This document shows, one piece after another, positions 1-32,000 of a stretch of 32,000 nt of DNA (the first letter of the stretch is position 1; every line of letters begins with the position of its first letter). Position numbers and translations under genes: made by a program. The notes beneath the pieces are model-generated. The model did no database searches, was not told the DNA's origin, and saw only the letters and a list, made by a program, of their open reading frames with translations. The DNA is from Caedibacter taeniospiralis. GTDB taxonomy: Bacteria; Pseudomonadota; Gammaproteobacteria; Francisellales; Francisellaceae. The stretch is taken from contig NZ_PGGB02000007.1 of the NCBI RefSeq assembly GCF_002803295.2, forward strand, positions 1 through 32,000, in the 5' to 3' direction.

Positions 1-1
1 T

Positions 2-1246
2 AATAACTGGGATACCAGTCATGTCACCGACATGAGCGCCATGTTTTCAGGTGCTTCAGCATTTACCCAGAATATTTCTGCCTGGAATGTTGCTAAGGTT
101 ACCTCAGATCTTCATTTTGATGAAGTTACCAGCTCAAGCTGGACCGCAGAGATGAAACCGCATTTTTCAAAAGCGGTCATTGAGTGGTCCAAAACTTTGC
201 CGATGACAACACTTGCTCCAGGAGGGACGACTGAAGTTAAACACCCCAGCTATGTGATTTCTGATCCTGGACTTACTGATCGGTTAATGGCAAATAAGAC
301 TTACACTTACCGCATTAAAAATATTGGTGAGAGACCACTTACTTTCGACAAAAACGCCGTTACCGTAACTAGCTCCGATATCACTATTGGTAATAATAAC
401 TGTAAAAATGCAAGCCTTGCAAAAGGTGCAAACTGCTCATTTGACATAACGGCTTCCTCACAGACTTCGACCAGCATAATACTTCAACTTACCACAGCGG
501 ATGCAGATATTGCAAATCCTGAGGATAAAATACTTAGTGATGTCAAAATTATCCCAGAAGGCACGGTGATTTGTAGTGAGGTACCAGTGGGTGAGATATT
601 CACACTTGATGGTGATACCACCACACACTATTTTCTTGTTGTTGAAGACGGAACTGGTCCAAGTGGTATTAAAAACGATAATATATATGGCAATTATATT
701 AATAGCGACATGAATAAAGTATGTACGACTCATGTGACGGATATGAGTGATCTATTTCATGGCAGTGCATTTAATCGTAATATTAATGATTGGGATACCA
801 GTAATGTCACCAATATGAGCGCTATGTTTTCAGGTGCTTCAGTATTTAACCAGCCCCTTAATGACTGGAATACCAGTAATGTCACCAATATGAGCGATAT
901 GTTTTATGATTCAGAATTTAACCAGCCGCTTAATGACTGGAATACAGGTAATGTTACCGATATGAGCTACATGTTTGACGATTCATACTTTAACTGGCCG
1001 CTTAATGACTGGAATACAGGTAATGTCACCAATATGCGCTATATGTTTGCGGAGTCACGCTTTAACCAACCGCTTTATAAATGGGATACCAGTAAGGTCA
1101 CCGATATGAGCTATATGTTTCATGGTGATGTTGGTTTTTGTCAGGATCTTTCAGCCTGGGATGTTGCTAACGTTATAGCATATGATTGTTTTGATCATAG
1201 TACCACCAGAAGCTGGAGAGAAGACATGCACCCAAAATTTCGATAA
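2..1246 (+). CDS. DUF285/BspA-like repeat protein, 5' end cut by the window edge (frame open from nt 2; first in-window ATG at 32)
   Basis: Carries repeated 24-aa units of the form FNQPLNDWNTSNVTNMSxMF, the DUF285 (mycoplasma-type / BspA-like) signature. The same motif (NNWDTSHVTDMSAMF) is read in frame from nt 2, so the gene continues upstream of the window. A central non-repeat segment contains CKNASLAKGANCSF. Confidence 0.8.
   Translation, partial: NNWDTSHVTDMSAMFSGASAFTQNISAWNVAKVTSDLHFDEVTSSSWTAEMKPHFSKAVIEWSKTLPMTTLAPGGTTEVKHPSYVISDPGLTDRLMANKTYTYRIKNIGERPLTFDKNAVTVTSSDITIGNNNCKNASLAKGANCSFDITASSQTSTSIILQLTTADADIANPEDKILSDVKIIPEGTVICSEVPVGEIFTLDGDTTTHYFLVVEDGTGPSGIKNDNIYGNYINSDMNKVCTTHVTDMSDLFHGSAFNRNINDWDTSNVTNMSAMFSGASVFNQPLNDWNTSNVTNMSDMFYDSEFNQPLNDWNTGNVTDMSYMFDDSYFNWPLNDWNTGNVTNMRYMFAESRFNQPLYKWDTSKVTDMSYMFHGDVGFCQDLSAWDVANVIAYDCFDHSTTRSWREDMHPKFR
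731..1175 (+). repeat. Tandem 72-bp (24-codon) coding repeats, about 6 units, inside the DUF285 gene
   Basis: Successive units share long identical strings (aatgactggaatac[c/a]ggtaatgt[c/t]acc[a/g]atatgagc...). Nt 1-70 of the window are a near copy of nt 783-852. Confidence 0.85.
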
Positions 1247-1465
1247 GCATGAGATATAAAATAACGGTACAAAATTAAGAGTTACATTAAGAAGGGCAAG
1301 AAATTGCCTGCTATGGCAGCCCCTGGCAGAGTCTGCGGGCACTCATTTATTAAAACAATGAACCATGACCGTGACCATTATTCCCGTCCACTCTTAGTGC
1401 TGAGCACTGACACGCTTTTAAAAAGCCTTGAGTCTCTTAAAAAGAGGGGAAAAACAGAGAAATTA

Positions 1466-2470
1466 TTATGCTTTTAATGGGACAGGAATGCTCGTTTCAA
1501 CACGTTGGTTGATCGATTGATTCGCCTTGGTTGTATTTGGTACCAGCGGACGACTATAACCATATCCAACGACTTCAATATTGCTCGCGTCAACGCCTTG
1601 TGCAATCATATAAGTTTTGACCGCTTGCGCGCGATTAACAGATAGCTGTTGATTATATTGTGCAAATTTAGCACCTGTTTTACCTTGTGAAGCAAAGCCT
1701 TGCAACACAACTTTATTGATGTCATATTCCTTTATGAAATTAATCAAGTTATTGATCGCTGCTTTTGCTTTTGCATTTAGGGCATAGCTGCTATAGGAAA
1801 ACTTAGCATCCAAGTGCATAGTGACCTTATCACCATCCACCGTGTAGCAGCCAATTGACTCACGCGTTATCTCAGAAGTACCTGCCTGGCATTCCATCAC
1901 ATTTTTTGGCAGCGCGTAAGCAGCATGATACTCTTCTTCACGCGCCTGCTGGCTAGCTGAAGTTGAACCCACTGCGCCATATGATGCCACATTATTTGCA
2001 CCACCAAAGTACAGACCAATACCCACAGTAAACATACTGCCATCTGGTGTTTTTGAACCAAATGACTGAAGATAGCGGTAATCTGCAGAAACAAAAGCAT
2101 TCGGCGCAAAATCATACTTAACGCCTACGCCTGCATCAACACCAAATGAATTGGTTGTCATATCCATATAGCCACCACCAACAGCGACATATGGAATGAG
2201 ATTTGTGTTATTAGCAAAGTTCCAAATCCCCTCTGCCAGGACGGCTTTCTGGTTATTGCCCATATAATTAATGCTGGCTTGTGCGGCAAGGTTGTTATTA
2301 AACCCATAACCCACAGTGCCCACAATAGCAGGTCCGCTTTCAGAATAGCTATGGTTAAAGTAACCACCCAAGCCAAATTGACCATATAACTGTTTACTAT
2401 GATCATTTGCGGCGAAGGCTGTGGAGCATAATCCTGTGACTAACAGACTGGCAATGATTTTCTTCTTCAT
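1466..2470 (-). CDS. OmpA-family outer membrane protein (N-terminal beta-barrel plus C-terminal peptidoglycan-binding OmpA domain)
   Basis: Signal peptide MKKKIIASLLVTGLCSTAFA. The N-terminal half is Gly/aromatic-rich and barrel-like. The C-terminal domain has the OmpA motif (NQQLSVNRAQAVKTYM...GYGYSRPL). Confidence 0.85.
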   Translation of the reverse strand: MKKKIIASLLVTGLCSTAFAANDHSKQLYGQFGLGGYFNHSYSESGPAIVGTVGYGFNNNLAAQASINYMGNNQKAVLAEGIWNFANNTNLIPYVAVGGGYMDMTTNSFGVDAGVGVKYDFAPNAFVSADYRYLQSFGSKTPDGSMFTVGIGLYFGGANNVASYGAVGSTSASQQAREEEYHAAYALPKNVMECQAGTSEITRESIGCYTVDGDKVTMHLDAKFSYSSYALNAKAKAAINNLINFIKEYDINKVVLQGFASQGKTGAKFAQYNQQLSVNRAQAVKTYMIAQGVDASNIEVVGYGYSRPLVPNTTKANQSINQRVETSIPVPLKA

Positions 2471-2739
2471 GATTTTTCCTCTTCATTGGTTTTGATTGTA
2501 AATAAAACACATAATTCTTCGTTCGTGACCTCGTCATCAAGCAATTTCATAGAAATGCTGAAACATCCAAGCTGTAAGCAACTGGGAATGAAGTCTAAAC
2601 CGCGCCCAGTATAATTAACTTTTTAGCAGAGTTGGAGTGTTGTTACGCATTTTCAATGAAAAAATCTGAATTTTATTGTCTCCAGCAGCCATCTGCGTTT
2701 AAATGCCCACTTAAGGCACTTTAAAACAAAGGCATTATA

Positions 2740-4530
2740 ATGTCTGACATTCAACATAAGATCAAAATACTGCGTCAATTGATGGATCAAAAACAATATG
2801 ACTTTTACCTGACTCCCTCAACCGATGCGCACAATAATGAATATCTCCCCAAAGCCTGGCAGCGAAGACCATGGATTAGTGACTTTACTGGCAGCGCAGG
2901 TGAGGCACTTGTTGGTCACAAGGAGGCGCACCTTTGGACAGATGGACGCTACTTTCTTCAAGCCGAAACGGAACTCGATAGCTCCATTTATCAACTACAA
3001 AAGCAACAAGGCTACATTTCTGAGTTTGAAAACTGGCTTGAAATCCATGCTTATGGTAAAACCCTTGCTATTGATCCAACCACACTTTCCATTAAACGCG
3101 GACAGACCATAAATGCACTGATGCACAAGCTTCGTGGAAAGTGCGTTTTTGATAAAAGCAATTTGATCGATGAGGTGCGCAGGTTATGCAACGAAAGCAC
3201 CGACTTACCTCATGGCAAAGCGTTTTTACAAACGCTACAATTCAGTGGCAAAGAAACGCAGGTTAAGCTTCGCGAAATTCGAAATAAACTCAATGAACAT
3301 CGTGTTGATGCGCTTGTGATCAGCGTACTGGATGAAATTGCCTGGCTGCTAAATATTCGTGGACATGATATTGAATTTAACCCACTACTTATAAGCTATG
3401 TCATTGTCAGCGAAGCGCATTGCCAGTTTTTTGTCGATGAAACAAAGCTTGATGATCATATCAAACAAAATCTTATATCTCATGGCGTTGAGATTCTGCC
3501 GTATGAGGACTTTTATGATGCGCTTAAGCATCTTAATGTTAGAGTATGGATTGATGCTAACACCGCTAATTATGCCATATTGCAATGCTTAAACCGTGAA
3601 GCCAGTCCCTATTTTGCTCAATCTCCCATCGTTTTAATGAAAGCATGCAAAAATATCGTCGAAATCGATGGCAGTAAACTTGCTCACAAGAAAGACGCTA
3701 TTGCCATGATTGAGTTTATTTATTGGCTTGAGAATAATTGGCAACAAGGTGTTGATGAGCTTAGCGCACAGCAGAAGCTGCTTGAGTTTCGCCAAAAACA
3801 ACCTCATTTTAAAGGTGCTAGTTTTGACACCATCAGTGGTTTTGCCAGTAACGGGGCAATCATTCATTATCGCTCAAGCAAGAAAACCTCAAAGATAATC
3901 GATGATAGCAACCTCTATCTTCTGGATTCAGGGGGACAATACTTAGAAGGCACAACAGATATAACCCGAGTATTTCACTTAGGCATCCCTATGCCCCTAC
4001 ACAAACACTATTACACCTTGGTGCTCAAAGGACATTTAGCCCTTCAAAATATGAGCTTCCCAAAAGGCACTAAAGGCGAGCAATTAGATAGCTTGGCACG
4101 CCAGCCATTATGGCAAGAACAGTTAAACTACGGGCATGGCACGGGTCACGGAGTTGGCAGCTTTTTATGTGTCCACGAGGGCCCACAACGCATTTCTCCC
4201 GCTTTTAGTAATCAGTCCCTTGAGCCTGGCATGATTGTCAGCAATGAGCCTGGCATTTATTTCCCAAATCGATTTGGCATACGCATCGAGAACCTGTGTT
4301 TTGTCAAAAAACTAAAAGAGCAGGCTCACCATGAGTGTGGCGAGTTTTACGCCTTTGAGGATCTCACCTTAGTGCCATATGCCCGAAATTTAATTGCTAT
4401 TGAGTTATTAACCCATAATGAGATCAGACAAATCAATAGCTACCACCTGCGTGTTGAAAAGGAAATCATGCCAATGATCAGCAATGAGAAAATTAAAACA
4501 TGGCTAGGCAATCAACTGAAACCCTTATAA
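2740..4530 (+). CDS. Xaa-Pro aminopeptidase, M24B family (long form, 596 aa)
   Basis: Shows the M24 pita-bread metal-ligand motifs (DSGGQY, DITR, HGTGHGVG, NEPGIY, IRIEN) after creatinase-like N-terminal domains. Confidence 0.85.
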   Translation: MSDIQHKIKILRQLMDQKQYDFYLTPSTDAHNNEYLPKAWQRRPWISDFTGSAGEALVGHKEAHLWTDGRYFLQAETELDSSIYQLQKQQGYISEFENWLEIHAYGKTLAIDPTTLSIKRGQTINALMHKLRGKCVFDKSNLIDEVRRLCNESTDLPHGKAFLQTLQFSGKETQVKLREIRNKLNEHRVDALVISVLDEIAWLLNIRGHDIEFNPLLISYVIVSEAHCQFFVDETKLDDHIKQNLISHGVEILPYEDFYDALKHLNVRVWIDANTANYAILQCLNREASPYFAQSPIVLMKACKNIVEIDGSKLAHKKDAIAMIEFIYWLENNWQQGVDELSAQQKLLEFRQKQPHFKGASFDTISGFASNGAIIHYRSSKKTSKIIDDSNLYLLDSGGQYLEGTTDITRVFHLGIPMPLHKHYYTLVLKGHLALQNMSFPKGTKGEQLDSLARQPLWQEQLNYGHGTGHGVGSFLCVHEGPQRISPAFSNQSLEPGMIVSNEPGIYFPNRFGIRIENLCFVKKLKEQAHHECGEFYAFEDLTLVPYARNLIAIELLTHNEIRQINSYHLRVEKEIMPMISNEKIKTWLGNQLKPL

Positions 4531-4560
4531 CTCGATTACGCACTTTTGCTGGTTTTTAAA

Positions 4561-4676
4561 CTACCCCGTCAGCCTGCGGCTGCCACCCCTTCACCAGTGA
4601 AGGGGAATAAGTGATAAGCTTTCCGAAAATTCCCCTTCACTTGGTGAAGGGGTGCCGAGCTTGCGAGGCGGGGTAG
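4561..4676. repeat. Inverted pair of 48-bp REP-like palindromic units (4561-4608 and 4629-4676) between the convergent aminopeptidase and uvrD genes; a likely bidirectional terminator structure
   Basis: Unit 1 is ctaccccgtcagcctgcggctgccaccccttcaccagtgaaggggaat and unit 2 is its imperfect reverse complement. Each contains a 9-bp hairpin ccccttcac/gtgaagggg. A third unit lies at 12892-12939. Confidence 0.8.
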
Positions 4677-4710
4677 TTCAGCAAAAATGCGTACTTACAG
4701 TCATAATTTT

Positions 4711-6891
4711 TCATAACTTTGATAGTTTCGCCATTTTAGCCAGCAATACTTTTCTGCCTCCCCCTGCCTTAAAGTCAATGTGATAGCATAAATCATCCCC
4801 CAGCCCCTCCGTCTTTAATATCACGCCTATGCCAAATTTGGGGTGGGTCACAAAACTTCCTGTTTTAAATTGTGACTGACTCTCTTTTTGCTGCATGTTG
4901 ACAAACTCAAACGGTGATATGCCAAAGCCAGCTGCTGTTGGGGCGGCTCGCTGTCTGATTTCGTGTAAATACGCTTTGGGGATCTCACTCAAAAAGCGCG
5001 ACTTAACCTGATAATTGACATTGCCATATTGATGGCGAACTTTACTGAAACTCAGTGTTAAATGGCGCATCGCACGCGTAATGCCTACATAGCAAAGTCT
5101 ACGTTCTTCGGCAAGTTTATCCGCATGTTCTAGTGAACGCGAGGATGGAAATAAACCATCTTCAAGTCCACCGATAAAAATATAAGGAAACTCAAGTCCC
5201 TTTGCAGTGTGCAAGGTCATAAGCTGCACCGCCTCACTATGATCATCGGCTTGCATTTCTCCCGACTCTAAAACAGCAAAACTTAAAAATTCAAGCAGTA
5301 AATCCTCCTCATCAACCGCTTCAATAGGAGGAACAAATTCACTAGCGGCATTGACAAGTTCCTTTAGGTTTTCACATTTTTGCTGTGATTTTTCTGATTT
5401 AGAGGCTTCATACATCAGGCTCAAGCCACTGGCATCAATCACATGACGCATCAGCTGTCCCAAACTTAACGTATCTTTTAATGCTGCCATGTCTTCAATT
5501 AAGCTGATAAAACGCCCTAGCGCCTGTGCTGAGCGACTGGGTAACTGGTTTGTATCTATCATTTGTACCGTTGCCTGCCAAAGCGATAAACCGTGCAAAC
5601 TTGCATAGTCACGAATATTATCCAGGGTTTTCAAACCAATCCCACGCACAGGCAGGTTGACCACGCGCTCAAACGCCAGATTATCTGCTCTTAACGCAAT
5701 GAGGCGCATGTAGGCCAAAGCATCTTTAATTTCAGCACGATCAAAAAAGCGCAAGCCACCATAGATTCGATAGGAAATACCGAGTTTTAACAGCGCTTCC
5801 TCAATGACGCGTGATTGTGCGTTAGATCTGTACAATATCGCAATGTGTGATAAGTTGATCCTTTGATTCTTGCTAAGATCCTGTATTTTTTGCACGATAT
5901 AATCCGCTTCATCGCGCTCGTTAAAGGCTTCATATACGGCAATTTTCTCGCCTTTTTCCTCTTTTGACCACAGCACCTTGCCCATGCGTTTACTATTGTT
6001 TGCAATGATGGCATTAGCAGCATCAAGAATGATTTGTGTTGAGCGGTAATTTTGCTCTAAACGCACGATTTTCACAGGATTTAGATCAGATAGAAAGTGT
6101 TCAATATTTTCAATTTTAGCCCCGCGCCAGCCATAAATTGACTGATCATCATCACCAACCGCCATAAAGCTATTGGAGTCAGACTTTAAGCACATCAGCC
6201 ACTTGTACTGTACTGTATTAGTATCCTGAAACTCATCGACAAGCACATAGTGAAAACGTTTCTGATAGTAACTCCTTAGGACTTCATTCTGCTTAAAAAG
6301 CTCATAGGCATATAACAGTAGATCAGCAAAATCCAGGGCATTATCGGCTTTTAATCGCGCCTCATATGCCTGGTAAATTTTAATCACCTCGCCATCAAAA
6401 TGGGCTTTAGGCAAATCAATAGCACGAATACCTTCATCTTTCTTGCCATTGATGAAGGCTTGAGAATACTTTGGCGGGTAGTATTTTTCATCTAAATTCA
6501 GGCTTTGAATGACTTTTCTAATCACTTGTAGCTGATCATCTTGATCAAGCACCTTAAAGTTACGATTAAAACCCATTTCTTGCGCATGCTGACGCAAAAG
6601 CCTGTGTGCGATGCCATGAAAGGTGCCAATCCACATGCCAACGGTTGAAAATCCAAGTAACTCTTCAACTCTACCGCGCATTTCTCTTGCGGCTTTATTA
6701 GTAAAAGTCACCGCTAAAATATTCAGTGGTGAAACGTTTTTTTCCTGACACAAGTAAGCAATTCTATGGGTTAGCACCCGTGTTTTACCACTTCCAGCAC
6801 CCGCTAAGATGAGCGCATTTTCATTATTTAACAACACCGCTTCCTGCTGTGCTGCATTTAGAGATTCAATATTTTCAATAATAACAGACAT
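4711..6891 (-). CDS. uvrD: DNA helicase II (UvrD)
   Basis: 726 aa. Has Walker A AGAGSGKTRVLTHRIAYL, the SF1 helicase motifs (DEFQDTN, VGDDDQSIYGWRGA, QNYRS, TLHTAKGLEF, YVGITRA) and a UvrD-length C-terminal tail. Confidence 0.9.
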   Translation of the reverse strand: MSVIIENIESLNAAQQEAVLLNNENALILAGAGSGKTRVLTHRIAYLCQEKNVSPLNILAVTFTNKAAREMRGRVEELLGFSTVGMWIGTFHGIAHRLLRQHAQEMGFNRNFKVLDQDDQLQVIRKVIQSLNLDEKYYPPKYSQAFINGKKDEGIRAIDLPKAHFDGEVIKIYQAYEARLKADNALDFADLLLYAYELFKQNEVLRSYYQKRFHYVLVDEFQDTNTVQYKWLMCLKSDSNSFMAVGDDDQSIYGWRGAKIENIEHFLSDLNPVKIVRLEQNYRSTQIILDAANAIIANNSKRMGKVLWSKEEKGEKIAVYEAFNERDEADYIVQKIQDLSKNQRINLSHIAILYRSNAQSRVIEEALLKLGISYRIYGGLRFFDRAEIKDALAYMRLIALRADNLAFERVVNLPVRGIGLKTLDNIRDYASLHGLSLWQATVQMIDTNQLPSRSAQALGRFISLIEDMAALKDTLSLGQLMRHVIDASGLSLMYEASKSEKSQQKCENLKELVNAASEFVPPIEAVDEEDLLLEFLSFAVLESGEMQADDHSEAVQLMTLHTAKGLEFPYIFIGGLEDGLFPSSRSLEHADKLAEERRLCYVGITRAMRHLTLSFSKVRHQYGNVNYQVKSRFLSEIPKAYLHEIRQRAAPTAAGFGISPFEFVNMQQKESQSQFKTGSFVTHPKFGIGVILKTEGLGDDLCYHIDFKAGGGRKVLLAKMAKLSKL

Positions 6892-6894
6892 GAT

Positions 6895-7188
6895 TTATAC
6901 GCCATGGTGATGCTGTTGATTTAAGAGTGCCTCAAGGTGGTTAATTTTTTCTCTCAAATTTAAAATAATTGAAACTCCTGAAGAATTGACCCCTAAATCG
7001 CTCATTAAACGCCTGGCTGATTTAGCCCGTGCAATATCGTCTGCGACCACGTAGTAGATATTGTTTTCTAGTTGTGCATAAATCACCTCATGCTCTATCC
7101 ACTCCACAATAATCGTTTGTGGCACGCACAACATCTGCGATAGTTCAATGATGCTGATATAGTCCCCTTGCGCTCTTATTCTAGTCAT
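6895..7188 (-). CDS. cbpM: Chaperone modulator CbpM (MerR-like HTH)
   Basis: Small MerR-type protein immediately downstream of cbpA (the cbpA stop TAG at 7191-7193 is followed by GTG/ATG). GGAG lies upstream of the ATG at 7188. The ORF track starts one codon earlier, at a GTG (7191). Confidence 0.7.
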   Translation of the reverse strand: MTRIRAQGDYISIIELSQMLCVPQTIIVEWIEHEVIYAQLENNIYYVVADDIARAKSARRLMSDLGVNSSGVSIILNLREKINHLEALLNQQHHHGV

Positions 7189-7190
7189 CA

Positions 7191-8132
7191 CTACACTCCC
7201 AATAAGTCTTTACGCGGATCAAATGCCATTTCCTGTGCCATCTTCTGATAAAAGGCTTTTTGTGCATCAGAGACAGCAGGTGGCAAAATGACCTCTAAAA
7301 CAATATAAAAATCACCATCGGCTAAGCCCTTACCTTTTAAGCGCATTTTTTTACCACTTTGTGTGTGTTCTGGAATGTTAAGCTTCATAGAACCATGTGG
7401 AGTAGGCACCATAATGTCGGCACCTAGCGCTGCCTCCCATGGAGCGACGGGAATATGACTATAAATGTCGTTATTTACTACTTTATACTGTTTATCGGAT
7501 TGAACGCATACTTCTAAATACAGGTTACCATCTTGCCCGCCGCCAACGCCAGCTTCCCCCTGCCCTTTCAAACGAATTTGCTGGTGATTGCCAACAGCTT
7601 TGGGAATCTTAACTTTAAGTCGCTTGGTTTTTTCCATAATATGACCTTCTTGATTAAGAGTCTGATAGGTAAAATGCAGCTCACGCTCCACGCCTGTTAA
7701 AGCATCAGTCACTGAAATGTCGACTTTCGTATGCAAATCCTGCCCATTGATTGAAAAGCCTTGCTTTTGTTGACGCTGACGTGCACGTTGCTGGCGAAAA
7801 AATTCACCAAAAACATCTTCATAATCACCAAAATCACCGCTTTGGTAACGATATTGCTGAGAACTGCCAGATCCTCTATGGTGCGTTTCCTGTTGAAAGC
7901 CGTTTTGCCCAGCATGTTGCCAGTTTCTGCCATATTGGTCATATAATTTGCGTTTTTTGTCATCTTTTAACACCTCGTACGCATCCTGCACCTCCTTGAA
8001 TTTCTCCTCGGCATTTGCTTCTGTACTCACATCAGGGTGATATTTTTTTGCTAACCGACGATAGGCTTTTTTGATTTCGGCGTCAGTTGCTGCTTTTGCT
8101 ATACCCAAAACACTGTAATAATCTTTATCCAT
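7191..8132 (-). CDS. cbpA: Curved-DNA-binding protein CbpA (DnaJ-like co-chaperone without the zinc finger)
   Basis: J-domain DYYSVLGI...[11 protein letters not shown], a G/F/Q-rich linker and DnaJ C-terminal domains, with no CxxCxGxG repeats. The ATG at 8132 is preceded by taggaaaaaat. The ORF track begins at an upstream GTG (8153). Confidence 0.85.
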
Positions 8133-8201
8133 ATTTTTTCCTACTTTGCTCACGCATTTACTTACTGGAACTACTTAAAACTCACTCAATCGTAAATCTA
8201 T

Positions 8202-8858
8202 TTACTCATCCTCAGTTTCCACCACCCAATTCTCAGGCGGCATGAGATAAATTACTTTCCAGCCCGTTTCAGGCGAGTACTGGCTATCGGGTGAAGTCAC
8301 ATGAATCTGGTTTTTTTTATTGATATAAAAAAGCGGGATGGCTCTTTGGTTAAGCGATGCAAACTGTTCCCAAGTAAATCCATTACTAAGCGCTGTTGTC
8401 TTAATTTGCCCTCCTTGTTTAACAATGCTTCTTAAGATTTGATAGGATAGATCTTTGCTAAATAAACGTTGAGCATACTTTTTCGTTAAATAGTTTAACT
8501 TAGAGTTTGCTTTATTTTGTGCGGTTGGCAAAACAAACACAGAGACACGCCCATCAAACTCCCGATAATACTTCACCGCAGCTAGGGTATTCATCTGCTC
8601 GCTACTAGAGCAACCAAGCATACGCCCAATACCCACCAGGTTTAAATGCCAGTCCGCATGCTCCGATACAGAGCTCCCGTAATAGCAATTTAAGCCCTGA
8701 AGACGACAACCCTGCACACTGCGCCAGCTCGTATCCGCCATAACTACATGCACATCATTATTTTTCAATTCCTGGGCGATCGCTCTTGCTAAGGTATTGC
8801 CACCAATTATCAAGAAACCTCGTGGCTCAGGCACCGAGGCATGCAAAAGCCTTGCCAA
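8202..8858 (-). CDS. TrkA-N/RCK-like cytoplasmic domain; probably the C-terminal part of the upstream antiporter, separated by a frameshift
   Basis: Rossmann-like FLIIGGNTLARAIAQELKNNDVHVVMAD. It has only a TTG start, no convincing RBS, and overlaps the transporter ORF by 32 nt in a different frame. Confidence 0.6.
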   Translation of the reverse strand: MARLLHASVPEPRGFLIIGGNTLARAIAQELKNNDVHVVMADTSWRSVQGCRLQGLNCYYGSSVSEHADWHLNLVGIGRMLGCSSSEQMNTLAAVKYYREFDGRVSVFVLPTAQNKANSKLNYLTKKYAQRLFSKDLSYQILRSIVKQGGQIKTTALSNGFTWEQFASLNQRAIPLFYINKKNQIHVTSPDSQYSPETGWKVIYLMPPENWVVETEDE

Positions 8859-10071
8859 AATATGGAGCGGTTAGACTTTGAATGATTACCGTACCCAAAA
8901 TAACCATAAACACGATCAGGACAAGAAGCTCACCTTCTTCTGAAAAATGCAAATTCTCAATCACCTTGATGGAAAGCAGTGCTGCTACGGCAGCGGCAAC
9001 GATTCCGCGCGGCGCGATCCAGCTTACCATCACCCGTTCTGACCAGTTGAGTTCACTGCCTAAGGTTGAGATCCCTGCAGCAATGGGGCGCACGATGATC
9101 TGTAACAAAAGCACCAGAATAATGGCTTTCCACCAAACCGCTTCAAGGTGTTCAAAGCTTATATTAGCACCCAGAATAATAAATAAGTTTGAGATTAAAA
9201 TAAGGCTCAGTGATTCTTTAAAATCGAGAATCTCTTCAATATGTGCATTGGGCATATTGCCAACAATCACGCCCATAACTGTTACGATTAAAAGTCCTCC
9301 ACCTTCAACAATGCGCTCAGCAACCACAAAGCTTGTGATCACAAAGGACAGCACGAACATGTTATTCAGATATCCAGGAACCCATTGCCTTTTCAAAATA
9401 GTTCCCAGCAGGAAACCCGCGATCAGTCCGCCAATTCCTCCCACAATAAACACCAGCAAGATATGTGTGATAATATTCCAAAGCGCATTGTATTGGGACG
9501 CAGTAATCGCCGTAAAAACAATCACTGCCAAAAGTGCACCAATTGGATCAACCAGCATCCCTTCCCAGCGAATGACATTCGCAAGCTTTTCTGTTGGTCT
9601 TACACTGCGCAAAATCGGTACAACTACTGTGGGACCACTCACCGAAGAGATTGCACCAATAAGAGCCGAGACCTGCCAGGAAATATTGAAAATAAAATGC
9701 ACCAGAAGCGTAGTTAAAATCGCTGTGACCAGGAGTCCAATGGTTACAATATTTCTCACTGTTCCGCCTAAGCCTTTAATTTCTTTAAACTTCAAGCTCA
9801 TGCAGCCTTCAAACAGGATGACTGCCACGCAAATAGAAACAATCGGATAGAGTGTGTCTTTAAAGAGGAAAGTTGGACGTAAAAATTGGTAATGCTCACC
9901 CAAAACAAGCTGGCTCACAGGACCCAATACAATTCCAACGACCAATAAAAACAGGATTGCTGGCAATTTCATCCGCCATGCCAGCCATTGACAAATAAAG
10001 CCCAGCAATAAGATCACCATAAATACAACTGGGATATATGTGGTCGATGCGAAAAAATTATTTACTCCCAT
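8827..10071 (-). CDS. CPA1-family Na+(K+)/H+ antiporter, membrane domain
   Basis: 414 aa, roughly 11-12 predicted hydrophobic helices, and typical Na_H_exchanger sequence (LPAILFLLVVGIVLGP..., SWIAPRGIVAAAVA). The ORF ends abruptly where homologues normally continue into a cytoplasmic domain. Confidence 0.8.
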   Translation of the reverse strand: MGVNNFFASTTYIPVVFMVILLLGFICQWLAWRMKLPAILFLLVVGIVLGPVSQLVLGEHYQFLRPTFLFKDTLYPIVSICVAVILFEGCMSLKFKEIKGLGGTVRNIVTIGLLVTAILTTLLVHFIFNISWQVSALIGAISSVSGPTVVVPILRSVRPTEKLANVIRWEGMLVDPIGALLAVIVFTAITASQYNALWNIITHILLVFIVGGIGGLIAGFLLGTILKRQWVPGYLNNMFVLSFVITSFVVAERIVEGGGLLIVTVMGVIVGNMPNAHIEEILDFKESLSLILISNLFIILGANISFEHLEAVWWKAIILVLLLQIIVRPIAAGISTLGSELNWSERVMVSWIAPRGIVAAAVAALLSIKVIENLHFSEEGELLVLIVFMVILGTVIIQSLTAPYFGKAFACLGA

Positions 10072-10138
10072 CTAAGTGTTCAACCTCAAATTTAAACTAA
10101 GCGTCATTGTAACAAACCACCTCGTAAGCGAAAATGCT

Positions 10139-10245
10139 GGCTTAGGCAAATAATTCGCCCAAGTGTGCCAGTGTGAGTAATCAGTGTCACACTCACAGCG
10201 ACAACTCACACTTAGTGATGGGCAGAAATGTAGTCATTGCCAAAA
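10139..10245. mobile_element. MITE-like palindromic element, intergenic copy (about 107 bp)
   Basis: Aligns end to end with 14405-14517 inside glnE (ggctt..caaataattcgcccaag...gtgtgagtaatcagtgtcacactcac...aactcacactta...ggc.gaaat.tagtca.tgcc.aaat). It has imperfect terminal inverted repeats (aataattcgcccaag..gtgtgagt / actcacactt..ggc.gaaat.t). Confidence 0.75.
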
Positions 10246-10255
10246 TGGCACTGCC

Positions 10256-11008
10256 TTAATTCTCTTGTCCATCAAGAATATCAAGAACCGCAGCATCACT
10301 ATCAAAACCACCTTCTGGTACTTTCTTAGGTTTTACCTGTAAGGTTTTCTCCAGCTCATAATCATAATTTTGCAAATACACATTACGTATGGCAACATAC
10401 GGATCAATGGCACTATTCACCAATTTTTCATAGCCACCAAGATATTGAACGCCTTCATTCACCTTATAAATACCCCAAGCCCCCCAGATAACTGCTTCTG
10501 GAAGATGCCCAACATAATTCAATGGATTAAACACGCCATCTATCAAATCACCTGTTGCGGCAGAAAACGTATAGGGTCCCAAAATGGGCACAACAAAATA
10601 AGGCGAATAACGATAACCCCATTTTGCAAGCGTAAACCCAAAGTTTTGCGTTCTTCTGGGCAGTCCCATGTTTTTAGCCACATCAAACAAACCAAACACT
10701 CCAAAAACACTATTGGCTAGAAGTCTTGCGGTATCTCGCCAGAGATAGTCAAAATTCCACTGCAATAAATCGTTGGCAACTCGCCCAGGTTCCAGAATGT
10801 TATTATAGGTGTTATTAACCCCTTGCTGCACCTGATCTGGCACCATATAATCGTAACCCTTAGCCACAGGGATAAGCGCATAATCATAAGTCACCTGATT
10901 AAATTTAAATATAACCCGATTGTACCCTTCCCACGGGTCTCTATCCTGCTGGGTTGCACAACCACTTAGCAAAAACATTGCCCAAAAACCTATTGCCTTA
11001 TATTTCAT
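10256..11008 (-). CDS. mlaA: Outer-membrane lipoprotein MlaA (VacJ)
   Basis: Lipobox LLSGC followed by the MlaA signature DPWEGYNRVIFKFN; 250 aa. Confidence 0.85.
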   Translation of the reverse strand: MKYKAIGFWAMFLLSGCATQQDRDPWEGYNRVIFKFNQVTYDYALIPVAKGYDYMVPDQVQQGVNNTYNNILEPGRVANDLLQWNFDYLWRDTARLLANSVFGVFGLFDVAKNMGLPRRTQNFGFTLAKWGYRYSPYFVVPILGPYTFSAATGDLIDGVFNPLNYVGHLPEAVIWGAWGIYKVNEGVQYLGGYEKLVNSAIDPYVAIRNVYLQNYDYELEKTLQVKPKKVPEGGFDSDAAVLDILDGQEN

Positions 11009-11122
11009 TTTTTACTGATTTTCCTCCTGTTGGCTGGCAGTATAACTTATTTTTCTATAAGACATCACTCCATTCTAAAGCTTTTACACATAATGTCTGG
11101 GGGATAACACAGCTCATAGGAT

Positions 11123-11191
11123 GGATAAGCCGAAGGCGCATCTGCCAATACCCAACCTGTTTGCTTTCTCGCGTGGATGCGCCTTCGGCTT
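11123..11191. repeat. Perfect 16-bp inverted repeat (aagccgaaggcgcatc / gatgcgccttcggctt) with a 33-nt spacer, in the mlaA-emrB divergent intergenic region
   Basis: The arms at 11127-11142 and 11176-11191 are exact reverse complements. The element is GC-rich relative to its surroundings. Confidence 0.8.
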
Positions 11192-11346
11192 GACCACCCT
11201 ACACGAAGTGCGTCATTAAGTTGACGGTCTATTGTGCGTTGATTGACACATAAATCAGTAAATGCCTTTACTGTTTGTAACTGGCTATACAACCCACAAA
11301 ATTACTTTTACAATCTGGTGTTTTAGCTTTAGGTGCTTTTACTTTA

Positions 11347-12867
11347 ATGACACAACAACACCCTCTCTCATCAACGATGAAATGGCTTATTACTGTCACG
11401 GTGATGCTTGCTGCAATGATCGAGATTATTGATACCACCATCGTCAATGTTGCCTTACAGGATATGGCTGGCTCTCTTGGTGCAAGTACGGAAGAGATAT
11501 CATGGGTAGTAACTTCTTACATCGTATCTGCTGCCATTTGCATGCCATTGACAGGTTTCTTTGTCCGCACCATGGGTCGACGACGCTTGCTACTCATTAA
11601 CATTGTTGGGTTTTTAATTTTTTCAATGCTCTGTGGCTTAGCAAGCTCTTTGAACGAAATGGTTTTCTTTAGAATTATGCAGGGAATTTTTGGCTCCTCT
11701 TTAGTCCCTCTGTCTCAATATGTGCTAAGAGATACCTTTCCTCCTAACGAACAAGTAAAAGCCATGGCTGTTTGGGGAGTAGGCATTATGGCAGCACCTG
11801 TACTTGGTCCAACACTGGGTGGCTACATTACTGATTGGATGAACTGGCGTTGGATCTTTTATATCAATATCCCAGTCTGTATTATTGCAATCATTATGGT
11901 CATCATGTTTATTAGTGAAACCAATCGTGAAAGACTCAATATAGATTGGATTGGTTTGGGACTGATGACATTAACTATTGCCACCTTACAAATTTTTCTT
12001 GATCGAGGTAACAATGACGGCTGGCTGTCTTCACAGTTTATTGTTGCCATGCTGATGTTTTGGGTGGTTACAGGTCTCATCTTTATTTTCCGTGGCTGGT
12101 TTAATCCTAAAAATATTCTTAATTTACATTTATTCAAAGATAGAAACTATGCAGCCTCTTGCGTTCTTCTGGTCTTTTACACCACAGGGATCTTTGGATT
12201 AATGACGGTTCAACCTCTTATTATGCAAGGGATTATGAATTACTCTGCGGCTTTATCTGGTGAGCTTATGATGCCTCGGGGTATCGCCGCAGCAATTGCA
12301 ATGATGACGATCGCACCACTTGCTAAGCGGATTGATCTACGAATTATTATTTTCTTAGGCATCGTGATTACCGCCTATGGCAATTATCTTTACGCTCAAA
12401 TCCCACTGATGAGCGACACCTGGAACTTAATGTATCCTGGGATTATTCAAGGCATTGGCATGGGTTTTTTCTTTGTTCCTGTTTCAACCATGGCACTGCA
12501 AACCTTAAAACCACATGATCTTGCTGAGGGTAGCGGAATGTTTAGCTTTTTTAGAAACTTAGGGACCTCAGTAGGCACATCGGTGATGATTACGGTATTA
12601 ACTCAACAAGCACAAGTCGCCTGGCACAGCATGATTAAATACATTAATCCCAGCAATCCAAACTACCAACTCTGGTTACAACACATTAACTGGCAAGCTC
12701 AGGATCCCACAACACTTAGCGTAATCGCCCAAAGCATCAGCACACAAGCCAATATCATCGCTTTTGATGATGTCGCTTATTTGTCTTATTTGTTACTCAC
12801 CCTTTCCATTCCATTTATCTTTATGCTTAAAAAACCCACAAGTACAGGGCTTAGCATGGATCATTAA
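11347..12867 (+). CDS. DHA2-family (EmrB/QacA-type, 14-TMS) MFS efflux permease
   Basis: 506 aa. The N-terminal region reads IDTTIVNVALQDMAGSLGAS...ISWVVTSY and the MFS motif A region reads GRRRLLL. No adjacent EmrA-like adaptor gene is present. Confidence 0.85.
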   Translation: MTQQHPLSSTMKWLITVTVMLAAMIEIIDTTIVNVALQDMAGSLGASTEEISWVVTSYIVSAAICMPLTGFFVRTMGRRRLLLINIVGFLIFSMLCGLASSLNEMVFFRIMQGIFGSSLVPLSQYVLRDTFPPNEQVKAMAVWGVGIMAAPVLGPTLGGYITDWMNWRWIFYINIPVCIIAIIMVIMFISETNRERLNIDWIGLGLMTLTIATLQIFLDRGNNDGWLSSQFIVAMLMFWVVTGLIFIFRGWFNPKNILNLHLFKDRNYAASCVLLVFYTTGIFGLMTVQPLIMQGIMNYSAALSGELMMPRGIAAAIAMMTIAPLAKRIDLRIIIFLGIVITAYGNYLYAQIPLMSDTWNLMYPGIIQGIGMGFFFVPVSTMALQTLKPHDLAEGSGMFSFFRNLGTSVGTSVMITVLTQQAQVAWHSMIKYINPSNPNYQLWLQHINWQAQDPTTLSVIAQSISTQANIIAFDDVAYLSYLLLTLSIPFIFMLKKPTSTGLSMDH

Positions 12868-12891
12868 ATCAGTGTCACCTACGCTAAGACA

Positions 12892-12939
12892 CTACCCCGT
12901 CGACCTGCGGTCGCCACCCCTTCGCTTGCGAAGGGGAAT
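12892..12939. repeat. Third copy of the 48-bp REP-like unit, just after the MFS gene stop
   Basis: ctaccccgtcgacctgcggtcgccaccccttcgcttgcgaaggggaat has the same ends as 4561-4608. Both hairpins are preserved by paired substitutions. Confidence 0.8.
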
Positions 12940-13034
12940 TAAATCCATGTTTTTGCCAGAGATTTTAATTGTTTCAGTCAGCTGCTTCCGCTTACAATAA
13001 AGCCACTGATTGAGATCTAACTGATGAAGTTAAT

Positions 13035-15851
13035 ATGCAGTTTGATGAATTTTGCCAAAGCTTTGAGTTGACACACTTAGATATAAAAGTTTCAGCAAAA
13101 TTATTGAATACTTTTAACACCAGCTGCTTTTTTGCTCGTTTTATCCAACAACATCCCCAGCTTCTCAAGCATACCGATTGGTTTCTCATTGATGACATCA
13201 GTGTTTTGCAACAAGAAATTAAAGCTCTTTTTGCACAGAGCAAAAGTTATGATGAGCTTGCAAAGACTTTACGCAACTATCGCCAACAAGTGCATGCCAA
13301 ACTTGTGTTCCAACAGCATCATAAGATTGCCAACTTTGAGACTATTGCCGAGACTATTTCTGCTATAGCAAAGCATATTTTATTTTACGCACAACAATAT
13401 TTATTAAAAAAACTAAGTGAAACTAAAACCCTCCATAAACTCCCGCAAGATCTCGGTATCATCACCATGGGAAAGCTCGGTGGAAATGAGCTTAACTTCT
13501 CTTCTGATATTGACCTTGTGTTCATCCAGGTAAATAACGACCCATTGACAGACCACCTTGGTAAAACCTATAGCGCCATGCGTTTTTATACTGAGCTTGG
13601 TCAAAAGCTTATTGCCTTACTTAATGAAACGACAATCGATGGATTTGTTTATCGAGTTGATATGCGTTTGCGTCCCTTTGGTGAGGGCGCACCTTTAGTC
13701 ATCGATATAGAAAGCTTTAAACATTATCTTATGAATCATGCGCGAGCTTGGGAGCGCTATGCTTATATTAAAGGCGACATTTTACATCCATCTCATCAGG
13801 TTAAAGAGATATTAGATCACATGATCAAGCAGTTTGTTTATCGCCATTACCATGACTATCGCATGCTGAATGCTATTCGTGAGATGAAACAAAAAATCTT
13901 ATCCGAAATGAAACAGGTAAACTTAACAGACAACATAAAATTAGGTCGTGGTGGCATTCGTGAAATCGAGTTTATCTGTCAATGCTATCAGTTGATTTAT
14001 GGCGGTCAAAATATCACTTTGCAACATCGTAAGCTAAAACAAGCACTGCGTTCATTAACCCATGCTGAGGTTATTTCTGTCGATACTCAAAAATATCTCT
14101 ATCAGCACTATGTTTTTTTGCGCAACGTTGAAAATGCCCTGCAAATGTTTGATGATCAACAAACGCATCAGCTGCCAAGCAGCAAGCACACACAGAACGC
14201 CATCGCCTGCTTATGCGGTTTTGATGACTGGCAAATGCTTATCACACAAATCACCCAGACAAGGGAAAAAGTGGCAGGGCTTTTTGACAAACTCACCCGC
14301 TTTAACCTCCATAACGTTGAGCAAATGCAAGACTCAGCAATCTCTGCCACCTTGATGACGGACAACACTCTCCCCGCCTGCGCTTATAATCATACGGAAA
14401 TTAAGGCTTGTACAAATAATTCGCCCAAGCGTATCGGTGTGAGTAATCAGTGTCACACTCACACTCACACTCACAACTCACACTTAGCAATTGGCGGAAA
14501 TATAGTCACTGCCGAAATTAACAACTTCTTTGCTGAACATATCCTTGCTCAAGAAGTTCTACCCGCTATTGAAGACTTAATTAACCTGTGTGTAGAGCGC
14601 TATCCACAGCTTTTAACCAATCTACTAAAGCTGCTGCATAACTTGAGCAAACGACAAACTTATTTATTTTTGTTCCTTGAATATCGCTCACATCATCTGG
14701 ATTTTTTGACCTTACTCAATCAAGGCGCACGAATCGTAGAAATACTAACGGAACACCCGTTTTTACTTGAGCGCGCATTCATATACAAACACCATGACGA
14801 AGTCTATATCGATATTGCTTATCTTCGCAGCAAACTGTACAGACACCTCCAAGCTATTAACCTTGAGGATGTCGAGGCTTTCTTAGAATGTTTGCGTCGA
14901 TTTAAGCTTGAACAGATATTTAACATTATCGTCAGTGAATCACAAGGGCACATATCCTTAATGGAAGCCAGTGATTTATTCAGTCATCTGGCAACCGTTT
15001 TAATTGAAATTGCCCTTGATGGAGCATGGCGTGAGATTTTTCGATATGTCGATATAACATCCGATCTACAGCAAGCTTATCGAGACTCTCTAGCGGTCAT
15101 TGCCTATGGCAAACTTGGCGGGCTTGAGCTCAGTGTTGCCTCTGACTTGGATCTGGTGTTTATTCATGATAAAACCCATACGGAATTATCCTCACGCTTT
15201 TTTGTGCGCGCTGTGCAAAAATTTGTCCATTTTATGCAAATTAAAACCTATCACGGCGCCCTGTACGATATTGATTTACGCCTGCGTCCTGAGGGAGATA
15301 ATGGTTTTATTGCCCCAGGTTTTGATCGCTATGAGGAATATCTTTATCACTCTGCCTGGACTTGGGAGCACCAGGCATTAACACGCGCACGCTTCATTTG
15401 TGGAGCCTCCCGTATTCAACAGAAATTTGATCAACTGCGTACTCAAGTTTTGTGTCAATCTCGTGCGCTTCCCGCGCTCAAAAAAGATATTCGTGAGATG
15501 CGCCAAAAAATGCGCACTCATCTACTTAAAGCTCCTTCGCATCTATTTGATTTAAAACAAAGCCCAGGTGCTATGGTGGATATTGAGTTTATTGCCCAGT
15601 TTTTTGCGCTTTATTATAGCCATAAAGTTCCTGCAATAGGTTACTACAGCGACAGTATTCGCATTATCCAAACCATCGAATCTGCACAGTTACTTGATAC
15701 TAAAACGGCAAACGTGCTGATTGATAACTATTGCTATTACCGTGATTTAGGGTTTAAATGCTACCTTCGCAAACAAGAAGCCGTTGTTCCCTTAGATACT
15801 TGTAAACAGAGAATGTTAGAAGTACAGGAAATATGGAGCAATCTATTTTAG
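13035..15851 (+). CDS. glnE: Bifunctional glutamine synthetase adenylyltransferase/adenylyl-removing enzyme GlnE
   Basis: 938 aa with two nucleotidyltransferase modules (GKLGGNELNFSSDIDLVF...RVDMRLRPFG and GKLGGLELSVASDLDLVF...DIDLRLRPEG). Confidence 0.9.
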   Translation: MQFDEFCQSFELTHLDIKVSAKLLNTFNTSCFFARFIQQHPQLLKHTDWFLIDDISVLQQEIKALFAQSKSYDELAKTLRNYRQQVHAKLVFQQHHKIANFETIAETISAIAKHILFYAQQYLLKKLSETKTLHKLPQDLGIITMGKLGGNELNFSSDIDLVFIQVNNDPLTDHLGKTYSAMRFYTELGQKLIALLNETTIDGFVYRVDMRLRPFGEGAPLVIDIESFKHYLMNHARAWERYAYIKGDILHPSHQVKEILDHMIKQFVYRHYHDYRMLNAIREMKQKILSEMKQVNLTDNIKLGRGGIREIEFICQCYQLIYGGQNITLQHRKLKQALRSLTHAEVISVDTQKYLYQHYVFLRNVENALQMFDDQQTHQLPSSKHTQNAIACLCGFDDWQMLITQITQTREKVAGLFDKLTRFNLHNVEQMQDSAISATLMTDNTLPACAYNHTEIKACTNNSPKRIGVSNQCHTHTHTHNSHLAIGGNIVTAEINNFFAEHILAQEVLPAIEDLINLCVERYPQLLTNLLKLLHNLSKRQTYLFLFLEYRSHHLDFLTLLNQGARIVEILTEHPFLLERAFIYKHHDEVYIDIAYLRSKLYRHLQAINLEDVEAFLECLRRFKLEQIFNIIVSESQGHISLMEASDLFSHLATVLIEIALDGAWREIFRYVDITSDLQQAYRDSLAVIAYGKLGGLELSVASDLDLVFIHDKTHTELSSRFFVRAVQKFVHFMQIKTYHGALYDIDLRLRPEGDNGFIAPGFDRYEEYLYHSAWTWEHQALTRARFICGASRIQQKFDQLRTQVLCQSRALPALKKDIREMRQKMRTHLLKAPSHLFDLKQSPGAMVDIEFIAQFFALYYSHKVPAIGYYSDSIRIIQTIESAQLLDTKTANVLIDNYCYYRDLGFKCYLRKQEAVVPLDTCKQRMLEVQEIWSNLF
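14405..14517. mobile_element. MITE-like palindromic element inserted in-frame in the glnE interdomain linker (about 113 bp)
   Basis: Sister copy of 10139-10245. It is translated as ...ACTNNSPKRIGVSNQCHTHTHTHNSHLAIGGNIVTAEI... between the two GlnE nucleotidyltransferase halves. Confidence 0.75.
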
Positions 15852-15894
15852 CGTAAGTTCAAAGCAAGTATTTTCAAGTGGTTCCAGGTCTTTA

Positions 15895-15954
15895 CTTCTC
15901 CCTTGATGGGAGAAGTCGCCAAAACGTGTTTTGGCGGATGAGGGAGAATTTTTT
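15895..15954 (+). terminator. Nested hairpin element followed by T6, downstream of glnE; a possible intrinsic terminator
   Basis: cttctccc(15895-15902)/gggagaag(15908-15915); 9-bp-arm palindrome cgccaaaac-gt-gttttggcg (15917-15936); a second gggagaa (15942-15948) followed directly by tttttt (15949-15954). Confidence 0.45.
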
Positions 15955-16032
15955 ACCTCAAAAATAAACTCGCATTTTACCCTTTATAAATCCATTTAAA
16001 TCTATCAGAATATTGACATTCAAACCTTCTGT

Positions 16033-19000
16033 ATGAGTAGAAAGATGTTACAAATTTTTGGCAATAACGCACTATCTTCGTTTGATCAACAAAGAATATT
16101 ATCTAAATTGCAAGGCATCATCCCTGGTATTGAACAGGTTCAGGCGGAATATATTCACTTTATTGAGTCTAAAGAGACACTCACAGAAGATGCCATGGGC
16201 AAACTCAAGGCACTTTTAACTTACGGTGACAAGGGTGTACTGACCGAGAAAACAGGACAGGCAATTATTGTCACACCGCGCTTAGGAACGATTTCACCCT
16301 GGTCATCGAAAGCTACCGATATCGCGCATAACTGTGGACTTAAAGAGATTATACGTATCGAGCGTGGCATCGTTTATTACCTCCAAAGCAAACACTCTTT
16401 GGAGCAGAATACTTTAACGCAACTTACGGCAACGTTGCACGATCGCATGATGCAAAGCGTTACCTTTTCTCTGGCTGAAACCAATCCCTTCACAAACACA
16501 CATGCAGAAGGAAAACTACGCATTGTTCCCTTGTTAGCCCAAGGGCGCATAGCCTTAGAGAAAATCAATGATGAGCTTGGTCTTGCTTTATCCAACGATG
16601 AAATTGATTATTTGCAGACTGGATTTCTTGAGCTTAATCGCGATCCCACCGATGTTGAACTGATGATGTTTGCACAAGCTAATTCTGAACATTGTCGCCA
16701 TAAAATCTTTAGAGCCGATTGGATTATCGATGCTCAAGCACAGACACACGGATTGTTTGCAATGATTAAAAATACCTATGAACACCATAAAGAAAATATC
16801 CTGTCCGCCTATCATGACAATGCTGCGGTTATTGCAGGTTATGCCGCTGAGCGTTTGCAGCGCCATAAAGATGGACTCTATCACTTTAAGCGTGAGCCTA
16901 TTCATATTCAAATCAAAGTGGAAACACATAATCACCCCACGGCGATTGCACCATACCCAGGGGCAGCAACGGGAGCAGGAGGCGAGATCCGTGATGAGGG
17001 CGCTACTGGACTTGGCGCTAAGCCAAAGGCTGGACTCACAGGCTACACCGTATCAAACTTAAACATTCCTGATGATATACAAGCCTGGGAACTCCCTTAT
17101 GGCAAACCTGATCGCATTCGTTCAGCGCTTGATATTATGATTGAAGCACCTTTGGGAGGAGCTGCTTTCAACAACGAATTTGGGCGCCCCAATTTGTGCG
17201 GCTATTTCCGCACGTTTGAGCGATACTATAACGGCGAAGTTTGGGGCTACCATAAACCTATTATGATTGCTGGAGGTTATGGCAATATCAAAGAAGAACA
17301 TATTGAAAAACGTAAAATTCCCGCGGGTGCCAAAATTATTGTCCTGGGCGGACCAGGCATGTTAATTGGCTTAGGTGGCGGAGCTGCTTCTTCCGTGAAT
17401 GCAGGGGACTTACACGAAACACTTGATTTTGCCTCAGTTCAACGCGATAACGCTGAGATCGAGCGTCGCGCACAAGAAGTCATCGATAGTTGCTGGTCAA
17501 TGGGACTGGATAACCCGATCATCAGCATTCACGATGTGGGTGCTGGTGGTTTATCCAATGCGCTACCCGAGCTTGTTGTTGATTGTGAGCGCGGTGCCAT
17601 TTTTGATCTTAACAAAATTGGAGTTGCCGAAAAAGGCTTATCCCCTTTAGAAATATGGTGTAATGAATCTCAAGAGCGTTATGTTCTCGCTATTTCAGCG
17701 GATGATTTGGCTACGTTTGACCAGATTGCTCGGCGTGAGCGTTGCCCATACAGCATCGTTGGTGAAGCAACCACAGAACAGATGCTTATTCTTAAAGATT
17801 CAAACTCCACCGTTGATCTAATCCATATGCCTTTATCTTTGTTACTGGGCAAGGCGCCTAAAACAGTAAAAAATGTCACAACAACCGCCCATGCTTATAG
17901 CAATTGGGACTACAGTAAAATCAATTTGACTGATGCAGCAAAACGCATCTTGCGTTTACCTGCTGTTGGCAGTAAGAAGTTTTTAATTACCATAGGCGAT
18001 CGCAGCGTTGGTGGGATGACCCAACGCGATCAGATGGTGGGACCATGGCAAATTCCTGTGGCTGATGTTGCCGTAACAGCATCAAGCTTTACCGACTATC
18101 ACGGCGAAGCCATGGCAATGGGCGAGCGCCCAATTTTGGCGATGATGAACCCTCAAGCCGCTGCAAGAATCACTATAGGTGAAGCGATTACCAATATTGC
18201 CGCGGCCTATATCTACCATTTATCTGATGTTAAGCTTTCAGCCAACTGGATGGCAGCCTCTTCACATCCAGGCGAGGATGCAAGACTTTATGAAATGGTT
18301 AAAACGGCTGGGTTGGAATTTTGTCCAGCACTGGATCTCACCATCCCTGTTGGTAAAGATTCCTTATCGATGAAAACCACATGGCGTGACGAAGACGGCG
18401 AAAAGGCGGTTACCTCTCCTGTCTCTTTAATTGTCACGGCCTTCGCCCCTGTGCAGGATATTCGTCGTACACTGACCCCACAATTGCGTCTGGCATTTGA
18501 AACTGATCTTATTTTCATTGATCTTGGTTTAGGCAAAAACCGTTTAGGTGGCTCTTCATTTGCTCAAGTTTATAACGAGTTTGGCAATGAAACACCAGAT
18601 ATTGAACCCGTACTATTGCAGAGCTTCTTTGCCGCCATTCACAAACTGGTTAAAGAAGATAAAATTTTAGCCTATCACGATCGCTCCGATGGTGGTCTAT
18701 TTACCACCCTGTGTGAAATGATGTTTGCGGCAAAATGCGGACTTGACGTCGATATCGATGCCTTGGGTGACGATCCTCATGCTGTGCTTTTTAACGAAGA
18801 GCTGGGGGCTGTGATTCAAGTAAGAAATACCGATTGCGACATCGTGATGCAGATGCTTGCAAGCTTTCAACTCAAAGCACATCACATTGGTAGACCCAAT
18901 GCTTCAACAGCCGATGCCAAATTGATCATCAGCCAGGATATTGATGAGCTATTTTCCATGACGCGCGCCGAACTGCAGACACTTTGGTCACAAACCTCCT

Positions 19001-19932
19001 ATCAAATCCAGAGAATGCGTGATAATGCGAGGTGTGCCGATGAGGAACATGAGCTGATCAATCGGCTTAATGATCACGGTTTATTTGCCCAGGTTGCATA
19101 TGACTGCAAAGAAAATATTGCAGCAGCTTACCTTAATTTTGGTATTAAACCCAAAGTTGCTATTTTGCGCGAACAAGGGGTCAACAGCAATAACGAAATG
19201 GCAGCTGCGTTTACCCTAAGCGGTTTTGATGCCATTGATGTACATATGACTGATTTACAAAACAATCGTATTAACCTGAACGATTTCAAGGGCCTTGCTG
19301 CCTGTGGCGGATTTTCTTATGGTGACGTACTTGGTGCGGGAGGCGGCTGGGCAAAATCGATTTTATTTAATCCTAAGCTTTTAGATCAATTTGCTGCATT
19401 TTTTGCTCGTCCTGATACCTTCAGTGTTGGTATGTGTAATGGCTGTCAGATGTTATCGCAATTAAAAGACATTATTCCAGGGGCAACACACTGGCCTCGC
19501 TTTGTCAGAAACCTCTCTGAGCAATTTGAAGGACGCTTATCAATGGTCGAAGTGCTTAAAAGCCCTTCAATTGTCTTTGCAGGCATGGATGGCTTAAAAA
19601 TGCCCATCGTTGTTTCACATGCTGAGGGGCGAACGCAGTATCGCGATGCCAATGACTTAAACACTTTAATTGCCAATAAGCAAACCGTGATGCGTTTTAT
19701 CGACAGCCACAGCAATCCCACCGAGTATTATCCACTTAATCCTAATGGCTCTAAAGACGGTTTCACGAGTTTCACCTCTACTGACGGGCGCGCCACAATC
19801 ATGATGCCACATCCTGAACGTGTCTTTAGATTAGTACAAATGTCATGGTATCCTGCGGACTGGAAAAATAAAGATATCGAATACTCACCATGGATGCGTT
19901 TATTTATGAATGCACGCAAGTGGGTTGGGTAA
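16033..19932 (+). CDS. purL: Phosphoribosylformylglycinamidine synthase, large single-chain form (PurL)
   Basis: About 1295 aa with FGAM synthase N-terminal, AIR-synthase-like and C-terminal glutaminase (GMCNGCQM) regions. An alternative start at ATG 16045 ([13 protein letters not shown]) resembles the enterobacterial N-terminus. Confidence 0.95.
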
Positions 19933-19972
19933 CAGATATTTAACGCCCCATGTTGCTAATAAGTACTCAATC

Positions 19973-20557
19973 ATGCAAGCTACTATCCGCAGGCAGTTGT
20001 GCCATAAAAGGCAAGCCATTTCTTTAGCACAGAAACAGCAATATGCGAAAGATCTATGCGCACAATTTTCCCGCTGTTATGCTGACCTTTTAAAATCCAA
20101 GGCTAAAAAAATTGCCAGTTACTATGCTTCCAGCGAAGAAATTTCACCCCATTTGATTGACCAGGAGCTCAAAATGCAACATGAAATTTACTACCCTATG
20201 CTGCATCCTTTTAAAAAGCGCAAGCTTTTATTTGTGAGAGAATCTATAAGGCATTGCCATAACAGATATGGCTTAGAAGAGCCTTTGTTTATTGCTGATA
20301 AAACGATATCACCATGGGAGCTTGATATGATCATTGTGCCATTAGTCGGTTTTGATTTGGCAAAAAATCGCATCGGCATGGGGGGTGGTTTTTATGACAG
20401 CTCACTTACGCTTTGTAAAGCTTTCAACAACACGGAGTTTGTTGGTATCGCTTTTGATGAACAGCAATTTGAGCAATCACAGCATCATCCTCTTGCAATG
20501 AATGAATGGGACATTAAAATGGACGCCATTATTACCCCAACACGAATCATTCGCTAA
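19973..20557 (+). CDS. 5-formyltetrahydrofolate cyclo-ligase
   Basis: MQATIRRQL..., with a C-terminal VPLVGFDLAKNRIGMGGGFYD motif typical of the 5-FCL family. The ORF-track start at 19910 overlaps purL and is unlikely to be real. Confidence 0.8.
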   Translation: MQATIRRQLCHKRQAISLAQKQQYAKDLCAQFSRCYADLLKSKAKKIASYYASSEEISPHLIDQELKMQHEIYYPMLHPFKKRKLLFVRESIRHCHNRYGLEEPLFIADKTISPWELDMIIVPLVGFDLAKNRIGMGGGFYDSSLTLCKAFNNTEFVGIAFDEQQFEQSQHHPLAMNEWDIKMDAIITPTRIIR

Positions 20558-20564
20558 ATTGAAT

Positions 20565-20819
20565 ATGACACTCTATGACACAATTATTGAAAGGCTTGAT
20601 AAAAAATTCGCTCCGACCTTTATTGAACTAATAGATGAGACAGATAAACATAAGCAGCACAAACAATTTCAAACTGGGAAATCACACTTTAAATTACACA
20701 TTGCTAGTGTCAGATTTGCAACCCTTAGTACACTCGAAGCACACCAGGAAATCTACGCCTGTTTAGAAGATCTCATGCACAATAGTATTCACGCCCTATC
20801 GATCCATATCCACAAATAA
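20565..20819 (+). CDS. BolA-family protein
   Basis: 84 aa, with ...SHFKLHIASVRFATLSTLEAHQEIYACLEDLMHNSIHALSIH matching the BolA pattern (SHF..I.S..F......H..iY..L......IHAL). Confidence 0.7.
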   Translation: MTLYDTIIERLDKKFAPTFIELIDETDKHKQHKQFQTGKSHFKLHIASVRFATLSTLEAHQEIYACLEDLMHNSIHALSIHIHK

Positions 20820-20975
20820 CCATCATAAAAAGGAGGAAATACGCCCGGGGGAAAGTGCAAAAGCCCTGAACTGCTTAAAAATACTTGCTTTGAGCGTGTG
20901 TTTCAATGTTTCTTGCATCGAACTCACGTTATACTAAGGCGCAAAAGTGTAGGACGATTCCTTAAAAATTCTTCA

Positions 20976-21602
20976 ATGTCGAAAAACAAACACAGTAAAA
21001 GCAGTAAACGCTGGTTAGATGAACATCATAGCGACCATTATGTTGCGAAGGCGAAAAAAGATGGCTTTCGCTCTAGAGCCGCATACAAGCTTCTTGAGCT
21101 CCAGGAGAAAGACAGGCTATTTAATCAGGGTATGACGGTGGTTGATCTTGGAGCTGCGCCTGGTGGCTGGTCACAAGTCTTAACTGAATGTGTAGGCAGC
21201 CAGGGCAAGGTGTTTGCGCTGGATATTCTTGAAATGGATCCCTTGCCTGAAGTTACTTTTATCCAGGGTGATTTCACTGAAGATGAATCCTATCAGGCAT
21301 TGATGCAGCTTACCGCAGGTGAATCGATTGACTGGGTTATTTCGGATATGTCACCTAATATGAGCGGTAATCGCAATACCGATCAGGCAGGCTCCATGTA
21401 TCTGGTGGAGCTTGCTCTTGATTTTGCTGATAGCGTGTTAAAATCTCATGGCAATTTTTTGGCAAAAGTTTTCCAGGGCGAGGGCTTTGATGCTTTTGTT
21501 AAGAAAATACAACAACAATTTCAGAAAGTGGTAATTCGCAAACCTGATGCTTCACGTGCCCGTTCGCGCGAGGTGTATGTTATTGGTTTTAATAAACGTT
21601 AA
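20976..21602 (+). CDS. rlmE: 23S rRNA (uridine2552-2'-O)-methyltransferase RlmE (FtsJ)
   Basis: SSKRWLDEHHSDHYVAKAKKDGFRSRAAYKLLEL, the SAM motif VVDLGAAPGGWSQV, and ...DMSPNMSG...KVFQG. The start is set at ATG 20976 (MSKNKH). Confidence 0.9.
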   Translation: MSKNKHSKSSKRWLDEHHSDHYVAKAKKDGFRSRAAYKLLELQEKDRLFNQGMTVVDLGAAPGGWSQVLTECVGSQGKVFALDILEMDPLPEVTFIQGDFTEDESYQALMQLTAGESIDWVISDMSPNMSGNRNTDQAGSMYLVELALDFADSVLKSHGNFLAKVFQGEGFDAFVKKIQQQFQKVVIRKPDASRARSREVYVIGFNKR

Positions 21603-21612
21603 TGGAACAACT

Positions 21613-22170
21613 ATGGGCTATCGATTATCAAAAATTTACACAAGAACTGGTGATCAGGGAACAACAGCATTATCTAATAACATCCGTATTGAAAAATGCG
21701 CACCCATTATTGAAACCATTGGGCAAATTGATGAGCTTAATGCTGCCATTGGTGTGATCGTCGCTTTTTCTCATGACACTGTCATTAATGAACAGCTTCA
21801 ATACATTCAGCAGCATTTATTTAATATTGGCGGTGAGCTGTCTTTTCCTGAATTTAGTCAATTGAATACTGACTCGATTACAATGCTTGAAAAACAAATA
21901 GATGATTGGAATGAAAGTCTTGCTCCCTTGAAAGAGTTTATCTTACCAGGGGGCTCGCAATGCTCGGCACTGTGCCATCAGGCTCGCACCATAGCGCGCA
22001 AAACCGAAAGAAGCTACGTGGCTTTGATACAAGATAAAACGCAGCCTAATAATCCATTGATTCTAAGTTTCCTTAATCGACTATCAGATTATTTGTTTGT
22101 ATTAGCACGCTTTATTAACCTTAACGATCACCATCCCGAAATACTATGGGCAAGTCATCGAGGTTGTTAA
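21613..22170 (+). CDS. PduO-type ATP:cob(I)alamin adenosyltransferase
   Basis: N-terminal IYTRTGDQGTT motif and the overall helical-bundle family pattern; 185 aa from ATG 21613. Confidence 0.85.
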   Translation: MGYRLSKIYTRTGDQGTTALSNNIRIEKCAPIIETIGQIDELNAAIGVIVAFSHDTVINEQLQYIQQHLFNIGGELSFPEFSQLNTDSITMLEKQIDDWNESLAPLKEFILPGGSQCSALCHQARTIARKTERSYVALIQDKTQPNNPLILSFLNRLSDYLFVLARFINLNDHHPEILWASHRGC

Positions 22171-22250
22171 AATAAACAATCAGAACTCAGGAGAGCTTAG
22201 TTTCTAAAAAATTTGGCACACTAACGATCCAAAGTGCCATTAAACTTGAA

Positions 22251-23144
22251 ATGAACAAAAACTGGAGCAAACACGTGGAACTTCATATGCAAAATCTCAA
22301 TCAATACCTTCAGTGGATTATTTCTTTAATCTTGGAGCATTTACCTAATGTGGTACTGGCAATCATTATTTTTATTGCGGGCTTCATCATCGCCAAAATC
22401 GTTAAGAATAGCACCCAAAAGCTGCTGCTTAAAACCAAGTTAGACAAAGCCGTAACTATGTTTTTGATGCAGATTCTGCATATTTTTTTGATTATCTTTG
22501 TTATCTTAATTGCTATTAGTGAGCTAGGCATATCAACAACTCCGCTAACCGCGGCAATTACTGCTTTAATCGTTGGGATTGGCATGTCGTTAAGAAACTC
22601 AGCCAATATCGTTGTATCTGGCATTATGCTTGTTTCCACACGCCCATTCAAAATTGGCGAGTTTGTTGATCTTGGGGGTGTCACTGGTACTGTGGAAAGT
22701 ATCAGCTTTGTATTTTGTACTTTGCGCACTACCGATGGACTGGAAGTTAAAGTTCCTAATAGCTTGGTGACTGCACGCATTATCACTAATTTCTCCAACA
22801 ATGAATTCAGACGGAACGATTTTACTGTTGGTATTAGCTATGATAGTGACTTGAAAATGGCAAAAGCGCTATTGCAATCACTTCTCGAACGCCATGATAA
22901 AATCATCAAAGACGACAGCAAAGCCCCCATTGTTCGTGTTGATGTGCTTGCCGATAGCAGTGTGAATTTACTTGTGCGCTATTGGACTAAACGCGCTGAC
23001 TTCTTTGAAACCAAATGGGCGCTAACAGAACAAGTCAAACTCTGTTTTGATGAAAACAATATCGAAATCCCTTTCCCACAAAGAACACTGGATATTAAAG
23101 CCAATCAAGCCGAAGGCATAAGCTATAGCGTTGATAAGAAATAA
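22251..23144 (+). CDS. Small-conductance mechanosensitive channel (MscS family)
   Basis: Three N-terminal TM helices followed by the MscS beta-domain (RPFKIGEFVDLGGVTGTVESISFVFCTLRTTDGLEVKVPNS). Confidence 0.85.
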   Translation: MNKNWSKHVELHMQNLNQYLQWIISLILEHLPNVVLAIIIFIAGFIIAKIVKNSTQKLLLKTKLDKAVTMFLMQILHIFLIIFVILIAISELGISTTPLTAAITALIVGIGMSLRNSANIVVSGIMLVSTRPFKIGEFVDLGGVTGTVESISFVFCTLRTTDGLEVKVPNSLVTARIITNFSNNEFRRNDFTVGISYDSDLKMAKALLQSLLERHDKIIKDDSKAPIVRVDVLADSSVNLLVRYWTKRADFFETKWALTEQVKLCFDENNIEIPFPQRTLDIKANQAEGISYSVDKK

Positions 23145-23818
23145 TTTGCCAATACTAAATCTATGGGCATTGTGATTTTTATATTTCTCTTATCACCATT
23201 GACAATAAGTGGCTGATGATCCAACGCCTCAATGGCTGAAGCTTCGTCGGTTACCATGATGTTGTTATGTAGACAGAAATAATATCCCATAAGCAAGGTG
23301 CGATAGCGAAAAGCCTGTGGAGTTTGCGCAAGGTAAATACACCTGCGATCCAGGGTTTTGACAATATTCTGTTGTTCATCAACTAATTTTACCGTATCAG
23401 ATACCGCAGTTGCCAATATCCCACCTATGGTGTTCTCTATACGGATTGCTGCATACAGTCTTCTCACATCGTCTAAATTCACGCAGGGTCTTACAGCATC
23501 GTGGACAAATATCCAGTCATCATCTTCAGCCACATTTTTTAACGACATCAGTGCATTACGCACGCTATCACCGCGTTCCTTGCCTCCTGCGCATATCCTA
23601 ACGCGTGCATTACTAATGTGAATGGAGTTTTTCCAATGACGATCTCTTGAATTAAGCACAACCACCACTAAATCAAAAAAAGGCTCATTTAATAAACGAA
23701 AAATTGCCGTGTCCAGAATGGATAAGCCATTATCCAGCTTAATGTACTGCTTAGGCAACTCTTGCTGCATTCTACTTCCAATACCACTTGCTGGAATAAT
23801 CAGGATTCGCCTCATCAA
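23123..23818 (-). CDS. ispD: 2-C-methyl-D-erythritol 4-phosphate cytidylyltransferase
   Basis: IIPASGIGSRM...PKQY N-terminal motif, GGKERGDSV, VHDAVRP and AQTPQAF. Sits in the conserved eno-ftsB-ispD arrangement. Confidence 0.9.
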   Translation of the reverse strand: MMRRILIIPASGIGSRMQQELPKQYIKLDNGLSILDTAIFRLLNEPFFDLVVVVLNSRDRHWKNSIHISNARVRICAGGKERGDSVRNALMSLKNVAEDDDWIFVHDAVRPCVNLDDVRRLYAAIRIENTIGGILATAVSDTVKLVDEQQNIVKTLDRRCIYLAQTPQAFRYRTLLMGYYFCLHNNIMVTDEASAIEALDHQPLIVNGDKRNIKITMPIDLVLANYFLSTL

Positions 23819-24131
23819 TTATCTTCCTGTAGTGAAACTTTTTTATTTTGAACCATTACAATTTGATAAAAAACTTCACCTTCCTTGATAAACCCCAGGT
23901 TTTCTCGTGCCATACCTTCCAAAACTGAATTATTCTGGCGCAAAGAAAGAATTTCAGCATACCAGTGCTTATTGCGCACTTCTAAGACGCCATTGTCCGC
24001 CTGCTTGATATTAACAGCTTCTGTTAGGGACCGCGTTGCAAAAAAACCCGTTTTACTCCACCAAAAGTCATACTGTAAGGTTGCTATACCAATAAGCAGA
24101 ATTGCAATAAACAGAGTATAACGCGAAATCA

Positions 24132-24132
<1 letters not shown>
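23815..24132 (-). CDS. ftsB: Cell division protein FtsB
   Basis: 105 aa with an N-terminal TM helix and a coiled-coil (septum formation initiator family). Lies between eno and ispD, with a 1-nt overlap with the eno stop and a 4-nt overlap with the ispD start. Confidence 0.85.
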
Positions 24133-25682
<1,550 letters not shown>

Positions 25683-25772
25683 TTACCCTAAATGCCTAGC
25701 AGATTAAGCGTTAGATTGTGTTGTCAGGTGAAAAGACAACAACATGTAAAACAACCCTACCTTTTCCCATCG

Positions 25773-26405
25773 CTAGTTTTCCTCTATCCCATCATTAAGT
25801 TCAATAAATGGTAATTCATACCACGCATCCAGTTTTTGCTTAAATTTCTCTAAGCCTGTACCTGTTTGCGCTGAAAACAATTGAAAACTGATATTATCCC
25901 GTACCCTTAGCTGTTTTAGATAATCACGCATCAAGCGTTCAGCTTTAGCCTTCTCAGCATTCTTAAGCTTGTCGGCTTTCGTTAATAGAACATGTAGATT
26001 CAGGTCACGCCCAACAGCAGCTTCGATCATCATACAATCGAAGTCTTTAATGGGATGGCGTGAATCAACCAGTAATACAATTCCCTTTAAGCATTGCCTT
26101 GTGGTGAGGTACATCTCAAGTGTTTTTTGCCAACTGGCTTTGATTTTTTCTGATACTTTGGCATATCCATAACCTGGCAAGTCGACCAGGCGTTTGTGCT
26201 CTTCCAAAGTAAACAGGTTAATCAACTGCGTTCTACCTGGGGTTTTACTGACTCGTGCCAGTTTCTTTTGTTCAGTCAGCGCGTTTAATGCACTTGATTT
26301 CCCTGCATTTGATCGCCCTGCAAATGCTACCTCAATCCCATAATCATCAGGCAACTGCTCCACTAAAGATGCGCCCATTAAATATTTTGCATTACGATAA
26401 TTCAT
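25773..26405 (-). CDS. engB: Ribosome biogenesis GTPase EngB (YihA/YsxC)
   Basis: G1 motif [15 protein letters not shown]3 motif DLPGYGYA and G4 motif TKADK. ATG at 26405 (the track begins at TTG 26417). Confidence 0.9.
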
Positions 26406-26413
26406 TATTGCTC

Positions 26414-26923
26414 TCAATTATTTGACTTATTTAAATTTGCTTTTAACTGATCCAGTAGATGTCTGCATGCTGTATCGATCATTAGATACACTTGATCAAA
26501 GCCATCGTTATAGTAAGGGTCAGGCACATCATCAATAGATAACTCAGGAGCGTAATCCAAAAGCTTGACAATTTTCACCATGCCAGACTTTGGAGCTATA
26601 GACAGCATGTCACGGATATTTTTATCATCCATTGCAATCAAATAATCATAGTGCTCAAAATCTGATGTAACCAGCTGTCTTGAGCGTAAATCACCAATAT
26701 CGCAATCAAATTTCAAGGCAGTTGCAATCGTTCTTGGATCAGCTGCATCCCCTTTATGCCATCCATCTGAGTGCGTTCCTGCAGACTCTATTTCAAAATA
26801 ATCCGCTAAATCTGCCTCTTCTACTAACTGGCGAAAAATCCCATGTGCCGTTGGCGAGCGGCAAATATTTCCCATACAGACAAACATTACTCTAATTTTT
26901 TTCATTTTTTTCACTCTTTTCAT
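26414..26923 (-). CDS. Low-molecular-weight protein-tyrosine phosphatase
   Basis: P-loop [10 protein letters not shown] near the N-terminus and the D-loop DVPDPYY. An alternative start lies at ATG 26905 ([10 protein letters not shown]). Confidence 0.85.
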
Positions 26924-27013
26924 TCTGACTCTAAAAAAATATCGCCTACAAATTGCAGCATTTTTTGCTGTGCATCAGTGTATTACATTTTTATAGAGGA
27001 TTGACAATACTAT

Positions 27014-27487
27014 TTATTTACGCCATAACCTTGCATCGACTAAAAAGGGAAGCTGTTCAACGCTCTTCACAACCTGACTAAATTTCTCATGTTCAGGATT
27101 TAGTAAGTAATTCCATTCCCTGGGGACAACCGCACTTGGCACTGCAAGCACCATGCTTTGACAGGATCTAAGCCAGTCATCACCCAAAGCAGCGGTTTCA
27201 GGTGGAGCAGGCTGATCTTGCCAGCATTTGGGTAGATGTTCTCGATCAACATACTGAATTTCTGATTGTGGCAATTTAACTTGCAATAGTGTGTAATTTT
27301 GCAGTAAGGAATAATCTTCTAGATGGACGAAAATTTCTAAAATAGCAAGTGATTCAGAGCTTGCTACATATACACATGGCATGCCTTTACTATTCCATCT
27401 GCCTCCATATAGTTTTGCACCATCGCCAGTAAAAGCATTACTCAGCCATTTGGTTTTAACTAACCTATACGCATAAACAGTACTCAC
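27014..27487 (-). CDS. RES-domain toxin (NAD+-targeting family)
   Basis: The Arg-Glu-Ser triad is in the expected contexts (YGGRWN, SSESLAILE, VPSAVVP). Has a 4-nt ATGA overlap with the upstream Xre-type gene. Confidence 0.85.
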   Translation of the reverse strand: MSTVYAYRLVKTKWLSNAFTGDGAKLYGGRWNSKGMPCVYVASSESLAILEIFVHLEDYSLLQNYTLLQVKLPQSEIQYVDREHLPKCWQDQPAPPETAALGDDWLRSCQSMVLAVPSAVVPREWNYLLNPEHEKFSQVVKSVEQLPFLVDARLWRK

Positions 27488-27912
27488 GCAAAAACACCAT
27501 GCTCAAGGCGCCCAATTAAATCTAAAACAGCTTCGGTTTCCGCTGATGTCCTTAACATCTCCACAGGGCGTTTTCCGCCTAAGCCAGCAACAGAGGTTTG
27601 CAGCCAACTTTTTGCTTTTTCATTATGACCTTCAAATAAGTCCAGCGTCGCTTTGTATACTTCAGCGTAGCGATATAACCTATCACTTTCTGCTTCTGTG
27701 AAGAACCCAGATTTAAATCTTCTATTAAGAGATGCTGATGGAATGGTGGTGATTTCTGCCAGTTGTTTCTTCTCAAGACCAGAAATGACCGCAAGCTTGC
27801 TAAAAACATCGCAGCTAAAGCCATTGTGTATCGCTTGATATAAATCCTGACCACGGGAAGGCATGCCGACAAATGCCCAAAAATCGCCTTGCTTTACTGA
27901 TGTTGCTATCAT
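27484..27912 (-). CDS. Xre-family/DUF2384-type antitoxin of the RES toxin
   Basis: The C-terminal region (AKSWLQTSVAGLGGKRPVEMLRTSAETEAVLDLIGRLEHGVF) is typical of the DUF2384 antitoxin domain. The ATG at 27912 is preceded by ggag; upstream codons in the track ORF overlap the MNT gene and the promoter. Confidence 0.8.
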   Translation of the reverse strand: MIATSVKQGDFWAFVGMPSRGQDLYQAIHNGFSCDVFSKLAVISGLEKKQLAEITTIPSASLNRRFKSGFFTEAESDRLYRYAEVYKATLDLFEGHNEKAKSWLQTSVAGLGGKRPVEMLRTSAETEAVLDLIGRLEHGVFA

Positions 27913-27925
27913 TATAAACTCCACA

Positions 27926-27972
27926 ATCATATGATATATCAAAATAATATCATATGATTTTATAAATACCAA
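27926..27972 (-). promoter_or_regulatory. Putative sigma70 promoter (TTGGTA-N17-TATTAT on the - strand) overlapped by a perfect 12-bp inverted repeat; candidate Xre operator
   Basis: The arms atcatatgatat (27926-27937) and atatcatatgat (27947-27958) are exact reverse complements. The -35 complement is at 27967-27972 and the -10 complement at 27944-27949, lying between and over the arms. Confidence 0.5.
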
Positions 27973-27973
27973 C

Positions 27974-28300
27974 TTAGCACTTGCTTTGATTCCAATAAAA
28001 AAGCTGACCACACTGATCAATATGCTCTAAAAGCGCCAGATTACTAATCGTATGATAGTTACATAAATCGATTAAATAAGGGGTGTTTAACGAATCCAAT
28101 TCTTGAGAGACTCTATCCAGTATTTCTTGATTGATATTTTGTCCTTTTAACACCAGATCAATATCTGATCCTGCTCTTTCTTTATTCATTGCACGTGATC
28201 CGTAGATAATTACTTGCTCTACTTCAGGAAACTGGGTAAAGACATTAGCAAAAATATTTATCAGGCTCTGCGCCAGACCAAACTTTACTGGTTCTGTCAT
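27974..28300 (-). CDS. Minimal nucleotidyltransferase (MNT) component of a HEPN-MNT toxin-antitoxin pair
   Basis: GSRAMNKERAGSDIDL, the GS-x(9,10)-D-x-D polymerase-beta-type NTase motif; 108 aa. Has a 4-nt ATGA overlap with the HEPN gene. Confidence 0.85.
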   Translation of the reverse strand: MTEPVKFGLAQSLINIFANVFTQFPEVEQVIIYGSRAMNKERAGSDIDLVLKGQNINQEILDRVSQELDSLNTPYLIDLCNYHTISNLALLEHIDQCGQLFYWNQSKC

Positions 28301-28707
28301 AACTTTAAACTCATCGTTTGCGCCAATTGCTCAAAACAAAGGAGATAAATATCATGAACTTTAGTGAATTCTTGCTGTAATAAATTTATATCATAAGTAT
28401 GTACAGTTCGATTGCGACTTTCTATCATATCCATCCATATCTGCCCTTCTTTAATTAAGCCAAGATTAAATGCCAGTCGAGTTGCACTTCGTGAACCAGT
28501 AATATTCTGATGACCTTCAAATTCCAAAAAATCTTTAAGTACTTTCCAAGCCAGCTCATGTGTGAACTCAAAGCGCTGAAGCACCCCTTCTTTAACTATA
28601 TCTGGAGCGCTATCATCATAATCTTGTATTGCTTGGCGTAACTGCGCTAACGCTTTTCGATAATTAGAAAAACGCTGTTGCCAACGTATATTTTCTTTAT
28701 AACTCAT
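28297..28707 (-). CDS. HEPN-domain protein (HI0074-like nucleotidyltransferase substrate-binding family), the presumed toxin
   Basis: R-x4-H motif in ESRNRTVHTYD and a helical family pattern (QRFEFTHELAWKVLKDFLE). The ATG at 28707 shares 1 nt with the eamA stop (TGATG). Confidence 0.85.
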   Translation of the reverse strand: MSYKENIRWQQRFSNYRKALAQLRQAIQDYDDSAPDIVKEGVLQRFEFTHELAWKVLKDFLEFEGHQNITGSRSATRLAFNLGLIKEGQIWMDMIESRNRTVHTYDINLLQQEFTKVHDIYLLCFEQLAQTMSLKL

Positions 28708-29606
28708 CAAACTCTCCCACTTAGTATTGAAACTTTTCTTCGCTTAACGTAACGCAAAATAGGCTCAATCGCAATTGATGATAGAATCAATACACATGCA
28801 AAAATCATATTTATGCTGATATGATCTCCCATAATGATGACACCAAATAGACTCCCAAATAATGGCACCAAATAATTAGATAATGAGCAAAATCCTGCCC
28901 CCGCACGCTTGATTAAACTGACATATAGCACATAAACCAGACCTGAGCAGAATACCCCAAGCGACAATGAAGCAAGAAATGGAGATATTGAAAAGTGAAT
29001 ATTTGATAGCGAACCGTTGCTTGAGTTAATAACGCACATGACAATACTGCCCACAATAAACGCATCGCGTGATAGTACAAAAGAATCCTCCTGCGGCAAA
29101 CTACGAATCACAATAAGGGCTAAGGCAAATGACAAAGCTCCCATCAAAATGGCTATTTGTGGCATGTATGACATGGATAATCCGTTGCGTAAATCTGGAA
29201 GAAATAAAACGATAAGACCTGCAAATCCCACAAGTACACTAAGAAATTTAACACCTGTTGCACGCTCAACTCCCGTTAAAAGCATCAGAACAATCGTGAA
29301 AAATGGAATAGTTCCCATTAAAATCGATGCCATACTCCCTGAAACAAATTGCTGCCCCCACATTATCAAAACAAACGGGATAACAACCTCAAGCAGTCCA
29401 ATGATAATTACTTTTAACCAGCTCAGGAGATCTCTTTTTGCATATTTTCTTCTGGTTATAAGACAAAATATAATCAAGAAAACTGCGGCATAGAAGGTTC
29501 TAAGAAAAGATAACTGCTCAGGTGTGTATGTAGACAAAGATAAATCAATCAGAATAAATTGCCCGCCCCAAATCAGTCCGATAATGAGTAATAGCAGGTA
29601 GTTCAT
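28707..29606 (-). CDS. EamA/DMT-superfamily transporter
   Basis: 299 aa, about 10 hydrophobic helices arranged as two EamA-like halves. Confidence 0.8.
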   Translation of the reverse strand: MNYLLLLIIGLIWGGQFILIDLSLSTYTPEQLSFLRTFYAAVFLIIFCLITRRKYAKRDLLSWLKVIIIGLLEVVIPFVLIMWGQQFVSGSMASILMGTIPFFTIVLMLLTGVERATGVKFLSVLVGFAGLIVLFLPDLRNGLSMSYMPQIAILMGALSFALALIVIRSLPQEDSFVLSRDAFIVGSIVMCVINSSNGSLSNIHFSISPFLASLSLGVFCSGLVYVLYVSLIKRAGAGFCSLSNYLVPLFGSLFGVIIMGDHISINMIFACVLILSSIAIEPILRYVKRRKVSILSGRV

Positions 29607-29621
29607 TGCGCTATTTTGAAT

Positions 29622-30101
29622 TTATCGGTATTCTACCGAAATGATTTCATAATCAACAATTCCAGCTGGGGTAGCGATCCTGGTCTCATCACCCTCTTCT
29701 TTGCCAATAAGTCCTCTTGCCAGAGGGGAACTTAGTGAAATCTTATTTTCTTTAATATCAGCTTCATCCTCGCCAACAATCTGATACGTCATTTCAGTTT
29801 CAGTTTCTGTATTAAGCAGCCTAACCGTGGCACCAAAGATGACTTTGCCTGTATTGGTTATGCTGGTAACATCAATAACCTGCGCATTACCAAGCTTGGC
29901 TTCCAGCTCTTGAATACGCCCTTCAATAAAACTTTGCTGCTCACGTGCGGCGTGGTACTCTGCATTTTCTTTTAAATCACCATGCTCACGCGCCTCAGCA
30001 ATAGCTGCTATTACTTTAGGTCTTTGCACACTTTTTAGATCTTGCAATTCTGCTCTTAATGCCGCCTCACCACTTACTGTCATTGGAATTCTTACTGCCA
30101 T
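29622..30101 (-). CDS. greA: Transcription elongation factor GreA
   Basis: [19 protein letters not shown]...[15 protein letters not shown] coiled-coil and a C-terminal FKBP-like domain; 159 aa. RBS gaaggtg. Confidence 0.95.
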
Positions 30102-30217
30102 TATTCACCTTCTGGTCTATTTTATATTCTTGCTAAATGGCGTTGATCACATTTCTGCCCACAAAAGCATACTGAATACGCGCCAGCGTTTATTGGCTCT
30201 GACTATTTTTCTGCCCT

Positions 30218-30287
30218 CTGTCATCCTGCGCTAGGGGCGAAATATTTTTCGTCCCTGGCTGGATTCCCGCCTTCGCGGGAATGACAG
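30218..30287. repeat. 70-bp palindromic REP/MITE-like element in the greA upstream region
   Basis: Terminal inverted repeat ctgtcat / atgacag. Internal hairpins ggggcgaaa..tttcgtccc and attcccgc-cttc-gcgggaat. Confidence 0.7.
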
Positions 30288-30351
30288 CAATAAAAACGCC
30301 TGATATAAGAGATTACATCAGACCTTTTTCGCTTGATTTTTATGGAAGGCT

Positions 30352-30379
30352 ATTATACCTAAGCAGGTATTGTTTGCAA
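30352..30379 (-). promoter_or_regulatory. Putative sigma70 promoter, TTGCAA-N16-TATAAT on the - strand, about 245 nt upstream of greA
   Basis: ttgcaa at 30374-30379 and the complement of tataat at 30352-30357. This is the best consensus match I saw in the clpB-greA gap. Confidence 0.4.
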
Positions 30380-30665
30380 TTTTCAAACAGCAAATCTTAC
30401 CAAATTTGGCGTAAACTGATAGAAAGTGGGATTCCCCTTTGCGATAGCGTTTATATTAACCATTTGCAATTGCCAGGAAAAAACAACCGTGAACAAAAGA
30501 GTGCTTACCAACATTGCCAGAAGACATTGTTTTAATTTCATAAGCTTTCAAACTAACCGCTAAAACATTCTGACTCACATTGCGTGCTTGTGTGCCAGAA
30601 CTCATGCCAATCAGATTAAACAGGTTTCTTGCTGCTAAGGTATTCTGTGCATAATCGATTACTCA

Positions 30666-32000
30666 TCAGTTTTCCGTACCAGTATTACCCGTTTGTTTCG
30701 AGAAAACAAAACCGTCGCTCTCACTGGTCACCTGGATGACATCACCTGGGACATAACGCCCTTCGAGCAAATAAGTTGCTAAGGGGTTTTCTATGTAATG
30801 CTGAATCGCGCGTTTAAGCGGTCTTGCACCAAACACAGGATCGAAACCATGATCAGCCAGTTCGTCCATGGCAACGGCAGAAACCTCCAGTTTTAAATCA
30901 CGTTCATGCAAACGTTTACGCACGCGATTAATCTGAATCTCGGCGATTTGTTTGATCATTTCCTTACTCAATGGTTCAAACACAACCGTTTCATCAATAC
31001 GATTAACAAACTCTGGTCTAAAGTGCTGCAGCACAATCTGTAAAACGGCTTGTTTAACTTTATCATAACCTTCACGGTGGAGTTTTTCCTGAATTAAATG
31101 TGAACCCAAGTTTGAGGTCATAATAAGTAGCGTATTTTTAAAATCTACTGTACGCCCCTGGCTATCGGTTAAGCGTCCATCATCCAGTATTTGCAACAGA
31201 ATATTAAACACATCAGGGTGTGCTTTTTCTACTTCATCAAGCAAAATAACTGAATAAGGCTTACGTCTGACATGCTCCGTTAAATAACCTCCCTGCTCGT
31301 AACCCACGTAGCCTGGAGGTGCACCAATCAGGCGCGCAACTGAATGTTTCTCCATAAACTCGGACATGTCCACTCTTAGCATCGCATCTTCACTGTCAAA
31401 CATAAACTCGGCTAATGCTTTAGTAAGCTCAGTTTTACCGACTCCTGTTGGTCCCAGAAATAAAAAGGAACCCGTTGGGCGATTAGGATCGGATAAACCA
31501 GAGCGGGCACGCCTTACCGCATTGGATACCGCAAGAATTGCTTCTTTTTGCCCAATGACACGCTTAGCCAAAAAATCTTCCATATGTAAAAGTTTCTCAC
31601 GTTCACCTTCCATCATTTTATTGACAGGAATCCCAGTCGATTTAGATACCACTTCAGCAATTTCATTTTCAGTGACTTGTGTGCGTACCAGTTTGGTCTT
31701 AACAGGATCTGCTTTTGCTATCGACTTAATCTGCTCTTCCAGTTGCGGGATAAGCCCATATTGTAACTCCGCCATTTTTGATAAATCACCAACACGTTTA
31801 GCCGCATCAAGGTCAATTTTTGCCTGGTCAAGCTGCTCCTTGAGCTTTTGAGAGCCTTGCATCTGTGCCTTTTCAGATTTCCAGATTTCCTCAAAGCCTG
31901 AATACTCTTTCTCAAGCGCTTTGATTTCATCTTCCAATACATCTAAGCGTTTTTTGGTTGCCTCATCTTTTTCTTTTTTTAGCTGCTCACGCTGCATTTT
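30666..32000 (-). CDS. clpB: Chaperone ClpB, C-terminal ~444 codons (middle coiled-coil plus NBD2); the 5' end lies beyond the window
   Basis: The M-domain coiled coil is followed by NBD2 Walker [16 protein letters not shown], Walker [11 protein letters not shown], the sensor region [10 protein letters not shown] and GARPLKR. The frame stays open to nt 32000. Confidence 0.95.

Follow-up and report, generated by a model that had tools for sequence, protein, structure and literature searches.

Results

The glnE gene and a repeated element

The window, i.e. the whole stretch of 32,000 nucleotides that was analysed (G+C 41.5%), contains an intact glnE ORF (Table 1), whose product we take to be the bifunctional glutamine synthetase adenylyltransferase/adenylyl-removing enzyme. 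The database entry WP_100550996.1 is 100% identical to this protein, of which residues 74-420 and 524-907 match PDB entries 1v4a and 3k7d, respectively. Neither of its two GKLGGxELxxxSDxDL motifs varies among 67 homologues, and 100+ invariant columns are kept in the alignment with homologues.

A preliminary description of this DNA had claimed that an element of about 110 bp occurs twice in the window, once inside glnE and once in the gap between mlaA and an antiporter gene. Both copies were found at these places. They show 87% mean column identity over ~110 nt in a pairwise alignment and 80% identity over 114 nt in BLASTN (E = 3.5e-25), and the window contains exactly two occurrences of the 20-nt core GTGTGAGTAATCAGTGTCAC, against none in 100 shuffled sequences. 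The extents first proposed (14405-14517 and 10139-10245) were refined to ends at 14513 and 10241, the similarity of the copies stopping exactly at the element boundaries, beside target duplications. The difference in length between the glnE copy (109 bp) and the intergenic copy (103 bp) is one 6-nt TCACAC unit. The latter sits between the stop of mlaA (10256) and the start of the Na+/H+ exchanger gene (10071), both on the minus strand. It is flanked by AAAATGCT and AAAATGGC (6/8 identical) and occupies the same site in two further loci, L003 and L020 (L numbers denote collected loci).

The element inside glnE is read through without a stop, as had been proposed, although the added block is of 39 residues (~457-495) and not 38; its translation in the sole open frame includes ..ACTNNSPKRIGVSNQCHTHTHTHNSHLAIGGNIVTA... 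The alignment of orthologues shows this block to be a lineage-specific insert bounded by the repeat. Cysteiniphilum-like GlnE orthologues (~60% identity) are without it, and conceptual removal of 14405-14521 (117 nt) yields ..HTEINNFF.., which fits the orthologous (I/K)EI(D/N)xFF and restores the conserved EI(D/N)xFF motif. The insert is present in four independent assemblies of the clade (the window, L008, L003 and L001), and the 938-codon ORF is intact in all four. An example of a predicted peptide spanning an insert junction in GlnE is IGVSNQCHTHTHTHNSHLAIGGNIVTAEINNFFAEH.

Table 1. Features of the window discussed in the text.
Feature	Position	Strand	Basis or remark
glnE ORF, 938 aa	13035..15851	+	Pfam PF03710 (GlnE) twice + PF08335
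Left 8-bp target-site duplication GAAATTAA	14397..14404	+	direct reading; identical to 14514-14521
Putative MITE copy in glnE, 109 bp	14405..14513	+	family profile (nhmmer) E = 1.5e-31
Hexanucleotide repeat (TCACAC)3 + TCACAA, in frame, HTHTHTH	14453..14476	+	length differs between strains
Right 8-bp target-site duplication GAAATTAA	14514..14521	+	direct reading
Intergenic sister copy, 103 bp	10139..10241	+	nhmmer E = 1.2e-30
Putative sister-MITE termini/remnant cluster, terminus GGCnnTGAC.A..TTTCYGCCC	30139..30290	+	fuzzy matches 30139-30160, 30195-30216

Occurrence of the element and evidence for transposition

Metagenome contigs were scanned for the exact 20-nt core, and the family profile was then searched with nhmmer. 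This census, which by its exact 20-mer step favours conserved copies, gave 22 core-matching loci. In 15 of these, which have distinct flanks and lie on contigs of 38-43% G+C, the element extends over 50-103 nt (E = 1e-13 to 1e-34). Loci L004, L005, L013, L015, L018, L019 and L025 were dropped, since their similarity is confined to 21-26 nt of an unrelated conserved gene. The element is, then, dispersed across many loci, and 12 of the 15 are short intergenic spacers. The family consensus is 103 bp long (GGCTTGTGCAAATAATTCGCCCAAGCGTGTCGGTGTGAGTAATCAGTGTCACACTCACACTGACAACTCACACTTAGCAATGGGCGGAAATATAGTCACCGCC); single copies measure 94-109 bp, with no transposase gene inside.

Insertion makes an 8-bp staggered-cut duplication. 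Perfect 8-bp target duplications flank the copies in glnE (GAAATTAA), L010 (ATCACAAT) and L024 (ATCATATT), and the flanking 8-mers of four more copies agree at 6-7 of 8 positions. Moreover, closely related strains are polymorphic for the presence of the element at a given site: positions 1-1868 and 1972-2903 of L024 (filled) align at 97% identity to 5893-7760 and 7753-8684 of L027 (empty), and from these coordinates it follows that the lone ATCATATT of L027 is duplicated around a 103-bp element in L024. The nuclease protein encoded there is of 924 aa in the filled allele and 887 aa in the empty one (37-aa gap). Given the target-site duplications and the empty-site allele, the element has spread by transposition.

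Other collections gave no further copies. Both the 20-nt core and the left terminus had 0 matches in the species-representative genomes, a set from which the host lineage is absent, and in a plasmid collection the sole match, of 21 nt, was due to chance (E = 0.9). A profile of the element-encoded peptide found nothing at E <= 10 among 5.8 billion proteins, and the 42-aa peptide matched only two unrelated repeat proteins among 1.84 billion representatives, such short peptide queries being unusable for counting element copies.

The open frame and the coding copies

Frame +2 of the element has no stop, while each of the other five frames has 1-5. This sole open frame (34-36 codons) has no similarity to transposases, and intergenic copies carry it identically, untranslated. 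Because the 103-bp element plus the 8-bp duplication adds up to 111 bp, a multiple of three, and a single frame is free of stops, insertion in that frame and orientation adds 37 residues and leaves the host protein untruncated. All three coding copies are in frame +2: those in GlnE, in an AddB-like PD-(D/E)XK nuclease and in a BioC-like methyltransferase. The peptide common to the three hosts is ..A(C/Y)(A/T)NNxxKR(V/I)GVSNQCHT..NSH..GGN(I/M)V...

The suggested position of the insert, in a flexible linker between the two nucleotidyltransferase halves of GlnE, agrees with the AlphaFold2 model, which places it in a disordered interdomain linker. The mean pLDDT of this model is 89.5 and the only segment below 50 is 433-486; for the nuclease (mean 85.8) the only internal low segment is 579-629, and in both cases low pLDDT within the insert partly reflects the shallow alignments there. 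Each of the two models has a single internal loop of low confidence, and the insert lies in it. The insert of the methyltransferase falls between regions aligning to 8x8i.

Termini and sister elements

The imperfect terminal inverted repeats of the preliminary description turned out to be weak. The ends of the element have GGC and TTCGCCCA/TGGGCGGAA in common, ~12/22 positions, and the palindromic character is modest (folding z-scores -1.9 to -3.2). Each end matches the termini of sister elements that have good inverted repeats of 23 bp (17/23 identities in L011:4890-4966). For 30139-30290 of the window, the sequence context is similar to the complete sister elements L011:4890-4966, L007:11619- and L023:8787-.

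IS1 makes target duplications of 8-9 bp. An 8-bp duplication is recorded for IS6/IS26, and the terminus GGnnnTG is common to the two families (PMC6807381). The right end of the element, GGCGGTGAC.., fits this terminus (GGCGGTG, GGCAATG), whereas the left end, GGCTTGTG.. (GGCTTGT), does not; the right end also matches E. coli IS1 GGTAATGACTCC at up to 12/23 positions. The likeness to IS1 and IS6/IS26, besides the 8-bp duplication, extends to ~10 terminal bases only. In ~250 kb of collected loci, no autonomous parent or transposase with matching termini was found, nor did TBLASTN detect homologues of E. coli InsA/InsB (IS1) in these loci.

Discussion

Taken jointly, these data are best explained if glnE harbours one copy of a small, non-autonomous transposon (MITE), mobilized by a transposase acting in trans, read in its open frame and tolerated as a near-neutral passenger in the GlnE linker; we put the probability of this explanation at about 90%. 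Action in trans is inferred from the lack of a transposase in the ~250 kb, and an IS1- or IS6/IS26-type enzyme, which would suit both the termini and the 8-bp duplication, may be the source. Selection would presumably remove most insertions into coding sequence, and those that survive would have entered flexible loops in the frame free of stops. Such sites would be the GlnE linker, which joins the adenylyl-removing half to the regulatory/adenylyltransferase half, an interdomain loop of the AddB-like nuclease and, going by a sequence alignment alone, a loop preceding strand beta-3 of the BioC-like methyltransferase.

In glnE, expansion of the internal repeat has brought the added block from 37 to 39 residues. 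The window has three TCACAC units, the 99.5%-identical strain L008 two, and L003 and L001 (~96% identical) one, giving HTHTHTH, HTHTH or HTH according to strain. The repeat probably slips in whole codons, and such slippage would make the length of the GlnE linker vary between strains. It is conceivable, although rather unlikely, that the family is adapted to survive inside the genes of a gene-dense, possibly endosymbiont genome. The multiple-of-three length of element plus duplication, the single open frame and the hydrophilic, loop-forming peptide would then have been selected, and the hexanucleotide repeat would provide heritable, rapidly variable linkers tuning nitrogen regulation through GlnE.

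The element might instead serve chiefly as a signal in RNA or DNA, for instance as a structured small RNA, as a hairpin that terminates transcription or stabilizes mRNA, or as a protein-binding site, its coding copies being incidental. The preponderance of short intergenic spacers among the loci would suit this idea, as would a folding z-score down to -3.2 on the minus strand and a consensus fold with a 5' hairpin GCTTG/CAAGC (doubly compensated in one copy, L023) and a central 9-bp stem GGTGTGAGT/ACTCACACT. Most pairs of this fold are invariant, however, and its covariation term is unfavourable (+1.05). No Rfam family matched when the whole window was searched at the gathering threshold and the intergenic copy at E <= 1, no promoter-like or terminator-like site was found within that copy, and the target duplications and the empty-site allele speak for spread by transposition. 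As the main explanation a nucleic-acid signal is therefore unlikely, but it is compatible with the MITE explanation and could hold alongside rather than instead of it. A tRNA scan found none. Among other classes, REP/BIME sequences (single extragenic palindromes of 20-40 bp without target duplication) were ruled out by the length of 103 bp, the several hairpins, the 8-bp duplications and the coding copies; a self-removing intron or intein was ruled out by the absence of an Rfam match, a size (39 aa) far below that of inteins and the absence of splicing motifs on inspection.

We consider it quite unlikely that the insert has been domesticated, i.e. that selection retains its Cys/His-rich peptide (C..C-H-T-H-T-H-T-H..H) for a new role in the GlnE linker, such as metal binding or the tuning of communication between the catalytic halves. 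The peptide does have two Cys and five His within 12 residues, is retained in frame in four assemblies across ~4% nucleotide divergence, and is tolerated in three enzymes. Nevertheless, all five substitutions in the insert between the window and L003 are nonsynonymous and none is synonymous, and its dN (0.068) is close to the dS of glnE (0.075), i.e. it changes at roughly the neutral rate. In addition, the number of His-Thr units varies from one to three among near-identical strains, the open frame is the same in untranslated intergenic copies, and the nuclease of a 97%-identical strain is without the insert. The peptide in GlnE would rather be an essentially neutral passenger, drifting in sequence with its reading frame alone kept.

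The gene itself is under relaxed constraint: for the same strain pair, dN/dS is 0.35 over the whole of glnE against 0.08-0.12 for purL, mlaA and a uvrD-like gene. The insertion could accordingly be regarded as one lesion in a dispensable, decaying gene, the more so as a frameshift in the window divides the gene of the neighbouring Na+/H+ exchanger and the G+C content fits a reduced-genome endosymbiont. This, too, is improbable to a marked degree. A dN/dS of 0.32 outside the insert still indicates purifying selection, both nucleotidyltransferase motifs and the invariant columns are conserved, and, the linker apart, the AlphaFold2 structure is predicted with confidence. Furthermore, the ORF is intact in 4/4 assemblies, with indels of the glnE copy (-6 and -12 nt) that are multiples of three only, whereas two indels of one base each separate the orthologous intergenic copies.

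Finally, one window copy could be thought to derive from the other, a piece of glnE having been copied into the mlaA spacer, or vice versa, by local duplication or gene conversion; or their similarity could be due to chance, to low complexity or to faulty assembly. These ideas, suggested by the presence of only two copies in the window itself and by the CACACT-type simple repeat inside the element, are refuted by the metagenome census, with 13 further loci in unrelated flanks, and by the filled/empty site pair, besides the coincidence of the boundaries with the target duplications, the agreement of independent assemblies and the shuffles without a match.

The MITE explanation extends the Rickettsia-type behaviour of selfish DNA in coding genes to a Fastidiosibacteraceae-like gammaproteobacterium, a group for which no MITE report was found in the literature searched. 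Fastidiosibacter lacustris itself was rejected as the source of the window, its G+C being 36.3% against 41.5%. It would also provide a well-resolved bacterial case of transposon-derived sequence in working enzymes, with exact boundaries, an empty-site allele, three independent hosts and strain-level length polymorphism. The interdomain linker of GlnE may be seen as a natural experiment in which 33-39 extra, unconstrained residues are tolerated. For annotation, such inserts lengthen proteins and may pass for lineage-specific domains.

Comparison with known systems

Rickettsia palindromic elements (RPEs), as outlined in two later accounts, are repeats of ~100-150 bp found between genes and inside unrelated housekeeping genes (PMC10969869, PMC3184786). 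In genes, these accounts describe them as always in frame, encoding a conserved peptide at positions compatible with the fold (Ogata et al. 2000, via PMC10969869 and PMC3184786). The proposed likeness to RPEs is borne out, since two further unrelated genes carry our element in the identical frame, with a conserved peptide at fold-compatible sites, but it is a likeness of behaviour only. The host is a gammaproteobacterium with proteins closest to Cysteiniphilum/Fastidiosibacteraceae, which makes membership in RPE families 1-10 of Rickettsia unlikely. Unlike in RPEs, the transposon nature of the glnE element is directly visible, owing to the clear 8-bp duplications and the filled/empty polymorphism.

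Coxiella burnetii, an intracellular gammaproteobacterium, has the MITE families QMITE1 and QMITE2; QMITE2 measures 150-190 bp and has 7-11-nt direct repeats, and some QMITE copies overlap ORFs and add residues (PMC5896051). In functional genes, however, these are 3'-end overlaps that replace C-termini, and the mid-ORF, in-frame cases are hypothetical proteins (PMC5896051), whereas the element described here is inserted internally in well-characterized enzymes, the domains on either side of it being intact.

Intragenic ERIC and RU-type enterobacterial repeats and the pneumococcal BOX, RUP and SPRITE repeats are likewise small repeats with an open frame that can be fused in frame to genes (PMC3184786). 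Their sequence families differ from that of the glnE element, with no evident common termini, and most reported cases extend the ends of genes, while the glnE element sits in an interdomain linker.

Two copies of one transposed element

The preliminary description had taken two stretches of the window, one inside glnE and one in the mlaA/antiporter spacer, for copies of a single repeat. Alignment bears this out, with a mean column identity of 87% in MAFFT and 80% identity over 114 nt in BLASTN (E = 3.5e-25). A repeat finder run on the window listed them as families D5 and D6, and a 20-mer common to both, found twice across the window, appeared in none of 100 shuffles. The boundaries of both copies were set by reading their flanks against the wider element family. 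Together with one duplication, the glnE element amounts to 117 nt, i.e. 39 codons for residues 457-495 approximately; with this block removed, the gene reads ..NHTEINNFFAEH.., which aligns with the (I/K)EI(D/N)xFF of block-less GlnE proteins.

Features of the window and of related metagenome contigs (L numbers)
Feature	Position	Details
glnE copy	14405-14513	109 bp; between two perfect GAAATTAA (14397-14404, 14514-14521)
Intergenic copy	10139-10241	103 bp; between AAAATGCT and AAAATGGC
GlnE ORF	13035-15851	PF03710 twice, PF08335
MlaA ORF	10256-11008	minus strand
Na+/H+ exchanger ORF	8827-10071	minus strand
Diverged copy	L007:8189-8287	
Sister-family sites	30139-30290; L011:4890-4966; L007:11619-11710; L023:8787-8900	
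Chimera	L007:4376-4482	
purT site	15844-15952; L003:12798-14006	
Palindromic element	4558-4680	about 120 bp; long arms AACTACCCCG..CCACCCCTTCACCAGTGAAGGGGAAT
Half-copy of the same	12891-12939	just upstream of glnE
Hairpin, mlaA upstream spacer	11117-11201	26-nt arms, 88% complementary
Tandem 72-nt repeats, first ORF (32-1246)	691-1120	four overlapping 139-nt copies, 60-87% identical
Related copies of these	1-174; 1075-1248	
Inverted repeat, 35 nt	15859-15893/20859-20893	80% complementary

The element transposes. The decisive case is a pair of loci with 97% identical flanks, one filled (L024) and one empty (L027): the 103-bp element is missing from the latter, and both flanks of the former map to a single ATCATATT there (7753-7760). 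Perfect 8-bp duplications flank the glnE copy, L024 (ATCATATT) and a further locus, L010 (ATCACAAT); in L006, L011, L023 and the intergenic window copy the flanks match at 6-7 of 8 positions.

Domain matches confirmed the gene surroundings as initially described (GlnE, MlaA and Na+/H+ exchanger ORFs). Translation of glnE runs through without a break and gives a protein identical to RefSeq WP_100550996.1. Its closest counterpart (93% identity, JGI metagenomes) has the block less four residues; the block is missing in the relatives that come next, Cysteiniphilum litorale among them (about 60% identity, 903-909 aa), and in all the more distant homologues aligned, so that by sequence comparison it is lineage-specific. 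Because both element copies occupy the same two sites in L003, a syntenic relative at about 96% nucleotide identity, both insertions are older than its split from the window lineage.

Window proteins are nearest to Cysteiniphilum (56-62% identity), and the window G+C is 41.5%. A 2020 table that lists the sequenced Fastidiosibacteraceae gives a G+C of 41.3-41.5% for Caedibacter taeniospiralis, which lives as an obligate endosymbiont of Paramecium, and 36-38% for all the others; this suggests the species as the host. In the window the exchanger is broken into two overlapping ORFs (8202-10071, minus strand; 414 and 218 aa), where L003 and L020, a contig almost identical to the window, have one ORF of 622-623 aa; this frameshift marks a pseudogene or else a mistake in sequencing. 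In L003 and another relative, L001, glnE and purL are separated by a purT gene (396 aa), which is missing from the window and L008.

The element family

Two scans of species-representative genomes gave no match to the element. A scan of metagenome contigs with the element core gave 22 loci, 15 of them with the element; the other seven were rejected as chance matches within an unrelated gene. L020 and L008 match the window at 99.5-99.7% identity and therefore belong to the same organism. Searching with a profile of 11 copies brought up one further, more diverged copy. In all, the element occupies 15 distinct insertion loci, the contigs having 38-43% G+C. Since roughly 90 kb of seed-hit flanks held only one additional copy, copy number is probably in the tens per genome, not hundreds.

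Only frame +2 of the element is free of stops, each of the other five having 1-5, and the canonical 103 bp plus 8 bp make 111. Coding copies were found at three of the 15 loci: in glnE, in a 925-aa nuclease of the PD-(D/E)XK (AddB-like) type at L024, and in a BioC-like SAM methyltransferase at L012. Each uses frame +2, and the encoded peptides are nearly identical. The nuclease also exists without the insert, at 887 aa against 924 aa, the two forms being 97% identical with a gap of exactly 37 residues. The other 12 loci fall in short spacers between genes; at a coding density above 80%, so few coding copies suggest selection against most coding insertions.

Other elements share the terminus GGCnnTGAC.A..TTTCYGCCC and differ in their interiors, and one of them (L011) has a perfect 8-bp duplication, TACTTTTT, and good 23-bp inverted repeats. 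At least two such small families exist, one with a GGGCGTATTCAATACGCCC hairpin and the other with a CTGGATTCCCGCCTTCGCGGGAATGACAG core. This suggests that one transposase mobilises a modular superfamily. The chimera of two terminus-sharing families, which joins a glnE-type left half (to GTGTCAC) to a CTGGATTCCCGCC-type right half, points to recombination between them. Sequence searches of about 250 kb of metagenome loci and of a plasmid collection found no transposase for the element. The GGnnnTG signature, attributed to the IS6/IS26 and IS1 families alike, is matched by the element's right end (GGCGGTGAC.., GGCAATGAC..); an 8-bp duplication is recorded for IS6/IS26 (PMC6807381). Matches to the E. 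coli IS1 ends reach 12 of 23, mostly in the first 10 bases. An IS1 or IS6/IS26 origin is a lead and not an assignment.

Single-strand folds of the element are modestly better than shuffles (z = -1.9 to -3.2), and the family consensus folds into a 5' hairpin and a central 9-bp stem, with covariation almost nil. Rfam held no match to the element, a tRNA scan found no tRNA genes, and the intergenic copy contains no promoter-like or terminator-like sites.

Among the other repeats of the window, the palindromic element of about 120 bp, unrelated to the present family, lies downstream of ORF 2740-4530 and is missing from the orthologous spacer of L003 (96% identical). About 48 nt of the mlaA-spacer hairpin (11126-11174) are missing from L020 (99.7% identical). 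The 35-nt inverted repeat flanks some 5 kb with purL and downstream genes.

Structural context and evolution of the insert

The GlnE insert falls between residues 74-420, which match the N-terminal domain structure 1v4a, and 524-907, which match the C-terminal fragment 3k7d. The first Q-linker of the E. coli enzyme reportedly lies in the matching region. The AlphaFold2 model of GlnE (67-sequence alignment) has a mean pLDDT of 89.5 and falls below 50 only at residues 433-486, and that of the nuclease (mean 85.8) has its sole internal low segment around the insert (579-629); such values are partly expected, as few aligned sequences span the inserts. The final GlnE insert residues join helix 485-501. 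The methyltransferase insert lies between segments aligning to PDB 8x8i, directly before the beta-3-equivalent strand.

Substitutions between the window and L003 (one strain pair)
Region	Nonsynonymous	Synonymous	dN	dS	dN/dS
Insert	5	0	0.068		
glnE, whole gene	57	42	0.026	0.075	0.35
glnE, rest of gene	52	42	0.025	0.078	0.32
purL	67.2	204.8	0.023	0.285	0.08
mlaA	3	8	0.005	0.051	0.10
uvrD-like	45.2	90.8	0.027	0.223	0.12

The dN of the insert is close to the dS of the whole gene, and on these small counts the peptide sequence appears unconstrained. All length changes of the glnE copy (-6 and -12 nt) lie inside a TCACAC repeat, giving HTHTHTH in the window, HTHTH in L008 and HTH in L003 and L001; the orthologous intergenic copies are two single-base indels apart. 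Taken with the dN, these indels indicate that the frame has been kept and the sequence has not. The dN/dS of glnE is raised. Synonymous divergence spreads about six-fold over neighbouring genes (mlaA 0.05, glnE 0.075, uvrD-like 0.22, purL 0.29), which suggests recombination between lineages.

Comparison with known systems

The duplications, the empty-site allele and the block-less orthologues support the original proposal of a MITE-type in-frame insertion, and we put the probability that the glnE copy is a MITE insertion at about 0.9. The best explanation is that GlnE carries it as a near-neutral in-frame passenger, its neutrality being held less firmly than the insertion itself.

In its in-frame internal insertion the element resembles the Rickettsia palindromic elements (PMC10969869, PMC3184786), ERIC-like and pneumococcal repeats (PMC3184786) and the Coxiella QMITEs (PMC5896051), for all of which internal in-frame fusions are documented. 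The literature searched held no report of a MITE in Fastidiosibacteraceae or Caedibacter, and the element is therefore a new family with a known behaviour, and an unusually well resolved case among in-frame repeat fusions.
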